DNA from: Methanotrichaceae archaeon
GTDB taxonomy: Archaea; Halobacteriota; Methanosarcinia; Methanotrichales; Methanotrichaceae
Assembly: GCA_963803145.1 (NCBI GenBank)
Contig: CAWDLW010000018.1
Span: 32,001-96,000, forward strand
DNA: 64,000 nucleotides
Direction of reading: 5' to 3'
Shown: positions 1 through 64,000 of the stretch, piece after piece
How the letters are laid out: each line of letters begins with the position of its first letter
How positions within the stretch are numbered: the first letter of the stretch is position 1
Notes under the pieces: generated by a model
What the model saw: only the letters and a program-made list of their open reading frames with translations
What the model was told of the DNA's origin: nothing
Database searches by the model: none
Position numbers and translations under genes: made by a program

Positions 1-546
1 GGAATAGTGGTTAACTCAAAAAGGCATTTAGGTCGATTTGTGGGTTTCCAGTTAGTTATCTAAAACAGTGCATATAATAGTACATACATTCCAGGTCGTA
101 GATCCTCAAGCAGCTCTAGGGTGGGCATCGAAAAGGCTTAGGCGATTTCGAAGAGCGTACTTAAAACCTAAGCTTCAACAGGCTTATTCTTCCCTATATA
201 CTTCGATCTGCTCTTCCCACCCTTCTTGGAATACAGATACCAATAAGGTCCATGCAGCTCCCCGCCAGGCTTTGCACAGTGGCACGATGGCTTGCCGCAT
301 TTCACCGTCTGTTGAACATATGAGCCGCCACTCCTGGCAGGCTTAACCTCTATGATCTCAGTGCCCTTCTCCTTGGCTCGCTCCTGTATTTCCAAGGCTT
401 CGAGCTGGGATTCAAGGATGGAAATGGCATTGTCTATCCAGGCCCTCTGCTCCCGGAGCACTTCAATCCTTTTTTTGAGGTCTCCAGCGCTCATAATGTC
501 TTATGTGTAATCACTAGAATATCAATTTAGCTATGGCATATAAGAC
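1..546. repeat. Long direct repeat, copy 1 (runs off the window start); copy 2 at 16078-16623
   Basis: Co-linear high similarity at offset 16077, e.g. TTAACTCAAAAAGGCATTTAGGTCGATTTGTGGGTTTCCAGTTAGTTATCTAAAACAGTGCATATAA in both copies; includes the DUF6788-like gene. Confidence 0.95.
168..494 (-). CDS. DUF6788-like small protein (coiled coil + CGKxxCxC...HGPYWY motif)
   Basis: Motif KCGKPSCHC-x6-LHGPYWYLYSKKGGKSRSKYIGK; a paralog is present at 16245. Confidence 0.8.
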   Translation of the reverse strand: MSAGDLKKRIEVLREQRAWIDNAISILESQLEALEIQERAKEKGTEIIEVKPARSGGSYVQQTVKCGKPSCHCAKPGGELHGPYWYLYSKKGGKSRSKYIGKNKPVEA

Positions 547-674
547 GCTGCATCCAGCTCTCTTTGAAAGCATACAGCCAATCCAGAATTAGCGCTTAAT
601 ATGCCTATCTTCCAAAACTATTTGTAGTATAATCGGATATACATTCAGGATACAGAATTTAGGGGGCTGTAGCA

Positions 675-1052
675 ATGACGGAAAACAGCATAAGGGTACT
701 TGAAGATAGGGATAGATTGTTTATAGATACCCTGCAGAGCCTGGGCGTTCGAAGACAAGAGGCAACCCTGATTGTCTGGATGAATGGGGCGGGAGAGGTT
801 TCCTCTAAGGATATTGAACGAGGTGCAGGTCTTGGACAATCAGATGTAAGCAAGATCTTGAAAGCAATGCGGGAGAATGGCTGGATAGATACTTCAGAGA
901 CTAATAATTCAGCAAAAGGCAGGCCTAGGAAGATCCACTCACTCAGTGCCTCATTGGATGATATCGTAAGGCACTATGAGCTGCAAAAGCTCAGGGAATC
1001 CATTTCGATCAGGAAATCAATACAGAGGTTGAAGGTGCTCGCAACAGCCTAA
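675..1052 (+). CDS. Winged-helix transcriptional regulator (ArsR/MarR/TrmB-like)
   Basis: SSKDIERGAGLGQSDVSKILKAMRENGWI HTH followed by the wing KGRPRKIHSL. Confidence 0.85.
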   Translation: MTENSIRVLEDRDRLFIDTLQSLGVRRQEATLIVWMNGAGEVSSKDIERGAGLGQSDVSKILKAMRENGWIDTSETNNSAKGRPRKIHSLSASLDDIVRHYELQKLRESISIRKSIQRLKVLATA

Positions 1053-1159
1053 GTTTGAGGGGTTCATAGAATTTGGTATACCCAATGCTAAACTCCTAAT
1101 CATTTTCTTTTCTCATAATGGATCAAATTTATATAGCTATTTGACCATATATTAGAATA

Positions 1160-2038
1160 ATGCGATTAAGCGAGAACGAGGTCGAGGCCCTGGTCCAAGT
1201 AACCGGTTCAGAGAGCACAATCCATCCTCGAGATCTCTCTCAGGACTTCGGGATAAGACCGGAGACGGTATCAAGGATCACCACTCGCCTTGAAGAAAAG
1301 GGTCTTTTGGAAAGGGAAGATCATAGAATAGTCCTAGCGGAGGCTTCACCAGCCGAGAGCTTCAAAAGGCTATATTATACTCATAGAGCATCTCCTTTCC
1401 AACTCATACTCGCCGATAGGAGGGTTGATCTTCTATACAGGCTGGACCAGAATCCAGAGAGCGTAGAAACGCTGTCAACAGAGACCGGCCTCCCCAGCAA
1501 GACAATATACTATTACCTGAAGGATTTCATTATATTGGGCATAGTGAGAAGAACCAAGAGTGTGCGGGGTTATCTATACTCTTTCAATTACATTCTATGG
1601 GGAGAGCTAAAGGATTTCGTAACCTCTCTATGGGAGTATAGGTTTAGACGCCTTATACCTAGGGATGCTCTGCTGATAAAGAGCTACAGTGATAGTGTCC
1701 TATTCAAGAGCATTAGACATCATGATGCCACACCAACATCATTTAGCGCCTACAGAGATTACGGGATCGACCTAGGCCTCAGAGATAACTATTATACGTT
1801 GCCCAAGAGAGAGCTATCCATAAAAGAAGTATTCATCCACTCCCTTGATTCTGCAGAGACCCTGCAGCAGAGGCTCTTTTGCATATTGTTCTACTTAAAA
1901 AACAGGGATAAACTGGAAGGCATCGAGCATCCTATGATAAGAGATATTAAGGCAGTTCTTCAGGGCGAGAGAATAAGGGGCTATCCATCCATTGAGGACA
2001 TAAGAGACAGGGCTGAGCTATATGACATCGAACTTTGA
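1160..2038 (+). CDS. Double winged-HTH protein, putative antitoxin/regulator partner of the downstream nucleotidyltransferase
   Basis: Two HTH-like segments (ETVSRITTRLEEKGLL; TLSTETGLPSKTIYYYLKDF); overlaps the next gene; paralog at 21896. Confidence 0.8.
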   Translation: MRLSENEVEALVQVTGSESTIHPRDLSQDFGIRPETVSRITTRLEEKGLLEREDHRIVLAEASPAESFKRLYYTHRASPFQLILADRRVDLLYRLDQNPESVETLSTETGLPSKTIYYYLKDFIILGIVRRTKSVRGYLYSFNYILWGELKDFVTSLWEYRFRRLIPRDALLIKSYSDSVLFKSIRHHDATPTSFSAYRDYGIDLGLRDNYYTLPKRELSIKEVFIHSLDSAETLQQRLFCILFYLKNRDKLEGIEHPMIRDIKAVLQGERIRGYPSIEDIRDRAELYDIEL

Positions 2039-2711
2039 AAGGATATCTCGCCAGGAGGAGGTAGAGGAGTTCTTCGAGCAGCTAGGTGCTGCTTTATCTC
2101 GGCCAACTCAGGTATTGCTTATCGGCGGAGCTGCCATGCTTAAGTTCAAGCTGAAGGAGTCCACCAAGGATATAGATGTAGTCTGCAGAACTGATGAGGA
2201 TAAGGATGAGATCCTGCGCTGTACTCAGCGGCTAGGCTATCAGCCCACAGGCCCAAAAGAGAGACATGCCAGGCTGGGGCTTAATAGAGTTGCCATAAAG
2301 GGTGGGAGGACACTAGACATCTTTGCAGGAAAGATATCCTACGACTTTGGGCTGAGTGATGCCATGTGGAACCGTGCTCGAGTCCGCAAAGCATTCGATA
2401 AGGTAGAGGTGAGATATGCCTCCCTTGAGGACATCTTCATAATGAAGCTGATCGCTAACAGGGAAGGAGATGCATCTGACTGTGCCGTGTTGATTCCTGC
2501 TGGCCTCGATTTTGATGCGGTCTACAATGAGATCGAGGCTCAATACCTCAAGGCTTCAACAGATGAAGACCAGAAGATCTGGATAACCTATATCGAGGAG
2601 GGCATAGGGCGGCTTGAAGAAGATTATGGGGCAACGATACCTATTGCCGATAAGATCTCTGAGCTGGCGAATGGCTATAGGGAGAGGCTATATCTTAAGA
2701 GCCTATCCTAA
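2022..2711 (+). CDS. DUF6036/AbiEii-like nucleotidyltransferase; extreme C-terminus replaced by IS5 insertion
   Basis: LIGGAAM...TKDIDVV motif and EDIFIMKLIANREGD; removing the IS restores the ending YLKLSSSQTS*. Confidence 0.82.
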   Translation: MTSNFERISRQEEVEEFFEQLGAALSRPTQVLLIGGAAMLKFKLKESTKDIDVVCRTDEDKDEILRCTQRLGYQPTGPKERHARLGLNRVAIKGGRTLDIFAGKISYDFGLSDAMWNRARVRKAFDKVEVRYASLEDIFIMKLIANREGDASDCAVLIPAGLDFDAVYNEIEAQYLKASTDEDQKIWITYIEEGIGRLEEDYGATIPIADKISELANGYRERLYLKSLS

Positions 2712-3233
2712 AACCCTCCATAACATCAAGATGGGAGATAAGGTAACGATGCCTAGGTAAGATTCCTCTAATCTTTCATACCTTGGTAAGACCTTTTTAG
2801 TGGCTTCAATCCAGCTGAAGAACCTTTCTACCGCGCTTCTGCCTTTATAGATAATTTTATCAAGCTTTTTGGGCCTACCTATCTTTTTGTTTTTGCGGTT
2901 TCTGATGTTTACAGGTATATTGGTCTTTATTCCTCGACGTTTGTTATAATCCCGAATAGCATTAGTATCATAAGCGGTATCTGCATTAATCAATTTAGGT
3001 CGAGTTATCGGAGCACCTACTAATAATTTTATATTCATTTTATCAATAGTAGGTAGATAAAGTTTTGAATCATGAGTATTAGCAGGAGAAATTAATATCG
3101 ATAACGGCAAGCCATTTTTATCTGTCAAAGCGCTAATCTTAGATCCTTTAACCCTTTTATTGCCGTCGTAGCCTATATTGCCCTTTTTTTGCGATAACGT
3201 CCTTGGTATCGATATTACAGCATGATAGATCAA
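2703..3233 (-). CDS. IS5 transposase OrfB (DDE part, joined by probable -1 frameshift)
   Basis: KGSKI...ANTHD...ADTAYD...YKGRSAVERFFSW DDE signature. Confidence 0.9.
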   Translation of the reverse strand: MIYHAVISIPRTLSQKKGNIGYDGNKRVKGSKISALTDKNGLPLSILISPANTHDSKLYLPTIDKMNIKLLVGAPITRPKLINADTAYDTNAIRDYNKRRGIKTNIPVNIRNRKNKKIGRPKKLDKIIYKGRSAVERFFSWIEATKKVLPRYERLEESYLGIVTLSPILMLWRVLG

Positions 3234-3507
3234 TTTTATCTTTATGATAGCCCATAGAGAGCAGAATATTGTTTATCTTCTGATAAGCCCCTGTTCTACA
3301 TAGCTCTAAATGAAGTTTATGAACAGTTGATTTAGTGCCGTACATTCTAGGTACATCTGTCCAATTCATGCCTGTTTTTTGAACATAAAGTATGCCATTG
3401 AATGTTTTCCTTAAATCGCATCTTGGCCTACCTGTCCAGGGCTTCTGCGCTGGCATAAACGGCCTAATAAGATCCCATAGATTATCATCGATTTCTTTGA
3501 ATACCAC
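3157..3507 (-). CDS. IS5 transposase OrfA (N-terminal DUF4096-like part)
   Basis: DNLWDLIRPFMP...GRPRCDLRKTFNGILYVQKTGMNWTDVP; A7GGG slippery run at the overlap with OrfB. Confidence 0.9.
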   Translation of the reverse strand: MVFKEIDDNLWDLIRPFMPAQKPWTGRPRCDLRKTFNGILYVQKTGMNWTDVPRMYGTKSTVHKLHLELCRTGAYQKINNILLSMGYHKDKIDLSCCNIDTKDVIAKKGQYRLRRQ

Positions 3508-3621
3508 GAGTTATATAAATCATTGTACTATGATTTATAGTTTTAGGATAGGCTCTAAATTAAGCTCCTCTCAAACAAGTTAATTGTAGTGAAATTGTCG
3601 GAGCTGCAAGCTGGTGGACTC

Positions 3622-3807
3622 ATGACTGAGCAAAACAGCAATTACATAAAGAAGGAAGTCGGCAAGTTTCTTTCCGATATCTGGAGAATCAAAGGGCTGT
3701 CGGAGCAAGAGTTTGGTCCAAACCATCCTATCACAAAGAAGCTAAGCAGTATGCATATTGATGCTCAGGCATTATTGCAAGAGAATTATGAAATCCAAGA
3801 CCGATAA
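3622..3807 (+). CDS. Small hypothetical protein
   Basis: 61-aa ORF with GGTGG upstream of ATG; plausible composition; no recognised motif. Confidence 0.55.
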   Translation: MTEQNSNYIKKEVGKFLSDIWRIKGLSEQEFGPNHPITKKLSSMHIDAQALLQENYEIQDR

Positions 3808-4051
3808 ATGCGCCATCTAGTTTGCGCCGAAGACCCTTGCCCAAGTTAGCTATCCCATGAATATAGGGCAGCTTTTCGACCCCCTATCCACATCCGATCC
3901 CTAGATCTTCGATCCTAGGGCATTATAGAAATTAATTTTTCTAGATTTATGAAAAATTTGGTGATCAATTCTGAATGTCTTGGGTTTCTCAACGGCAAAT
4001 TTAGCGATGGCCTCTTCCCGGCAGTAATCTATCTTATTGAGACCTAAAAGG

Positions 4052-5158
4052 TTAAGCTGGGCCTGTATATCCCAGCTCCTTTGCCTTAGCGAAGGCAGCA
4101 TCAGCTTCCGTATTACGACCAAACATCTGGAGAGTAATACCTTTGTTGTACCAGGCCATCGCATATTGTGGATTCAGTTCAATAGCTTTATCGAAAGCCG
4201 TAAGGGCTTCTTCATATTTGCCCTGAATACCTAAAGCAATGCCTTTGTCAAACCAAGCCATTGCATTTTGCGGATCAATTTCTATGGCCTTATCGAAGGC
4301 TTTGATAGCTTCATCGTATTCACCCAGACTACCAAGAGCAGAACCTTTGTCATTCCAGGCTGCTGAAAGTTGTGGATTAATTTCTATAGCCTTTTCACAA
4401 GCTGTGATAGCTTCATCGTATTTGCCTAGGCCTTCAAGAGCAGCACATTTGTTGCACCAAGCCATTGCATATTGTGGATTAATCCCAATTGCCCTATCAC
4501 AGGCTTTGTTAGCTTCATCGTATTTACCTTGATTCTCAAGAGTTTCTGCTTTGTTATTCCAGGCACTTGCATACTGTGGATTAATCTCAATGGCCTTATC
4601 ATAAGCCTGTATGGCTTCATCGTGTTTTCCCAGCTCATCGAGAGCACTACCTTTATTGTACCAAGCTTCTACATTCTGCGGATCCAGCTCGATAGCCTTA
4701 TCGAAGGCCTGAATGGCCTCGTCATACTTGCCTTGATTATCGAGAACAAGGCCTTTGTTGAGCCAGGCTCCAACAAGCTGCGGGTTCATCTCTATAGCCT
4801 TATCGAAAGCTTTGATAGCCTCATCATATTTGGACTGTAAAAGGAAAACATTGCCTTTGTTACTCCAAGCTTCAGCAAATTGTGGATTTAGCTCGATGGC
4901 ATTATCGAATGCCTGAATAGCGCTATCATACTTACCCTGCCCAGAGAGAACAAGGCCTTTGTTGTTCCAGGCCATTGCATATTGCGGATTCAATTCAATA
5001 GCTTTGTCATAGGCTTGAATGGCCTCATCATACTTACCCTGATCATCGAAAGCATTGCCTTTATTTATCCAATCGGATGCAGTAGTCTGACATAAAGCTG
5101 GCGTAACCAATATTGCGGCCAGCAAAATAAAACCTAGAATCATCCTTGCCTTCGACAT
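4052..5158 (-). CDS. Exported tetratricopeptide-repeat protein
   Basis: Signal peptide plus about 9-10 34-aa repeats (AWxNKG...GKYDEAIxAFDKAIEINPQ). Confidence 0.97.
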   Translation of the reverse strand: MSKARMILGFILLAAILVTPALCQTTASDWINKGNAFDDQGKYDEAIQAYDKAIELNPQYAMAWNNKGLVLSGQGKYDSAIQAFDNAIELNPQFAEAWSNKGNVFLLQSKYDEAIKAFDKAIEMNPQLVGAWLNKGLVLDNQGKYDEAIQAFDKAIELDPQNVEAWYNKGSALDELGKHDEAIQAYDKAIEINPQYASAWNNKAETLENQGKYDEANKACDRAIGINPQYAMAWCNKCAALEGLGKYDEAITACEKAIEINPQLSAAWNDKGSALGSLGEYDEAIKAFDKAIEIDPQNAMAWFDKGIALGIQGKYEEALTAFDKAIELNPQYAMAWYNKGITLQMFGRNTEADAAFAKAKELGYTGPA

Positions 5159-5737
5159 TGTTTGAAGTTATTGAGGCAACTAGTGAAAAAGCTTTTGGAA
5201 GGCGCCCTTGGTAAATAGTCCATTGCCGTAGCTGATTATCTGCAGGTTTAGGGCAATCTTTCAATCCTATCTCATGTCCAAGCCCGAGATCTTCGATCCT
5301 GGGGCATTAGAAATTAATTTTCCAAAGTTTATGAAATATCAATAATCAGGACTGGGTGCCTTGGTTCTCCCTGCAGCAAATCTGGCAACGATTTCTTTCC
5401 GGCGTCTCCATCTCTGTGCATCCCTTTCCAGGTCCTCCAGCTCTATCAACTGTCGTCCTGCTCATTCTCGAGGCCGCCTCTGTACTTCCGGGAATGATCC
5501 ATTGCTAGGAGTTTATCAATAGGAAATGATAGCATAGCCACAAGAGTTCTGCCCGGCGGATGCTTGCAAAGTATAGATCGAGAATAATAGCGTATCACAA
5601 GAGAAGTGCAGGCGTGTTGAAGAGAGCAGCGGATAATGGTATGAAAAGTAGCGACGGGCTGCTAGCTCAATCGATATGCCTCTGAAAGTTACTAGTAAAA
5701 AAGGTTTCAAGCTCTACTTATAGTGAAGCTGTTAGGC

Positions 5738-6940
5738 TCAAACAGATGATTTTGCATCTGGCTCGGCGCTTTCAGCCGCACCTATGTCTCTGCGAAGTAG
5801 CTCAATCCTCCTATCCAGTGAATCAATGGAGTACATCCGCGTGATGCCAAGAACTGCCTCCTCAATCAGCGGCAAATGTGCGCAAAGCTTCTGTGAGTCT
5901 TCAGGCGATTTATCGAAGGCTTGCTCATAGGTAAGCTCGCATATTCGCCGCTGCTTGGCGGGATCAGACCATTTCGCTTTGCAGGAAGTGAGCGTTTCTT
6001 CAGCGTCTGGCATTGGATTCTTGCTCATCTCGACCTGCCACATGGATGCGATGAGGTCCTGTTGCATGACGCGCATGCCAACCGCTACGGGTTCATCCTC
6101 AGGTGTTTTCGGATCGTCCTGCAGTTTCTTGACCGCGTTGTAGATGAAGCTAGGATGGTTGGCGGCCAGCACCGGCACAGTTGGCCCAGACGGGAGCTTG
6201 AGCGTCGCTAGCTCCAAGACACTCAGGTCGAGCTTGTACTGTTCTTTCAGCCATGCACGCACGGGGCCACCGAACGCAACCAAAGGTCGCACGCCGCCCC
6301 CGGAACTTGGAATCCACAAGTTAAGGAGTCCGTTGATATAGCCAGAGTAGAAGGAGTAGACGCCTTCCAGGCTCTTGCCATCGTTCGACGGCGCCGCAAT
6401 GGGTGCGATGTCAATGATGTTCTGGAGCCGAACGGTTTCATCAGGGGATGCCCCGTTCTCTACCAAGAGCGCGGCCCAGCGCAACGTTGTATGGGCCAAT
6501 AGATAATCTTGGTCACGTTCAAGAACATAGTCCGGCGGAAAATGCAAGAGTTGCACTGAGCGATGTCGTGTCATTGATACGCCGTGAGGAAGAAAGAACG
6601 TCCAATTGTAATGCCACTTTTTCTCATTCCAAAGGCTTTTACTTGCGTCCAGGCCGAGCTGACCCACCGCCAGGTACTCGGGCAGCAACTTGGCGTATGC
6701 CTCTGCTGCGCTTCCGCTCACGCTTGCAAAGACGGTGCCATCTTGGTTAACTACTTGGACTGAAGAGTCGGTAAAGCCATCGCGTTGAATAGACGCTGTC
6801 AAGTAGTGGGCAACCGTCTCTTCAAGCGTCTGTTTAAGAAAGCAGACCGTGTGGCAATTATTCGGGAAAGAGAACAGATCTCGAACTTGCGCAATAGGTC
6901 CGAGCGGGATTCGCTCAACATTTGCCATAGGTTCCTCCAT
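5738..6940 (-). CDS. Hypothetical 400-aa protein, possible UDG-superfamily-like domain; visibly GC-richer than its flanks
   Basis: Long ORF; RPLVAFGGPVRAWL...VPVLAANHPSF resembles the C-terminal motifs of uracil-DNA glycosylase-like folds. Confidence 0.75.
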   Translation of the reverse strand: MEEPMANVERIPLGPIAQVRDLFSFPNNCHTVCFLKQTLEETVAHYLTASIQRDGFTDSSVQVVNQDGTVFASVSGSAAEAYAKLLPEYLAVGQLGLDASKSLWNEKKWHYNWTFFLPHGVSMTRHRSVQLLHFPPDYVLERDQDYLLAHTTLRWAALLVENGASPDETVRLQNIIDIAPIAAPSNDGKSLEGVYSFYSGYINGLLNLWIPSSGGGVRPLVAFGGPVRAWLKEQYKLDLSVLELATLKLPSGPTVPVLAANHPSFIYNAVKKLQDDPKTPEDEPVAVGMRVMQQDLIASMWQVEMSKNPMPDAEETLTSCKAKWSDPAKQRRICELTYEQAFDKSPEDSQKLCAHLPLIEEAVLGITRMYSIDSLDRRIELLRRDIGAAESAEPDAKSSV

Positions 6941-7299
6941 AGGTGAATGAATTGTCTGCTAGCTGTGCGTTGCAATGACCAACGTTCCACATCAGCTGCC
7001 GAGCGATGATAGCAAGACTCGAGGGCAAACCTGAACGAATGCTGTGTTGGATGCTGGCCATAAGATCGTCCCTGGGGCGATGATCTATGGAGACCACATA
7101 ATATTTATCGCAATGAGGATAATAAATCCTTTTTTTGAAATTCTTTATAGATGTCCTATTCATTGCTATCGTCTAATACTAAATAAGGAACTAAGATAAA
7201 TAATTTCTGATCTATGAATACTAATCTAAACAACTACAATTTTGGAGATGGATGATACTGAAAGAATGCGCTTTTTTTAGGCTCATATTTGCTTGCCTC

Positions 7300-7505
7300 T
7301 TAGCACCCTGCGTTGCCGCAAAGGCCATCCCCCGCGCCTAGGCAGAGAAGGTTCCAGCCCTAACTGTGGATTGCAGATGGATAGGGATATTAATGCCGGC
7401 GTGAACATTCGCACCCTCGGACTGAGGGGAAGAGCCTATCGAGATTCTGCAATAGCAGATCGTTGAAGTAGGAAGCCTCGCTCTTCAGGGCGGGGAGGAA
7501 GTCAC
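7300..7505 (+). pseudogene. tnpB: IS200/IS605 tnpB 3' remnant with right end
   Basis: Encodes PNCGLQMDRDINAGVNI (Zn finger end + RuvC-III); subterminal hairpin CCTCGCTCTTCAGGGCGGGG; ends in TCAC (7502-7505). Confidence 0.85.
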
Positions 7506-7546
7506 ACGTTCGCCTTATCTAGCAGAGTCACAATCAGGTAGTCTAC

Positions 7547-8176
7547 CTATTTCATGTTGCTCCCGTCTGGAACCACGACATTCATAAGGATTTCTTTTAT
7601 AGTCCAAATATGATCAGTCAAACCTGCAGCCATAGCTGGAGATCTTTGCGTCCAGCGTCGCTTTGATTCTGCTGAATCGATTCGTAACGACTTGTTAGGC
7701 CTGGCCAAATTATAAACCCAATCTTCCCAGGCACAAGAAACCCTATGCATCTCGATCTCTTTAGAGAAAGAAATGGTCTTTCTAACAAATCGCCCATTCA
7801 TCTGTCTGGATGTTAGATGAGTCCTCTCGATATAGGCAGTATGGGTGCCCATTAGATCACAGACCCCTTTCGTATCACCAAAGACAACTTTGTAGTGGAT
7901 ACTAACAAGATGCCCTCCAGATCGTGTTTTGATTATCTGAATGCATTTCCAATCAGGCTCAGACTTCTTTCGAGTAGGCGGTCTTCCTCTACCAGAGTAT
8001 TCAGGTACTTTCCCCCAAGTCTCGAGCATGGCCTCCGGATAACTATCATAGCCATCAGTAGCGATAGCAGGAGGTTTATCCGGATTACCACGAGCCTTCA
8101 ACTGGGCCATCAATTCCATAGAGACTTCGCTTTCACTCTTCCTGATTGACCGCCCAACTCTAAGGCGAGTATCCAT
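7547..8176 (-). CDS. IS1 transposase InsB-like DDE part
   Basis: ATDGYDSY, HTAYIERTHLTSRQMNGRFVRKT, SPAMAAGLTDHIWT; a -1 shift joins it to InsA via GYPEENDRGSFWRGTTID. Confidence 0.9.
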   Translation of the reverse strand: MDTRLRVGRSIRKSESEVSMELMAQLKARGNPDKPPAIATDGYDSYPEAMLETWGKVPEYSGRGRPPTRKKSEPDWKCIQIIKTRSGGHLVSIHYKVVFGDTKGVCDLMGTHTAYIERTHLTSRQMNGRFVRKTISFSKEIEMHRVSCAWEDWVYNLARPNKSLRIDSAESKRRWTQRSPAMAAGLTDHIWTIKEILMNVVVPDGSNMK

Positions 8177-8178
8177 AT

Positions 8179-8688
8179 CTATCGTTGTACCGCGCCAGAA
8201 GCTACCACGATCGTTCTCTTCTGGATAGCCCCCTTTTCGCCTTTATTTCCTACGTATGACCACATAGCATCCAGTTGAACACGAGTCAGTTTATAGTTTG
8301 CAAGCATTAGAGCCTCTAGCTCTTCAACGTGGCTAGCTGCTTCGTGAAGCCAATCCATAACTGTTTCTTCTTTAATCCCCATAACCCGATGGATGGATGC
8401 CAGACTATTGCGTTCGGCCAGCAAGGCTAAGCATTTTAGAATTGTATCCTGGCTATGATGGCGACCATAGAATACTGTACCTATGTTTTCAACGAATGTC
8501 TTCCCACAGGTCTTACATCGATAGCGTTGTGTTCCTTTGGCGGTTCGGCCAAATTTTATGATGTTTTCATTTTTTACTTTGCAATAGTCGATACACTCTT
8601 GGTTCCAGCAAAACGTGCTTGGAGGAACCAATTGTTCATTCATCATTGTATTCCTCCAATTATATGATTGCAGTTGATAATATAACAA
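8179..8688 (-). CDS. IS1 transposase InsA-like part (Zn finger + HTH)
   Basis: CWNQEC...GTQRYRCKTCGKTF, then HTH, then QLDAMWSYVGNK; slippery A_AAG_GGG near 8229-8236. Confidence 0.9.
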   Translation of the reverse strand: MLYYQLQSYNWRNTMMNEQLVPPSTFCWNQECIDYCKVKNENIIKFGRTAKGTQRYRCKTCGKTFVENIGTVFYGRHHSQDTILKCLALLAERNSLASIHRVMGIKEETVMDWLHEAASHVEELEALMLANYKLTRVQLDAMWSYVGNKGEKGAIQKRTIVVASGAVQR

Positions 8689-8693
8689 CTTAT

Positions 8694-9221
8694 CTAAGGT
8701 AGACTACCCACAATCAAGGATTTCTTCAATCTATCCATTTTCGACGTTATTTCAGACACTGCGGGATATTGTGGTTTCCACATGTTCTCTGTAAAGATCA
8801 CAGTAGCATTCTTTTGGGTGTATCCCTGAATTTCATACGTGAGTGATTGTGTAGGGTTTTTGTAATTCTGCACTGCCTTTGAATATGGGCCTATTTCGTT
8901 CTCAATTGATTGGGTTATTAGACCGCCATCAGGAGTTCCATCTACTGTCTTACTCTGCATCAAAACTAATAGATCCAAGAGCTGTGATTGTTGGGATAAT
9001 GGATAGCATCCTTCTTTGTGCATGGTAATGCCTAAAACAAAAACTCTATCATATCCTACAGTTACACCCGATGGATTTTCTGTTATATCCCATTCTACTG
9101 GGTAATCAAAACTCATGTTATGGCCACTGTATTTGATCCATTTATCTTCGCTATTTGGCTCCGCCCCGATAGGAAAAGCGAGAACCATTAGAACTACTGC
9201 TAATATCATATGGATTCTCAT
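8694..9221 (-). CDS. Exported protein (PsbP-like N-terminus), 3' end interrupted by IS1
   Basis: Signal peptide; YSGHNMSFDYPVEW; removing IS1 restores ...LIVTLLDKANV* ending at 7502. Confidence 0.8.
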   Translation of the reverse strand: MRIHMILAVVLMVLAFPIGAEPNSEDKWIKYSGHNMSFDYPVEWDITENPSGVTVGYDRVFVLGITMHKEGCYPLSQQSQLLDLLVLMQSKTVDGTPDGGLITQSIENEIGPYSKAVQNYKNPTQSLTYEIQGYTQKNATVIFTENMWKPQYPAVSEITSKMDRLKKSLIVGSLP

Positions 9222-9527
9222 GATCTATCCCTTCCTCGATATTCACCTTCACATTATAGCAGCATCATTTATCAGAGCTGCAACTGTCCCCTTTTTGATA
9301 GCTAAGCCTGAATTAATGATATGATCCCTTTTGGGTCTAACCTGATCTAGCCTTCTCTTTTCCAAGGCCTCTAGTTCAATCATCTGTCGGCTGCCTTGGA
9401 AACTATGCCACCTTTGCTCTTTTCTGAGAAGACCTACAAAATACCCCCTAGCGATATTATGGTATGAAGATAATATTTTAAATAACTTTTGGATGTTTAG
9501 ACGAATTTTATGATATTTATGAAAATA

Positions 9528-9692
9528 TCAACATTCAGGGTAGGAGCGCTTGGAATTCTCTGCTGCAAACCTGGCGATGAGCTTTTTCCGGCGTCTCCAT
9601 CTCTGTGCATCCCTCTCCAGGTCCTCCAGCTCTATCAACTGTCGCCCTGCCCTTCCCACTAGACCGTCTTTGTTCTTCCTTGGACGACCCAT
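9528..9692 (-). CDS. 54-aa basic protein (MGRPRK...RQLIELEDLERDAQRWRRRKK), member of a locally repeated family
   Basis: Read manually. Near-identical DNA at 5395-5460; degenerate relatives at 3902-4022 and about 9330-9420. Confidence 0.55.
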   Translation of the reverse strand: MGRPRKNKDGLVGRAGRQLIELEDLERDAQRWRRRKKLIARFAAENSKRSYPEC

Positions 9693-9893
9693 AAATTACT
9701 CCCCTTCTAAGCAACATAATGCTAGAACTATAAGAGTTTAAATAACTTTTGTATGTGCGAAGATATTTTACAATACCGATATGGATTGCAAATATACTGG
9801 ATAACTAAAGCCTTCTTAGATATACCTTGAACGACCAAAAAGTTTTAGTTATGTAACGATTGATCAAGAGGTAATGAAATAGGGGATTTTTCC

Positions 9894-10262
9894 TTGATCG
9901 GTCGATACATTAAGCCGATGATGGCTTTGGCAGCGAGTCTGATACTCGTTACTTTCGTTTGCGGGTGCATTGATGCTCCAAGCCATTTAACCAAGGTTTC
10001 AAGTAGCCCATGTGGTATAAGGTGGCAGGATAACTCGAATAATGAAGATGGGTTCAACATCTACATTGGCGGATCCTGTGCGAATTGCAATAACACTACT
10101 GCATGGACCAAAATAGCTACTGTTGGCGCCAATGCTGAGTCCTATAACTGGTCGAGATCATGCTGTGACATAGGAGAGTGCCGATGCATTTCAGTTACAG
10201 CTTATAATGCCAAGGAAGAATCAGCACGAAGCAACATCATAGTGCTAGCCTCAGTGTGCTAA
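9894..10262 (+). CDS. Exported/lipoprotein with fibronectin type III-like domain, Cys-rich
   Basis: Lipobox-like VCGC; WQDNSNNEDGFNIY...VTAYNAKEESARSN. Confidence 0.8.
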   Translation: MIGRYIKPMMALAASLILVTFVCGCIDAPSHLTKVSSSPCGIRWQDNSNNEDGFNIYIGGSCANCNNTTAWTKIATVGANAESYNWSRSCCDIGECRCISVTAYNAKEESARSNIIVLASVC

Positions 10263-10286
10263 GGGCAACTCTCATTTTATCATTTC

Positions 10287-10868
10287 TTAAGTTCTTGATA
10301 ATGGATTGAATCCACGTATATCATATGCCTCCTTCACCAGCACAGGGGCTATGGAAGCATAAACCTCTGTTGTAGAGAGCCTCTTGTGACCCACCTGCTT
10401 CTGGATCATAGGCAAAGGCACGCCGCCCATCAAAGCTGAGACTATATGGCTATGCCTGAGTATATGTGGAGTAACCTTTTTCCTGTTGAGCTTCATCCTG
10501 GGCGAAACCTCCTGGACCCCGGCCTCCTTTGCCAGGCGGTCTATGGTTCTCAGCACTGTTTTGGTGCTAAGGTGCCCAGAGCTTCTGCCAGGAAACAGCC
10601 ATTCTTGCCCAGGCTTGATGCTATCTTGGATGGCCTCTAAGGTGGTCTGGCTCATCCTAACAGCCCTGAAATGCTTTGTCTTCGTTCTGCTGCTCTCGAT
10701 CCTTATGAATCCGTTTTGAAAATCGATATCTGAGACTCTATTAGTAACTAGTTCACCGACTCTGCAGCCCATGTCGTAAAGGCAGAGTAGGATAAATCTG
10801 TCTCTACCCTTGGCCACAGAAAATAGGGCCTCTATTCCTATAGTGTCTAGGTACTTGATGGAGTCCAT
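10287..10868 (-). CDS. Tyrosine recombinase/integrase (catalytic domain only, 193 aa)
   Basis: GCRVGEL (R), TKT (K), HILRHS (HxxR), VGH (H), TTEVY (Y): complete catalytic set. Confidence 0.95.
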   Translation of the reverse strand: MDSIKYLDTIGIEALFSVAKGRDRFILLCLYDMGCRVGELVTNRVSDIDFQNGFIRIESSRTKTKHFRAVRMSQTTLEAIQDSIKPGQEWLFPGRSSGHLSTKTVLRTIDRLAKEAGVQEVSPRMKLNRKKVTPHILRHSHIVSALMGGVPLPMIQKQVGHKRLSTTEVYASIAPVLVKEAYDIRGFNPLSRT

Positions 10869-10902
10869 CCGAGGGCTATATTTACGTTGCCTCTATATAA
10901 CG

Positions 10903-10931
10903 ATGTCTCTTTTCTAGTACAAAAGAGACAT
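10903..10931. promoter_or_regulatory. Perfect 11-7-11 inverted repeat directly upstream of the recombinase promoter
   Basis: ATGTCTCTTTT-CTAGTAC-AAAAGAGACAT; TATA-like TTATATAG on the minus strand at 10893-10900. Confidence 0.7.
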
Positions 10932-10954
10932 TTTCATCTAGGTACTAAGCGACG

Positions 10955-11222
10955 TTTGACCTAGAGCCTCATTTTTCATCTTTTGAGCCTTCTGCACGGC
11001 TGCTTTGGCATCCATCTTCCTGTAGCGGTCCCAGATTGACATTCAGCACCTCGGAACCTTCTCGCCACGAGACCATCCTGTAGGCAAAGGTCTTGAGCCC
11101 TTCTTTAAGGTCTTCTCCTTCTGCCATATCTGCAGGGCCCCAAGCCTGGCAGTATTTTTCTAGGCCTCAGCCGTGAGTCTATCCATCTCATCCTGCCTCA
11201 TCCTTCTTGCAGGCTTCATCTG
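10955..11222 (-). pseudogene. Degenerate small basic DNA-binding-like gene (ARL...KKGS..AY.MVSWREG...KMDAKAAVQKAQKMK)
   Basis: Pieces in different frames with an internal stop; a similar ARLED fragment lies at about 25300-25368. Confidence 0.45.
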
Positions 11223-11308
11223 CCTAGTCTTGTTATGGCCTTAGATTCTCTCTTCTGCTTCATGGCCGCTTTCTTTTTGTGGTTTAGATTGTTGTGATGT
11301 ATCAATGT

Positions 11309-11338
11309 AATTTCTGAGTTCCATTATAATCAGAAATT
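11309..11338 (+). other. Site A, copy 1: 11-8-11 inverted-arm site
   Basis: AATTTCTGAGT-TCCATTAT-AATCAGAAATT; homologs at 26467 and 49840. Confidence 0.75.
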
Positions 11339-11856
11339 TACCTTGGGCTTAAAGCCAATTTAATCCTACCAACAAGTGTATATTCTAAAATGATTAGATA
11401 GTTATTGCCGCGAAATAGGGCTGTAGCCGATTAAGCTTCGGGGGCAGTATGTCACCTCCAATGGAGCGCCTCGCTTAACAGCGAAGTCTTCGGTGAAAGC
11501 GAATTAAGGCATACATCGTTCAGTTCGTATATAAGCGCGGCAAGTAACGTCGTGTGCAGGCAAGGTGAGAGCAGGCTCTTCATCTTCGATGAAAGGGTCC
11601 CCGTAAGAAAGGCGCTGTGCCAGATACCAGTGCTGTCTCGCATTGCCTGTGTGAAGGCACGGGGCGGGCTTAAAATCGCCACTACGGTGGTTGATTCCTC
11701 TGAGGAGGGCGCTGTGAGTCAGCGTTTGGCTCGCCTAAAACTTCACAGTACTATTCTCTTGGGTATATTCTGGGTTTTGATGTTCGCTTACTGGTAATTG
11801 CCAGGCAATGCAATCGGTATGCTGCCTACAGATATGTTTTTGATAAAAGTGTTTAC

Positions 11857-11881
11857 GTGCGGGGGATGAGATTCTCGCACC
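11857..11881 (+). repeat. Hairpin B, copy 1
   Basis: GTGCGGGGGATGAGATTCTCGCACC followed by T7; homologs at 26536, 27857 and 54921. Confidence 0.75.
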
Positions 11882-12015
11882 TTTTTTTGGCTTAACAATT
11901 TATGCCAGAAGAGCACATATAACAGTCTGACGTTTAGGTGCTGGGAGCAACATTATATGCAATAGACCCCTTTCTGACCATAATTGATATAACGTTTGAA
12001 TATCTATCCAAATAT

Positions 12016-12921
12016 ATGAAAAATATTGAAATGTTCTATCTATTATCTTTGATAGCATTACTGCTTGTAGTCTCTTCTTTTGGAGCACTAGCAGAACCAA
12101 ATACATCTGTAAACATGAATACCACGGCTCTAAAAGAACTGGTGATAAATTCAGAGAACAACTTAAAATCCTATAGTTTAAACCTGTCTGAAAATGAAAA
12201 CATAATGCTCATCAACTCCACGAGCCACAATACGACGTCTCGGGTCAACATACAGACTCTAGGGGCCATCGCTATCAATCGCACCAGCAAATCAGCGAAG
12301 GCAGTCACTGCCTCCCTCGTCCTGCCGATAGGAGATGTGGTGGATGCTGCTACCATATCGACAGAAGTATACTATATCAATGATACTTTATATAGCGAGG
12401 TTGACGGAAATTGGACTGCGATGAAGCTGGCTTTGCCCGGAGCCTTTGGAACCAATCAGGACATGATTAGACAAACTGCGATGCTATTGAATGCATCCAC
12501 TATCAGACTTATCGGTATTGAGGCCATAAACGGTGAAAAGTATTACGTTGTGGAGATATCTCCTCAAAGTAGTGCTATCTCTTCCCTTTTCAAACAGGAG
12601 ACTGGTTCTATCAGCTCTATGATCCCCCAGAGCATCGAGAACCTCAGTCATCTCTTCAACAATATTCAGCTCAGATATATCACCTGGATAAATACAGCCA
12701 GCTATCTCCCAGTGCAGGAGTTTGCCATTGTAAACATCACGACCACGCCAGGAATGCTCGGCTATCCGGGAGGGAATAGCACGGAAGTCTACATCAACTC
12801 TTCCATTACAACGAGGTTCAGCGATTTGAATAAGACAATAAATATAATGTTGCCTGAGGCTGCAAAGAGGGCAGAGATGTTGCCTTTAAACAGCTCCGGC
12901 ACGCCACTGGCAATACCTTAA
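12016..12921 (+). CDS. Exported protein, DUF6612/LppX-LolA-like
   Basis: Signal peptide; LKSYS...YYINDTLYSEVDGNWT...IGIEAINGEKYYVV...TWINTASYLP...RFSDLNKTINIMLPEAAK; many NxS/T sequons. Confidence 0.8.
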   Translation: MKNIEMFYLLSLIALLLVVSSFGALAEPNTSVNMNTTALKELVINSENNLKSYSLNLSENENIMLINSTSHNTTSRVNIQTLGAIAINRTSKSAKAVTASLVLPIGDVVDAATISTEVYYINDTLYSEVDGNWTAMKLALPGAFGTNQDMIRQTAMLLNASTIRLIGIEAINGEKYYVVEISPQSSAISSLFKQETGSISSMIPQSIENLSHLFNNIQLRYITWINTASYLPVQEFAIVNITTTPGMLGYPGGNSTEVYINSSITTRFSDLNKTINIMLPEAAKRAEMLPLNSSGTPLAIP

Positions 12922-12977
12922 GTCCAGAGGATCAGCAGAAAATAAAAATGATCGAGAGTAGGGCCATATTTGCCCAA

Positions 12978-13092
12978 GTATGTATAACCTGATTCCAGCC
13001 CACCTTATTTTCCAACGACTATAGGGCTGGAAACAATTTTATAAACATCTTTCTGAGCTACAAATGCGTTGGGTCTGCGCTCCAGATATTAT
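12978..13092 (+). repeat. Element C, copy 1 (about 115 bp, non-coding)
   Basis: GTATGTATAACCTG...TTTTATAAACATCT...TGCGCTCCAGAT; homologs at 26974-27087 (-) and 55950-56063 (+). Confidence 0.85.
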
Positions 13093-13164
13093 GCTTGAAT
13101 GCGGGCCTTCCGATGCTCCATGTTAGCGTTCCTAAATCCAGGTCTATCATCCTAGATTATACCT

Positions 13165-13497
13165 TTAATGCCGCCCACTCTGATACCTTCGCCGATAAAG
13201 CGCCTCTTGTGCCGTCCTCACTTCAGGCAGCAGCTGCAATGCCCTTTTCTCCAAATCCACAAGCAAATTCCAACTCTCGCCCATCATATCAGCAATCTGC
13301 GCTTCTGCGAACCCAACCGATTGCAAGTTGAGGTACTCCTCTATTGCCGCTTCTGCTGCGGACTGTCCCGGCACATCCAGTTCATCCAGCGCCCTGCCAA
13401 GTGCCAAAGCCTGCACGCTATCCTCATCCAGCACGCCGGCCTTCAGCATCCCTGCCTTCAGAAGTACTGCACGTCGCTCAAGCGCCCTTAGGTTCAT
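13165..13497 (-). CDS. Hypothetical protein with possible sigma-r4-like HTH
   Basis: GFAEAQIADMMGESWNLLVDLEKRALQLL; GGAGG upstream of the start. Confidence 0.55.
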   Translation of the reverse strand: MNLRALERRAVLLKAGMLKAGVLDEDSVQALALGRALDELDVPGQSAAEAAIEEYLNLQSVGFAEAQIADMMGESWNLLVDLEKRALQLLPEVRTAQEALYRRRYQSGRH

Positions 13498-14097
13498 CCA
13501 TTCCCTCCACGATAGACAATCGCTCTTCCAGATCTTCTAGCTTACCCAGTTCATAGCTTCTATACAGATATGCAGTAAATTCATAGCCCATCTCTTCGCC
13601 TATAAGTACGATAGAGGTGCATTTAGTTCTATGATAAGTTGTCTATTGCCTAAAATCAAGTGAGGCATAGGCCAACAATCTGGATTTTAACCCAGATCCC
13701 CTTTTACAGGGATTCCTATCGCCCGAAAGCGATAGATTACTTCACCTATGCCTCAAGCAATATATTGCACCCTAATTTATTTATAATTGTTGGTAGATAA
13801 TATCATCAGAGACTATCGTATTAGCTCTGATAGCGAGGAAGATGCCTTATGTAACTTAGTACGGGATTCTCTTCAATCAAAAGGCTATCAGGTAGCATGT
13901 TATCAGCCATCGTAAATAATTCTTATAGTATTACAACCTTCTATGTTGCCCCTCTTAGAGGGAAAGGGAGGCATAAAATCGCGTATAAGAGCGATAATAA
14001 AGGATGTTTTGGCTCAGGTCGTGGTTCATCTGGTGTTCCATATTCTTTTTGCGCCTGTAGTGAGATAGGTGCTTCCGGAGATCTTAGCCCAAACCCG

Positions 14098-14424
14098 GAC
14101 TTGGTTGGCGTCCTGCAGGTACTTCTCCAGACCGGCCGGTTCAAGATACCCAGCCAGCTCAAGTTAGGTCCGGTCTTGCAGAGCGAGATGTTGAACTTCC
14201 GAGTGACGATCGACCCCAGAACGGCCCATGATAGCTATTCGGCATGGAGGGAGGCGGGCCATGATGATCTCGTTCTGAGCGTGGCATTGGCATGTTGGTA
14301 TGCAGAAACCGCTGCGTCAAAACCTATGCCTCGCCTCGTCTTCCCATCGGCCCCAAAGACGCCTTCGTCATGGCGGGCGGCATTGTATCCGTATAGCTCA
14401 GGGTATCCGACTTGGGGGCATTAA
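14098..14424 (+). pseudogene. C-terminal fragment of a terminase-large-subunit-like nuclease domain
   Basis: DLVGVLQVLLQTGRFKI...EMLNFRV...AWREAGHDDLVLSVALACW; the N-terminal part is absent. Confidence 0.7.
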
Positions 14425-14681
14425 ATCAGGTTGGTTGAAAGCAAAATAATTATCTCCGTTGAGCATATGCCAGAAGATGGAGCCATAAATCCCTCTAATT
14501 GGGCATGCGGAAATGATATTCTCGAAGACCAATACAAATAAACTTGGCTGGAAATTATTTAGTTCAAAAAACTTATTATATTAAAGTTACTTGAATTCAA
14601 GACAGTCTGCTCTAGGGTGGCAGCATATACAAGTGTGCCTAGGCAGTGTCAATAAAAAATATTTTCATAGATGACTACATG

Positions 14682-15425
14682 TCAACGAGATTTCATGGGA
14701 GCGAGGCAGTACATAGCCCAACCCATAGATTGGCGTAGGAACTGTAAATAATCATCCTGTTCAGTACGGAAATGCTTGAATACCTGTTCATAGTCAGTGT
14801 GGGTGGGATTTTCTTCGAGCCAACGTATCAGTCCATACCAACTATCCGAAATGTACCTGTCCCAGTCGTCGTAGCTGGCACGAATGATGTATTCGAGTTC
14901 AAAGCCTTCATCCCGGATAAATTGAGTTAGTTCCGTTTCTGTATGGGTAGTTGTCTGTTTTTGGGCATATACCGGATGTACCTGATTGCTAAGCCAGTGG
15001 GTTTCACCGATACCAAGGCGTCCATTCTGATGAACGGCTCGCTTCAGTACTTGGAGTGTCTGCTGGCAGCCGCCAAAAATAAACGTTGACCCAATACATG
15101 TTGCGGCATCGAAAACCCCTTCTTCGAATATGTAATCAGCCCCATTGGAGCAAACGATTTCGATTTGGTCCGATAAACCTTTCGAAGCCAGTTTTTGCCT
15201 AGCCCTGTCGCAGAAATCCTCGGATATATCTATTCCAATACCAGTAATACCGAATTCCTCAGCCCAGAGAGTAAGGGGTCCGGCACAACCACAACCGAAG
15301 TCAATGACCCGGTTTCCTTTTTTCAATTTGAGTAATTTGCCGAGTTTGATGATCTTTTCAGGCGTGGAAGGGTTTAGTATCTCCATATAGCGGTGTGAGA
15401 TGCTCATAATGTCAAGGAATTCCAT
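14682..15425 (-). CDS. Class I SAM-dependent methyltransferase
   Basis: VIDFGCGCAG motif I; GIDISEDF; FDAATCIGS. Confidence 0.93.
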   Translation of the reverse strand: MEFLDIMSISHRYMEILNPSTPEKIIKLGKLLKLKKGNRVIDFGCGCAGPLTLWAEEFGITGIGIDISEDFCDRARQKLASKGLSDQIEIVCSNGADYIFEEGVFDAATCIGSTFIFGGCQQTLQVLKRAVHQNGRLGIGETHWLSNQVHPVYAQKQTTTHTETELTQFIRDEGFELEYIIRASYDDWDRYISDSWYGLIRWLEENPTHTDYEQVFKHFRTEQDDYLQFLRQSMGWAMYCLAPMKSR

Positions 15426-16077
15426 AATTCAAGCCTCCTTCTGGAAATTGTAACTTGATTAATAAAGGTGTTGAGAGACCTAATGCGAATCTCGTTGATA
15501 ATGTGGTGATGACAGCCTCAAATTTTTACCCAATTATAAGCATCTTAGACTTCTGCTTGAAAAGAAGCAAGTAGTTCTTGGCCATAATACTAACGTTGCA
15601 TATACATTGGCACGACGGCCAAGTATGCTTAAAAGATGTCTTAAATTTAGAGGTTTAAATGAAATTCTTAAGGGCATAAGGTTGTATATTTACAGGTAAA
15701 TATATGCCCAAACCCTGGCTAGTAGTACCACATAGCTCAAACGTGCTAAGGAGATATAGTACTACCGATGGAGGTTGCACGTATTTATTGCGCAGTTTAT
15801 ATACACCATTTTATACAACCTGCAGAGCTCCGCAAAATCGAGCAAAGTACTCTTCCAATTAACTCATCATTCCATAAACTATGGAATGCCAGGTTTACAA
15901 TCGACTGATAACGAAAAACCGATAGCAGCAAAATCAATTTTACAAACCGCTATCCAGAGCGCAAAGGTATGCCTTTGCGCTCCAGGTTCTATGCCTTCCA
16001 CAATCGATAGCAGTAGATTCAATCAATCGATATCAGCGACCCTTCAAGTTTACTTGATTGTCATTCCTGTAATGGCT

Positions 16078-16623
16078 GGAATAGTTGTTAACTCAAAAAG
16101 GCATTTAGGTCGATTTGTGGGTTTCCAGTTAGTTATCTAAAACAGTGCATATAACAGTACATACATTCCAGATCGTAGATCCTCAAGCAGCACTAGGGTG
16201 GGCATCGAAAAGGCTTAGGAGATTTTGAAGATCGTACTTAAAACCTAAGTTTCAACAGGCTTATTCTTCCCCACATACTTCGATCTGCTCTTCCCACCCT
16301 TCTTCGAATACAGATACCAATATGGCCCATGCAGCTCCCCACCAGGCTTTGCACAGTGGCATGAGGGCTTGCCGCATTTCACCTTCTGAAGAACATATGA
16401 GCCGCCACCCATGGCAGGCTTAACCTCAATAATCTCCGTGCCCTTCCACTTGGCTCTCTCTTCGATTTCCAAGGCTTCGAGCTGGGATTCAAGGATGGCA
16501 ATGGCATTGCCTATCCAGGCCCTCTGCTCCCGGAGCACTTCTATCCTTTTTCTGAGATCCTCAGTACTTATAATGTCTTATATGTAATTTTTAGATATCA
16601 ATCTGACCATTGGCTCATAAGAC
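16078..16623. repeat. Long direct repeat, copy 2
   Basis: See the copy at 1-546. Confidence 0.95.
16245..16571 (-). pseudogene. DUF6788-like paralog; start codon ATG changed to ATA
   Basis: Frame intact and highly similar to 168-494; the position equivalent to the ATG (16569-16571) reads ATA. Confidence 0.7.
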
Positions 16624-16724
16624 TTGGATAATCCATTGATGTGAAACTTTGAATTTCACCTAATCTGAAGAACTCATTCTGTCCTTCTAACTCTTTAAAC
16701 CAGTAGACCAATCGCTAATAACAT

Positions 16725-16853
16725 TCAGGCCTCCTCGTCTTCGATGATCTCAAGACCGTGCATCAAACCAGCTCTGATATTGTTGACCAAGGTTGTTATC
16801 TCATCTAAAGTCTCAATTGCATGTACTACTTCCTCTTTTGTAAAGGCAGCCAT
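16725..16853 (-). CDS. 42-aa acidic hypothetical protein (MAAFTKEEVVHAIETLDEI...)
   Basis: Read manually; GGGAGG RBS inside the end of the upstream ORF. Confidence 0.5.
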   Translation of the reverse strand: MAAFTKEEVVHAIETLDEITTLVNNIRAGLMHGLEIIEDEEA

Positions 16854-16857
16854 GATT

Positions 16858-17151
16858 TTAGGCCTCCCTAGTGGCTTTATTGGACCTAATCAAAACGAAA
16901 GGTTTGCAATCTGCCTGCTTTTTAGCCCTTAGATAAGCCATCTCAAAGGCCTTGGTATCTGTGTGTGAGCCTTCAATCAGGGTTCTGGGAGTGTGCAGGC
17001 GATTAGCATCATTGATGCAAGCATCCAGGATCCAAAGGTTAGCCTCACATTCCATAAACGCAGGATTGCTCAGAAAACCTATTGGATATCTGCTAACAAA
17101 ATCGATTGCCTTAGACTCAATATTCTCATTGGAAGCTGTCATTCTAGACAT
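16858..17151 (-). CDS. Hypothetical protein (mobile-element-like)
   Basis: GGGTGG upstream of ATG; divergent from the RHH gene. Confidence 0.55.
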   Translation of the reverse strand: MSRMTASNENIESKAIDFVSRYPIGFLSNPAFMECEANLWILDACINDANRLHTPRTLIEGSHTDTKAFEMAYLRAKKQADCKPFVLIRSNKATREA

Positions 17152-17193
17152 TTAGTTCCACCCATAAGGACATCGAGGTTTAAGTATTTAACA

Positions 17194-17257
17194 TTATAGC
17201 AGATTATGCTTATAGCAGATTATGCTTATAGCAGATTATGCTTATAGCAGATTATGT
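17194..17257. repeat. 4 x 16-bp tandem repeat TTATAGCAGATTATGC
   Basis: Three perfect units and one with a terminal mismatch; lies in a divergent intergenic region. Confidence 0.97.
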
Positions 17258-17296
17258 TTAAAAACTTTAAATACAATTATGCGCTTAAGGGCGTAT

Positions 17297-17446
17297 ATGC
17301 CTAGAGTCAGCGCAGATATCAGTAAAGAATTAAATCAGAAGCTTAAAGAGTACATTGTAAAGACAAAAGGAACCCTCAGAGGCTCTCAGGGAGAGGTTAT
17401 CGCAGAGGCAATAAAGGAATTCCTCGAGCGTCACGCGAATGATTAA
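17297..17446 (+). CDS. Ribbon-helix-helix (CopG-like) DNA-binding protein
   Basis: MPRVSADISKELNQKLKEY...SQGEVIAEAIKEFLER beta-alpha-alpha pattern. Confidence 0.8.
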   Translation: MPRVSADISKELNQKLKEYIVKTKGTLRGSQGEVIAEAIKEFLERHAND

Positions 17447-17499
17447 AGTTGGTTCTTCGCTGTTTTGGCTATGGCATATAAGACTCTATCTCTAGCGAG

Positions 17500-18567
17500 C
17501 TATAACGCCGGATAGTCGATATAGCCTCTTTCTTCACCTGCATAGAAGGTCTTAATATCAGGGATATTAAGGGCAGCGTTCTTCTTAAAACGTTCAGGCA
17601 AATCCGGATTGGCCAAGAAAGATGCACCAAATGCGATGAGATCCGCAAGGCCATTTCTAATAGCCTCATTTCCTTTCTCAGCGTCATAGCCTCCATTCAA
17701 AATGAAAGTTCCCTTGAAGATATCCCGAATAGATGGGGCGAGCCGATCTTCAGGTGCTACAAGCATCGGCTCTCCAACTCGCTCTATCATATGGAGATAT
17801 CCGATTCTTAAGTCGTTCAGCTCCTTAGCTAGATAGAAGAAAGTTTCTTTTGGATTTGAATCGTGCATTGAATACCTTGAAAATTGAGGAGAAATCCTGT
17901 ATCCAACTCTATAAGCACCAAACACATCTATAGCTGCTTTAGTGACTTCTAACGGCAGACGTACACGATTCCTTAACGCGCCACCGTATTCATCTGTTCG
18001 ACGATTTGAACCGTCTCTTAAGAATTGATCAAGCAGATAGCCATTGGCTCCATGGATTTCGACTCCATCAAAACCAGCGGCTTTTGCGTTAGAAGCTCCT
18101 ATCCTAAACTGATTAACTATATCCTTTATCTCATCCAGTTCGAGAGCACGAGGCACCTCGAATTTCTTTTTGCCAAATGGAGTGTGAATATCACCTTCAA
18201 ACGGGAGAGCAGAAGGCGCAACAGGTAATTCTCCGCCAAGATAATCCGGATGCGATACCCTTCCCACATGCCATAATTGAAGGAAAATCTTGCTGCCTGC
18301 TTGGTGAACTGCATCAGTCACTTTTCTCCAGCCTTCAACCTGCTCGGATGAATAGATTCCTGGAGTACGGACGAAACCAACTCCTTGTGGGCTTATCTGC
18401 GATCCTTCTGTAATAATTAAGCCCGCCTGTGATCTCTGCACGTAATACGTAATAGCTAATGGATTTGGTACACTCCCAACAATTGCACGGCAACGGGTCA
18501 TCGGTGCCATAGCTATGCGGTTTGAGAGTTTTAAGTCGCCTAATTCGTATGGTGAGAACAGGTCCAT
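17500..18567 (-). CDS. Old Yellow Enzyme family alkene reductase (NemA-like)
   Basis: NRIAMAPMTRCRA, QLWHVGRVSH, GFDGVEIHGANGYLLDQF, RTDEYGG. Confidence 0.97.
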   Translation of the reverse strand: MDLFSPYELGDLKLSNRIAMAPMTRCRAIVGSVPNPLAITYYVQRSQAGLIITEGSQISPQGVGFVRTPGIYSSEQVEGWRKVTDAVHQAGSKIFLQLWHVGRVSHPDYLGGELPVAPSALPFEGDIHTPFGKKKFEVPRALELDEIKDIVNQFRIGASNAKAAGFDGVEIHGANGYLLDQFLRDGSNRRTDEYGGALRNRVRLPLEVTKAAIDVFGAYRVGYRISPQFSRYSMHDSNPKETFFYLAKELNDLRIGYLHMIERVGEPMLVAPEDRLAPSIRDIFKGTFILNGGYDAEKGNEAIRNGLADLIAFGASFLANPDLPERFKKNAALNIPDIKTFYAGEERGYIDYPAL

Positions 18568-18603
18568 ATTTCCTCATTTCCTTTAATGTACTTTTGATCG
18601 TTT

Positions 18604-21124
18604 TCAGTGCTCCCACAGGATATGAGACTCTTCAAGAGGTATGAATGCATCCGGATGGTAAGGAACTATTCTGGGCGTATAATGTTCTGAGGGACGTGAG
18701 GCTGGCACCTTTGCCTCGTAGAAGTACCCATATCCATTGGCCATTTCAGAGATTAGCTCTCGTTTGGCCATTGCAACTCTTACAGGTGGCTCCTCATTTT
18801 GGCCATCAGCATAGATTTCCACATTGATCATACCTGGATCAATTTCACCTAAAAAGATCTTAACCTCAAATTTCCAATATTCGCCATCTCTAGACACTTT
18901 AGTTCCCAAAAATCGCAAGCTATTCCAGTTTTCAGCCAGTTTCTGAGCCCATAGGTCCAGCTCTTTGGCCAGCTTGCCACCATCAGCTTCTCGCCGTCGG
19001 TTGGCCTCGGCCACAGGCAGATACATCTTCTCTACACATTCACGTATCATACGATCGCTGCTGAACTTAGGAGTCAGATTTGACATGCTCTCTCTAATCC
19101 GGCTGATCCAGGCTCTGGGAATTCCATTCTCGTCTCGGAAATAAAACTCAGGCACGATCTGTTCTTCCAATAACCTATAGAGCTGCTCAGCATCGCTATC
19201 ATCCTGCTGAGGACCTCTGTAATCGATACCATCGCCTATGCTCCAGCCTACTTTGGGGCTGTAGGCCTCTGCCCACCAGCCATCTAGAATTGAGAGGTTT
19301 CAAGCCGCCATTTGCCAGGATCTTCATGCCGCTGGTTCCTGAGGCCTCATAAGGACGCTGTGGAACATTGATCCACAGATCGACTCCAGACAACAGCTTC
19401 TGGGCCAGTGCTATGTAATAATCCTCCAGGAAACCAACTCTATCCTGCAAATCGGGCCTGGAGGCAAACTGGGCCATCTCTCTGACCATATTCTTCCCCT
19501 CATCGTCGTTTGGATGAGCCTTTCCAGCCACAATAAGCTGAACAGGATGTTCAGAGTTTTTAAGCAGGCGAGCTAGACGATCGGCATCATGCAATAGAAG
19601 AGTGGGCCTCTTATAAGCCGTGAACCTTCGGGCGAATCCTATAGTCAGAGCATTTGGATCTAAGACCTGTTGAGCAGCTTGAATCTTTTCTGCGCTATCT
19701 CCATGTTCCTGAAGTTGGCGCATCAGTCTGCGCCGAACATAGCCTATAAGGCTTATGCGCTCCGCTATGCGAAAACGCCATAGCTCAGCATCGCTGATTC
19801 TTGAGATCTCATGAGCAACTTCGACATCGGCCATATTCTTTTGCTCATAGCCGCACGCTTTGTTCCAAATTCTCATTGATGCAGGTGACTGCCAGGATGA
19901 AACGTGGACTCCATTTGCGATGGAATCTACAGGAACTTCCGCATGAGGCCAGCGATTAAAAAGAGGCTGCAATATTTTTCGACTGGTATCTTTATGAATG
20001 CAGCTCACCCCGTTTATGTGAGCACATCCTCGTGCGGCCAAAAAGGCCATAACAAAAGAGCAGTTCTCGTCTTCTTGGTTCATTTGGCCCAACTTTACTA
20101 AGTCCAATTCAGTAACGCCCACTGAATGCGCAGCCTAGCGAGCATACTTTTCGATCAGGGATTTATCGAAGCTATCGAGACCTGCAGCAACTGATGTATG
20201 TGTAGTAAAGACATTACCGGCTCTAGTAGCCCAAAGAGCTTCTGAAAATGAAACTTTGTTTTTTCTCATGAATGATATGGCGCGGGCCAGTATTAGGAAA
20301 GAAGCATGCCCTTCGTTTATATGGCACACATCTACCTTTATATCCATGGCCTCCAATGCTCGCCATCCTCCAGCTCCCAGAACAAGCTCTTGGAGCAGCC
20401 GCTTTTCCTTTCCAGGATCGTAGAGGTCAGAAGTGGTAGCTCTATCCCAGGGACTGTTCAAAGGGTCATTGGAATCCAGGAGGTAAAGATCGACCTTGCC
20501 TACTTGAGCTTTCCAAACCCTGAGGTATAGGTCTCTTCCTGGCAGAGGAAGCTTGATCCTAAGACGGCTGCCATCCTTATTACGCACAGGAACGATGGGC
20601 AGAATTAGAGGATCGTTATAAGGAAATGTCTCAGTCTGAGAACCATCATTCGCAAGTACCTGATGGAAATAACCCTGTTGATACAGCAGGCCAATACCTA
20701 TCAAGGGGACTCCTAAGTCGCTGGCCGTCTTAAGATGGTCTCCCGCCAGTATACCCAGACCGCCAGAATAGATCGGCAGCGCTTCGGTTAGGCCGAACTC
20801 CATGCTGAAATAGGCAATTTTTCCCATTTGGTAACAATAGCCACGCTGGTCAAACCAGCACGTCTCAGCTTGATCTTTTTTCTTGCTTTCAATCCAAAAC
20901 TGAAGCTCCTTCTTGAGCTCTTCGTCCTTGGAGACCTCTTCAAGCCTCTCCTCTGAAATATTCTCTAGAATTATGTAGGGATTATTAGTCCGCTCCCATG
21001 TTTCGGGATCCAATCTCTCCCAGATCAAATCTGCTGTACAACGTTCGTTCCATCGAAGATCTAACGCGAGTTCATATAGCACATCAAGGCCATCAGGAAG
21101 TGAACGTTGAAGCTGAGGGAGCAT
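18604..21124 (-). pseudogene. glgP: Alpha-glucan (glycogen) phosphorylase, disrupted
   Basis: YFSMEFG...YSGGLGILAGD, GFARRFTAYKR, EASGTSGMK; in-frame TAG at 20135-20137 and a +1 frameshift in the NGGLNLSILDGWW motif near 19298. Confidence 0.92.
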
Positions 21125-21227
21125 AACATGTGATTTCTTGGGACAATTTAAAAGTTCCCAATTCGTTCCAGTTGATGGACCCCAACATGGGTCAACAATT
21201 AATACATAGAATTCTCAATACCGCTCC

Positions 21228-21715
21228 ATGAGCCTTAAAGATATGTTTTCTACCGATGAGTGGAACGACCTTTTAAATGCGCCTATAGCATCTGGCCTTT
21301 ACGTTTCTTACGGAGAACCTCATCCATTCCATATGCTGGAAGATTTGAAGGCGATGTCGAAAGAGGTCCGTAATGCTGCAAATGATTTTATTCAAACCCA
21401 TTAATCAAGGAAATCCTTGAAGAAAAGCTAGGAACCGAACGTTACGATATAATTCCCGACGAAGGGCAGGCAATACAAGATACGCCTCTAACGCCGAGTG
21501 ATCTTCTAGAAACTATACAGCGGGCTAGAGCCGCTGTGGATAGAATGCCTGGGAAAGACGCCGATGAGTACAGACTCTGGATTATAACGATAGCTCAAAA
21601 GGTGGCTGAGGCCACAAAAGAAGGAGGCTTCCTGGGTATCGGAGGCAAAAGGGTAACTGTGGCTGAGATGGCGGCATTGAAAGAGATAGCAGAAGCGATC
21701 GGGTATAAGGGCTAA
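21228..21715 (+). pseudogene. Frameshifted conserved hypothetical protein (FSTDEW...AEATKEGGFLGIGGKRV)
   Basis: Read manually. Frame 1 stops at 21404; the second frame carries VAEATKEGGFLGIGGKRVTVAEMAAL to 21715; span 488 nt, one base short. Confidence 0.7.
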
Positions 21716-21895
21716 TATACGTTTGGCTGCATGACACGACTAAGAACTGATAGCTGGAAATTTCCTGGCACCGAGTCCTGAATTGAGAAGAATCTATGGA
21801 CGATATCGTTATATCGCTGAAAAGTGAATAGATCGTCCTAATTTTCTTAACCTAAGATCAAGTTTATATATGCATTTGATCCTATATTAAGAATA

Positions 21896-22780
21896 ATGCA
21901 TCTCAGCAAGAACGAGGTCTACGCTCTAATTTCAATAACAAAATCAGAGACTCCAATGCATCCCCATGATCTCCTGGAGCTTGGACTTCAAAGAGAGACA
22001 ATATCCCGGATCATAACACACCTGCAGGAGAAGGGGCTGGCTGAACGGAAGAGCGGAGAGATAGTCCTGGCCAGGACACCTCCAGCTGAGGCGTTCAAGA
22101 GGCTCTATTACACTCACAGGGCGGCTCCTCTGCAGGATCTCCTCTCGGATAGAAAAGTGGAGCTTCTGTCAAGACTTGATCACAGTCCAAAAAGTTTGGA
22201 GACCCTGGCCAGGGAGACGGGCATCCCAAGCGATACCATCTACTATTACCTGAAAGGCTTTCTCCATTTGGGTGTTATCGAGCGGTCTAAAAAGGGCAAG
22301 GCATACCAATACTGCATCAACTACATCCTCTGGTCTGAACTGAAGGACTTCGTGACCTCATTCATTGAATATCAGGCACTGCGTCTCGTTCCGCGTGAGG
22401 CATTGATCATTAAAAGCTATGGAGATAGCGTACTATTCAAGAGCTTGAGGCAGCAGGACGCCACGCTCACATCATTTAGCGCCTACAGAGATTATGGGAT
22501 CGAGCTGGTCCTCAGGGATAACTACTACACTCTGCCCAAAAGAGAGCTATCTATCCAGGAGATCTTTATCCACTCCCTGGACTCGGCAGAAAGCATTTCC
22601 CAAAGACTTTACTGCATCCTTTTCTACTTGGAGAACATAGAACGGCTCGAGGATGTCCAGCACCCGATGATGGAGGAGATAAGAGCAGTCCTGAAAGGAG
22701 AGCATATCAAGGGCTATCCAATCCTGGAAGAAGTAAAAGAGCAGGCTGAGCTGTATGGTATCACAATTATCGAGCCGTGA
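21896..22780 (+). CDS. Double winged-HTH protein, paralog of 1160-2038
   Basis: Shared FKRLYYTHRA and SFSAYRDYGI.L.LRDNYYTLPKRELSI; conserved promoter GATCAA.TTTATATA. Confidence 0.85.
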   Translation: MHLSKNEVYALISITKSETPMHPHDLLELGLQRETISRIITHLQEKGLAERKSGEIVLARTPPAEAFKRLYYTHRAAPLQDLLSDRKVELLSRLDHSPKSLETLARETGIPSDTIYYYLKGFLHLGVIERSKKGKAYQYCINYILWSELKDFVTSFIEYQALRLVPREALIIKSYGDSVLFKSLRQQDATLTSFSAYRDYGIELVLRDNYYTLPKRELSIQEIFIHSLDSAESISQRLYCILFYLENIERLEDVQHPMMEEIRAVLKGEHIKGYPILEEVKEQAELYGITIIEP

Positions 22781-23456
22781 TGATGTCAATAAGATACTGA
22801 GATGGTTGGGAGAGCGTGTTGACCAGCCCATACAGGTCTTAGTAATAGGTGGCGCTGCAATGCTTGAATATGACCTTAAGGATGCCACCAAGGATATCGA
22901 TCTGGTATGCAGGGACAATGTAGGCAAGGCCAGCCTTCTCAGGGCTGCTCAGGAGCTGGGCTTCAAGGTTGTTGGGCCTGAGAAGAGGCATGCTCGTTTA
23001 GGCCTGGATAGAGTGGCAGTCAAATGAAGTCACACCCTGGACATATTCGCAGGCAGAGTCTCCTATGACTTCGGCCTGAGTGAGGCTATCCTTTGCCGAG
23101 GGCGTAATACCAAAACTTTCGGGAAGGCTGAGATGATTTATGCTTCCCCTGAGGATATCTTCATCCTGAAGCTGATAGCCAACAGGCCGCGTGATTTTGA
23201 GGATTGCTCGGTCATTGCCTCTGCTGGCCTGGATTACGAGGCAATCTATTCCGAGATAGAGGCTCAATACCACAAAGCCGCAGACTCTGAGGTGAAGCAG
23301 AAGGTTTGGATAACCTATATTGAAGAGGGCATTGGGCGGCTGGAGGAGGATTACCGGCTAAGGATACCAATCGCAGATAAGGTTTCTGAGCTGGCGGATG
23401 GTTATAGGGAGAGGCTATATCGAAAGCTGACCTCGTCTGCGGGCACAAGAACTTAG
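22755..23456 (+). pseudogene. DUF6036-like nucleotidyltransferase paralog with a nonsense codon
   Basis: In-frame TGA at 23025-23027 where the paralog has Gly (AIKGGRTLDIF vs AVK*SHTLDIF); the frame continues to 23456. Confidence 0.88.
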
Positions 23457-23561
23457 AATTAGATATGAAAATTGAATTCCGCGAACAGGACAAACGAATG
23501 TTCAAATTTCATTCCTCCTTACAAAGCGCTTTAAATAGATTGTCTTCTGTTATATCAACAT

Positions 23562-23969
23562 ATGGCACTGAAAGATAATATCCTTGAGGTCATGAGAGGC
23601 GAGCACGTGGCCGCTGTAGCAACTGTCGCCAATGGCAGGCCAGCAGTGAGATTCATGGCTGTTATAGGGCTGGATGATTTGAGTATTATTGGGGCTACTA
23701 TGAAAAGCTCCAGAAAGGTAGGGGAGATAAGGAAGAATCCAGAGGTAGCACTTTCCATCTGGTCTGGCAAGAACTATGCCGATCCTTATGTGATGATTCA
23801 GAGCAAGGCTGAGATCCATGAGGACCTGGAAACAAAGAAGAAGTTCTGGGACCCTAAGCTGGAGTCCTACTTCCAGAATCCTGAGAATCCCAATTATGTG
23901 GTCTTGAAGTTTATGCCACAGAGGATTGAATATTATCATGAAATGAGTATGGATCTATGGGAGAGATGA
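23562..23969 (+). CDS. Pyridoxamine 5'-phosphate oxidase-like FMN-binding general stress protein
   Basis: ATVANGRPAVRFM...SRKVGEIRKNPEVAL...W...YFQNPENPNYVVLKF. Confidence 0.88.
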   Translation: MALKDNILEVMRGEHVAAVATVANGRPAVRFMAVIGLDDLSIIGATMKSSRKVGEIRKNPEVALSIWSGKNYADPYVMIQSKAEIHEDLETKKKFWDPKLESYFQNPENPNYVVLKFMPQRIEYYHEMSMDLWER

Positions 23970-24533
23970 AGCTGCCTTAGGTTATGCATGTGGCTATATC
24001 TATTGACCTACCATTTTCAAGCATATCATCGGGTTTCTCATTCATTTCTCTCTTTTGCCATTTGGGCTTTAGGCCCTTACCCTAGCCAGCTATCCCATGA
24101 GTTTGAACGGTTTATATAATCTCTTTTTCTATTAAAAAAGTAAGTAAGCGATGCACCAATCACTGCGCCTATTATTATAGCAATCAAACCTTGCAAAGTG
24201 GCCAAGCTCTGCAAAGCAGCTATAACATCCATATTTATCATTGCCTCCAAAATTGCCACCATCCCCATTTCTTGATCTCCTCTCTAGGCTCCAAGGATAG
24301 CTGGCTTATGCTCTACGTGAGCTGGCTTATGTGGCCTTCCAGTTAATCCATTTTATCTAAAACATGTATCTTTTTATGTAATTCCTCTATTCCTTTATTG
24401 TAAAAATGCTCCACTGGTATTGATTTCAACCAAAACTACTTATCTTCATAGGGCCAATAAGCATACTATGGCAGGAGTTCTTGAGCAGTTACAAAGGAGA
24501 CCTCGGAGGCAACTGATAGGCGGTAATGTATCC

Positions 24534-24770
24534 ATGCCCGGGACTAATCCCAAGGTCCTGGAGCTCCAGGCAGCCAAAGAGATCCTGGCTGAGGTTTTTG
24601 ATATTAATGCCTCAGAGGTTGATGAAATGCTCAAGCGGCGTTATGAAGAGAGCTTGGAGAGGCCAAAGACATCATATTCGCGCAGAAAGAGAACGAAGGG
24701 CGAGCCACTACTCAAACATCGGTATAATGAAGTTGAGGTGTGGCCGATGGAATTCTGCCTGGCCCATTAG
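24534..24770 (+). CDS. Small hypothetical protein
   Basis: MPGTNPKVLELQAAKEILAEVFDI; plausible helical protein with an upstream GGCGGT. Confidence 0.55.
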   Translation: MPGTNPKVLELQAAKEILAEVFDINASEVDEMLKRRYEESLERPKTSYSRRKRTKGEPLLKHRYNEVEVWPMEFCLAH

Positions 24771-24871
24771 ATTAGGTTTCTGCCTTGCAAAAATGCAGAA
24801 CAGCCTGGCAGCTCTGGCACAATAGCGATAAACCCTTCATCCTCCTCACTGTAGAAGATCTCGATTGCATA
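24767..24871 (-). pseudogene. hicB: HicB antitoxin N-terminal fragment
   Basis: YAIEIFYSEEDEGFIAIVPELPGCSAF then an early stop; no start codon. Confidence 0.75.
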
Positions 24872-24909
24872 CAGGGCTTATATCTCCTATAGACACTAAG
24901 AGCTCCCCC

Positions 24910-25155
24910 TCAAACATCTGGCTTATACCCCTGTGGCTCATTCACAGGTTCTATAGTGGCTATGGCATGCTTGAAGACAAGGATTTGCCCTTTAGCGGTT
25001 TGGATCAGGAGCTCATAGGGGTTGAAAGCCTCTAGGATTCCGGTAATTGGCTGTCCTCCTGATAGTAGGCGTATCATGACCTTCTTGCCCTTAAGTTTGG
25101 GGATGAATTCAAATTGCTTCAGTACAGGCTTTGCTTTCGCTGAATCTTCTTCCAT
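24910..25155 (-). CDS. hfq: Hfq-like Sm-fold protein
   Basis: Sm1 KVMIRLLSGGQPITGILEAFNPYELLI; Hfq-type Sm2 QILVFKHAIATIEP. Confidence 0.8.
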   Translation of the reverse strand: MEEDSAKAKPVLKQFEFIPKLKGKKVMIRLLSGGQPITGILEAFNPYELLIQTAKGQILVFKHAIATIEPVNEPQGYKPDV

Positions 25156-25636
25156 AGATTATCTCCAGAATTGCCACGAGTTCTTAGCTTTGGCCCATCA
25201 TTTTCCGTATTTCTTCATAGAGCTGTGGATCTGCTTCTTTAAGTGATTGCTCAATTACCTCCCCCAGCTCCAAGCCTATTGAGTATCGAGGTGTTTTGGC
25301 GGGTCCTCAAGTCTGGCCTGGTCCTTCAGGGCCTTTCTTTTCTCGCGTACTCCGCTTGTGAGTTTCATGCTATCTGCTTTCACAAAAAATTCATCTTGTA
25401 TTGTGGCCTTCTATGTTGTCCCTCTTGGGGTAGAGGGAATGGGAGGCTTAAAAATGAGTATAAGGGCGATATTAAGGGATGTTTTAGATCATGTTATGTT
25501 CACTTTGTATTTCATATTATATTTGCGCCGGTGGTGAGATAAAGTTATATAATAATTAAAAACATAGATATTATAATTACACCTTCATAAAAAAAATCTT
25601 TATAAACCTGCAAAATCAGTTGTTAAGGGGATATTA

Positions 25637-25816
25637 TTGAAGATAGAATCAATATTGATAATACTAGTATCGCTAATGTTTCCTACTGCTATGGCGGCAA
25701 TAGGTTCTACAAGTGATACCACGCCGCCGAGCGTTATTAGTTTCAATTTTGGACCGAGATTGGTAGATGTATCTAGCGGATCTAAGAATATCACATTCAC
25801 AGTAAGGTACCAGTAA
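25637..25816 (+). pseudogene. 5' fragment of an exported protein
   Basis: Signal peptide + SDTTPPSVISFNFGPRLVDVSSGSKNITFTV, then an abrupt stop at TACCAGTAA. Confidence 0.55.
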
Positions 25817-25908
25817 GCCCACAACACAGCCGATTGAGAATGAAATTTCCCTGTTGCGAAGGGACCCCTATAAAACTGATAAATATACCCTGTACAGAAT
25901 TATGAAGG

Positions 25909-26451
25909 ATGCTTTTATTTGCGCACCTCGGCTTTACCCTGGCAGCGGGCCGGTTCATAAGATGGGTGAACCTGGCCTACCTGGCTCTGGGTTCAATCCT
26001 TCCCGATATAATTGATAAGCCGATGGGTTTGATGGTCTTCGGAACGCCCGAAATGAGCAGGACATATGCCCATACTCTTCTGTTCCTGCTGATTCTGGTG
26101 GTCTCGGCTGTTTATTTGAAAGACGTCAGACTGGCATCGGTCTCTGTCGGTGTTTTTGCTCATCTGATATTGGATTCCATGTGGCAATCGCCAGTCTTTC
26201 TATTCTGGCCTCTGCTGGGAAACTTTCCTCAGGCTCCCGATGTCGGGACATCTGGGACATCCAGTTACATACAGGGACTACTCGACGAACTGAGAAACCC
26301 CATGGTAGGCATACAGGAGGTGCTAGGGTTGTCATATCTTCTATTCCTCGCATTCGAGCTTAGATCTACATTAATGGCTAGATATCAAAATGTAGTATCC
26401 AAGGGCAAAGACATGGCGGCTACGATCCAAACGCGCCTCAAAAGCGATTAG
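25909..26451 (+). CDS. Membrane-bound metal-dependent hydrolase (DUF457/YdjM-like)
   Basis: AH...GSILPDIIDKP...RTYAHTLLF...AHLILDSMW...LFWPL. Confidence 0.88.
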   Translation: MLLFAHLGFTLAAGRFIRWVNLAYLALGSILPDIIDKPMGLMVFGTPEMSRTYAHTLLFLLILVVSAVYLKDVRLASVSVGVFAHLILDSMWQSPVFLFWPLLGNFPQAPDVGTSGTSSYIQGLLDELRNPMVGIQEVLGLSYLLFLAFELRSTLMARYQNVVSKGKDMAATIQTRLKSD

Positions 26452-26466
26452 GATGAGATTAGCTTC

Positions 26467-26496
26467 AATTTCCGCTTATAATGGAAATTAAAAATT
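26467..26496 (-). other. Site A, copy 2 (inverted orientation)
   Basis: Minus strand AATTTTTAATT-TCCATTAT-AAGCGGAAATT; identical core, 2 mismatches per arm. Confidence 0.65.
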
Positions 26497-26535
26497 ACAT
26501 ATCAGTTATGTAAAAGATATCTCTATGAAGTGATA

Positions 26536-26560
26536 GTACGGAGGTCTCATTCCCCGTACC
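26536..26560 (-). repeat. Hairpin B, copy 2
   Basis: Minus strand GGTACGGGGAATGAGACCTCCGTAC; compensatory GTAC/GTAC stem base. Confidence 0.65.
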
Positions 26561-26620
26561 TCCTCTCTTCCGGCGTTATTTTTTTCCTAAAGCGCAAGTT
26601 ATAGCATTCATTAAGATACC

Positions 26621-26875
26621 ATGAACCCAGAGGCCGTCCTGGCGGTTCTTCCCGACAGCAAAGAAGATGTACTATCCATAAAAGAGATAGCTCACGCAAT
26701 GGGCTTGGACATCTCCTCACATACAGAACAAATTAGAATGGAAAAAAAACTCACTAGAGTTCTAAGAACACCGATCAAATGGGGCTGGGTAGCTTACGAT
26801 ATCAGGCAGAGCGAGAACGGCAATAGAGCCTGGCATAATGCCTACTGGAAAACCGAGCTGGCAAAGTCTGCATAG
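26621..26875 (+). CDS. Small winged-helix-like protein
   Basis: LSIKEIAHAMGL...LTRVLRTPIKWGWV...YWKTE. Confidence 0.7.
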   Translation: MNPEAVLAVLPDSKEDVLSIKEIAHAMGLDISSHTEQIRMEKKLTRVLRTPIKWGWVAYDIRQSENGNRAWHNAYWKTELAKSA

Positions 26876-26973
26876 ATCCATCTACGGACATATATTTAAC
26901 TTATATAATGATAACCTCTTTGTTTATCCACCTATTATATAGACATTATCGAATATTACATCTGCACGCAAAT

Positions 26974-27087
26974 GTATGATCTGGAGCGCAAAGGCATGCC
27001 TTCACAGGTCGGATAGATGTTTATAAAAATGTGATACGGCTTCGAAGATCCAAAAAATGGAGGAACGAGCTTACAGGTTATACATAC
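26974..27087 (-). repeat. Element C, copy 2
   Basis: Minus strand GTATGTATAACCTGTAA...TTTTTATAAACATCT...GCCTTTGCGCTCCAGATCATAC; begins 15 nt after the TPR gene stop. Confidence 0.85.
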
Positions 27088-27102
27088 CAAAGAGAGGTAG
27101 GA

Positions 27103-27789
27103 TCAACCTGTATACCCCAGCTCCTTAGCCTTGGCGTATGCTTCATCAGCTTCTCTGGTGCGACCTAATGCATTGAGGATCATGGCTTTGCCACTCCAGG
27201 CGTATGTATATTGGGGGTCGATCTCTATTGCCTGATCAAAAGCTTGAAGTGCCTCCTCATATTTATCCTTCATACCTAAAGCAACACCCTTAAGGTACCA
27301 TGCATCTGCATCATATTCGTTTAGATTGATGGCTTTATTATAAGCTTGGACAGCCTCATCATATTTACTTTGATTTTCTAGGTCCAAACCTACTTGTAGC
27401 CAATAGCTTGCATTCTGTTCTTCTGTATTCGCCTTGTTATCGTTTATCTGGCCAGTTAAATGCGATTTAAACTTCAATGTGTTAATGAAATGCATAGTCT
27501 GATCATCGAATGTGCCATTAGCGAAAGTGGTATAATCATTCATTATTTTAATAACTGGATAGTTATCACTTGTACTGATATTAATATAATGCTCTTTGTT
27601 CTCATCAAAGAACAGAAAAGCAGTAGTTCCTCCTGATGTCTGCCAGCCCGTTGGATATTCGACTGTAAAGAATGGTCCATCATAGGTTGAATATTCGATC
27701 GCTTTTGCTATGGAAACAGGCATTAAACATAAAGCCAAAATCGAGCATATACATAGCACCAAAGCTATAATCCTCTTTCCGCTTTCCAT
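27103..27789 (-). CDS. Exported protein: PsbP-like N-terminus + TPR repeats
   Basis: Signal peptide; FTVEYPTGW; about 3 TPRs; ends AKAKELGYTG. Confidence 0.9.
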   Translation of the reverse strand: MESGKRIIALVLCICSILALCLMPVSIAKAIEYSTYDGPFFTVEYPTGWQTSGGTTAFLFFDENKEHYINISTSDNYPVIKIMNDYTTFANGTFDDQTMHFINTLKFKSHLTGQINDNKANTEEQNASYWLQVGLDLENQSKYDEAVQAYNKAINLNEYDADAWYLKGVALGMKDKYEEALQAFDQAIEIDPQYTYAWSGKAMILNALGRTREADEAYAKAKELGYTG

Positions 27790-27856
27790 AAATTATCCCC
27801 TCTGGATTTTAAGTATCACCCTAACCAATCACTTTCAAAGATAAATACTTTCAAGT

Positions 27857-27891
27857 TACAGGTGCGAGAATCTCATTCCTCCGCACCTGTA
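27857..27891 (-). repeat. Hairpin B, copy 3
   Basis: Minus strand TACAGGTGCGGAGGAATGAGATTCTCGCACCTGTA. Confidence 0.78.
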
Positions 27892-27988
27892 GGCGGATAT
27901 AGAACCAGTATCAATGGGATAGGTATCGAATATTACAGCTTGAAGGTTACCAGTAAACTATGAGATGATGTTCTCAAAGGAGCTGGGA

Positions 27989-28054
27989 TCAGCCTGTATA
28001 CCCCAGCACCTCGGCCTTGGCGAAGACTGCATCGGCTTCTGTATCACGGTAAAG
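27989..28054 (-). pseudogene. Orphan 3' tail of a TPR gene
   Basis: Encodes LYRDTEADAVFAKAEVLGYTG*, matching the C-termini of the genes at 4052 and 27103. Confidence 0.75.
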
Positions 28055-28081
28055 TACCTCTCCCTCATTTTCATGGGATGA

Positions 28082-28351
28082 TTATGTAGCATCCTTACTG
28101 AATACTTCGATATAATGATCGATATCTTGTCTCAAGTTCTCGTAAGGGCTTGATTCACATGGGAGATCTGATTCTTTTGCAAATTTTAATAATCTCACGA
28201 TAAACCGTTTATCTAAAGTATAATTCCCAACTTGGGGATTATTCAATATAACATTATACAGATATTCATATATCTCAATGCAATTACGTCTTTTGAGCAC
28301 GTTCTCCCATTGTGCCCAAATTGTTCCTTCATCATTATCCAATGTTATCAT
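28082..28351 (-). CDS. Hypothetical protein
   Basis: 89-aa ORF, AT-rich; no motif recognised. Confidence 0.4.
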   Translation of the reverse strand: MITLDNDEGTIWAQWENVLKRRNCIEIYEYLYNVILNNPQVGNYTLDKRFIVRLLKFAKESDLPCESSPYENLRQDIDHYIEVFSKDAT

Positions 28352-28629
28352 CTCCTGAAACTATTAGGTAGGCTAAAGCAAAAAACATTTGGATACCTTT
28401 TTAGCCTTCGTCGTATTTTTACCGCCAGAACCGCCACCAGCTCTTCGCCTTGGCCCTCATCTTCATCGGACGGTTAATGATACTATCTCGCCGGATGTCC
28501 GGATCCGCGTATATTGTGGCATTATATCCTTATAATAATATCTTGCAGTTCAAGCATATCTAAAAAACGAGGGGATAGATTACAGGTTGTACACACTGTA
28601 AAGGCATTTTGCGTTTGAGTTTTGTTTTC

Positions 28630-29076
28630 TTACATCACGCCAATTTGCTTAAGCATCCCCAGCAAGTCGTAGTTTAGCCTCTCCTCGACAATCGCGCCGT
28701 TCTTCCATGTGGCTACTGTGCAGAACTCGATATGGAATTTCTTGTTTGTTGGAGGAATCATTTTTCCGTCAGCCCCCTTCATTGGTCCCTTCATAGTGCC
28801 TGTAAAATCAGCCACAGTGCAAGTGTAATCGCCTTGTCCGAAAAAGATCTTATACGGATTATTTACTAGATGGTTGTCAGGAAATATTTTGAAGAATTCC
28901 ACAGCTTCACTATCATGGTTATGAATTCCTCTTGTCGGGTCGGGTTGACCAGGCCAGTACACGGCGACATTGTCAACATGGCGTTTCCTGAACGTCTCCC
29001 ACTCGGGACTTCCTGGCCCTGCATTCCAAGCATCATCCAACGTTTTCATTAGTCTTAGGTTTTCTTCCACGCTCAT
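28630..29076 (-). CDS. SnoaL-like ester cyclase family protein
   Basis: FFKIFPD...FGQGDYT...FTGTMKGP...IPPTNKKF...IVEE..YDLLGMLKQIG. Confidence 0.92.
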   Translation of the reverse strand: MSVEENLRLMKTLDDAWNAGPGSPEWETFRKRHVDNVAVYWPGQPDPTRGIHNHDSEAVEFFKIFPDNHLVNNPYKIFFGQGDYTCTVADFTGTMKGPMKGADGKMIPPTNKKFHIEFCTVATWKNGAIVEERLNYDLLGMLKQIGVM

Positions 29077-29254
29077 TCAAACTCCTCCGATGATATGATT
29101 ACGCTTACCTAATTACTAGCTAACCTTATAAGAACGAGTCTTTCGGCGGAATCCGCTTTCTGCCCATACTTTAAGACCGATATAACCAGACATCTCTTTG
29201 AAAAAATGGCATATCCACAAGACTTTATAATCTCATAAATAGTTGTTCAGATAT

Positions 29255-29348
29255 GGATGTTACCGGTCACTTGTGTAGCAGGATTGAATCCGTTCTTCGG
29301 GGTGTGCCATAATCGATGTACACCCCATCCCTGTTTGGTGGTAGCACC
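29255..29348 (+). ncRNA. Candidate structured small RNA
   Basis: Nested stems GGATGTTACC/GGTAGCACC, CAGGAT/ATCCCTG and GGGGTGTGC/GTACACCCC; TTTATAAT box about 25-30 nt upstream. Confidence 0.35.
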
Positions 29349-29471
29349 CGCATTCATATTATCCTTAGAAGAACGATGATCAAGATGATCAGAACCACAA
29401 GGCCAATTAATCCGCCACCATATACGCTTTCCATAAAATCACCCCAATATATTCAAAAATAGATTGTGCAA

Positions 29472-29684
29472 TTACTTCTTTTCTGGCACATCCACCGATA
29501 CTGTTTTGATGTTATCCTTGATTTTCTTTTCCGTATTCGCTGAAATTTCTTTCAAACTATGGGCTTCAGCAGCATGAGTTTTTGCATGTTTCATAATCTC
29601 CTCTGCTGTCTTTGCGCGCACCTGGAATCCACACTGCATGCCTATGTCACTACAGGACAGTTGCTTATACTCTTCTTTTGCCAT
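29472..29684 (-). CDS. DUF1059 small metal-binding protein
   Basis: SCSDIGMQCGFQVRAKTAEEIMKHAKTHAAEAH...KIKDNIK. Confidence 0.9.
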   Translation of the reverse strand: MAKEEYKQLSCSDIGMQCGFQVRAKTAEEIMKHAKTHAAEAHSLKEISANTEKKIKDNIKTVSVDVPEKK

Positions 29685-29908
29685 AGATATCTAATGGGAT
29701 GTCTTTAAATATAGATCTTTTGGTATCAAAATTTAAAAGTACTAAAATCCATATAAACTTAAAAATTAGTCAAACAAGCACACTCCTCAGTTCAGGTCGG
29801 AACTTTCCAAAATTTGGGAGGTACACTCCGACGTTAATAATCGAAAAAATGAGAAATATTATATGTTGAAAAAAATAGTTTTCCGAATTACGCCTGGATA
29901 TTTTGGAT

Positions 29909-30090
29909 CTATAGGCAAGTATCTAGGAGAGATTTTTTCTTTGCTACCCTTGAATCCCCGAGTTTGATCGGTACTACCTTGATATTTGCCTTGATTTTCT
30001 TTTCCAGCTCAGGCGATCTCTCCTTCACGCCGTGAGCTAAGCTCTGGTGCATATGTGCATGCTCGATGACCTCATAATCTGGATTTGCTC
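29909..30090 (-). pseudogene. 5'-truncated second DUF1059 copy
   Basis: EVIEHAHMHQSLAHGVKERSPELEKKIKANIK without the N-terminal CxDxGxxC. Confidence 0.6.
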
Positions 30091-30311
30091 TTACGTCTAC
30101 CCTAATAGCCTCCAACTTCTGACTATATAAATAACGAATAATGTTGCAATACTGGTAGTCTACCTTTGAGTCAACCAATATTCTGGATATAATAGGATAG
30201 CATTGAATAAAATACTTTGCTATCAAAAATCAAAAGTGCTATGAGCTATAAACATATAGATTTCAATAAACGATTCTCTCAATTTCAGAAGAGAAACTGA
30301 AAAGTGACCAG

Positions 30312-31322
30312 CTAAATGGGAGGCATCAGCGGCGGCCTAAATATTCCTCTTTCAGTTATCAGGGCTGAAACAAGATCCAGCGGCGTCGCATCAAATGCTG
30401 GATTATATATCTCTATTCCCTCGGGCGCAAGCTGGGCTCCGCCGAACGTGCACATTTCCGACGGATCCCTCTCCTCGACAATTATGTCTTCCTCACTATG
30501 CGCAATATCGAAGGTTGATAGAGGCGCCGCCACATAAAACGGAATACTATGTGCTCTTGCGAGAACTGCATGGTTATAGGTTCCTATCTTATTGAAAACC
30601 GCATCCTTAGTGACTCGATCTGCTCCCACAATTGCTTTATTAATCAACCCTTTTCGCATGAGGCTGCCAGATGCGCTCTCGCAGATCAAAGTGACAGGAA
30701 TCCCATCCTGTGAAAGTTCCCATGCCGTGAGCCTTGAACCCTGATTCAAAGGTCTTGTCTCGCAGGCATAGACATGGATATTTTTGCCTGCCTCAACTGC
30801 GGATCGGATAACTCCAAGAGCAGTTCCCCAGCCAACGCATGCGAGTCTTCCAGCATTGCAATGTGTGAGAACGTTGTCTCCATCATCCAGGAGCTTTGCC
30901 CCGTTGCGGCCTAAGGATTTGTTAATTTTGATATCATCTTCAGCGATCTGTTCTGCTTCTCTCAAGCTTGCATCAATGATATCTTCAACCGTATCGCAAC
31001 CGGATGCAGCCTTCAAAACTCTATCCACACCCCAAGAAAGGTTAACAGCAGTAGGCCTCGCTGACTTGATCATATCTGCAGCGATGTCAAGCTCTTGCAG
31101 GAGGTCATAAGGATTCGAAACCCTGGAAAGATGAGCGGCGAGCGCGATGCCATAGCCTCCTGCCGCACCCAAAGCAGGCGCGCCCCGAACCCGGAGGGAT
31201 TTTATCGCCTCTACTAAATTCTTTATGCTACCAATTTTGATGGCTTTCAGCTCACCAGGAAGCTTTGTCTGGTCTATCATCCACAGGCCATCATCCCACC
31301 AGATCGTCCTGGATTCGCACAT
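30312..31322 (-). CDS. mtnA: Methylthioribose-1-phosphate isomerase
   Basis: IDQTKLP, VRGAPALG, ARPTAVNL, LTHCNAGRLA, ETRPLNQGSRLTAWEL, NPAFDATP. Confidence 0.95.
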   Translation of the reverse strand: MCESRTIWWDDGLWMIDQTKLPGELKAIKIGSIKNLVEAIKSLRVRGAPALGAAGGYGIALAAHLSRVSNPYDLLQELDIAADMIKSARPTAVNLSWGVDRVLKAASGCDTVEDIIDASLREAEQIAEDDIKINKSLGRNGAKLLDDGDNVLTHCNAGRLACVGWGTALGVIRSAVEAGKNIHVYACETRPLNQGSRLTAWELSQDGIPVTLICESASGSLMRKGLINKAIVGADRVTKDAVFNKIGTYNHAVLARAHSIPFYVAAPLSTFDIAHSEEDIIVEERDPSEMCTFGGAQLAPEGIEIYNPAFDATPLDLVSALITERGIFRPPLMPPI

Positions 31323-31333
31323 AGGCACTAAAA

Positions 31334-32026
31334 TCACCTTTTTCGGATTAGTTCAGCAGAGCCGGATCTTGAGAGATGGAGCTCATCGATGTTATCAAAG
31401 ATTCCGTGCTCGACGATGCCAGGAATAACGCTCAGCTTGGCAGAGAGCGCCGACGGATCATCGATAACCCCAAAGTCCGCATCCATTACGAAGTTACCGT
31501 TATCGGTAATTACAGGCCCATCCTTCATCTTCGCCTGCCTGAGCACCGGGATACCGCCAATACTCTTTAACTTGCGCTCCACGAGCCGGAAAGCGAACGG
31601 CAGTACCTCCACGGGAACTGGATGGCTCATCTTGTCCACATACTTCGAGCCGTCTAATACTACTATGAACCTCTTAGCAGAATGCGAGACTACCTTCTCG
31701 CGAGTATGAGCCGCACCTCCCCCTTTTATCGCAAAAAGATTCATATCTACCTGGTCCGCTCCATCGATTGCAAGATCGAGGACTGGATGCTGACTCAATG
31801 TCGTAAGCGTTATGCCTGATTCTATCGCCAGGGATTCGGCCTGATAGGATGTAGGCACCCCAAGTATCTCCAGACCTTCCTCTCGGACCTGTAGACCAAG
31901 CTTCCTGATAGTCCATGCAACGGTTGATCCTGTTCCTAGACCAACAACCATACCGTCTTTGACCAGCAAGGCAGCCGATTCGCCTGCTACCTTTTTATCC
32001 TCTTGATTGGCAGAAGCAACCTTCAT
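31334..32026 (-). CDS. rpiA: Ribose-5-phosphate isomerase A
   Basis: [31 protein letters not shown]. Confidence 0.97.
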
Positions 32027-32063
32027 TTTAGTCAGTCCTTATTTCAATCAGCCCTCATTTCAG

Positions 32064-33677
32064 TCAGCCCTTTATCTGACTTCGAACTGTAGTGAACATA
32101 GGACCACGCATATCGATCTTATGCTTATGGCTTGTGATGTACCTTTCAAGCACAGGATAGATCCTGATATTTATATCCCCTGGACTGCGAACAATCCTGA
32201 CGCGTGTCTCAGAGTCCTTCCCTGAGGAAGTTGCAGCCTCGATTTCGCTTGCTGCGAGCTCAGCAAATGCATCGATGTACCTGATGTCGGTCGTCACGCC
32301 TTCCTGGAACGCCTCCTCCCAGCGCGATGTATGCGGAATTCCCATTATATTCTGCTTGTGGACTACTATCTCATTAAGATAGGCAGGTCCGCACAGCTTC
32401 GTGTTCTCCTCAGGCTCGACTACTGATATCTTCACAATCTTGCCGAAAAGCTCGCCCTCCCAGGCAACGAATTCACAGGGCGACGGCGTATCGCCGTGTT
32501 CTAGGCTTGTGTTAACAATTGCCTTGAAGATAGCCCTCCCAGCCTCTGTACACGGACTCTTATCTACAAGAATCATCTGAGCCATCTCCCTTAAAGTCAG
32601 CTCAAAGTCCGTCTTGAACTGAGGATATGAGAGTGCACGAACATCCTGAGAGTTATGAAGTATCATAGCAATTCTCTCGACTCCTAGGCCGAGGTTCATA
32701 ACAGGATAAGGTATATCATACTGCGATAGGGCCGTTGGCGAATAGATACCAAATGTAGCAACCTCAACCCAGCCGCTCTGGTACTTTGTAGCTGATCCTA
32801 TCAGGCCTGGATGGTAGGCGTAGACCTCAATCTGAGTATCCGGAGTATAGTATTTGCTACGCTTTTCGTCAGGCTGGAACCTGAACTTCTGAAATCCGAA
32901 CTGGCTCAGAAGCCCGTCTGCCACTGCCTTGCCATCGTCGACCGATAGATCCTCATCCATTATTACACAGCTCGCCGAGTGATAGCTCATAAGCCTGGCA
33001 GCATCCTCCGCCTGCTCTCTTCTGAAGCAGCGGTCTATTGAGAAGAGCTTTACAGGCAACTTCTGCCTATAATGGAGGCTCGATAATGTCAGGAACCAGC
33101 CTGATGTCATGTGGCTTCTAAGGGTTCGTGTCGTGGCCTCAGCCTTTAGCGCCCTGAACTCCGGGAATACGTTTTCAATCACAGCTGCAACTTGTGCATC
33201 TGGCGCCGCGATTGCCTTTGCGATTTCCTGAACTAAATCATCGCCCTCAATCCTGCCCTTCTTGTAGCCGTGGAGAATTTGGCGCACAGCCTCTACCTCA
33301 TCCGGCGTAAGAGAACGGCCGATGAGAGCATTTATCTGGGCAATTCTCTCGTCCGAGATTCCAATATCCGGCCTTGGGAGGCCTGCCAAGTAGAAGCATC
33401 TATCCAGTACTGCAAGTGCCTCTGATCCGAACTGCTTGTAAACATCCTGGGCCTCGACCATGACAGGATTCATTGCCTCGGTGAAGCCCAATCGAAGATA
33501 TGCCTCCCTCAGCCTCTGGATAGTGTCAAAGATGGGATGAGGTGTGCCGTAATGGAACGTCTTTCTGGGATAACGCTCGTTCAACGGCGGCTTCTTAAGA
33601 TATTCCCTCCCTTGTCGCCAAGTCTTATCAAAATCTGCCAATGCTTCTTCTCTCACCCGTGCGGGATCAAATTTCAT
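32064..33677 (-). CDS. sepS: O-phosphoserine--tRNA(Cys) ligase
   Basis: MKFDP..., LDRCFYLAGLPRP, TLRSHMTSGWF, SIDRCFRREQ.EDA.RL, VMNLGLGVER. Confidence 0.97.
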   Translation of the reverse strand: MKFDPARVREEALADFDKTWRQGREYLKKPPLNERYPRKTFHYGTPHPIFDTIQRLREAYLRLGFTEAMNPVMVEAQDVYKQFGSEALAVLDRCFYLAGLPRPDIGISDERIAQINALIGRSLTPDEVEAVRQILHGYKKGRIEGDDLVQEIAKAIAAPDAQVAAVIENVFPEFRALKAEATTRTLRSHMTSGWFLTLSSLHYRQKLPVKLFSIDRCFRREQAEDAARLMSYHSASCVIMDEDLSVDDGKAVADGLLSQFGFQKFRFQPDEKRSKYYTPDTQIEVYAYHPGLIGSATKYQSGWVEVATFGIYSPTALSQYDIPYPVMNLGLGVERIAMILHNSQDVRALSYPQFKTDFELTLREMAQMILVDKSPCTEAGRAIFKAIVNTSLEHGDTPSPCEFVAWEGELFGKIVKISVVEPEENTKLCGPAYLNEIVVHKQNIMGIPHTSRWEEAFQEGVTTDIRYIDAFAELAASEIEAATSSGKDSETRVRIVRSPGDINIRIYPVLERYITSHKHKIDMRGPMFTTVRSQIKG

Positions 33678-33681
33678 ACTT

Positions 33682-34335
33682 TCAGACTCCGGCACTTCTA
33701 TCTTTAAGTTTATCCTCTAACTCGCGTAAGCATGATTCGACCTTTGCCATCTCGATGGCATTTGTCAAATCGCCCCTCGTTCGCTCAAGCATCGATCTGG
33801 CCAGATCGCTCTTCCTGCGCAGGCCCCTTGTAATGGCTTCAGGATAGTCAAAGAGCATCAAAAGATGATAAATTTCCTCCATTATATCGAGGAAATACTC
33901 GCCCTCCTCGGGTTTGCCGAGCCTAATCAGGTCCAGGATATGTCGACGGAGTTCACCCGTCGTATCACCGAGGCCAGATAGGTAGTTCACGAGGTCAACG
34001 CCAATCTCCTCAGGCATCAATACCTCATGTCTCGTTGTTATCGAGTAAACGCTCCTGGCTTCGGCATATTCCTGCTCCGCCACATCGATAAACCCTGAAT
34101 ACCGAATATCTTGGTGGTCTTTAAGAATATCATGAACATTATCGAGGGAGAGATGGGCCTTATCCATAAGCCGCTGTGCCTCATCGAGATCATTCCGATG
34201 AATTGACTTGATAGCCGCTGAACAGAAGCGCACTATCTCGCGGGATATCACAAGGGCCTCTTCCCGAGCTCTATCCTTGGCCTTGAAACTGTCAAGCATG
34301 CTTCCAGCTAGACCATTTAGGGATGGGAATGGCAT
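33682..34335 (-). CDS. Translin/Trax (C3PO-like) family protein
   Basis: KDRAREEAL..SREIVR, QEYAEA, YLSGLGDTTGELRR, LRRKSD.AR..LERT. Confidence 0.9.
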   Translation of the reverse strand: MPFPSLNGLAGSMLDSFKAKDRAREEALVISREIVRFCSAAIKSIHRNDLDEAQRLMDKAHLSLDNVHDILKDHQDIRYSGFIDVAEQEYAEARSVYSITTRHEVLMPEEIGVDLVNYLSGLGDTTGELRRHILDLIRLGKPEEGEYFLDIMEEIYHLLMLFDYPEAITRGLRRKSDLARSMLERTRGDLTNAIEMAKVESCLRELEDKLKDRSAGV

Positions 34336-34347
34336 AAGTATAACTCT

Positions 34348-35118
34348 TTAGTCCTTGTTCATCAATTTTTTCAAACGTCTGAGTGATCTCTGTCCCTCTT
34401 CAAGGGATCGAGATTCCGTCACCATACGTCCCTGATATCCATCCAACGCCGCAACAACCTTGTTCCAGGGAACGGTTCCAAAGCCTACGGGGAGATGCTC
34501 ATCCCTTACGCCATGGTTGTCGTGAATATGCGCATGAATTATGATATCTCGGAGTTCAAGAAACTTATCGAGACACCCATTTGTATTCGCGTGCCCGACA
34601 TCCAAGATAAAACCCACATTGTCTCTATTTACGGTTTCCAATATGCCTGTTATCTCCTCCGGCCTTTTGCCGAGGATTGCAGGCATATTTACCATATTCT
34701 CTACAGCAATTGTCATATCCAGACCGCTCGCGTGATCGCAAATCTCCTGGATTCCTAAAATGTTCTGGGACCATGCCTTATCTGGCATTTGCATTCCTAG
34801 GGGCGAGAGGTGTCCCGGATGGACGACCGCCAGGCGACTGAAATCGCTTGCCATATCAAGGCAGCTCTTCATCTGCCTGACTGTTTCATCCCATATCGGC
34901 TGATTCATGCTCGCCAAATTCAGATCGGAGTATGGCAGATGAATGGTAATAGTTAGATTAGTAGTTTCAGCTATCTTCTTCGCCTCTTCAATATTCTCAA
35001 GAGTAAGCTTTTGTTTGCCCTCGTTCACTATCTCCCAGCCGGTATATCCCAGATCCTCGAGCTGGTAGGCCCAATCAAACGGTCTATCAACTAATGCGCT
35101 TGATGAGAAGCTAAACAT
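34348..35118 (-). CDS. Sugar phosphate isomerase/epimerase / AP endonuclease 2 TIM-barrel protein
   Basis: IHLPYSDLNLAS, VHPG, VENM, LDVGHAN, HIHDNHG..DEHLPVG. Confidence 0.9.
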   Translation of the reverse strand: MFSFSSSALVDRPFDWAYQLEDLGYTGWEIVNEGKQKLTLENIEEAKKIAETTNLTITIHLPYSDLNLASMNQPIWDETVRQMKSCLDMASDFSRLAVVHPGHLSPLGMQMPDKAWSQNILGIQEICDHASGLDMTIAVENMVNMPAILGKRPEEITGILETVNRDNVGFILDVGHANTNGCLDKFLELRDIIIHAHIHDNHGVRDEHLPVGFGTVPWNKVVAALDGYQGRMVTESRSLEEGQRSLRRLKKLMNKD

Positions 35119-35539
35119 CCTCTGTTACCTCGCTGATATCCAATTCTCTGATAGGTATGCCATTCTCAGTCTTAGGCGCAAGCCAATCGATAACGCGATC
35201 TCCACCGGTAATCTGGACATGAATTGATCCTAAAGGCTCCTCCTCAGGAGGAAAGTTAACCTTTCCCATGAGTGCCGCCTGCTTGTTCAGCCTGAACTGA
35301 ACTACATCGCCCAAAAGCCCATCAAGCATTACGGAGCGCGCTGTATCGAGGATCTTCTGCTCCCGCAGAAGCATATGAAATGTCTTTAGGGATTCAAGGC
35401 CATTATATGCTTCAATCCTGTCCTCTCTAATATCCATTGTGAGACCCGGAAAAATCATTTCAATTGCAGAGGCAATCAGCTCTACGCGCTCTGTGGTTCT
35501 GACAAGAGAATATATTGAGACCTCTATCGTCGCAATCAC
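35111..35539 (-). CDS. UPF0201/DUF54 RNA-binding-like protein
   Basis: LREQKILDTARSV...FRLNKQAA.MGKVNF...PLGSIHV...WLAPKT..G.P. Confidence 0.88.
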   Translation of the reverse strand: MIATIEVSIYSLVRTTERVELIASAIEMIFPGLTMDIREDRIEAYNGLESLKTFHMLLREQKILDTARSVMLDGLLGDVVQFRLNKQAALMGKVNFPPEEEPLGSIHVQITGGDRVIDWLAPKTENGIPIRELDISEVTEDV

Positions 35540-35546
35540 CTGAATT

Positions 35547-36788
35547 TTAGTGGCTGCTGGTCTTATATCTGAGGATGGCAGCGATTCCACCAAATGCCTT
35601 GTAAAGCTGGGCACCCTCCTCAAACTCCGTGGATATTATCTTGACTGTAGATCCATTCGCCTCAGCCAGCTTTGAGAGATCGGCGACTATATCCTCCTCA
35701 CTTTCAATGCTGAGGGGGTTGCCGCACTTTAGGCAGTTGCCCAATGGCGATGAGCCGGAAGATCTCGTCTGGCTCTCTGAGAAGTCGCAGCTCCTGTTGG
35801 TGCAGATGATCTTGGCGCGGGTCTTCCTCAGATCCTCCGATAACAACAATGTATCCACTGCGCCGAGCTCAAGATCGTGCCTTACCTCCTTGTCGCCATA
35901 GGACGCGAGGCCGGCATCGCTCACCAGCTCCTTCATGAACCTTCTCATAATGAGCTTGTCCTGAGTAAGCTCCAGATCCAGAAGCCTATCCTGCGCGGCA
36001 TCAACAAGCTCAAAAAGCCCAGATTCGTCAGTATAAGATACATCCAGTGCATCCAGCACCTTTCGCTGCAGTTCATGGTGCAGGAACCCGCCCTCAACGA
36101 ACTCCTCCTTTGTAGGCGATGGCCCACCAACCAATATCCCCTGAAGATCTTTGGGATCTATCGCTAGGAATGCATCATTGGCAGAATCGCCTATTCTACC
36201 GTAGAAGTCATGTATGGCAATCAGACGAAGCTGCTGGAACCTGTGGCTCGACTGACCGCCCTTCCTCTGCTTTCCGGGAACAGTAGATGTGAGATGTTTC
36301 ATCGGCTCTATAGTCTTTCCCCGGAGGATTCCTATCGCCGCCTCCCTTCTATCCAGGACTATCAAGCCGAAGGTCTTCTTATCTGCCAGCATCTCCTCCA
36401 GGGGTTCGAGCAGGAATGCCGAGTCACAATGATACCTATAAGTTACAATCGGGTCTGGTGGCTCAAGTGCAACGCTGTACATATCAGTTCTATTGCCACC
36501 AATATCCACGTTTCCGATGAAGATCACTACGCCGTTCTGCGGTGGCTTTGGGATGAGCTTGAGCCTTGACATAGCGGACTCAAGAGCGCTCTGCACGCTC
36601 AGCCTTGTTACCCTGGATTTTATGTTTGAGGCCTGGCCATACTCCTCACGAAGCTGGGACGTCACATCAGATATCTGCTTGTCCGGAGGAATATAGAGCG
36701 AAATCAGCTCTGTCCCTCTTCCGGTCTTGCTCCTCAGATCGTCGAGCAGGCGCTTGAACTCATACTTTTCTTGTGCAGTGAACTCCAT
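35547..36788 (-). CDS. prf1: Peptide chain release factor aRF1
   Basis: GRGTELISLYIPP, ASNIKS, YHCDS.F, KGGQSS.RF, FGGIAAILRY. Confidence 0.98.
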   Translation of the reverse strand: MEFTAQEKYEFKRLLDDLRSKTGRGTELISLYIPPDKQISDVTSQLREEYGQASNIKSRVTRLSVQSALESAMSRLKLIPKPPQNGVVIFIGNVDIGGNRTDMYSVALEPPDPIVTYRYHCDSAFLLEPLEEMLADKKTFGLIVLDRREAAIGILRGKTIEPMKHLTSTVPGKQRKGGQSSHRFQQLRLIAIHDFYGRIGDSANDAFLAIDPKDLQGILVGGPSPTKEEFVEGGFLHHELQRKVLDALDVSYTDESGLFELVDAAQDRLLDLELTQDKLIMRRFMKELVSDAGLASYGDKEVRHDLELGAVDTLLLSEDLRKTRAKIICTNRSCDFSESQTRSSGSSPLGNCLKCGNPLSIESEEDIVADLSKLAEANGSTVKIISTEFEEGAQLYKAFGGIAAILRYKTSSH

Positions 36789-36976
36789 TTCCGTGAATCT
36801 CCTAAAATTCGTCACGGCCATGATATAAAAGGCTTCTTAGAAGGGTTATCTTATATAAGCCTGAGGCCGAAAAACCATCTGCAATAAACTGTTTGTTGGA
36901 TGGCAAATTCCATAAGCTGGGCTTTACCGATCCAACCAAATGCATAGGGCTTGTCTTGCGCGAGAATTGATCGGAT

Positions 36977-37273
36977 TTAATCGATCTTGAGCCTTATGCT
37001 TTTCTCCGAAGTTCGTTTATATGGTACATTAACTATTAGCATGCCGTCTGAGAACCCACCAAGGGCCTTTTCGGGATCTACCGGACCTGGCAATGCAAAA
37101 GCACCTTTAAAGGTTATATCGCCGGCCTTTGCTATCATGTAGAATCCATCGCCAAGGAAGCTAAATTCGATATCTTCTTTTTTTACACCGGGCAGATCTA
37201 CCTGAATGTTAAGACTCTCAGAGTTCTCATCGTTATACATGCATACATCTGGAGCTACAATTCTTTCTACCAT
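36977..37273 (-). CDS. Hsp20/alpha-crystallin family protein
   Basis: VDLPGVKKEDI...LPGPVDPEKA...FSDGMLIVNVP. Confidence 0.88.
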   Translation of the reverse strand: MVERIVAPDVCMYNDENSESLNIQVDLPGVKKEDIEFSFLGDGFYMIAKAGDITFKGAFALPGPVDPEKALGGFSDGMLIVNVPYKRTSEKSIRLKID

Positions 37274-37766
37274 TAAACATCTCCAATAAAGTATACGCGC
37301 AGATACCAATTAAAACTTTTTATTAGAGATCCGTCACAATAATGCAATCAATGGCTAAAATATTCTTTAAATGCTTAGAAAGAACCCCATCCTCGAAGAT
37401 GAAATAATCCCTGTCAGGGTAATATATCGGCACAAAAGCGAAGTGTCAGATAGCCAATCTGGAATATATTTTTTAGAATGTATTGCCCGTTTATCAGCCG
37501 ATATATACATCCAAATATACACTTATATAAACCACTAACACCGTTAGTACACTCATAATACAATTTCATCCTAACATGCCAATAATAGCAAGCGAAGGTG
37601 CATTAGCTCATGTGGTAAAGATCACTGATGTTTTTAAATCGTGATATTATTTTATTTTCTTACTTTACTAATCTGCATTTCAGAACAAAGAAGTCCAACT
37701 TTCTCTTGAAATTCACGGAGACATATAGAGTAAAATTTATATATGATAGATGATAAGATACAATTT

Positions 37767-37832
37767 GGATCCGGGGTTATTCAAACGACTTTTATAGTCA
37801 TCCATCCCCTCAAGATGAATAGACCCGGGTCC
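37767..37832 (+). ncRNA. Candidate small stem-loop RNA with its own promoter
   Basis: GGATCCGGGGTTATTCA pairs with TGAATAGACCCGGGTCC; AAAATTTATATAT box about 25 nt upstream. Confidence 0.4.
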
Positions 37833-37945
37833 TCCCCTCGAATAATCTTCTCAAAAACTCTCATTGCCTATAGCCATCTTTTTATATCCTGCTTATCATA
37901 AATTCCCTAAATTATTAAGGTTTTGGTGGGGGCTCGGTTGAACCT

Positions 37946-38338
37946 ATGATAGAGATTGATACCAGGAAGCAGGCTGAGGTCATAGATATAACCTCGTCTG
38001 TAGAGAGAGCACTGGCTGAGAGCAAGGTACAAAGTGGAATATGCCTAATTTATACACTTCATACAACTACAGGAATAACTGTAAACGAGGCTGAGGGAGA
38101 CCTTACTCAGGATATTATGAGGCTTATGGCTACACTCGTTCCAGAAGGCGCTGGCTACAGACACGACAGGTCGGATGGGAATGCGTCAGCTCATCTTCGA
38201 GCAGTTCTCATTGGAAACAGTGCCGTTATACCCATTGAAAAAGGAATGCTGGTGCTCGGGACATGGCAGAAAATACTTTTCATTGAGCAGGATGGCCCGC
38301 GGCATCGCAGAGTTTATGTCAAGGCCATCCCGGATTAG
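37946..38338 (+). CDS. yjbQ: YjbQ/UPF0047 family protein
   Basis: HTTTGITVNE, YRHD..DGNASAHL, LGTWQ.I.F.E.DGPR.R. Confidence 0.93.
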   Translation: MIEIDTRKQAEVIDITSSVERALAESKVQSGICLIYTLHTTTGITVNEAEGDLTQDIMRLMATLVPEGAGYRHDRSDGNASAHLRAVLIGNSAVIPIEKGMLVLGTWQKILFIEQDGPRHRRVYVKAIPD

Positions 38339-38376
38339 AGAATATCTACAATTTATGATATTGGCAATTAAGGCTA

Positions 38377-39243
38377 TCAAATAGGGGTGCCGGTTGTCTG
38401 AGTCAGCTCCCTAAAGGCTGCCATGAGATCCTTCGTAATAGGTCCGGGCTTGCCACTCCCAATGACCCTGCCATCAACCTTTGTAACAGGTGCAACCTCC
38501 GCCGCAGTTCCCGTGACGAAGACCTCATCCGCTGTATAAAGATCAAAAAGCCCTAGGTCGCGCTCAGAGATGTTATAGCCCAATGCCCTGGCCAGCTCGA
38601 TAACCGCCTCGCGAGTTATACCCTTCAGATTGTTGATGGTGTATGGGGTGAAGATTTTGCCATCCTTGATAGCAAAGATATTATCACCGCTACCCTCAGA
38701 GATCCTTCCCTGTGCGTCTAAAATTATGGCCTCATTGCCGCCTTTGATATTTGCCTCTATCTTGGCCATGACGTTATTAAGGTAGTTCAGACTCTTTGTA
38801 TTTGGAGGCAATGAATCCGGCGAGTTCCTGCGGACAGTGACTGTAACTGCAGTTAGGCCAACCTCGTAGAGGTTTCCATACATCGCACCCCATTCGACTG
38901 CCATAACTATGACTGTTGGAATGCTACATTTATTTGGGTCCAGGCCCAGATCACCAATGCCTCTGGTGACTATGGGGCGGATATAAGCATTTTTTAGGTT
39001 ATTCTTGCGCAGCGTCTCCAATATGATCTCTCCCATCTCCTCTTGGCTGATGGGAATGCACAGCAGGATTGCCTGAGCTGAATCAAATAACCTCTTAACA
39101 TGTTCCTTTAGTCTGAAGACACGCCCCTGATAAGCTCGGATGCCCTCGAAGACACCATCGCCGTACAGGAGACCATGATCGAAGACCGAGATAGCCGCCT
39201 CTTCAGATGGGACGAATTTGCCATTTATATAAATTAGACTCAT
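38377..39243 (-). CDS. ilvE: Branched-chain amino acid aminotransferase
   Basis: [41 protein letters not shown]. Confidence 0.97.
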
Positions 39244-39389
39244 ATGAAGTTCTCCCTTCAAACACTTGCCATGCACACTGCTGCCGAGAATATATGCATT
39301 TTGATAGTGAGGATACTTAAGGAGGGAATCGATGGGTTTATTACCCAAGGAAAGAAGGTTGTTGCCTACTCTTCGTGGGGTCTAAAGCT

Positions 39390-39800
39390 ATGGCTAGACT
39401 TGGTTTCGTTGTTTCTGAGTTCAATAGGGATATAACTTATCAGATGGAGCTGCTGGGCAGGGAGCATGCCAAATTCCTGGGAGCTGAAATCGTATCGACC
39501 ATCTATGTACCGGGCGTATATGATATGCCGATTGCTGTCAGGAAGCTCCTTCATAGAAGTGACATAGATGCTGTAGTAACAATTGGCTGTGTAATCCAAG
39601 GCGATACCGGGCATGATGAGATCGTAGCCCAGCATGCTGCGCGGAAGCTGATGGACCTATCACTGGAGTTTGATAAGCCTGTGACGCTGGGTATAACTGG
39701 CCCGAGGATGTCCAGGCCAGATGCCAATAAGCGCGTGGATTATGCCAAGAGAGCCGTCGAGGCGGCGGTTAAGCTGCTGGAGCGACTTGGTGGTGAATGA
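39390..39800 (+). CDS. ribH: 6,7-dimethyl-8-ribityllumazine synthase
   Basis: VVSEFNRDIT, VPGVYDMP, IGCVIQGDTGHDE, KPVTLGITGP. Confidence 0.96.
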   Translation: MARLGFVVSEFNRDITYQMELLGREHAKFLGAEIVSTIYVPGVYDMPIAVRKLLHRSDIDAVVTIGCVIQGDTGHDEIVAQHAARKLMDLSLEFDKPVTLGITGPRMSRPDANKRVDYAKRAVEAAVKLLERLGGE

Positions 39801-40938
39801 GTTGGTGTCCGCGAGGCTTGCATCCATTCAGGAGTCAACGACTCTCAAGATCTCAGCGATGGCAAAGAAGCTCAATGCGAGCGGGCTCGATGTAATAGAT
39901 ATGGGAGTTGGTGAGCCGGACTTCAATACTCCGAAGCATATTGTAGATGCTGGCTGCAACTCAATCAAAATGGGCGAGACGCATTATGCCCCCACTGCAG
40001 GCATACCTGAGCTTAGAGAGGCCATAGCAGAAAAGCTCTGTACCGAGAATAAGCTAAAAGTCACAGCAAACGATGTGGTCGCCACTCCAGGTGCAAAGAT
40101 GGCAGTCTTCTCCGCTATACAGGCACTGCTGGAGGAGGGCGATAATTGCGTTCTAATTGGGCCTTCCTGGGTGAGCTACGAGCCATGCATTGCTTTTGCT
40201 GGGGGCAAAGTATCCTGGGCAAAGGTGGATGAGAACTTCATGCCCCTCAATCTCGCTGATGCCATAACCCCGAAGACAAAAGTGATATTGGTGAATTCGC
40301 CCTCGAATCCTACGGGCGCGGTTTTTGATAGATCGATTCTTGAGGAGATTCGTGATTTAGCGTGCGACCATGATCTTTTTGTTATTACCGATGAGATCTA
40401 TGAGAAGATAATCTATGGACATGAACATATCAGCATTGGTTCATTGCCGGGAATGGAGGAGAGAACGGTTACCATAAACGGCTTCTCGAAGGCTTATGCA
40501 ATGACTGGCTGGAGGCTCGGCTACATGGCGGGACCAAAGGGAGTTCTGAAATGGGTAACGAGGCTTCTCTCTCATTCAGTCTCCCAGGCAACGACCTTTG
40601 TACAACGTGCAGGCGTAGCAGCTATACACGGGCCGCAGGACGAAGTCAAGGCCATGGTAAGGGAGTTTGAGGCTAGGAGGGATCTGCTTGTCTCGGGCCT
40701 ACGAGGCTTAGGTATAGGCTGCAATTTGCCTGGCGGCGCATTCTATGTGTTCCCAAATGTAGCAGAGTTAGGCGGAGGAGATGCCTTTACTGATAAGCTT
40801 TTAAAGGATGCACTGATTGCAGCAACGCCCGGATCTGCCTTTGGGCCATGTGGAAATGATTATGTGCGACTGTCCTATGCTATTTCCCAGGAGCGGCTGA
40901 GGACCGCACTGGAGAGGATTGAGAAGATACTGGGCTAA
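39793..40938 (+). CDS. PLP-dependent class I aminotransferase (aspartate aminotransferase-like)
   Basis: GEPDFNTP, NSPSNPTG, DEIYE, NGFSKAYAMTGWRLGY. Confidence 0.96.
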   Translation: MNELVSARLASIQESTTLKISAMAKKLNASGLDVIDMGVGEPDFNTPKHIVDAGCNSIKMGETHYAPTAGIPELREAIAEKLCTENKLKVTANDVVATPGAKMAVFSAIQALLEEGDNCVLIGPSWVSYEPCIAFAGGKVSWAKVDENFMPLNLADAITPKTKVILVNSPSNPTGAVFDRSILEEIRDLACDHDLFVITDEIYEKIIYGHEHISIGSLPGMEERTVTINGFSKAYAMTGWRLGYMAGPKGVLKWVTRLLSHSVSQATTFVQRAGVAAIHGPQDEVKAMVREFEARRDLLVSGLRGLGIGCNLPGGAFYVFPNVAELGGGDAFTDKLLKDALIAATPGSAFGPCGNDYVRLSYAISQERLRTALERIEKILG

Positions 40939-41126
40939 AAAAGGATAATACTATAATTGGGAAATTGCCAATTTTCCAAACCAAAATGTTTTTCTTTTAT
41001 CGTTCTATAATTTAATCCTGGTTGCGCCAGTAGAATTTACATGGCATTGCTACAATATATCCCAATCAAATCGTAACCGCTATAGATTGCTCAAAGCTAT
41101 AAATACAGCCCATCATATCCATATGC

Positions 41127-41678
41127 ATGTCCGGGGAAACTAATGCAGTACGTATAGTCGCAGAGCTTATGGCGCTCTCCGCCCGCACGGCTCCCAAAGG
41201 AAGAGGGCAAGATTCGATAGTAATAAGATTAGTAATAGGTGAGGATTTGTTAAGGCTCGCCGGAGAGATGCGCCGACTGGGCGAGGCAACTGGCATCAAG
41301 ATACTGCTGAGGGATGGGGGCAACATGGATAAGAGCGATGCATGTGTCTTGATCGGATGCATAAGCGCGGATATTGCGGGTCTTGATTGTGGCGGCTGCG
41401 GTTTTGCTACATGCAAAGATATGCTTTCGGCTCAAAAGGCAAATGCCTCCCAGAAGAAGCTGTTCCGAGGCCCGAACTGTATCATTAAAATGGCGGATCT
41501 TGGGATTGCCTTAGGCTCCGCCGCCAAGACTGCAAGCATTCATAATGTGGACAATCGCATTATGTTCACTGCCGGAGTTGGCGCACTGTCCCTTGGGTGG
41601 ATGGAAGGCTGCAATGTAGCCTACGGGATTCCTTTGAAAGCGGCAGGAAAGAGCATTTATTTCGATCGATCTGTTTGA
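41127..41678 (+). CDS. DUF2148 ferredoxin-domain protein
   Basis: ARTAPKGRG, DCGGCGFATC, DLGIALGSA...VDNRIM...GKSIYFDR. Confidence 0.9.
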   Translation: MSGETNAVRIVAELMALSARTAPKGRGQDSIVIRLVIGEDLLRLAGEMRRLGEATGIKILLRDGGNMDKSDACVLIGCISADIAGLDCGGCGFATCKDMLSAQKANASQKKLFRGPNCIIKMADLGIALGSAAKTASIHNVDNRIMFTAGVGALSLGWMEGCNVAYGIPLKAAGKSIYFDRSV

Positions 41679-41692
41679 AACAGGCAGATTAG

Positions 41693-41764
41693 GGAGCCAT
41701 AAAAGTCATAAAAGTTACAGAAGTTATAGAAGCTACAGGAGTCATAGGAGTTATAGGAGTTATA
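41693..41764 (+). repeat. 8 x 9-bp degenerate tandem repeat (RRAGYYAYA) abutting the next start codon
   Basis: GGAGCCATA AAAGTCATA AAAGTTACA GAAGTTATA GAAGCTACA GGAGTCATA GGAGTTATA GGAGTTATA, then ATG. Confidence 0.9.
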
Positions 41765-42844
41765 ATGACCAAAATGAAGATACGCGGCGGTGACCTAGAT
41801 CTCGTCGAGTATGAGTTTGCGCCCTTCCGGCCAGGGGAGAATATCAACACCTTGGGGCTTGAGAAGGATTATAAGCTCACCCCCTGTGAAGGCATAGTCA
41901 GAGTCATTACACCTGGGAGAATTCACCTCACAGTGCTTGATATGAACCGCTTTGCTCCCAATAGGCCTGGCGGCGGTGGGGTCGGCTTTGCCCTACAGAT
42001 ATACTGCACTGCAGAGGTCGAATGCATACCATCAGGCCTTGAGATCGATTACTCAAGGGAGCCGATAATCCGCCATTTTGCAGAGGTTTTCAGAAAGACC
42101 GTCGGCTACAATGGCGGATTTAAAATAAAAGTCCGGGATCACCAGAAGAAGCACGTAGGCCTCGGCTCAACCGGCTCTGTTCTGCTGGCGCTTGCACATG
42201 CAATGAACACCGCGCTTAGCTCGCCCTTAAATTCAGAGCAGATTCGTCTTATTCTCGGCAATAATTATATCGAGGAGACTGATGATGGCCGAGTAACTTT
42301 GGGTTTTGAAACTGGAGTAGGCCCCGCAGCTGCAACCTATGGCGGCATGGTAATCACTGGCGATGGACTGGCACTCGCATATCGCCATAAATTCGCAGAG
42401 GAGAAGAACGTATTCATAATCATCCCAACAACAGAGGTTTCATCAGCTGGCAGATCTGAGTTTGATCTTTTAATGAACCGCGCCAGGAATCTCGATTATC
42501 AGGATAGAGAGCTGAAAGCATACCTTCTGCTCATGGACCTTATCCCAGCCCTTGAGAGAGATGATCTAAGGAAGATTGGCGATGTCATATGGGAGATAGA
42601 GTTCAGAGGATCAAAGAGAGCTGAGGTAGAGCATCATAGCTTTAAGATTTACCACTATATGAGCCAGCTTCGAGAGAGCGGCCTTGAGTTCGTGGGCATG
42701 AGCTCTGTTGGGCCATCTATTGCCATTGTAACTGAAAGAAGCGAGAAGGATATCACAGATCTGATAAACCCCATGGGCTTAAAGGTCGCGATAGCTACTA
42801 AAGTCGATAACGAAGGGCTAAAGATCATAAGACCTGAGGACTAA
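41765..42844 (+). CDS. GHMP kinase superfamily, beta-RFA-P synthase-like (methanopterin biosynthesis)
   Basis: PGRIHLTVLDMN...GGGVG, HVGLGSTG, GMSSVGP. Confidence 0.82.
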   Translation: MTKMKIRGGDLDLVEYEFAPFRPGENINTLGLEKDYKLTPCEGIVRVITPGRIHLTVLDMNRFAPNRPGGGGVGFALQIYCTAEVECIPSGLEIDYSREPIIRHFAEVFRKTVGYNGGFKIKVRDHQKKHVGLGSTGSVLLALAHAMNTALSSPLNSEQIRLILGNNYIEETDDGRVTLGFETGVGPAAATYGGMVITGDGLALAYRHKFAEEKNVFIIIPTTEVSSAGRSEFDLLMNRARNLDYQDRELKAYLLLMDLIPALERDDLRKIGDVIWEIEFRGSKRAEVEHHSFKIYHYMSQLRESGLEFVGMSSVGPSIAIVTERSEKDITDLINPMGLKVAIATKVDNEGLKIIRPED

Positions 42845-42867
42845 GCGAGCTGAAAGAAGTACGATTA

Positions 42868-44265
42868 CTGTACTCTCCAAGTTTCTCACCAATTTATAAT
42901 CTCCATTCTATATCAAGTCATATCTTATATCCCTGTTCTTTGATTAGATAGAGTAAACCACTATCAGGAACTGGCAAATTAAAGTATTGTAATACATATA
43001 TAAAGGCATCAATGAATGCTTGAGCCTTTATACTATCTATCATATCTCCAATCGTTCTATTTTGTTGATTTCTTTCCACTGGTGGGTTTTTGAGTTCATA
43101 TAAAACGATAGCTGTCCAGACTGAGAAAACCATCTGAATAAATCTTTCAATTGATCGTTTTCCTCTTAATTGATAATCCTTGAATCCCAATTTTTGATTT
43201 GACTCTCTATGAGCAGTCTCAATATCCCACCTATCCTCATAAATAGAAAGGATTTCTACCAAAGATAGTGAACAATTGGTGCTAATAAAGTAGTTGGCGT
43301 CACCATTTTTCTTTTTCTTTGAGATGACTAGCTTTACTTTGCCAATCTTATCTAAGATGACTTCTTTTTCGATTGCATAATATACCTTCTTCTTGCCGCG
43401 AACTTGGACTGTAGTTCTTCTATAATAAATTTCGTCAATCTGATTTGCCAAGTCCCTGACCTGAAAGGACATATCCTTATTTATCCATACCTTTTTATTA
43501 GACTTAATTTCACAAACGACTTGATGACCTAAGTTCAGGCATTTAGTTATAAAATCAGCAGAAAACCACCAGCTGTCGAAAACAACATAAAGACTCAAGC
43601 CTTTTGGTATTTTTAAGGGCTCGATGATATCTTTATAAGCGATTTCTATTTTAGTCATGAAATCTTCACTGCTGTCTATCTCTTTAGTATACATTTTTGC
43701 TTTATGTGGTATAAATATACCTCTAGATTGGAGGACTGAGGTAACAAAGTTGTTACCCATAATATAGTCATCTTTGCAATGATCGTAAAACTTGCCCACG
43801 CCATCAGTACATTTCCCTTCCTTTTCATTATATGTATCGTCTATAATTAATAATATTTTGTCGCTTGCACTTAACTGAAGAGCTTCTATAAATAGATCCG
43901 CACTGCGCTGAGCTACTTCGTTCTCATCCCAGATTGCATCACTAAAGAACCAATTATAGGAAGAGCGTGATTTCGTACATTCTCGATCCTTTGCCATAGC
44001 ATCACTAAGGTGTGCGATGGTCTTAGATTTATCACATACGCTCAGTGCTGAAATCATATCACAGAAAGAATTATAGCTCGGTATGGTGAATAAATCTTTA
44101 AATTCTTTTAGAAATGGCTCTAACTGTAATGGAATCTTAACTAATTTGATCATGACATAGTAAAATACTTTTATAAATAAATCTATTTTGTATCAAGAAT
44201 TAATTTTAATGGTAAAAGAAAATATAGCTATAAATATAAAGCTATGAAAAAGTTGGAGAGTACAG
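42868..44265 (-). mobile_element. IS701-like insertion sequence, 1398 bp
   Basis: 17-bp TIR CTGTACTCTCCAA(G/C)TTT; 8-bp TSD TACGATTA (42860-42867 / 44266-44273). Confidence 0.93.
42918..44153 (-). CDS. DDE transposase (IS701-like)
   Basis: LIIDDT..K.G, VVFDSWW, YEDRWDIETAHRE..QKLGFKDYQLR. Confidence 0.93.
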   Translation of the reverse strand: MIKLVKIPLQLEPFLKEFKDLFTIPSYNSFCDMISALSVCDKSKTIAHLSDAMAKDRECTKSRSSYNWFFSDAIWDENEVAQRSADLFIEALQLSASDKILLIIDDTYNEKEGKCTDGVGKFYDHCKDDYIMGNNFVTSVLQSRGIFIPHKAKMYTKEIDSSEDFMTKIEIAYKDIIEPLKIPKGLSLYVVFDSWWFSADFITKCLNLGHQVVCEIKSNKKVWINKDMSFQVRDLANQIDEIYYRRTTVQVRGKKKVYYAIEKEVILDKIGKVKLVISKKKKNGDANYFISTNCSLSLVEILSIYEDRWDIETAHRESNQKLGFKDYQLRGKRSIERFIQMVFSVWTAIVLYELKNPPVERNQQNRTIGDMIDSIKAQAFIDAFIYVLQYFNLPVPDSGLLYLIKEQGYKI

Positions 44266-44480
44266 TACGATTATATACAAAGGAAAATTACATACAATCC
44301 AACCTTATACCTGAAAAGGAGTTAATAGGAATCTCGATTAAAAAGTAGTATATTATTTTTATGATATATTGGAGTACCTCCAAAGGGTTTAATGTTCGTA
44401 AAGCGTAGACATCAATCACAGACTTTTAGTACTTAATAATTGAATCAGCTAGCAATATTATTGGCCTATGGGATAGGGAT

Positions 44481-47400
44481 ATGAGGACCACTAGACTTAG
44501 CTCGCATCAAACAGCTTTGATTGCTTTCATCGTTCTGCTGATTATATGGTGGCAAGCGAGCATGTTCTACCAGTCCCAACTAATTTTGGATAAGCAGGAT
44601 CAGGTCTATTCGCAGCTGGATCCTTATGGAAATGCATTAACTATAGCGATAAACCAACGCATTGATACGCTCAACGGCATAGAGGCATTTGTAAATTCAG
44701 AGATGTATCCCTCCGACTCATCATTTGAAACTAAATTCGAAAGATTCGCTAGTAGTGTTCACAACAAAAGTGATGGAATCAGGAACATAGCTGTGGCTCC
44801 AGGAGGAATAGCCAGCTATGTTTACCCCATGAAGGGAAACGAAATCGTTAAGGGTGCCGATTTCTTGCATAGCCCCGAGCCCAAGTATCGCGTTGAAATG
44901 CAAAAAGCCATCGAATTGCATCGTGTAGTTCTGAGCGTTCCTCACCAAATGAAAATTGGGACGCTCGGAATTTTCGCACGGAAAGCCATCTACAGAAATA
45001 ATACCTTCTGGGGGATTATATCATTGGTCCTCGATATTCCTCCAATCATCAAATCAACGGGGTTAAGCTCCAGCACAAACAACTTGGAGCTTGCATTGCG
45101 TGATAGTTCAAAACAGGTATTTTTCGGAAAGGTTTCAGTCTTTAATGCAAGTCCCATCATTTACAGCATTAAGCTTCCAGATGGCAACTGGGAACTGGCA
45201 GGAATACCCACTGGCGGCTGGAATAAATCCATCGAAGAACCTCTAATGTTATTTCAGGCCTCTGGACTGATCATTGTGGTTCTTCTGACATGTCTCATAT
45301 ATTTTATCAGCAGCCGTCAGCATTTTCTATCAATGGCCGTAAAGAAGCAGACATCAGATTTACAAAGAGAGCTTACTGAGCGAATGACCGCCCAGGATGC
45401 GCTTCGAGATTCTGAGGAGATATATCGGCTGGTTGTAGAAAATGCCAATGAAATGATAGTTATCGCTCAGGATGGACTTCTTAAGTTCTTTAATCGTAAA
45501 ACAATCGATTTTACTGGTTATTCAAGAGAAGAACTGATATCCAAAACTTTTTCAGAAATAATCCACCCCGAAGATAGGGAAAAAGTTGCCAAGAACCACC
45601 TGAAAAGACTCAAGGGAGAGGATATCCCAGGGACATATGATTTCAGGATTATTGATAAAAAAGGACGGATCAAGTGGGTAGAGATCAATGCTGTATTGAT
45701 AACATGGCTCGGACAGCCAGCCACATTGAACTTCTTGAATGATATCACTGAGCGTAAACATGCAGAGGAGGAGCTATATAGAAAAGACCATCTGCTCGGA
45801 GGAGTAGCCCTCGCCACAAACATCCTTCTCACTGAAACGAATATAGATTCTGCGATCACTCAAACTCTGGAGATTCTAGGCGCATCCGCAGATGCAGACA
45901 GGGTTTACATCTTCGAGAACCGTGAATCTGGAAATGATGAATATCTTGCAGATCAGCGTTATGAATGGGTCAGAGACATTGGCCAGCCTTCAAAGGATAA
46001 ATCCGATTCCAGGAGCTTTGCCTATTACCCGGCTATGCCCCGTTGGTATGACAAGCTTTCGATAGGATATCCTATCAAAGGCTTGGTTCGAGAATTTCCT
46101 GAATCTGAAAGGAAGACGCTTGAGCATGAAAATATTGTATCTCTCTTGGCTATTCCAATCTTTGTAGCAGGCAAGTTCTGGGGTTTTATCGGCTTCGATG
46201 ATTGCCACTTTGAGCGTGCCTGGACGGGAGCTTACGTATCTATTCTTCAGGCCGCCGCGACCTCTATAGGCGGAGCAATTGCCCGAAGGCAGGCGGAAAA
46301 TAGCCTTAGAAAAGCCAAAGAGGCTGCGGAGTCCGCAACTATAGCCAAATCAGAGTTCCTCGCAAATATGAGCCACGAGATAAGGACTCCGTTAAATGCA
46401 GTTATTGGCCTAACTGGGCTACTTCTAAGAACTGACCTGACCCAAGAACAATCTGATTATGTAGAAACTATTAGAAGCAGCGGTGATTCACTACTATCGC
46501 TTATAAACGATATTCTGGATTTTTCGAAGATAGATAGCGGCAAAATGGAGCTCGAATCCCAGCCGTTTGATCTGCGTTCTTGCATCGAGGACTCCCTAAA
46601 TTTGGTGGCTACGAAGGCGTCTGAGAAAGGCATAGACCTGGCCTATATCATCGACAGCAGCACTCCTGAAATAATTATGGGCGATCCTACAAGACTTCGC
46701 CAGATATTGGTCAACTTACTTAGCAATGCAGTCAAGTTCACAGAAAAAGGCAAAGTAACAATATCAGTCTCTGGCCGGAAGCTTGAGGACAGCAACCATG
46801 AAATCCACTTTGCGATTACAGATACTGGGATCGGTATCCCAAAGGATAGAATAAGCCTCCTTTTCCAATCATTCAGCCAGGTTGATGCCTCCACTACACG
46901 TAAATATGGCGGGACGGGACTTGGCCTAGCCATAAGCAAGCACCTCGTCGAATTGATGGGTGGAAAGATTTGGGCTGAATCAGAGATAGGTAAGGGTTCC
47001 ACCTTCCATTTCACGATTCAGGCTGCAAATACAACCATAAAGCCCAATGGTTCTCAAACAGCTGTTACTCAGGTTCAGCTTGATCCGAAATTAGGCCAAT
47101 CAAATCCTCTGCGTATCCTTCTTGCAGAGGATAATGCAGTAAACCAGAAGGTTGCGAGGTCGATGCTCAAGAAGATCGGATATGAAGCGGATGTTGCTGC
47201 CAATGGGCTTGAAGTGCTCCAGGCATTAGAGCGTCAGCCCTATGATGTGGTTCTTATGGATGTGCAGATGCCAGAGATGGATGGCATTGAGGCAGCCAGA
47301 AGGATACGCGAGCGATGGCATAATGGGCCGAAGATCATTGCTATCACTGCCTACGCCCTTGAGGGTGATAGGGATAGATGCCTCAACGCAGGAATGGATG

Positions 47401-47486
47401 ATTACATAAGCAAACCCATAAAGATAGAAGAGCTGCAGAGCAAACTTATTAAGATAGGCATCGGCAATAGGAAATCCAAGCTCTAA
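44481..47486 (+). CDS. Hybrid sensor histidine kinase (CHASE-PAS-GAF-HisKA-HATPase-REC)
   Basis: Two TM segments; FLANMSHEIRTPLN; NLLSNAVKFT; GGTGLGLAI; LLAEDN...DVVLMDVQMPEMDG...ISKP. Confidence 0.97.
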   Translation: MRTTRLSSHQTALIAFIVLLIIWWQASMFYQSQLILDKQDQVYSQLDPYGNALTIAINQRIDTLNGIEAFVNSEMYPSDSSFETKFERFASSVHNKSDGIRNIAVAPGGIASYVYPMKGNEIVKGADFLHSPEPKYRVEMQKAIELHRVVLSVPHQMKIGTLGIFARKAIYRNNTFWGIISLVLDIPPIIKSTGLSSSTNNLELALRDSSKQVFFGKVSVFNASPIIYSIKLPDGNWELAGIPTGGWNKSIEEPLMLFQASGLIIVVLLTCLIYFISSRQHFLSMAVKKQTSDLQRELTERMTAQDALRDSEEIYRLVVENANEMIVIAQDGLLKFFNRKTIDFTGYSREELISKTFSEIIHPEDREKVAKNHLKRLKGEDIPGTYDFRIIDKKGRIKWVEINAVLITWLGQPATLNFLNDITERKHAEEELYRKDHLLGGVALATNILLTETNIDSAITQTLEILGASADADRVYIFENRESGNDEYLADQRYEWVRDIGQPSKDKSDSRSFAYYPAMPRWYDKLSIGYPIKGLVREFPESERKTLEHENIVSLLAIPIFVAGKFWGFIGFDDCHFERAWTGAYVSILQAAATSIGGAIARRQAENSLRKAKEAAESATIAKSEFLANMSHEIRTPLNAVIGLTGLLLRTDLTQEQSDYVETIRSSGDSLLSLINDILDFSKIDSGKMELESQPFDLRSCIEDSLNLVATKASEKGIDLAYIIDSSTPEIIMGDPTRLRQILVNLLSNAVKFTEKGKVTISVSGRKLEDSNHEIHFAITDTGIGIPKDRISLLFQSFSQVDASTTRKYGGTGLGLAISKHLVELMGGKIWAESEIGKGSTFHFTIQAANTTIKPNGSQTAVTQVQLDPKLGQSNPLRILLAEDNAVNQKVARSMLKKIGYEADVAANGLEVLQALERQPYDVVLMDVQMPEMDGIEAARRIRERWHNGPKIIAITAYALEGDRDRCLNAGMDDYISKPIKIEELQSKLIKIGIGNRKSKL

Positions 47487-47735
47487 TCGTAATCCTATAT
47501 GAAATTCTATATAAAATTCGATATCAGCATTTAGATGATTCTGTAAAAGAGTTTCGTGTGCTGCTGCTGCTTTATGGGGGCGGTGATGACAGAAGAACCG
47601 CTATTCTTAAACTACCATCTCCGTTGCAGCAGCCCTATATACAACAGTTCCCTCCCTGCTAACCTCAACCCACTAACCTTAATATCCTCGCTAACTTTAA
47701 TAAAGAGGGCTGCAAAGTGCTTTATGTGGAATTAT

Positions 47736-48986
47736 ATGTCCTTCGAGATTGAAAGCATTCATGCTCGTGAGATACTTGATTCACGAGGAAATCCAACTGT
47801 GGAAGTCGATCTCTATACCTGCTGCGGCTTCGGAAGGGCCGCTGTTCCCTCTGGTGCGTCCACTGGAACCCACGAGGCCCTTGAGCTTCGTGATGGAGGA
47901 GATAGATACGATGGCAAAGGCGTTCTGCAGGCGGTTAAGAATGTTAATGAGGTAATTGCTCCAAAGCTCATAGGAATGAATGCCTCAGCCCAGAGAGAGA
48001 TCGATAATTTTATGATCGAGCTTGACGGCACGCCGAACAAGTCCAACCTGGGTGCAAATGCAATTCTGGGCGTATCTCTGGCAGCCGCAAAAGCAGCCGC
48101 CATGTCCTCAGGATCACAGCTCTACAAATACCTTGGCGGCGTAAATACCAACAGGATCCCTGTCCCTTCCTTCAATGTTCTGAACGGCGGACAGCATGCA
48201 GGAAATGAGCTTGCAATTCAGGAGTTCATGATTCTGCCTACGGGAGCCCCAAGCTTCAGCGAAGGTCTCAGAATGGCTGCCGAGACTTATCATGCACTTG
48301 GCAAGATACTCAAGGGCAAATATGGCGTAGGGGCGACAAACGTAGGCTTTGAGGGAGGCTTTGCCCCGCCACTCTCCAAGACACGTGATGCGCTTGATGC
48401 CATTATGAGCGCCTTGGATGCATCCGGCTACAGCGATGAGATCAAAATTGGAATCGATGCTGCAGCCTCAAGTTTCTATATGGATGGCGGCTACTCAATC
48501 GATGGCGACAGGCTGACAGGAAAGGAGCTTGCCGATTATTACGATGATCTTGTGAAGACCTATCCTATAGTTTCCCTTGAGGACCCCTTTGAGGAGGATG
48601 GATTCGAGGATTTTGCAAGGCTTAGGGCTATGCTCCCGGATACAATAATAATCGGAGACGATCTCTACGTTACAAACGTTACGAGAATCGAAAAGGGCAT
48701 ACAGATGTGTGCCACCAATGCCCTGCTGCTCAAGCTCAACCAGATAGGCTCCGTATCTGAGGCATTCGATGCAGCCCGCATGGCTTTCCGGGCAGGCTGG
48801 AAGGTCATGGCCAGCCACCGATCGGCGGAGACTGAGGACTCTGCACTGGCAGATGTGTCTGTCGCACTTGGCTGCGAGCTGCTCAAGACAGGAGCTCCTG
48901 CAAGATCCGAGAGGACTGCGAAGTACAACCAGCTCCTTAGAATTCAGGAGGAGTTGGGAGGCGCGGCAACCTACGCAAAGATCTGA
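47736..48986 (+). CDS. eno: Enolase
   Basis: AREILDSRGNPTVEV, VPSGASTG.HEALELRDG, LLKLNQIG, SHRSAETED, ERTAKYNQLLRI. Confidence 0.98.
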   Translation: MSFEIESIHAREILDSRGNPTVEVDLYTCCGFGRAAVPSGASTGTHEALELRDGGDRYDGKGVLQAVKNVNEVIAPKLIGMNASAQREIDNFMIELDGTPNKSNLGANAILGVSLAAAKAAAMSSGSQLYKYLGGVNTNRIPVPSFNVLNGGQHAGNELAIQEFMILPTGAPSFSEGLRMAAETYHALGKILKGKYGVGATNVGFEGGFAPPLSKTRDALDAIMSALDASGYSDEIKIGIDAAASSFYMDGGYSIDGDRLTGKELADYYDDLVKTYPIVSLEDPFEEDGFEDFARLRAMLPDTIIIGDDLYVTNVTRIEKGIQMCATNALLLKLNQIGSVSEAFDAARMAFRAGWKVMASHRSAETEDSALADVSVALGCELLKTGAPARSERTAKYNQLLRIQEELGGAATYAKI

Positions 48987-49157
48987 GGATCTGAGCGCCT
49001 ATCTATCGATTGTGGTGGGCTTATATGCCCGCCATAAATATTGCATCGTTTGTTATGGACGGTTATCATAAATTATTTTAGTTAATAGTGCTGGCAGCAA
49101 TGTCATCAGATTGACCACTCGAAAGATCTATAGTAGATCAACACTTTGGAGGAGACT

Positions 49158-49475
49158 ATGGATTACCCATTCAAGAGAGGCTTCAAGCCCGATATCGAGA
49201 GAATTCGAATGGCTCTGGTGGAGGAGTTCCCAACTGAGATCCGCCAGGAGGAGGAAAAGCTTATCCTCAACTACGGCGCCATGAAGAGCATTGCTGTCTG
49301 GATCGAGAACAAGCGGCTGAACGTAGTAACGGAATCTACGCAAGGCTTAAGCGACAGCGTCATTTTAGATACAAATAAACGATTCAGAGATTTCCTTGAG
49401 AAGGCTACGGGCTACACCGCCAAGCAGAGGCTTCAGATGGCGAAGAAGGAGGTTTCAAAGGGAAAGGAGGATTAA
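49158..49475 (+). CDS. Conserved archaeal protein (DUF5611-like)
   Basis: MDYPFKRGFKPD...YGA...FRDFLEKATGYTAKQR. Confidence 0.8.
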   Translation: MDYPFKRGFKPDIERIRMALVEEFPTEIRQEEEKLILNYGAMKSIAVWIENKRLNVVTESTQGLSDSVILDTNKRFRDFLEKATGYTAKQRLQMAKKEVSKGKED

Positions 49476-49554
49476 GCTGTATCTTTCTCTTTAATGTAAG
49501 GATGATTCGTTTATCTTATCTCCAACAACCATATCGCCTGCTTTCCAGAACATT

Positions 49555-49785
49555 CCCCCAGCGAGGGGTTAGGGGCAGCCCGCGCGGCGACTGAGCGCGC
49601 TAGGAAGAACATTAGGTTTAGTTCCAAAATGCAGAGCGCCAGAAAAATAGCTTAGGCACTATCTTTTGCAGTAATTCTATTCATTTTCCACTTCACATTC
49701 CGGAGCGCCCGCGAGTCGCTTCGCTCCCGCGCTAGCTAAAACGGGGCTGTCGCTCAGTCGCCGCGACGGGCTAACGCCCTCCGGG
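49555..49785. repeat. GC-rich fold-back element
   Basis: AGCCCGCGCGGCGACTGAGCG (49577-49597) inverted at 49751-49772; outer GAGGGGTTAG / CTAACGCCCTC; internal GCGAGTCGCTTCGCTCCCGC hairpin. Confidence 0.75.
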
Positions 49786-49839
49786 ACGGTTCATATGAGG
49801 AGGTACAGGCAGGTTGGTTGACTACCCTTATTGTACAGT

Positions 49840-49869
49840 GATTTCTGATTTCCATTATAATCAGAAATT
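49840..49869 (+). other. Site A, copy 3
   Basis: GATTTCTGATT-TCCATTAT-AATCAGAAATT; the inner 10-bp arms form a perfect inverted repeat. Confidence 0.75.
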
Positions 49870-50098
49870 CCAAACTCGTTGGCTTACGTTCAGAGAATAA
49901 GAAGATCCAAAACATACTGACCGCTCTGCTCAAAAATTGGTATACATGTCATCTACCAAAACTATATCGTTAGTTACATCATTTGGCTACAATAGAAACG
50001 CATAGATGTTGCAAACCATCAAATAGGTGATGGGAATATGGTAAAATTGTTATAGTGGATATGGTACAAAATGCAAAGCATGTGGTAAGCAAGTAAGC

Positions 50099-50788
50099 TT
50101 GAATCCAAAAAGGCTGAAAGAGATAAAAGGTGGTTATACGCTAGATAATGTGATCAAGAAAGGAATCGAGATCGCTAAGCAAAATATACCTGTCTCTCAA
50201 AAATTGACTGTGCCAAAATCCGAGGCAATCAATATTCAAAAAAAGGAGACTGCCCATATTGAAGCCATTGGATTCGTTTATCTATTGCTGGATTGTTCTG
50301 GAAGCATGGAAGGCCAAAAGCTCAAACAGGCTAAGATCGGAGCATTGAAATTTGCAGGTGAAGCGATCGCTAAAGGATATCGCGTGGGATTGATCCAATT
50401 TGCATCAAGAGCCGTCCTTTCATGCGAACCCCAGCGAACACTTTCACATTTAGATAGCTCGCTAAGAGAGATACGGGCCAGTGGATCAACAAACATGACC
50501 GATGCTATCCAGTTGGCAACCCAAAAGCTTTTGGACAAAGGGCCACTTCGGAGTATATACATTGTAACTGATGGCATGCCAGATAATCCACAAACAGCTT
50601 TAGACGCCGCTCAACGAGCAAAGAAACATAGAATTGATATTATCACTATTGGGACAGATGACGCCGATGATGATTTTCTTAAAAAAATTGCCACGCGAAG
50701 AGAGCTAGGAATAAAAGTCTCACGAGATCAATTTGAGAATACAATTTCTTCGGTAGCAAAAATGTTGCCCCTACCTCCCGGCCATTAA
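50099..50788 (+). CDS. von Willebrand factor A domain protein (start uncertain)
   Basis: MIDAS LLDCSGSM, GSTNMTDAI, IVTDGMPD, ITIGT. Confidence 0.93.
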   Translation: MNPKRLKEIKGGYTLDNVIKKGIEIAKQNIPVSQKLTVPKSEAINIQKKETAHIEAIGFVYLLLDCSGSMEGQKLKQAKIGALKFAGEAIAKGYRVGLIQFASRAVLSCEPQRTLSHLDSSLREIRASGSTNMTDAIQLATQKLLDKGPLRSIYIVTDGMPDNPQTALDAAQRAKKHRIDIITIGTDDADDDFLKKIATRRELGIKVSRDQFENTISSVAKMLPLPPGH

Positions 50789-50800
50789 AGGAGTTAGATC

Positions 50801-52909
50801 ATGTCAGAAGATTGGGAGATGAAGTGGAAGGATTATTACGATATCTTAGGTGTCAAGAAGAATGCTAGTTCAGCTGAAATTGGGAAAGCTTTTAAATTAA
50901 TTTCAAAATTGTTCCATCCGGACAAGGTTGATAAGGAACTTGAAGAATGGGCAAAAACACGATTTCAGGAAATTGAAGAAGCTCGCAGAACTTTAGTAAA
51001 TAGCGAAATAAGAAAGAAATATGATTACGCGTGGGATAAACGTGATTGGGAGATGAAGTGGAAGGATTATTACGATATCTTAGGTGTCAAGAAGAATGCT
51101 AGTTCAGCTGAAATTGAGAAAGCTTTTGAACTAATTTCAAAATTGTTCCATCCGGACCTGGTTGATAAGGAACTAGAAGAATGGGCAAGAACACGACTTC
51201 AGGAAATTGAAGAAGCTCGTAGAACTTTAGTAAATAGCGAAATAAGAAAGAAATATGATTACGCGCGGGATAAACATGAAGACATTAGTACTGGACAGAG
51301 CTATGCAAGTGATTCAACAGCTAATCCTCCGAAATTCAAAGTTGATCCTCCTTACATTTACATTAGTGATTTGGAAGCTGGACAATCAAAAAATTTTCCG
51401 TTCGTTGTTAGAAATGAAGGTGGACCGTACAATGGCCAAATAGATGTCAGTAGTTCTAACTCCTGGATCAAAATAGCCGATAAATATAGGTTAGATCCTA
51501 ATGATGTACTACCTTATAAGGCTGATATAGAGGTCCACGGATCGGAAGGGGACAAAACTTACCTTGGAGAAATCGAAGTCACTTTAGAAAATGAAACAAT
51601 TCGTGTCCAGGTGGAACTTAAAACAAAACCAAAAGCCGAAGCCAGAAAAAGAGAAAAATCTCAAGCGGTTCCAAACATTAATAAATATTCAAATATTTCG
51701 AGGATATTGTCTGGGAAAAGAAAATATCTATTATCAATTCTCGCTGCACTTATGCTTATTTTCGCTGCACCCATACTTATTTTGATTTATTTTGAACATA
51801 ATAATTCATTTTCAAATTCAGTAATAATTCAATCCGATGATGGTAATAAATTGTGGAATGAAATCTTCCCCCATAATGATCTTAGGTGTGTTAGGCAGAC
51901 CAGTGACGGGGGGTATATTGCAGTAGGCGATACAAAGCCTTGGATTTTTCATTGTGCATGGTTGATCAAAACAGACATGTATGGCAACAAGCAATGGGAC
52001 AGATCATTCGGCTCTGTTGATTCTGGACGATCTGTTCAGCAAACCCGCGATGGTGGATATATTATAATCGGCAGCGCCGATTACAGTAACGATCAAAATT
52101 ATGCATGGATAATTAAGACTGATGCTAGCGGCAATAAGCAATGGGTTAAAGATTTTCGCGGACCAGATAATAGTTGGAAAGGTTTGGGAGAATCGGTTCA
52201 ACAGACTAGTGAGGGTGGTTATGTATTGCTAGTAGCACAAGAGAATGATCTATTATTGATAAAGACCGATGCTAATGGCAATGAACTGTGGTATAATAGC
52301 TTGGTAAAATATGAGAAATATGAGAATCCGCCTTATAATCAGCCCACCATTTATGGAAAATCCGTTCAGCAGACTAATGATGGTGGATATATCATAGTCG
52401 GTTCAGTAGTTTCCCAAGATACTGATAGTTTGGATGCGGGGATAATCAAGACTGATACAGAAGGCAAGATATTGTGGGATAGAACCTTCGGAGGACCCGA
52501 AATGGATGGAGGCTTTTCAGTAAGACAGACAAGTAATGGCGGCTACATAATTCTAGGTCACTCGGATTATAATGCTTGGCTGATCAAAACAGATGCCTTT
52601 GGCAATAAACTATGGAACAAATCCCTTGGAATTGATATGATGTGGTCCTGGACCGGAGATGCTCTATGGCAGACTAGGGATAGTGGCTATATTATAACAG
52701 GCAGGTCTCAAGGCAATGCATCGCTGGTCAAAACGAACGCTAATGGCGATAAAATTTGGGGTAAGACTTTTTTGAAAGATCATGATAGCTGGGGCAATTC
52801 AGTGCAGCAGACCGATGATGGAGGCTACATTATTGCTGGATGCACATTTGTAGATACAGGGAAATTTAATGGCATGCTGATTAAGACCGATGCAAACGGA
52901 AACGTGTAA
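50801..52909 (+). CDS. Two tandem J domains + Ig-like region + TM helix + extracellular beta-propeller-like repeats
   Basis: 2 x KDYYDILGV...FHPD...EIEEARRTL...RKKYD; TM YLLSILAALMLIFAAPILILIYF; 7 repeats QTxDGGYI...KTDxxGN..W. Confidence 0.92.
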   Translation: MSEDWEMKWKDYYDILGVKKNASSAEIGKAFKLISKLFHPDKVDKELEEWAKTRFQEIEEARRTLVNSEIRKKYDYAWDKRDWEMKWKDYYDILGVKKNASSAEIEKAFELISKLFHPDLVDKELEEWARTRLQEIEEARRTLVNSEIRKKYDYARDKHEDISTGQSYASDSTANPPKFKVDPPYIYISDLEAGQSKNFPFVVRNEGGPYNGQIDVSSSNSWIKIADKYRLDPNDVLPYKADIEVHGSEGDKTYLGEIEVTLENETIRVQVELKTKPKAEARKREKSQAVPNINKYSNISRILSGKRKYLLSILAALMLIFAAPILILIYFEHNNSFSNSVIIQSDDGNKLWNEIFPHNDLRCVRQTSDGGYIAVGDTKPWIFHCAWLIKTDMYGNKQWDRSFGSVDSGRSVQQTRDGGYIIIGSADYSNDQNYAWIIKTDASGNKQWVKDFRGPDNSWKGLGESVQQTSEGGYVLLVAQENDLLLIKTDANGNELWYNSLVKYEKYENPPYNQPTIYGKSVQQTNDGGYIIVGSVVSQDTDSLDAGIIKTDTEGKILWDRTFGGPEMDGGFSVRQTSNGGYIILGHSDYNAWLIKTDAFGNKLWNKSLGIDMMWSWTGDALWQTRDSGYIITGRSQGNASLVKTNANGDKIWGKTFLKDHDSWGNSVQQTDDGGYIIAGCTFVDTGKFNGMLIKTDANGNV
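50810..51277 (+). repeat. 234-bp in-frame tandem duplication of the J domain
   Basis: GATTGGGAGATGAAGTGGAAGGATTATTACGATATC at 50810 and 51044; near-identical DNA. Confidence 0.95.
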
Positions 52910-52972
52910 TCTTGTTCGCACCTAAATTAGTGTTAAGATAGAAGACCCATACTTTTAAATCAATATCGTTTA

Positions 52973-53145
52973 CTGTAGTCTCCAAGTTTTTGATTTTGCA
53001 TACAAAATATAAACAATCGGCTGATAAAATAATACTATATTTTATGATGATAGCACGAAATAGGTATACAACATTATCTAATTATGTTAAAATTAAATTC
53101 GGTTTATAAAGTTGGCGGTTGCAGCTAAAAACTTGGAAACTACAG
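52973..53145. mobile_element. MITE (173 bp) with IS701-like ends
   Basis: 19-bp TIR CTGTAGT(C/T)TCCAAGTTTTT; 7-bp TSD TCGTTTA (52966-52972 / 53146-53152); no ORF. Confidence 0.9.
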
Positions 53146-53436
53146 TCGTTTAGTTAAATATTCAAGCTTTCTGTAAAAATGAAGCGAAGTGGTATCATCT
53201 CATTTTTATGGCACGGCCTGGTATTTTAATCTCTAGTTTTAGGCAGTAGAATAAGATTCTCGTATTTTATATTTATATAACAAAATGGTGATTTTTTAAG
53301 CACATATTTCATTACTTGCCTGAATTTTTGATCCAAGACATATAGTAAACTATAATTACCAATTGCTATACTTGCTTTCCATTAGGATAGAGACGCTCTA
53401 TAAACGAGCGATGATTAGATGGAAAAAGAAGTAACT

Positions 53437-53628
53437 ATGTCCACAAAATTCAATCATTGCCCAAACTGAGGGAGAATACCAGGCAAAAGCCTCTTTGGCG
53501 GTACACATATTAACATATTTGAATGTAAAAAATGCGGCTCTTGCTATTGTAATAAGTGTGGTGATGGGCGATGCCCTAATTGTGGTAGCAGGGAGAACAA
53601 GAAGGCTGGAGAAGTTTATGAGAGATAA
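53437..53628 (+). pseudogene. 63-codon multi-CxxC zinc-finger gene with in-frame TGA at a Cys position
   Basis: MSTKFNHCPN*GR...ECKKCGSCYCNKCGDGRCPNCGSRE...; TGA at 53467-53469. Confidence 0.75.
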
Positions 53629-53640
53629 GGAGATAGGACT

Positions 53641-53757
53641 ATGGAGACACAAACTAAGGGGATATTAGCCCTTGCCCTGTTTAGTATTGGGACCATATCC
53701 ATGTGGCGGCAAGCATTTCGATCAACTATAATTAATGTTGCTCCTCCTCAGAGGTGA
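53641..53757 (+). CDS. 38-aa putative membrane peptide
   Basis: METQTKGILALALFSIGTISMW...; fills the gap between the Zn-finger and TPR genes. Confidence 0.4.
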   Translation: METQTKGILALALFSIGTISMWRQAFRSTIINVAPPQR

Positions 53758-53763
53758 TCAAAA

Positions 53764-54333
53764 ATGGGATTCCTAGATAAGCTCAAAGGCAAAGAAACAA
53801 AGAAGGATAAACCTCAAACCGAAGCGACAAACGCAAATTCCTCATCTGAATCAAAGAGCGATCCCTACGATTTGAATCTTGATGGAGTTGACAGAGGATA
53901 TTCAGCCGTGGTTAGAAGAGATAAACAAGGAAAATCAAGTGGTGACTGGCAGCTAGATGGCATTGGGATCGTTTATCATGGGGGCAGTATTGATGAGGCC
54001 ATCGAGTGTTTTAATAAGGCATTAAGAATTGACCTCGAAGACCAAGGCGCTTGGTTAGGCAGAGGATACTGCCTGATGTCACTTGGGGTCTATGACAAAG
54101 CAATTGCTTGCTTCAAAGAGATCATTAAACTAGATCCAGATGTAGTTGCAGATTGTTGTTTTGCAGAGGCATGGAACAAGATGGGGCAATGTTATGAGGC
54201 TATGGGTAACGAAGGAGAAGCAAGAAACGCTTATTCTAAGGCTAGTGAATGGGGACACACAAAAGATGGCGATACATATCCTGAACCATATCCTGGGTTA
54301 GACAGAAGCCCTCTAAAAAAGATCCCTGATTAG
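53764..54333 (+). CDS. Cytoplasmic TPR protein
   Basis: MGFLDKLKG start; DEAIECFNKALRID..AWLGRG; AEAWNKMGQCY; GAGGTGA RBS. Confidence 0.9.
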   Translation: MGFLDKLKGKETKKDKPQTEATNANSSSESKSDPYDLNLDGVDRGYSAVVRRDKQGKSSGDWQLDGIGIVYHGGSIDEAIECFNKALRIDLEDQGAWLGRGYCLMSLGVYDKAIACFKEIIKLDPDVVADCCFAEAWNKMGQCYEAMGNEGEARNAYSKASEWGHTKDGDTYPEPYPGLDRSPLKKIPD

Positions 54334-54704
54334 ATCATCCAACGAATTTGAGTATGTATATCTTCTTTTTTGTATCTTCGGAGCCAGAATACTATTTTAT
54401 AAATACCTTCTTCGATTGCAAAGGCATGGGTTGGCGCTCCAGATTCTATGCCTATACAAACAACGCCCAGTGCTATTATAGATGTGTTATTCACCGCGTA
54501 GCTAAGAATTTCAAGAAAGATACCAAAAGAGATTATTTGGGGGCGCATAATGGCGTAGGTTACGGCGCCATTTCAGTCAAGTATATCCATTCAGGGCCTT
54601 CATTCAATACGAGTTCATATCTTCAGCAGCGCCGCACACCAGACAAATAATCCATGCACCTCCGATTCTTTTATTATTGTTGTAGTAGTATCAATTGGCA
54701 TCAT

Positions 54705-54848
54705 TTAACTCATTTGTTTTCCACATATTTTGCATTTAGAGCCATATTTATAAACGCAATTCTTACAAGCAAAATGTCCATTTAGACATACTTTTCCACC
54801 AGAGACTTCTGTCTCTTTTCCGCAAATATCACATGTTCTTTTTGGCAT
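54705..54848 (-). CDS. 47-aa stand-alone C3HC4 RING-finger protein
   Basis: MPKRTCDICGKETEVSGGKVCLNGHFACKNCVYKYGSKCKICGKQMS = C-x2-C-x11-C-x3-H-x2-C-x2-C-x7-C-x2-C; GAGGG upstream. Confidence 0.85.
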   Translation of the reverse strand: MPKRTCDICGKETEVSGGKVCLNGHFACKNCVYKYGSKCKICGKQMS

Positions 54849-54920
54849 ATCTGCATCCCTCAAAATATTTATATTTAAATTGTATTAGTCCATAGATGCC
54901 GGTTCTGTATATGCGAATAT

Positions 54921-54945
54921 GTGCGGGGAATAAGACCCCCGCACC
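54921..54945 (+). repeat. Hairpin B, copy 4
   Basis: GTGCGGGGAATAAGACCCCCGCACC; about 30 upstream nt also resemble copy 3 (CAT.GAT.C.GGTTCT.TAT). Confidence 0.72.
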
Positions 54946-55013
54946 AACTATGCTAGGCATGACCTAAAGCACACTAACTAGCCGGATCGAGGTAATTCAT
55001 GTTCAGGCCAACT

Positions 55014-55153
55014 TCACCTTATAATGGTACCGCATATTTTACATATATTACCGTGGTTTTTTCGGCAACTTTCGCATGCAAAATGGCCCTTGGCACATAC
55101 TCCGCCGCCCCATGCCTCTCTCTTCCGCATATATCACATTTTCTTTTTGTCAT
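55014..55153 (-). pseudogene. Second C3HC4 RING paralog, frameshifted in an (AG)4 run
   Basis: MTKRKCDICGRE / AWGGGVCAKGHFACESCRKNHGNICKICGTIIR*; 140 nt versus 144 nt for the intact copy. Confidence 0.82.
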
Positions 55154-55224
55154 GTTTTCATTCCCCTCATACGTTATATCTAGACTACATTTCTTTTATA
55201 ACTATAAACTAGATACTATAAACA

Positions 55225-55584
55225 TCAGGTGGCACCAGGTTTTATAACTTCTTCACCATTCCATTCTTTGGCTAGCTTTAAATGCCATGCAAGTTTATCA
55301 GGCACTTTCCTAATATCGCCCTCTAAATTAGCTATTAAAGCTATACGATCACGTTTAAATTCTATTCCATTCACAAAATCGTAAGCATAAAAATATTTAG
55401 TCTTTCCAGTTTCAGGATCGCTCGGCTCTATCCAATATAAAGCCGGTAAACATACGTTATATTTTTCTAGCAATTGTTTTTCATCATCAGTCAAAGTTAA
55501 TTTTGCATTCAATACAAATTCCAAACCCGATCCAGATAAGATGCCTTTCTTTGAGTTTTGCGTCCTGCGAAGATGCAATTCCAT
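55225..55584 (-). CDS. Hypothetical protein
   Basis: MELHLRRTQ...FVLNAKLTLTDDEKQLLEKY...WNGEEVI; GAGG RBS. Confidence 0.7.
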   Translation of the reverse strand: MELHLRRTQNSKKGILSGSGLEFVLNAKLTLTDDEKQLLEKYNVCLPALYWIEPSDPETGKTKYFYAYDFVNGIEFKRDRIALIANLEGDIRKVPDKLAWHLKLAKEWNGEEVIKPGAT

Positions 55585-55949
55585 ATAGACCCTCAATTGA
55601 TTTTTTAGGCATGTTCAACCTCAATTAAAAGCGGCAAACTTACCTCGCCGAAGTATTACAGTGTGGGCATTTTCCATTTCTCAGGTGTGTAGCATACCCA
55701 AGCTTCACAACGCGGACAATATTTTATACTTATCTCACGTTCTTCGCTACAGTAAAAATACTTATGTCTCATATTTCTCCCCTCTTGATGTAAAATATTT
55801 CCTTTTTGGGTTTATCAGTAATAATACGGTATATTTAAACCTACGCTAATCTAATTATCTATAATAAAAGTATGATAAAAACTCATTTATATAAAATCCT
55901 TACCTGGGGTAGAATAGCTGGAATATACACGTTGATCCTACCGCCTTGA

Positions 55950-56063
55950 GTATGTATAACCTGTAAACTTTCCTTTTATTTTTAGCGTCTTCAAAGCCAA
56001 GATACTGTTTTTATAAACATCTTTTCGACCTACAAAGGCATGGATTTGCGCTCCGGATTATAC
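55950..56063 (+). repeat. Element C, copy 3
   Basis: GTATGTATAACCTGTAA...TTTTTATAAACATCT...AAGGCATGGATTTGCGCTCCGGATTATAC. Confidence 0.85.
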
Positions 56064-56391
56064 AGTGCATTTCTATTTTAGCCGCTGTCGAAAAATCTCT
56101 ATCGGTCAATTATCGAAAATTCGTTCTATAAAGTATATGAACGATAAGTTAGGAAGAGGGCTAGCTAGGTCAATCTTTAAGAATTCTGCGAGTTGTATAA
56201 CCTGCTACGGTTAATTGGCGAGGTGAGTATGTTTAACATCAAAATAGCTAAGAGTCTGAAGTTCCTTGCCTCTCCAAATCCCATACCTTGAGCATTTTAT
56301 CCCATAATTCGATACCGTATCGTAAAAGCCGAGGGAGCGCTTCATATCAACATGGTCGGAATACGAGCCAATTCGCTTCTTAGGATGTTGA

Positions 56392-57492
56392 CTAGAAAAT
56401 TCTCAGCCCCCCTCTCACAAACTCTTCCACCAGTTCGTCAGTGCTCTCGAGGTAGTAATCGATGATAGACTCAATTTTTGATTTCAATGCCTCTGTGAGC
56501 TGAAGATCTCCAGCAATCTTCACGCCTTTCAATAGAGGTTGATCAATCGGCGAGCCGATCTTACTCACCAAAGTCACGTAAGCCTCTTTTACCCCCTCAA
56601 GCTCCGCAATGTCCGAAGCTGCGCGCATCCCCAAGACGTTATAGATCTTTCCAACATGGCTGACTGGATTTTTGCCAGCTATCGCCTCCATCGTCATCGG
56701 CCTCATGGGAGTTATCAGGCCATTTCCGCGATTGCCCCTGCCAGTTGCTCCGTCATCGCCCATCTCAATTGATGTGCCTGTAACTGTGAGGTAAAGGTTA
56801 TCTTCTGTATCTGCTGCATTCACGCTCACATTCGCATCTGCGGCATTCTTTAGAACCGCCTCCCTAACACGGTCCTTGGTTTCGTAATAATCGTCACGCG
56901 ACAGAATATATTTTGAGAGCATTGCGGCAGCTACTACTATATCGAGATCATCTCCCATGCGCACAGCCATAATCTTGGTATCCTCACCCACTCCACGGAT
57001 GCCATGTATCACATCATCCAGATCCAGAACAAGCCTTTCAATAGAATCCAGGGGTGCAAAACCTACGCCGATTGAAGTATCGTTCGCGCCACGACCAATC
57101 AGGCTCCGGAGCTCAGGAGCCCCCTCCGCAATCCTAGGCTCGATCCTGAATTCCTTAAGGCTCTTTAAGGTCGCGCTAAAAAAAGAGGTGACCGCATCAT
57201 CGATAATCTCATTTACAGCTTTCGCAGAGGGAGTTGTTGCTCTCCCTCCAACCACAACCGATGGCGGTGCAAGTATCGATCCTCCTCCGAACTCAGGACG
57301 GCTCTTGCCAGCAATTATGAGAACCTTATCGACATTATAATGCATTATTTGGCCGAACTCCTCCAAATAAAAACGACATAATGCTACAGATATCGATTCT
57401 GAGACCCCATCTGCAAGTGTATCCGGGTGGCCAATGCCTTTGCGCTCAACCGCTTCGAAAGGAGGAACTATATGCTTCTGGATTGTGATCAT
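56392..57492 (-). CDS. mat: Archaeal-type S-adenosylmethionine synthetase
   Basis: [58 protein letters not shown]. Confidence 0.96.
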
Positions 57493-57733
57493 CTTATCAC
57501 ATTTTTAATTCTAGCTGTTGAAGATTAATATCTTTCCAAATGATTGTAGAATGACCATTGATTTGGCGAAGCATAATTTATATTTTTATTAATATCACTA
57601 GTTTCGGCAGCTATATAGAGTCTGGAATTAGCATCACATTTATAAATTCCGAAGAAATATCCCACAATTCCAATCGCTGTAAAGGTCTTCCAGGAATGAG
57701 TTTATAAGCTTGAAGATATCAGGCTTATTCTGT

Positions 57734-58969
57734 ATGAGTGAATCAACGACCCTATCAGGTCAGGACACCATTCAGGAGCTCTTCACGAAGAGGATCTCCG
57801 CCCTTGAGACAGAGAACAAGAGCCTTGCAGAGGAACTTGAAACCACGAAGGTTGAGAGAGAGGAGATAAGAGCAAAGCTCTTCGAATCCCTTATTGTAAA
57901 TAAAAAATACCTCCGTGAGGTGGAGAGGCTCAAGAAGGAGAACACTCTTCTCAAGAGGATGCCGCTTTTCCTTGCCACAGTTGTGGAGACGGGAGACGAC
58001 TACATCCTTTTAAGGCAACATGGTAACAACCAAGAGTTTATAACCACTGCACCGCCGGAGCTGATGGATAAGCTTGACCCCAACACCCGTGTAGCAATAA
58101 ACAACTCGCTTACAATTGTGAGGGTTCTCGATCGCTCTGTTGATGCGCGTGCCAAGATTATGGAACTTATTGAAGCTCCCGAGATATCCTACGCGCAAGT
58201 TGGCGGCTTGGAGGCCCAGATTCAGGAGATCAGGGAGACTGTTGAGCTGCCGCTAACACATCCTGAGATGTTCAAGCAAATAGGTATTGAGCCTCCAAGA
58301 GGTATACTGCTCTATGGCCTGCCTGGAACAGGCAAGACGCTCCTCGCAAAAGCCGTTGCACATGAATCAAAAGCAACTTTCATCCACATGTCAGGCTCTG
58401 AACTCGTCCACAAATTCATTGGCGAGGGAGCTCAGCTAGTGCGTGATATCTTCCAGATGGCCAGGGATAAGGCTCCGTCTATAATATTCATCGATGAAAT
58501 CGATGCTGTAGGAAGCATAAGGACGCATGACGGCACTACCGGCAGCGCTGAGGTAAACAGGACGATGATGCAGCTCCTGGCAGAGATGGATGGATTTAGA
58601 ACCAGAGGCGACATAAAAATAATCGCAGCCACCAACAGGATCGATATCCTGGACCCGGCGCTTCTTAGACCCGGAAGATTCGATAGAATCATCGAAATCC
58701 CAATGCCTAGTATGGATGCGCGGCTCAAGATCCTGGAGATCCATGCATCCAAGATGAAGAAGTCCGAGGATGTGGATATTGTCGAGATCGCCAAGGCAAC
58801 AGATAGCGCAAGCGGCGCAGACTTGAATTCTATTGTTGTTGAGGCGGGTATGAACGCCATCCGTAGAAACGCAACATGTGTAGCTCGCGACGACTTCGAG
58901 AAGGCTATTAAGAAGGTGCTCGGTGACGAAGAACAGAGCACGGAAGAATCGATGAGAATGTTCTCGTAA
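57734..58969 (+). CDS. pan: Proteasome-activating nucleotidase
   Basis: N-terminal coiled coil, OB region, [41 protein letters not shown]; C-terminus MFS. Confidence 0.95.
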
Positions 58970-59092
58970 AAGGGAACCACTCTGATTATCAAAGGCGGCC
59001 AATGGCCGCCGGAACAATTTTCTTAGAGGGATTTTTTCGAATGGGCTTATTAGCATCAGATGCATTATTGGTAACTTTTGCTATGACAGGTT

Positions 59093-59162
59093 CTAGCATT
59101 AGCTACTAGCATTAACTGCTAGCGTTAACTACTCACGTTAACTACTCGCGTTAACCGCTAGC
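59093..59162. repeat. 5 x 13-bp imperfect tandem repeat overlapping the engB 3' end
   Basis: CTAGCATTAGCTA CTAGCATTAACTG CTAGCGTTAACTA CTCACGTTAACTA CTCGCGTTAACCG. Confidence 0.85.
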
Positions 59163-59720
59163 TCTTGCCAGTCTCTTATTTATAATTATTTTAATCGGCT
59201 CAATCTGGCCTCTTTTGGCACTCATCGGCGCGATTTTATCTACCCATTGGCGCCACGGAGGAAGCATTCCCAATCTTTCAACAATCCCATCCAGGGCCTC
59301 ATCTTTATTTGAGATTCTATCCATTTTGTTTGCTGCTACTACCACGTCCAACCCTAGATCTTTTAGGAAATCATAAAGCTCTATCTCCAAGGGCACCTCG
59401 CCTCGTTTCTCCCATCGATCGGCAATGTCGAGGAACGAAGCAGCATCTATGATCTGAATAGCGAGGAGAATGTTGTCCTTGTTTTGCTCAAAGTATTCAA
59501 CGACCAAGTTCTTTGTCATCTCCTGCTCCTCCTTAGATAGAGATTTCATAAATCCGTAGCCAGGCATATCTACGTATACGGCATTGCCGATTTTAACCTT
59601 GAAGGGCCACCTTGTCATACCCGGCCTCCTGCCTACATTGACCTTTTTCCCAGTAAGCTGCCTGAATAGGGTTGATTTGCCCACATTTGACCTTCCTATC
59701 AGGACGATCTCCTTTGGCAT
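59151..59720 (-). CDS. engB: GTP-binding protein EngB
   Basis: GRSNVGKS, DMPGYGFM, NKMD, SAK. Confidence 0.93.
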   Translation of the reverse strand: MPKEIVLIGRSNVGKSTLFRQLTGKKVNVGRRPGMTRWPFKVKIGNAVYVDMPGYGFMKSLSKEEQEMTKNLVVEYFEQNKDNILLAIQIIDAASFLDIADRWEKRGEVPLEIELYDFLKDLGLDVVVAANKMDRISNKDEALDGIVERLGMLPPWRQWVDKIAPMSAKRGQIEPIKIIINKRLARASG

Positions 59721-59852
59721 GGCATCTTCAAGAGATGCTCGGGTTGAAAAGGATGTCTATAATTTAAGCGGACTATTTAAGTGGACTCGAATTATCGAGT
59801 AAATTACTGGGCTACTAAGAAAAGGTAAAAAAGGTGTTGATTCCGGTTAAGG

Positions 59853-60536
59853 TCACCCCAGCTTCATATAATTAGAAGTTTTGCCATTGCCGGCACTGGC
59901 ACTGGCACTGGTACCGGTTCCATTGCCTGATTCATTTACCGCTATCTGTAATGCATCATTGAATGTCTTGGATTCTCCTTGCGCTGAGGCAACTAGAGTG
60001 GTATTATAAATCCCGCCCGCAATGGCCGCAGTCCAGGTCCCGACATATTCTCCTCCAGGCGTTTGATCCAGAGTCAAATTGCTAACTTCTACGCCAACGG
60101 AGTTGCTGATGATCGCGTAAGCGGTCATATTCGCTACATCTCCAAGGGTTGCGGTAATCTTAACCGGGCTTCCAGGATTTGCTGGATTGGGGCTCGCGCC
60201 GATATTATTAAGATTGACGTTAAGCTCTGGCGCCTGTACGGGACTATCCGTCATTTCCGAGTTGCTGGCGCTAGTATTTCCATTTTTGGCTGCATTGACA
60301 TTGAACTGTGAGTTCGTCTGCCTGGCAACTGCGGCACTATAGACCTGAGGTCCCGTCTGCTCAGCGGCTGTATTTCCTATATTGTTTAACTCCGCTTGAG
60401 GGTCCCAATTCTCTTCGGCGCCGCAGGTTGCACATCCTGCACTCGCTATAGCCGTTAGGGCATTGATGCCTACTACGGAAACCATGAGGCATAACAAAGC
60501 CAGAATGAGTATCGATTTTGACATAATTTTTGACAT
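59853..60536 (-). CDS. Exported hypothetical protein with Ig-like C-terminal domain
   Basis: Signal peptide; CATC; ASPNPANPGSPVKITA...YVGTWTA. Confidence 0.8.
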   Translation of the reverse strand: MSKIMSKSILILALLCLMVSVVGINALTAIASAGCATCGAEENWDPQAELNNIGNTAAEQTGPQVYSAAVARQTNSQFNVNAAKNGNTSASNSEMTDSPVQAPELNVNLNNIGASPNPANPGSPVKITATLGDVANMTAYAIISNSVGVEVSNLTLDQTPGGEYVGTWTAAIAGGIYNTTLVASAQGESKTFNDALQIAVNESGNGTGTSASASAGNGKTSNYMKLG

Positions 60537-60763
60537 AATATCTCCTCTACCACGTCATCGTCTTTGACATAATATCTCCTTTACTACGTCATTGGACACC
60601 GGCGAGCGCATTCTATAACGATGCCGCCTCTGCCATCAATCCCTAAAATCGGCTTTCTATATATACTATGTTGTACTCAGGCAGATTATGTTACGGCTTT
60701 CGTCGAAATAGCTGCTTTGATAGGAAAATCGTAATAAATCTATAATAGATACTAAAAGCATCC

Positions 60764-61336
60764 ATGACCGATGCAAAAGAAGTCGCAATCACGCTGATAA
60801 AAGCTATTGCCATATCGGATAATGATATCTTCACAGATTCAACCTCGCCAAAGTATACAACTATCGATTACTATCGTATGGCCTGCCACAGCCTCTTTGA
60901 GTGCAAACACTGCGGAACCTGCTGCACAACCGGTGACCCTATAAGGCTTAAGCATGAGGATATCGCCAAAATTGCAAAGCATCTTAAGATACCCACAAAT
61001 AAGGCTATCAAAAAGCTGACTGTTAAAGATCCAGACAAACCAGAAGTGCTTGATTTCAAGCATATCTTGCCGTGCAAGTTTTACGATATTGAGGCAGAGG
61101 TCTGCAAGATTTACACTGTTCGCCCCTGGTCATGCCGCATCTTCCCTTTTTTAGGAATCTATGGCTCTGAGAATCAAGTCAAAGTAAACGAATCCTGCCC
61201 AGGATCTGTTGAAACCATGAAGATATTGACTGCTGCTATGGAGGAAACACGCTCCAAGATAGCAGTTTCTACATTTGGGGTAGAGGTGGTCAGGCAGGCG
61301 AAGGAGAAGCTGAGGACTGTTCTTGAGAATGTCTGA
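60764..61336 (+). CDS. YkgJ/CxxCxxCC cysteine-cluster protein
   Basis: FECKHCGTCC, PCKFYD....CKIY..RPWSCRIFPF. Confidence 0.92.
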   Translation: MTDAKEVAITLIKAIAISDNDIFTDSTSPKYTTIDYYRMACHSLFECKHCGTCCTTGDPIRLKHEDIAKIAKHLKIPTNKAIKKLTVKDPDKPEVLDFKHILPCKFYDIEAEVCKIYTVRPWSCRIFPFLGIYGSENQVKVNESCPGSVETMKILTAAMEETRSKIAVSTFGVEVVRQAKEKLRTVLENV

Positions 61337-61364
61337 GGCTGCATTAACAGGATTCGAAAAAAGT

Positions 61365-62309
61365 TCAGGGTTCCTGCTTGAATACCTCAACAAGCGAATC
61401 TTTAGCCATCTTCATAACCCCCATTGGACAGGTCTTATAGGCTTTGCGCAAATGCTCTATTGCCCTTTCATCTCCGATCTCTCCGAGGCTCCAGGCAGAC
61501 CAGGCGCGGATCTCCTCTTCATCCTCGCCAAACATAATCTCGACCAGATGATCAACGGCAGAGTTTCGGCCAATCTCGCCCAAAGTTGTAACGGCCGTTA
61601 ACCTCACGCCATAATCCTCATCCTTCAGTGCAGTTAGGGCGAGATTGCAGGCATTTTCTCCTTTTATCTGCGCCAATGATTTTAGCGCCTCAGTCCTTAC
61701 TGCGGGATCAGAATCCTCAATGGCCTTGCCAAGAATATCAAGGGCTCTATCGCCAGCACACTCGCCCATGAAGGCTGTCGCCCTTCTCCTGACCTCAATA
61801 TCTTCATCCTCGATAAAGCGAGCGACCTCCTCCTGTGCAGCATTATGCTTTATCTTTGCAAGGCCTGTAATCGCCATTCCCCTTATCTCAGGCTCTGGAG
61901 ATTTGAGAAGATCCATTAATGCATCTGCCGCACCTAGATTCCGCAGCGCAACTCCTGCGCGTAAGCGGACATCCTTGCTGCTATCAGATCTTACGGCCTT
62001 GACGAGATATGGCACCGCAGATGGGTTGTTCATAGTCTCTAAAGCTGCAGCAGACCATTCACGAACCACGTAATCGGAATCATTGAGAAGAGCATTCCCG
62101 AGAGGCTTAATTGCCCTTGGGCTTCCTATCTTTCCCAGAGCCCAAGCAGCTTTGTATCGCAGATCTGAGAACTCGCCAGTCTCAAGCGCATTGATGAGCG
62201 GATCAACAGATGCTTCTCCTAAACTCACGAGAGCCCAGGCAGCCTTCTGGCGCTCAAAATAATCATTGCTATTCCCTAGCTTTTGAATAAGTTCAGCAGC
62301 TCTATCCAT
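61365..62309 (-). CDS. HEAT/PBS-lyase repeat protein
   Basis: Repeated VR..AA.ALG.IG...A...L. Confidence 0.93.
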   Translation of the reverse strand: MDRAAELIQKLGNSNDYFERQKAAWALVSLGEASVDPLINALETGEFSDLRYKAAWALGKIGSPRAIKPLGNALLNDSDYVVREWSAAALETMNNPSAVPYLVKAVRSDSSKDVRLRAGVALRNLGAADALMDLLKSPEPEIRGMAITGLAKIKHNAAQEEVARFIEDEDIEVRRRATAFMGECAGDRALDILGKAIEDSDPAVRTEALKSLAQIKGENACNLALTALKDEDYGVRLTAVTTLGEIGRNSAVDHLVEIMFGEDEEEIRAWSAWSLGEIGDERAIEHLRKAYKTCPMGVMKMAKDSLVEVFKQEP

Positions 62310-62412
62310 GCCCTTTTATTTATTCCGCGGTCTTTTAAGCTTTGCTCAAAAGATAGAGTTATATCCAGTACGTGATAGCCTACTACCAAAGATAACCGAT
62401 AGGACTTGAATA

Positions 62413-63363
62413 ATGGAATACCTCTTTGGCCCTGTGCTCTCTCGCAGGCTCGGCCTATCGATGGGCGTTGATCTTCTGCCCTTTAAGACATGCAATCTGG
62501 ACTGCATTTACTGCGAGTTGGGCAGGACGACATGCCTCGCCAATTGCAGAGATAGGTTTGTCCAGCCCGATAAGATAATAAGAGAGATTCGGGCAAAGAA
62601 AAATGAAGGCTTCGATCATCTCACATTTGCAGGGTCCGGCGAACCTACGCTTAGTTCAGACCTTGGGGACCTTATTCGCATTTCCAAAGAGATAGTAGAT
62701 ACACCCATAGCAGTTATCACAAATAGCACACTTTTTACAAGCGAAAGGGTAAGAAAGGAAGTCGCCTCTGCGGATGTTGTTCTGCCTTCTCTGGATGCCG
62801 CTACTCAGAGGACCTTCGAAGCAATAAATAGGCCCGCGCCTGACCTAAGAATCGAAGACATAATCGAAGGTCTGAGGCTGTTTCGAAAGGAGTTCAGCGG
62901 CGAGATATGGCTCGAGGTAATGCTTGTTAAGGATGTGAATGACCACGAGGCAGAGATGATTGCAAAGGCTGCGAACTCGATAAATCCCGACAGAATTCAG
63001 CTCAACACCGTCATCCGCCCTCCAGCTGAGCCTGTATCGCCTTTGAGCAAAAAAGATATGCAAAGTATGCTCGAGATCTTTGAAGGCGCAGAGCTTATTC
63101 CAGATTGGGATTGGCGTATTCCAGCAAAAGCAAAGTCCAAGCTTCTTGAGCTCCTGTCTTCAGAACCGCACACCCTTGTGGAGATATGCGAGCTGCCCGG
63201 CGCGGATAAAAACGATGTCATAAAATATCTCAAGATATTGGAGAAGGAAAACAGAATTGTAAGACGATGGCATAACGGCAAGCAATACTTCCAAGCAGAA
63301 GATGGTTCGAATGACTCAGAGCAAATGCGAGAATTGTTCTCAGAAAAGTTCGTGCAAAGATAA
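62413..63363 (+). CDS. Radical SAM protein
   Basis: FGPVLSRRLGLSMG, CNLDCIYC, GSGEPTL, SLDA. Confidence 0.93.
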   Translation: MEYLFGPVLSRRLGLSMGVDLLPFKTCNLDCIYCELGRTTCLANCRDRFVQPDKIIREIRAKKNEGFDHLTFAGSGEPTLSSDLGDLIRISKEIVDTPIAVITNSTLFTSERVRKEVASADVVLPSLDAATQRTFEAINRPAPDLRIEDIIEGLRLFRKEFSGEIWLEVMLVKDVNDHEAEMIAKAANSINPDRIQLNTVIRPPAEPVSPLSKKDMQSMLEIFEGAELIPDWDWRIPAKAKSKLLELLSSEPHTLVEICELPGADKNDVIKYLKILEKENRIVRRWHNGKQYFQAEDGSNDSEQMRELFSEKFVQR

Positions 63364-63376
63364 AGATAATGATAGG

Positions 63377-64000
63377 ATGAAGAGCGACGGATGTGCAATT
63401 GAGCGCATGGTCAGAGTAAAGCACAAAATACTCATAGCGAGCGGCAAGGGCGGAGTGGGAAAGAGCACAGTATCGGTGAACCTCGCACGGGCCTTGAAAA
63501 TCAGGGGATACAGCGTTGGCCTATTAGATGCCGATATTACGGGCCCGAATATACCCAAGCTCTTTGGAATCGAGGATCAGAGGATGACCCCTGGGCCTGA
63601 TGGCCTTGAGCCGGGCGATGCAGACGGCATAAAGGTTACATCTATGGCACTACTCCTTTCCAGCCGCGACTCTGCAGTAGTATGGCGCGGCCCAAAGAAG
63701 ATGGCAGCTATAAAGCAGTTCATCCAGGGAGTAAACTGGGGAGATCTGGACTTCCTTCTCGTCGATCTGCCGCCCGGCACCAGCGATGAGCCGCTGAGCG
63801 TTATTCAGCTGATCCCAGATATCACCGGCGCTATAGTTGTAACTACTCCACAGGAGGTCTCACTGCTCGACTCTCTCAAGGCAGTGAACATGATCATGAC
63901 GATGGGTGTCCCTGTTCTGGGGATTGTGGAGAATATGAGCGGCCTGTGCTGCCCCCACTGCGGTGAGACTATCTACATCTTCAGCACCGGCGGAGGTAGG
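63377..64000 (+). CDS. Mrp/NBP35 (ApbC) Fe-S carrier ATPase, truncated by the window end
   Basis: Read manually: SGKGGVGKST, LDADITGPNIP, VWRGP, DLPPGTSD, VTTPQ, IVENMS..CPHC. Confidence 0.95.
   Translation, partial: MKSDGCAIERMVRVKHKILIASGKGGVGKSTVSVNLARALKIRGYSVGLLDADITGPNIPKLFGIEDQRMTPGPDGLEPGDADGIKVTSMALLLSSRDSAVVWRGPKKMAAIKQFIQGVNWGDLDFLLVDLPPGTSDEPLSVIQLIPDITGAIVVTTPQEVSLLDSLKAVNMIMTMGVPVLGIVENMSGLCCPHCGETIYIFSTGGGR

Follow-up and report, generated by a model that had tools for sequence, protein, structure and literature searches.

A conserved gene pair encoding a vWA protein and a membrane J protein in an AT-rich island of a Methanotrichaceae archaeon

Introduction

Several described systems combine parts of the locus considered here. 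In vWA-MoxR chaperone pairs, which we take to comprise RavA-ViaA, CbbQ-CbbO and BchI-BchD among others, a vWA protein works with an AAA+ partner, and in Sulfolobus the vWA protein ArnB presumably pairs with ArnA, a zinc-ribbon-FHA protein. The prokaryotic RING-finger families Prok-RING_2 and Prok-RING_4 reportedly go back to work by Burroughs et al. in 2011. DjlA-type proteins of the TerB-DnaJ class are class C J proteins with a membrane anchor that bring DnaK to the membrane. Kaur et al. (2020, PMC7159879) characterise vWA as a co-chaperone that binds peptides, count among conflict systems both those built on vWA co-chaperones and the HSP70-GrpE ones in which DnaJ is fused to beta-sandwich repeats, and report TPR as an alternative fusion in GAP1-N2 GTPase systems, which contain HSP70-GrpE and FNIII-DnaJ.

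Here we analyse a window of 64,000 nucleotides from a Methanotrichaceae archaeon (GCA_963803145.1, contig CAWDLW010000018.1, positions 32,001 to 96,000). A sequence-only reading had seen in it an island with vWA, J-domain, TPR and RING-finger genes and had proposed an undescribed envelope-sensing, chaperone-coupled protein-tagging or conflict module.

Results

The island (49476-56391; Table 1) measures 6.9 kb, is packed with repeats and, as claimed earlier, is AT-rich, with a GC content of 39.1% as against 45.4% in the remaining window. It is an insertion, the DUF5611 and SAM-synthetase genes at its flanks lying 10-90 nt apart in both congeners (G001, G002) and in G016; that this insertion is strain-specific and horizontally acquired is part of the joint explanation weighed in the Discussion. 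At the left junction, one repeat family (about 49496-49630) has roughly 90 copies in the genome and a second (about 49697-49886) roughly 17, both by blastn. The right-junction repeats number about 15-20 copies genome-wide at 72-82% identity, and the MITE-like element recurs on C8 (99.4% identity) and C21 (96%).

Table 1. Coordinates of island features, in positions of the window
Feature	Position	Strand	Basis
Left junction, mostly interspersed repeats	49476..50044	.	Whole-genome blastn and coverage histogram; empty site in G001, G002, G016
Third RING-like remnant, C-terminal 18 codons	50045..50098	+	39-nt inverted repeat I1 with RING1; translation
vWA protein, 229 aa, TTG start	50099..50788	+	Pfam VWA, E 1.5e-19; complete MIDAS; cytoplasmic
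Membrane J protein, 702 aa	50801..52909	+	J, J, PapD/ASH-like sandwich, one TM helix, 7-blade propeller
Tandem 234-nt duplication yielding the second J domain	50810..51277	+	Repeat D1; aligned single-J homologues
MITE-like element, 177 nt	52970..53146	.	Inverted repeat I2; terminal inverted repeats of 20 nt
Double zinc-ribbon gene, broken	53419..53628	+	Translation; in-frame TGA at 53467-53469
38-aa ORF, one hydrophobic helix	53641..53757	+	ORF list; same frame as preceding and following ORFs
TPR protein, 189 aa, 3 repeats	53764..54333	+	Pfam TPR_1, E 6.2e-20
RING1, intact C3HC4 RING-like miniprotein, 52-aa ORF	54705..54863	-	Cys/His spacing, profiles
RING2, paralogue of RING1 split by a frameshift	55014..55153	-	Two overlapping frames match N- and C-terminal halves; direct repeat D5 with RING1
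p123, a small protein (family unnamed)	55225..55596	-	Homologue by the G072 cassette, E 2e-10; new in this analysis
zf38, 38-aa zinc-ribbon-like ORF	55656..55772	-	61% identity to a G016 ORF; new in this analysis
Right junction	55773..56391	.	Interspersed repeats D7 and D11, present too at 54337-54448

At the centre of the island stand two genes, the vWA ORF ending 12 nt before the J-protein ORF. The MIDAS residues D65, S67, S69, T131 and D158 are invariant in all ten aligned vWA family members, and the PDB profile matches include the archaeal 'VWA2' 5a8j (E 1.4e-7), Rpn10 and BatB. The match to 5a8j recalls ArnA-ArnB, where an archaeal cytoplasmic vWA is likewise paired with a zinc-ribbon-bearing partner, but FHA and kinase partners are absent from the island, and the resemblance between the vWA proteins is of a generic kind. 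The J protein matches Pfam DnaJ over two stretches (E 1.8e-31), with an HPD motif in each; the two J-domain copies, of 234 nt each, show 11 mismatches, and aligned homologues (P0045 and P0062 among them) have a single J domain. Across 12 family sequences H34 and D36 of this motif are invariant and P35 nearly so, with one HLD. In the AF2 model (pLDDT 82) the beta-sandwich matches CEP192 ASH/SPD-2 (Z 12.0, rmsd 2.2 over 99 residues), and on this structure match the label 'Ig' was replaced by PapD/ASH/MSP-like. A single hydrophobic helix covers about residues 310-332, and the propeller blade motif occurs in seven copies, six located by regular expression and one more, near residue 363, by visual inspection; relatives of the propeller domain were found by search. 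As a prokaryotic membrane-anchored class C J protein it resembles the DjlA type, and a localisation of DnaK to the membrane is predicted here as well. The NCBIfam DjlA model, however, matches the J domain only, at 38.7 bits (cut-off 162); TerB is absent, the order is opposite (J N-terminal, then TM), and an ectodomain and a vWA partner are present.

How widely do the two genes travel together? In 11 of 13 loci, a count that includes the window and nine of the 11 J-sandwich loci from metagenomes (the J gene of L040 is cut off by the contig end), a vWA gene of this specific family lies directly upstream of the J gene in unchanged order, the two overlapping by 4 nt at one extreme and standing 30 nt apart at the other; this adjacency is unbiased, since only the J protein served as the search seed. 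The contigs range from 32 to 61% GC and are of two kinds, with bacterial-type neighbours (PBP1, DnaG and GyrA among them) or archaeal ones, and the vWA-J pair is a conserved tight unit in both. Strong vWA matches occur in two of the 105 genomes of the order (G000, G072), with a J gene adjacent in each, and among the 401 genomes sampled in the phylum the cassette is found in the window's own genome only. The outward domain varies among homologues, being a propeller, LRR, BNR, or short to absent, and several J-protein homologues are nearly devoid of an ectodomain.

Such a patchy spread, the position within an acquired island and the swapping of ectodomains would suit a conflict or immunity system, in which a virus or foreign cell would be sensed at the surface by a receptor whose ectodomain diversifies, and the signal would reach an effector by way of Hsp70 and the vWA protein; the vWA co-chaperone and DnaJ-sandwich systems of Kaur et al. 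(2020, PMC7159879) are classed in this way. However, none of the eight proteins scanned matched a PADLOC defence model, save one sub-threshold hit at E 0.003; the window and the scanned neighbours contain no effector domain, be it of a nuclease, a protease, a pore or another kind; the genes near cassettes are mostly housekeeping; and collections of phages, plasmids and viral contigs yielded no match. We consider a conflict function improbable, and the earlier proposal of one finds no support among the PADLOC models.

The RING-like genes raise a different possibility. RING1 has exact C3HC4 spacing (C-x2-C-x11-C-x3-H-x2-C-x2-C-x7-C-x2-C), and its true start is likely the internal ATG at 54848, giving 47 aa. 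A RING HMM recovers the two pieces of RING2 at E 2.3e-9 and 6.9e-4, and the third remnant runs in frame, with no intervening stop, into the vWA ORF, the stop-to-stop frame 50045-50785 carrying the vWA match. As in the known prokaryotic RING-finger families, the proteins show a small C3HC4 pattern with weak matches to Prok-RING_2 (RING1: E 0.003, 18.2 bits, cut-off 22.4) and Prok-RING_4; together with zf-RING_5 and zf-C3HC4_3 these account for the weak matches in six members. Unlike in those families, all Pfam RING matches fall below gathering scores and the neighbours are J, TPR or TerB genes, with no Ubl, E1, E2 or JAB. The RING fold is thus putative, being assigned from the Cys/His pattern and sub-threshold profile matches. 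In L094, a RING-family gene lies directly 3' of a TerB gene, which recalls the TerB-DnaJ class of membrane J proteins.

Could these miniproteins be E3 ligases of a host-dependent ubiquitin-like pathway, tied to Hsp70 in the manner of chaperone-assisted degradation in eukaryotes? Apart from the exact spacing, PDB profile matches of the RING1 family are dominated by RING E3s (RNF4 best at E 6.7e-4, then PEX12, CBL, MAT1 and TRIM), the island also encodes a TPR and a J protein, and an E1-like ThiF gene lies 1.4 kb from the p123 homologue of G072. This ThiF gene, the only E1-like one, is paired with TusA, however, and looks like part of a sulfur relay. E2, Ubl, JAB and dedicated Hsp70 genes were absent among the neighbours scanned at cassette and RING loci, which extends the earlier remark that the island has no E1, E2, Ubl or Hsp70 gene; moreover, zinc ligands are missing in the aligned members of L095 and L090, and DnaK ends without an EEVD-type TPR-binding tail. 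We give this idea very little credence, and the protein tagging proposed by the sequence-only reading is not supported.

The remaining genes are more loosely associated. The TGA of the zinc-ribbon gene takes exactly the place of a Cys in a CPxCG knuckle, and aragorn lists no tRNA-Sec among the 40 tRNAs of the genome. The 38-aa ORF behind it, a putative TM peptide, has no Pfam match, and its stop is overlapped by the GAGGTGA ribosome-binding site of the TPR gene, whose product resembles, at the N-terminus, those of the G016 TPR genes beside RING and zf38 genes. The p123 family comprises 609 representative clusters at E<=1e-3; its AF2 model (pLDDT 93.4) has no fold match in PDB or viral structures (Foldseek best E 0.26, VIA Z 4.5, BFVD E 0.053). 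One member, P0157, is fused to DnaJ_C (E 1.3e-7, above the cut-off) and a zinc ribbon, and zinc ribbons occur in five of 21 other longer members. In zf38 the first Cys is lost, the G016 homologue retaining CxxC...CxxC. Six of the 13 cassettes have a zinc miniprotein gene no more than 2.5 kb away, and the other seven have none nearby; some of this adjacency is to be expected by chance, given how common genes for small zinc ribbons are in archaea. In L028, a 62-aa zinc miniprotein with four CxxCxGxG repeats is encoded between HEAT and vWA genes; it matches DnaJ_CXXCXGXG (E 6.9e-7, just under the cut-off) and BSD2_CRD (E 1.3e-5), which suggests that the zinc miniproteins may be client-binding parts of a dispersed Hsp40-like set. 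The likeness to stand-alone DnaJ-type zinc fingers is that of the L028 protein, whereas the miniproteins of the window itself belong to the RING-like or zinc-ribbon kinds, not to the CxxCxGxG kind.

Is the unit, then, the vWA-J pair only, with the TPR, RING-like, zinc-ribbon, p123 and zf38 genes as unrelated cargo or debris in a repeat-rich insertion hot spot? The intergenic DNA, full of interspersed repeats and with one near-identical MITE, would fit, as would the state of the four broken or degenerate small zinc-protein genes, by which the accessory set is partly decayed in this genome. In addition, p123 is missing from 11 and the RING family from 10 of the 12 other cassette loci, TPR likewise from most, and the G016 contig carries RING, TPR and zf38 genes without a cassette. 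Yet p123, present in only three of the 105 genomes of the order, adjoins both Methanotrichaceae cassettes (the third copy, that of G083, is disrupted, and no cassette lies within 9 kb of it). The RING family, rare at 3/105, 2/146 and 1/201 genomes, is found no more than 2 kb from a J-domain gene at three loci (the window, L025 and L095), with a remnant abutting the vWA start, though just one of six RING-seeded loci has a J protein of Pfam level close by, four of these contigs being only 1.7-6 kb long. The DnaJ-type miniprotein just upstream of the L028 vWA gene and the DnaJ_C fusion of P0157 also speak against cargo. On balance, cargo is a possible but rather doubtful account of these genes.

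As an observation, the sequence-only reading is confirmed in part. Its genes are real: the MIDAS vWA gene and its spacing to the membrane J gene, the TPR protein (Pfam TPR_1), and the two J domains, TM helix and propeller of the J protein all stand. Orientation, the 'Ig' label and intactness had to be corrected, as the pair of C3HC4 RING genes form a minus-strand tandem, the second frameshifted, rather than converging, and the Cys-rich Zn finger is a double zinc ribbon interrupted by a stop. The impression that several members are decaying proved right (RING2 frameshift, zinc-ribbon TGA, RING remnant and zf38 Cys loss).

Discussion

What can be said about the nature of the island? Our results support the view that it holds an undescribed gene module. 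Co-occurrence of homologues elsewhere, on which this view was to be judged, is seen for the vWA-J pair in the 11 loci, for p123 and the cassette in G072, for the RING family next to J-protein genes (L025, L095), and for RING, TPR and zf38 in G016. The best explanation, which we hold with about even confidence, is an acquired insertion carrying an Hsp70-recruiting membrane receptor and a vWA adaptor with loosely linked accessories.

In this scenario, the core would be a two-gene operon for a soluble MIDAS vWA protein and a single-pass membrane J protein, whose cytoplasmic side would comprise the J domain, duplicated here, and the PapD/ASH-like sandwich, and whose outer side would be an interchangeable binding domain. 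The J domain would recruit DnaK to the membrane, and the vWA protein, perhaps together with the sandwich, would hold a client or partner to be remodelled by DnaK. The ectodomain may link the cassette to something extracellular, by binding or sensing. Together with TPR or HEAT proteins, p123 and the small zinc proteins (RING-like, zinc ribbon, and CxxCxGxG elsewhere) may act as loosely linked client-binding accessories, the zinc proteins probably not as a ubiquitin-type ligase. Judged from the sequences, chaperone coupling is plausible, as the HPD motif is conserved and the genome has one dnaK-dnaJ operon, the cassette J protein being the only extra J protein.

Of the earlier interpretation, the module, a plausible chaperone coupling and the decay are retained, and protein tagging is not. 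Its envelope-sensing part is harder to judge: an outward, swapped domain fits a sensing or binding role, but several homologues are nearly without one, and a sensor function is pure conjecture.

The cassette shares with the GAP1-N2 systems of Kaur et al. (2020, PMC7159879) a J-sandwich fusion, a multi-gene organisation and patchiness; its loci, however, have no GTPase, dedicated HSP70 or GrpE gene, and the island's sandwich is PapD/ASH-like, as against the FNIII repeats given there. As in vWA-MoxR pairs, the gene for a MIDAS vWA adaptor directly adjoins one that would supply ATP-driven remodelling. In contrast to these pairs, neither the island nor the scanned cassette loci contain an AAA+ gene; the partner is a membrane-anchored J protein with an ectodomain, which would borrow the Hsp70 of the host. 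By this analogy, we infer that the cassette may represent an Hsp70-driven counterpart of the vWA-MoxR chaperone pairs.

An acquired island

The cassette, a gene for a MIDAS vWA protein followed by one for a membrane J protein, lies in a stretch (49476-56391) whose GC content is 39.1%, against 45.4% elsewhere in the window (C18:32001-96000 of a 4.13 Mb assembly). The genes on either side of this stretch, for a DUF5611 protein and an archaeal SAM synthetase, are separated by just 10-90 nt in the two congeners, G001 and G002, and in a further genome, G016, which identifies the stretch as a 6.9-kb insertion specific to the window's genome; neither congener yielded a match to the vWA protein, the RING protein or the p123 profile. 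The island is real and was acquired. No integrase or tRNA gene was seen among its ORFs, and an Rfam scan of it gave nothing credible. As a side observation, the DUF5611 orthologue of G016 (G016:C134:8483-8794) contains one in-frame TAG, which could reflect a pseudogene, a sequencing error or pyrrolysine.

The non-coding DNA of the island consists mostly of interspersed repeats, the most abundant of which also forms a run of copies at 1-1.7 kb spacing on contig C8 (430-500 kb) of the same genome. Copies of the MITE-like element are 99.4% (C8) and 96% (C21) identical to that in the island, suggesting recent mobility. As for the genes, the inventory of the sequence-only reading was largely right; however, RING2 and the zinc finger are broken, a third RING is a mere remnant, the RING genes stand in tandem rather than convergently, and two small genes, p123 and zf38, had been overlooked.

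Features of the island and its flanks, in window coordinates
Feature	Position	Strand	Remarks
DUF5611 gene	49146-49475		left flank; Pfam E 4.8e-29
Repeat family	49496-49630		~90 copies genome-wide
Repeat family	49697-49886		~17 copies
RING-like remnant, 18 codons	50045-50098	+	no stop before vWA ORF
vWA protein	50099-50788	+	MIDAS vWA
J protein, 702 aa	50801-52909	+	starts 12 nt after vWA gene
J-domain duplication	50810-51277		
MITE-like element, 177 nt	52970-53146		20-nt terminal inverted repeats
Double zinc ribbon	53419-53628	+	TGA replaces Cys codon of CPxCG knuckle
Hydrophobic ORF, 38 aa		+	between zinc ribbon and TPR ORF
TPR protein	53764-54333	+	3 repeats
Interspersed repeat stretch	54337-54448		
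RING1	54705-54863	-	intact
RING2	55014-55153	-	split by a frameshift near 55100
p123	55225-55596	-	unnamed family; 59 nt after zf38
zf38	55656-55772	-	zinc-ribbon-like; one Cys fewer than G016 homologue
Interspersed repeat stretch	55915-56210		
Repeat family			15-20 copies; both sides of minus-strand genes
Archaeal SAM synthetase gene	56392-57492		right flank

A conserved pair of vWA and membrane J genes

J domains recruit Hsp70 and trigger its ATPase. The J protein of the cassette matches Pfam DnaJ (PF00226) over two stretches with 108.5 bits (cut-off 27.8), and its two J domains represent a 234-nt tandem duplication with 11 mismatches; the homologues have one. Both copies carry the HPD motif between helices II and III; across 12 homologues, H and D are invariant and P is missing from one. 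The second J domain was modelled with AlphaFold together with the domain following it, from a 12-sequence alignment (mean pLDDT 82). The model comprises an eight-strand sandwich and a four-helix J domain, which aligns to that of DNAJB8 at Z 11.0 (rmsd 3.8 over 86 residues). For the sandwich, the best solved match is the SPD-2/ASH domain of CEP192 (7ptb_A; Z 12.0, rmsd 2.2 over 99 residues), with the PapD-like domain of HYDIN (2ys4; Z 9.7) and the MSP domain of VAP-A (Z 8.5) scoring lower. As modelled, the sandwich is thus PapD-like, ASH or MSP at the level of the fold only, and no Pfam family is found there. It is followed by a single hydrophobic helix (residues ~310-332) with a basic cluster, GKRK, just before it, so that by the positive-inside rule the N-terminal part would reside in the cytoplasm. 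The C-terminal half contains seven blade motifs of roughly 50 aa each and is 35-47% identical to many surface repeat proteins labelled as delta-60 or PQQ-like propellers. A known membrane co-chaperone to be considered here is DjlA; however, DjlA combines a TerB domain with a C-terminal J domain, whereas the 702-aa protein has no TerB match and scores 38.7 bits against the NCBIfam cut-off of 162, through its J domain only.

The host genome has one HSP70 gene, on contig C31, and a single dnaK-dnaJ locus; the 702-aa protein is its sole other J protein. The C-terminus of this DnaK shows a run of ten glutamines, then an acidic tail, and has no EEVD motif.

The vWA protein matches Pfam VWA with 71.3 bits (cut-off 23.8), and all 10 sequences compared share the residues of its MIDAS motif, DxSxS...T...D (D65, S67, S69, T131 and D158). 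MIDAS vWA domains are described as adaptors and co-chaperones of MoxR ATPases (Kaur et al., 2020; PMC7159879). The adjacent MoxR AAA+ gene that defines such a chaperone pair is absent from the cassette, with no match to a MoxR-type AAA+ gene among the island ORFs or the scanned neighbours of the cassette loci.

How far is the pair conserved? Of the 105 genomes of the order, all in one family, only the window's genome (G000) and G072 gave a strong vWA match. In G072, the gene after that for the vWA protein encodes a J-sandwich-TM protein of 320 aa, and a p123 homologue lies another 1.7 kb along this strand. A scan of metagenomes seeded solely with the J-sandwich alignment returned 44 loci, with the sandwich present in 11; among these, L024 gave alignments identical to those of the G072 locus. 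A family-specific vWA gene lies directly upstream in nine of the eleven, the exceptions being L022 and L025, and in a further locus, L040, the vWA gene is followed by the start of a J gene cut by the contig end. Including the window, the vWA and J genes are paired in 11 of 13 loci, at distances from a 4-nt overlap to 30 nt, and thus form a conserved, tightly linked unit. These loci range from 32 to 61% in GC content and have bacterial-type neighbours in some cases (PBP1, DnaG, GyrA, T4SS-pilin-like) and archaeal ones in others. The part beyond the transmembrane helix varies: it is a propeller in the window and L023, LRR in L022 and BNR in L030 and L031, is without family match in L026 and L032, and is replaced by short or multi-TM tails in L024, L025 and L029.

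The sandwich-bearing form occurred nowhere but in the window's own genome in a phylum sample of 401 genomes, and a scan of genome contigs with the single vWA protein as query gave no match. Neither did a tblastn search of plasmids and phages with the sandwich domain, nor scans of viral contigs with the J-sandwich or the RING alignment. In PADLOC-DB, none of eight proteins matched, save for one at E 0.003 (15.6 bits over 23 residues), and the matches in PHROGs, all of unknown function, were generic ones to vWA, J and TPR.

Two observations concern the surroundings of the metagenomic cassettes. An unnamed family, F5, is encoded upstream of the J-sandwich gene in two loci (L025 3118-4239, L028 676-1305), its two members sharing 36% identity (E 2e-28) and an ERCRPGRVQQ motif; L028 also has a HEAT-repeat gene there. 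Two bacterial-type contigs (L026 9283-11342, L030 7042-8170) both carry a gene for a solute-binding protein and 3-4 genes for T4SS-pilin-like small membrane proteins, a set that follows the cassette directly on one contig and precedes it on the other.

Zinc miniproteins and the TPR gene

Downstream of the pair, the double zinc ribbon is interrupted by an in-frame TGA at 53467. Selenocysteine at this position was rejected, as aragorn finds no tRNA-Sec among 40 tRNAs. The TPR protein matches TPR_1 over three stretches with 70.6 bits (cut-off 27.8). The zinc-ribbon, TM-peptide and TPR ORFs (53419-54333) share one frame, with single stops TGA, TAA and TGA and no frameshift. We considered whether they constitute one split gene, for which the shared frame is the sole support; this was rejected, since the TPR ORF has its own ribosome-binding site and a zinc-ribbon-TPR protein in L029 is only generically similar in its TPR part.

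A scan for CxxC...CxxC genes within 2.5 kb of each of the 13 cassettes found zinc miniprotein genes at six of them (raw count). Besides the window and L025, which has a RING gene, these are L022, where the J gene is followed after 200 nt by the gene for an eight-ligand protein of 53 aa; L023, where a zinc ribbon of 47 aa is encoded 112 nt ahead of the vWA gene; L029, with the zinc-ribbon-TPR protein before the vWA gene; and L028, where a 62-aa protein with four CxxCxGxG repeats lies between the HEAT and vWA genes and matches DnaJ_CXXCXGXG (E 6.9e-7, 29.9 bits against a cut-off of 32.7) and BSD2_CRD (E 1.3e-5).

The RING-like family, p123 and zf38

The minus-strand genes are transcribed in the order zf38, p123, RING2, RING1, and are a putative operon (55772-54705), as is the vWA and J pair. 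A RING finger is recognized by the C3HC4 consensus spacing, which the ligands of RING1 (C-x2-C-x11-C-x3-H-x2-C-x2-C-x7-C-x2-C) fit exactly; family members in L095 and L090 are short of one or two ligands. No curated RING cut-off was passed, the best being Prok-RING_2 with 18.2 bits against 22.4, and other RING models reaching 14-20 bits against cut-offs of 25-29. A six-sequence RING profile searched against the PDB retrieved mostly RING E3 chains, the best being RNF4 (E 6.7e-4). The family is rare: three taxon samples of 105, 146 and 201 genomes contained it in 3, 2 and 1 genomes, respectively. Prokaryotic RING fingers as such are reportedly the subject of work by Burroughs et al. from 2011.

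The neighbourhoods of these genes are varied. In L025, the RING and J-sandwich genes share a strand, the former 2 kb upstream of the latter; in L095 (Bacteroidota), the gene located 0.8 kb upstream encodes a J-TM protein (Pfam DnaJ 6.4e-20). The 6-kb contig of the G016 locus has no J gene and carries TPR genes, similar at the N-terminus, and, at 61% identity, a homologue of zf38; L092 (Bathyarchaeia) has a weak TPR-like gene and zinc-ribbon genes, and L094 (Chlorobiales) a TerB gene directly upstream of the RING gene. The G090 and G502 loci are on short contigs with uninformative neighbours. Thus, a Pfam-level J protein is encoded nearby in one of six RING-seeded loci, in addition to the window and the J-seeded L025. 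Two candidates were discarded: a Chlorobiales 323-aa HPD-motif protein beside the RING gene is unsupported as a J protein (hhalign E 0.064, no Pfam DnaJ match), and the fragment downstream of the G502 RING gene, which resembles TerB by eye, has no Pfam match. Among longer family members, P0273 combines the RING with a double zinc ribbon, and P0275 with two CxxCxGxG motifs seen by eye, of which Pfam sees none.

For the second unnamed family, that of p123, a three-sequence profile retrieved 609 representative clusters at E<=1e-3, of which 137 reach E<=1e-10; the members are for the most part stand-alone proteins of 105-130 aa. Pfam gave no match for p123 and only single, stray weak matches, to no family in common, in 3 of 51 members; there was likewise no family-level match in NCBIfam (seven members), none in PHROGs (four members), and in a protein atlas both p123 and RING1 fall into 'hypothetical protein' clusters only. 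Its AlphaFold model has a pLDDT of 93.4, and nothing above noise was retrieved with it by Foldseek against the PDB (best E 0.26), by VIA-align against 48,161 chains (best Z 4.5) or from BFVD (best E 0.053). The p123 family occurs in 3 of the 105 genomes of the order, two of which are the cassette genomes, at the same loci; the third genome, G083, has a broken copy, and the 9 kb around it contain no cassette. This copy lies beside the gene for a 606-aa P-loop (GANGSGKS) protein and other unnamed genes (L112 6583-8403 and 9194-9557). In P0157, p123 is fused with a zinc ribbon and with the C-terminal domain of DnaJ (32.2 bits against a cut-off of 26.6), and zinc ribbons are present in 5 of 21 other longer members; separately, P0128 and P0152 are triple repeats with three matched stretches each. 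In G072, genes for ThiF (E1-like), TusA and an NFACT-R_2-domain protein (L024 12438-14510) are located 1.4 kb beyond the p123 homologue.

The sequence-only reading had proposed protein tagging as one possible role of the island, an idea that found no backing in the gene content. Among the scanned neighbours at the window, cassette and RING loci there is no E2, Ubl, JAB or dedicated Hsp70 gene; the only E1-like gene there is the ThiF near the G072 locus, which is paired with TusA and probably belongs to a sulfur relay unrelated to the cassette; and the host DnaK tail lacks EEVD. E3 tagging, or ubiquitin-like conjugation, is therefore unsupported. The part made up of RING, TPR and zinc-finger genes has decayed in places, and its link to the cassette is suggestive, not established.

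Discussion

What can be said about the function of the cassette? The motifs for chaperone recruitment and for the metal site are intact, the host provides one DnaK, and the domain on the outside is interchangeable. The pair of vWA and membrane J genes is best viewed as an undescribed, conserved cassette and as a fresh form of the chaperone-plus-vWA theme. No paper describing a pair of vWA and J-domain genes emerged from full-text literature searches. A census covering some 280,000 J proteins (Malinverni et al., 2023; PMC10410713) mentions neither vWA, von Willebrand, PapD nor transmembrane in its main text, and its supplements might list such architectures.

Given the established roles of J domains and MIDAS vWA domains, a mechanism can be envisaged in which DnaK would be localized by the membrane J protein, a client would be presented by the vWA protein, perhaps jointly with the PapD-like sandwich, and the ectodomain would link chaperone action to a surface structure or a ligand outside the cell. 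The TPR or HEAT proteins, together with p123 and the zinc miniproteins, look like a dispersed set of Hsp40-like client-binding parts.

A more far-reaching reading, which we consider rather improbable as a whole, is that the cassette represents an undescribed class of Hsp70-coupled transmembrane receptors in archaea and bacteria. A single helix would connect a swappable ectodomain (propeller, LRR or BNR) with a PapD-like sandwich and a J domain in the cytoplasm, and upon engagement of the ectodomain the MIDAS vWA adaptor, together with dispersed Hsp40-like parts (RING-like or DnaJ-type zinc miniproteins, the new-fold p123, TPR or HEAT proteins), would act on a cytoplasmic target. If true, such receptors would amount to a signalling or immunity device built on chaperones, and would pair RING-like and TPR proteins with Hsp70 in prokaryotes.

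Two unnamed families have been brought out along the way: p123, with its 609 clusters and a confident model without match in the PDB, and the rare RING-like miniprotein, which recurs next to genes for J, TPR or TerB proteins. J proteins determine the place and the target of Hsp70 action, and to our knowledge almost nothing is known about the non-canonical ones of archaea. A conserved pair of vWA and membrane J proteins with swappable ectodomains, in methanogens and on bacterial-type contigs, would newly couple the cell surface to Hsp70, and the cassette would be the Hsp70 counterpart of the well-known vWA-AAA+ pairs.

Follow-up and report, generated by a model that had tools for sequence, protein, structure and literature searches.

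A 47-residue open reading frame on the minus strand of a Methanotrichaceae contig has the look of a stand-alone C3HC4 RING finger, and it raises the question of whether so small a frame is a gene, to what fold and family its product belongs, and whether a RING motif in a methanogen has anything to do with ubiquitin-type protein tagging. We analysed this frame, here called RING A, within the window, by which we mean the whole 64,000-nucleotide stretch of DNA under study, and in related loci from other genomes and metagenomes. Translation of positions 54705-54848 gives exactly the residues quoted in the original prediction, and the eight zinc ligands with RING spacing claimed there were confirmed in the protein product (P0001) as C6, C9, C21, H25, C28, C31, C39 and C42, spaced C-x2-C-x11-C-x3-H-x2-C-x2-C-x7-C-x2-C. 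RING fingers follow the consensus C-x2-C-x(9-39)-C-x(1-3)-H-x(2-3)-C-x2-C-x(4-48)-C-x2-C, which P0001 satisfies. The ORF table opens the frame at a TTG, five codons 5' of the ATG at 54848; we took this ATG as the start because 46 of the 59 aligned relatives begin at the same methionine, the usual start of the family.

Comparison of the window with a locus from a sister population (L028) revealed two differences in the 144 nt of RING A (1.4%), both of them synonymous. Around the gene, the same comparison gave 6.4% for copy B, 7.9% for the spacer between the copies and 13-14% for the outer flanks, the adjoining segments ranging from 6.4 to 13.9%. The dN/dS ratio of RING A (Nei-Gojobori), computed against homologues and loci with unsaturated dS, was 0.14-0.21, and these substitution patterns indicate that the gene is under purifying selection. 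Together with the 91 profile matches described below, they bear out the proposal of a real, unannotated, stand-alone small protein: RING A is a genuine gene of a methanogen that had previously escaped annotation. The AT-rich, TATA-like box upstream of it (Table 1) has the same sequence in the aligned DNA of the window, L028 and a further sister-population locus, L029, and is a possible archaeal promoter of RING A.

The AlphaFold2 model of P0001, built with the family alignment, reached a pLDDT of 90.9; along with three short strands it has a helix, whose first residue is ligand 5. When the PDB was searched with Foldseek, no match reached E ≤ 0.001, as expected for 47 residues, and among the matches listed nearly all were RING-type fingers (RNF8, TRIM21, Ring1B, PML, TRAF6 and SIAH1), with 44-47 residues, rmsd values of 2.3-2.9 and probabilities of up to 0.99. 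VIA-align placed the PML RING, the p62 ZZ domain and the TRAF3 RING at Z 4.4-4.6. A scan of 48,161 chains that was independent of Foldseek returned nearly only cross-brace fingers (RING, ZZ, B-box and PHD), with Z-scores of 4.9 for alpha-COP, 4.4-4.5 for the Nbr1 and p62 ZZ domains and 4.4 for the TRAF3 RING; the CBP ZZ domain was returned as well. The top row in both VIA runs was a Saccharolobus 30S subunit chain at Z 5.5, less than one Z unit from the RING and ZZ rows, and the small size of the domain keeps all structural Z-scores for P0001 low (at most 5.5). At the level of prediction, the model and the full-length superpositions on RING, ZZ and PHD fingers favour a cross-brace over two sequential zinc ribbons, the fold against which the RING assignment had originally been set, and P0001 is thus predicted to be a RING/ZZ-like cross-brace finger.

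Profile models lead to the same neighbourhood of families at scores below their thresholds. No RING Pfam model exceeded its curated cut-off, either for P0001 or for ten further members checked individually; the best scores of P0001, in bits against the cut-off, were 18.7/29.3 for Sina_RING, 18.2/22.4 for Prok-RING_2, 16.6/27.9 for zf-RING_5 and 12.0/27 for Prok-RING_4. At E ≤ 0.01, members of the 59-sequence alignment matched zf-RING_5 (25), Sina_RING (21), zf-C3HC4_3 (16) and Prok-RING_4 (11). A whole-genome scan with the Prok-RING_4 model, PF14447, misses the RING A frame.

The original prediction had spoken of an orphan RING family, a view that did not hold. A word-indexed homologue search with P0001 gave no match; this null reflects a limit of the method, because an exhaustive profile search recovered 91 representative proteins or clusters at E ≤ 1e-3 among 1.84 billion. 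Scanning metagenomes with a 10-row alignment (A6) yielded 206 loci with confirmed relatives, 80 of which were retained. In six-frame searches, relatives were present in 3 of 105 genomes of the order, and sampling of the phylum gave 5 of 401 genomes. Among species-representative genomes there were six true relatives, which belong to Methanotrichaceae (two), Altiarchaeota, Bathyarchaeia, Ca. Lithacetigena and Aminicenantes; two further matches in this set turned out to be unrelated long proteins. The collection of viral contigs produced 210 pattern matches, none of which was confirmed, and so gave no sign of a viral home. The family, which we refer to as mini-RING, is widespread in archaea and bacteria but very patchy in its distribution. 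No NCBIfam model names it and the sources consulted hold no name for its members; our literature search returned nothing on a RING finger in Methanothrix and nothing relevant on Prok-RING.

Members are typically 42-60 residues long. In the alignment of 59 sequences C6, C21, C28 and C39 are invariant, and R4, C9, G10, H25 and F26 are conserved in at least 90%. The family conserves a basic N terminus (K3 in 27 and R4 in 55 of the 59). Conservation is also strong for a G-G-K hairpin, for the proline that follows ligand 7 and for a Leu-Arg/Lys at the C terminus. The last two columns hold Leu in 47/59 and Arg or Lys in 47/59, and in 46 of the 55 members parsed the chain stops exactly five residues past ligand 8; the tail of P0001 departs from this pattern with Met-Ser. 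The commonest ligand patterns are CCCHCCCC (39/59), CCCHCCCD (11/59) and CCCHCDCC (3/59). Cysteine is replaced by Asp or His at ligand 6 (8/59), at ligand 8 (15/59) and once at ligand 2, and at no other ligand. Joint replacement at ligands 6 and 8 would fit a cross-brace, although the four members of 59 with non-Cys residues at both are too few to argue from. The C-terminal ligand pair is missing in about a third of the 79 representative matches examined, mostly by truncation or frameshift, a share that is inflated by clustering at 50% identity; frequent decay nevertheless seems typical of the family. Longer or fused forms yielded a single match, the 220-aa P0107, which has no Pfam domain. In the long representatives P0076, P0087 and P0090 the finger lies at one end, and no informative fusion partner was found in them. 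Several members are fused or frameshifted tandem copies, as in P0028, where the second copy is out of frame. The gene of an Aminicenantes locus (L024, 5001-5123) is truncated after ligand 6.

All three RING copies of the window lie on a low-GC insertion (Table 1). Synteny with two congeneric genomes (tblastx; G002 and G001) stops at 49463/49478 and restarts at 56391/56392, leaving a gap of just 15-78 nt at this site in the congeners; we therefore regard 49.48-56.39 kb as an insertion, an island that tblastx did not find in either of the two congeners. The insertion is poorer in GC (0.36-0.42) than its flanks (0.45-0.53).

Table 1. Features of the RING island and its surroundings (window positions unless a contig is named).
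Feature	Position	Strand	Description
RING copy A	54705-54848	-	Intact 47-aa gene (P0001), stop codon included
RING copy B	55014-55153	-	Paralog 165 nt upstream of RING A, broken by a 4-nt deletion
RING copy C	50045-50098	+	Decayed 18-codon remnant of the C-terminal half
AT-rich TATA-like box	54866-54879	-	18-31 nt 5' of the RING A ATG
Hairpin	54921-54944	-	Perfect 9-bp, G+C-rich, within the 165-nt spacer between RING B and RING A
Recurrences of hairpin segment	G000:C15:403955-404007; C23:207907-207961; C16:51646-51705		
Low-GC insertion	49480-56390		About 6.9 kb, carries all three RING copies
119-aa protein, unnamed ~125-aa family	55225-55584	-	Family recurs directly beside RING genes
CPxC...CPxC zinc-ribbon-like ORF	55640-55772	-	38-aa ORF and out-of-frame tail, read by eye
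TPR protein, 189 aa	53764-54333	+	Convergent with RING A
vWA-domain protein	50099-50788	+	PF00092, 71.3 bits
702-aa protein, two tandem J domains	50801-52909	+	TM segment and about six repeated beta-rich units
Direct repeat, ~115 nt	54337-54448 and 55935-56062		76-79% identity

The paralog upstream of RING A, which the original prediction had taken to keep all eight ligands, exists at the distance given, but in the window it is frameshifted; the sister-population loci L028 and L029 hold it intact. RING B is split here into two overlapping ORFs, 55019-55153 (44 aa) and 55014-55130 (38 aa), by a 4-nt deletion relative to its homologues, and its eight ligand codons are readable only across the frameshift. 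In L028 and L029 the copy encodes 47 aa with Asp as its eighth ligand, and in a further locus, L030, it is degenerate. The two public DNA contigs that cover this site, from runs X2 and X4, both have four extra bases at 55116/55122. The deletion is known from one assembly of the window strain and is possibly an assembly error. A TAA precedes RING C, whose reading frame continues into the vWA ORF. As a whole, the spacer that separates RING B from RING A folds no better than shuffled sequences (z -0.41). A segment of about 55 nt around its hairpin (54880-54945, minus strand) recurs at three other sites of the genome with 80-89% identity; it may be either a small repeat element or a terminator-like signal common to these sites. 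Scans of the RING region for tRNAs and Rfam families returned nothing relevant, so that a tRNA or known RNA was rejected as an explanation of the conserved 3' flank of RING B.

In both L028 and L029 a 126-aa gene, RING B, RING A and a 313-aa TPR gene follow each other on one strand; by comparison with these loci, the TPR gene of the window appears inverted and shortened. The DNA of RING B and RING A is 87-92% identical between the window and these sister populations. The 125-aa-family gene of L028 (38-418) and L029 (2865-3245) is strongly diverged, with 27% identity to window 55225-55584, and DNA homology between the window and either locus begins immediately past the stop codon of this gene. 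A frameshift apparently separates the two knuckles of the zinc-ribbon ORF. In a Bathyarchaeia locus (L022, 6360-6746, minus strand) a 128-aa protein that adjoins the RING gene has a similar motif at its N terminus. The two arms of the direct repeat flank the block of zinc-ribbon, 119-aa, RING B and RING A genes and may be a trace of the insertion or duplication of that block. As far as the alignments go, it looks as though the partner gene of the 125-aa family had undergone cassette replacement. The two J domains of the 702-aa protein are near-identical and correspond to a 234-nt tandem duplication (50810-51277, 95% identity). PADLOC matched no island protein, so that no known defence system was recognised.

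The neighbours of mini-RING genes were surveyed at 87 loci with crude ORF calls, made without a gene caller, and single-linkage BLAST clustering. Of 78 loci, 23 have a TPR-like protein at rank -1, and 14 of 72 have one at rank +1 (37/150 together), compared with 9 of 317 positions at ranks two or more away. Pfam assigned 16 TPR and 4 ankyrin proteins among 77 upstream genes; the 85 other immediate neighbours included 7 zinc-ribbon, 6 DZR and 4 vWA proteins, 2 M48 peptidases, 1 Hsp70 and 1 integrase, and PADLOC recognised an AriA/Old/GajA-type ATPase in 1 of these 85. The vWA cluster to which the window protein belongs occurs at 8 of the 87 loci, and in an Altiarchaeota locus (L021) a vWA gene, a 144-aa ORF, a TerY_C gene and the RING gene stand in a row. 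The unnamed family of about 125 aa takes 10 of the 150 immediate positions and lies beside a RING gene in 12 of the 87 loci. It has no Pfam family, and databases name its members only 'hypothetical'. The model of the 119-aa protein reached a pLDDT of 85.5 and found no fold match in the PDB (Foldseek best TM ≤ 0.30; VIA best Z 4.6); an ESM Atlas search with this protein returned only unnamed clusters, and prediction of its complex with the RING and two Zn gave no verdict (score 0.00). E1, E2 and JAB proteins are absent among the 25 families listed for the 77 upstream and for the 85 other neighbours, and no helix-turn-helix protein or other regulator recurs in these lists. The neighbour classes are heterogeneous and do not single out one common partner of the family.

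The reading that we prefer, to which we would give about even chances, is that RING A encodes a zinc-stabilised adaptor of the mini-RING family and not an E3, its function being inferred. According to this proposal RING A would be functional, and its 47-residue product would bind two zinc ions in a cross-brace fold of the RING/ZZ type and belong to a family that spreads by horizontal transfer between anaerobes, archaeal and bacterial. The gene would have come in on the island of about 6.9 kb, in one block with RING B, a member of the 125-aa family and a TPR gene. Decay or rearrangement would later have affected RING B, the third RING copy, the zinc-ribbon gene and the TPR gene, with RING A kept under purifying selection. 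ZZ fingers, like many RING fingers, serve as peptide-binding modules, and the finger would likewise bind proteins or peptides. Close operonic pairing suggests that the product of the adjacent gene is its physical partner, which would usually be a TPR or ankyrin scaffold and otherwise a vWA, zinc-ribbon or 125-aa-family protein. The adaptor would recruit no E2 for ubiquitin-like conjugation; we favour this because none of the four E2 families searched was found in the genome and the positions that correspond by motif to E2 contact and linchpin are not conserved.

Alternatively, RING A might be a zinc-finger regulator of the CPxCG type that binds DNA or RNA and controls neighbouring genes in the manner of Brz of Halobacterium, a reading that we consider unlikely. 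The CPxCG class comprises proteins of less than 100 aa whose two Cys/His patterns, of which one or both are CPxCG-like, are separated by 7-40 residues, and about 8% of small archaeal proteins are said to carry the motif (PMC2253796). P0001 conforms to this pattern with CxxCG at 6-10 and 39-43 and with C21-x3-H25 and C28-x2-C31 in between; as a small protein with two CxxCG patterns, it falls within that definition. The basic, conserved N terminus (K3 27/59, R4 55/59) would suit nucleic-acid binding, five of the 59 members weakly match the HVO_2142 zinc-finger family, and the best single VIA match is a chain of the ribosomal small subunit. However, the class is defined by a pattern and is not a family of homologues, and both the predicted fold and the profile matches point to RING and ZZ fingers, which mostly bind proteins or peptides. 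The neighbours, moreover, are scaffolds (TPR, Ank, vWA) and do not form a fixed regulon, and the neighbour families listed contain no recurrent helix-turn-helix protein or other regulator.

The link to ubiquitin-type E3 function that the original prediction implied found little to stand on. A true RING-type E3-like factor would pass a ubiquitin-like modifier, by way of SAMP/UbaA or of an unrecognised E2, to targets presented by the TPR or vWA neighbour, and we consider this a rather poor prospect, somewhat poorer than a Brz-like regulator. The RING-like predicted fold and the eight ligands are what such a factor would have; the genome contains one ThiF-type E1-like gene; and TPR with RING or U-box recalls the architecture of CHIP. 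Profile searches of the genome, whose completeness is 99.3% and contamination 6.8%, gave no match at E ≤ 1 for UQ_con, Prok-E2_A and Prok-E2_D and one match of 11.3 bits, below the cut-off, for Prok-E2_B, in a comparison whose control genomes held no true positive; these four families are what the search covered. None of the four came over its cut-off in so complete a genome, and the 25 listed neighbour families include no E1, E2 or JAB.

Across the family as a whole, the residues at the presumed E2 interface point the same way. E3 activity of srfp needs I30 (after the first Cys pair), W58 in the helix and the linchpin R69 (PMC5654768). The mini-RING columns equated with I30 and R69, by motif and not by superposition, are poorly conserved. 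After the first Cys pair, the contact column holds N in 11, V in 10, A in 10, K in 9, I in 5, S in 5 and C in 3 of the 59 members and is hydrophobic in only 25; P0001 itself has I8, which matches srfp I30 (PMC5654768) and favours an E3. The linchpin column after ligand 8 holds Gly in 29 members, including P0001 (G43), Lys in 11 and His, Gln, Asn and Asp in 3 each, and the column that follows it holds Lys in 21 and Thr in 16. A RING motif in a methanogen is no evidence for an E3.

The sole ubiquitin-domain protein found (PF00240, 100.8 bits, E 1.3e-28) has a signal or TM segment and lacks a Gly-Gly end, which also speaks against an E3. This 337-aa protein is encoded in the methanogen's own genome (G000:C25:48868-49077, minus strand; locus L109, 775-1788, minus strand), provided that the contig belongs to that genome, as we assumed. 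The segment is N-terminal and hydrophobic; next comes the ubiquitin domain, of a eukaryote-like fold, and then a Cys-containing tail of about 240 aa. The protein is probably secreted, and its gene adjoins ORFs that look, by eye, like transposases.

RING A might also be a passenger on a decaying mobile island and have no present function. RING B, RING C and the zinc-ribbon ORF, three of the island's four genes for small zinc proteins, are broken; relative to L028, the TPR gene has been inverted and shortened; the C-terminal ligand pair is missing in about a third of the 79 representatives examined, and two congeners lack the island altogether. We nevertheless hold a functionless remnant to be very unlikely: RING A has accumulated just two synonymous changes in 144 nt against L028, where its flanks differ by 6-14%, its dN/dS is 0.14-0.21 across the clade, it retains all eight ligands, and L028 and L029 share its TATA-like box. 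Despite this signal of selection, RING A could be on its way out, for the island around it is visibly decaying.

Weakest of all, and in our view highly improbable, is the proposal that TPR-adjacent mini-RING genes form a two-gene, CHIP-like prokaryotic module with the TPR or vWA gene, in which a client or chaperone tail would be bound by the TPR (or vWA) protein and the RING, as an E2-independent, E3-like coupler, would pass the client to an E1-only system (UbaA/SAMP) or directly to the PAN-proteasome; if true, the RING would be the specificity factor that protein tagging has so far lacked in archaea and bacteria without an E2, and it would have spread horizontally.

Returning to the adaptor reading, we compared the mini-RING family with systems already described. 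CHIP/STUB1 is a co-chaperone E3 in which TPR repeats are joined to a U-box, a RING-like domain without zinc. The mini-RING loci resemble it in that a RING-type finger accompanies a TPR scaffold; the island adds a double J-domain protein, and Hsp70 occurs once among 85 neighbours; unlike in CHIP, scaffold and finger are here encoded by two separate genes, no E2 was found and the finger is predicted to bind zinc, so that the likeness is an analogy only. The CPxCG/Brz class resembles mini-RING proteins in its size of less than 100 aa, its two CxxCG patterns and its being often overlooked by annotation; its members are mostly single-zinc ribbons that possibly bind nucleic acids, whereas mini-RING proteins have eight ligands and a RING-like predicted fold. 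Two NCBIfam models match part of the family at E ≤ 0.01 and P0001 not at all, namely NF045648 (MbdU, a metal-binding double selenoprotein; 20/59, best 3.2e-05) and NF041916 (RING_SCO0854; 8/59, best 7.4e-05).

ZZ domains, such as those of p62/SQSTM1, PRT1, CBP/p300 and Nbr1, are two-zinc cross-brace fingers of about 45 residues, as P0001 is predicted to be, and P0001 aligns with ZZ structures at Z 4.3-4.6 and rmsd 2.2-2.8 over 40-42 residues, equalling its RING matches. As readers of peptide ends they fit an adaptor role. In contrast to ZZ domains, the mini-RING family has C-x3-H as its second ligand pair, and its profile matches point to RING; no ZZ Pfam family was listed for P0001 even at E ≤ 10. 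Prok-RING_2 (PF14445) and Prok-RING_4 (PF14447) are prokaryotic, RING-like binuclear treble clefs, the fold predicted for the mini-RING family as well, and share its sporadic distribution; Prok-RING_4 matches 11 of the 59 mini-RING members at E ≤ 0.01 (best 2e-06), with P0001 below the cut-off. The Prok-RING families reportedly go back to Burroughs, Iyer and Aravind in 2011, are said to be mostly tied to E1, E2 or JAB proteins or to be membrane-linked, and reportedly do not all serve ubiquitin functions. In P0001 and the ten further members checked, the mini-RING family stays below the curated cut-off of every model tested, and its gene context is its own.

The closest archaeal counterpart is srfp, the E3 of Caldiarchaeum subterraneum and of Asgard ubiquitin operons, which is likewise small, essentially stand-alone and predicted to be a cross-brace RING (PMC5654768). 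It differs in being a RING-H2 finger (C3H2C3) in an operon with ubiquitin, E1, E2 and Rpn11 (PMC5654768), as opposed to the C3HC4 pattern of the mini-RING family, which shows no ubiquitin operon among its listed neighbours and is accompanied by TPR, vWA and unnamed 125-aa-family proteins. Archaeal RING fingers have so far been discussed almost only within such eukaryote-like ubiquitin operons. The mini-RING genes show how many small zinc proteins gene callers overlook, and they make a minimal RING-fold protein of 45-55 residues, as predicted here, a sizeable mobile family in E2-less anaerobes among both archaea and bacteria. Their reproducible partner pattern (TPR/Ank, vWA and the 125-aa family) offers a system in which to ask what RING fingers do before or outside ubiquitin signalling.
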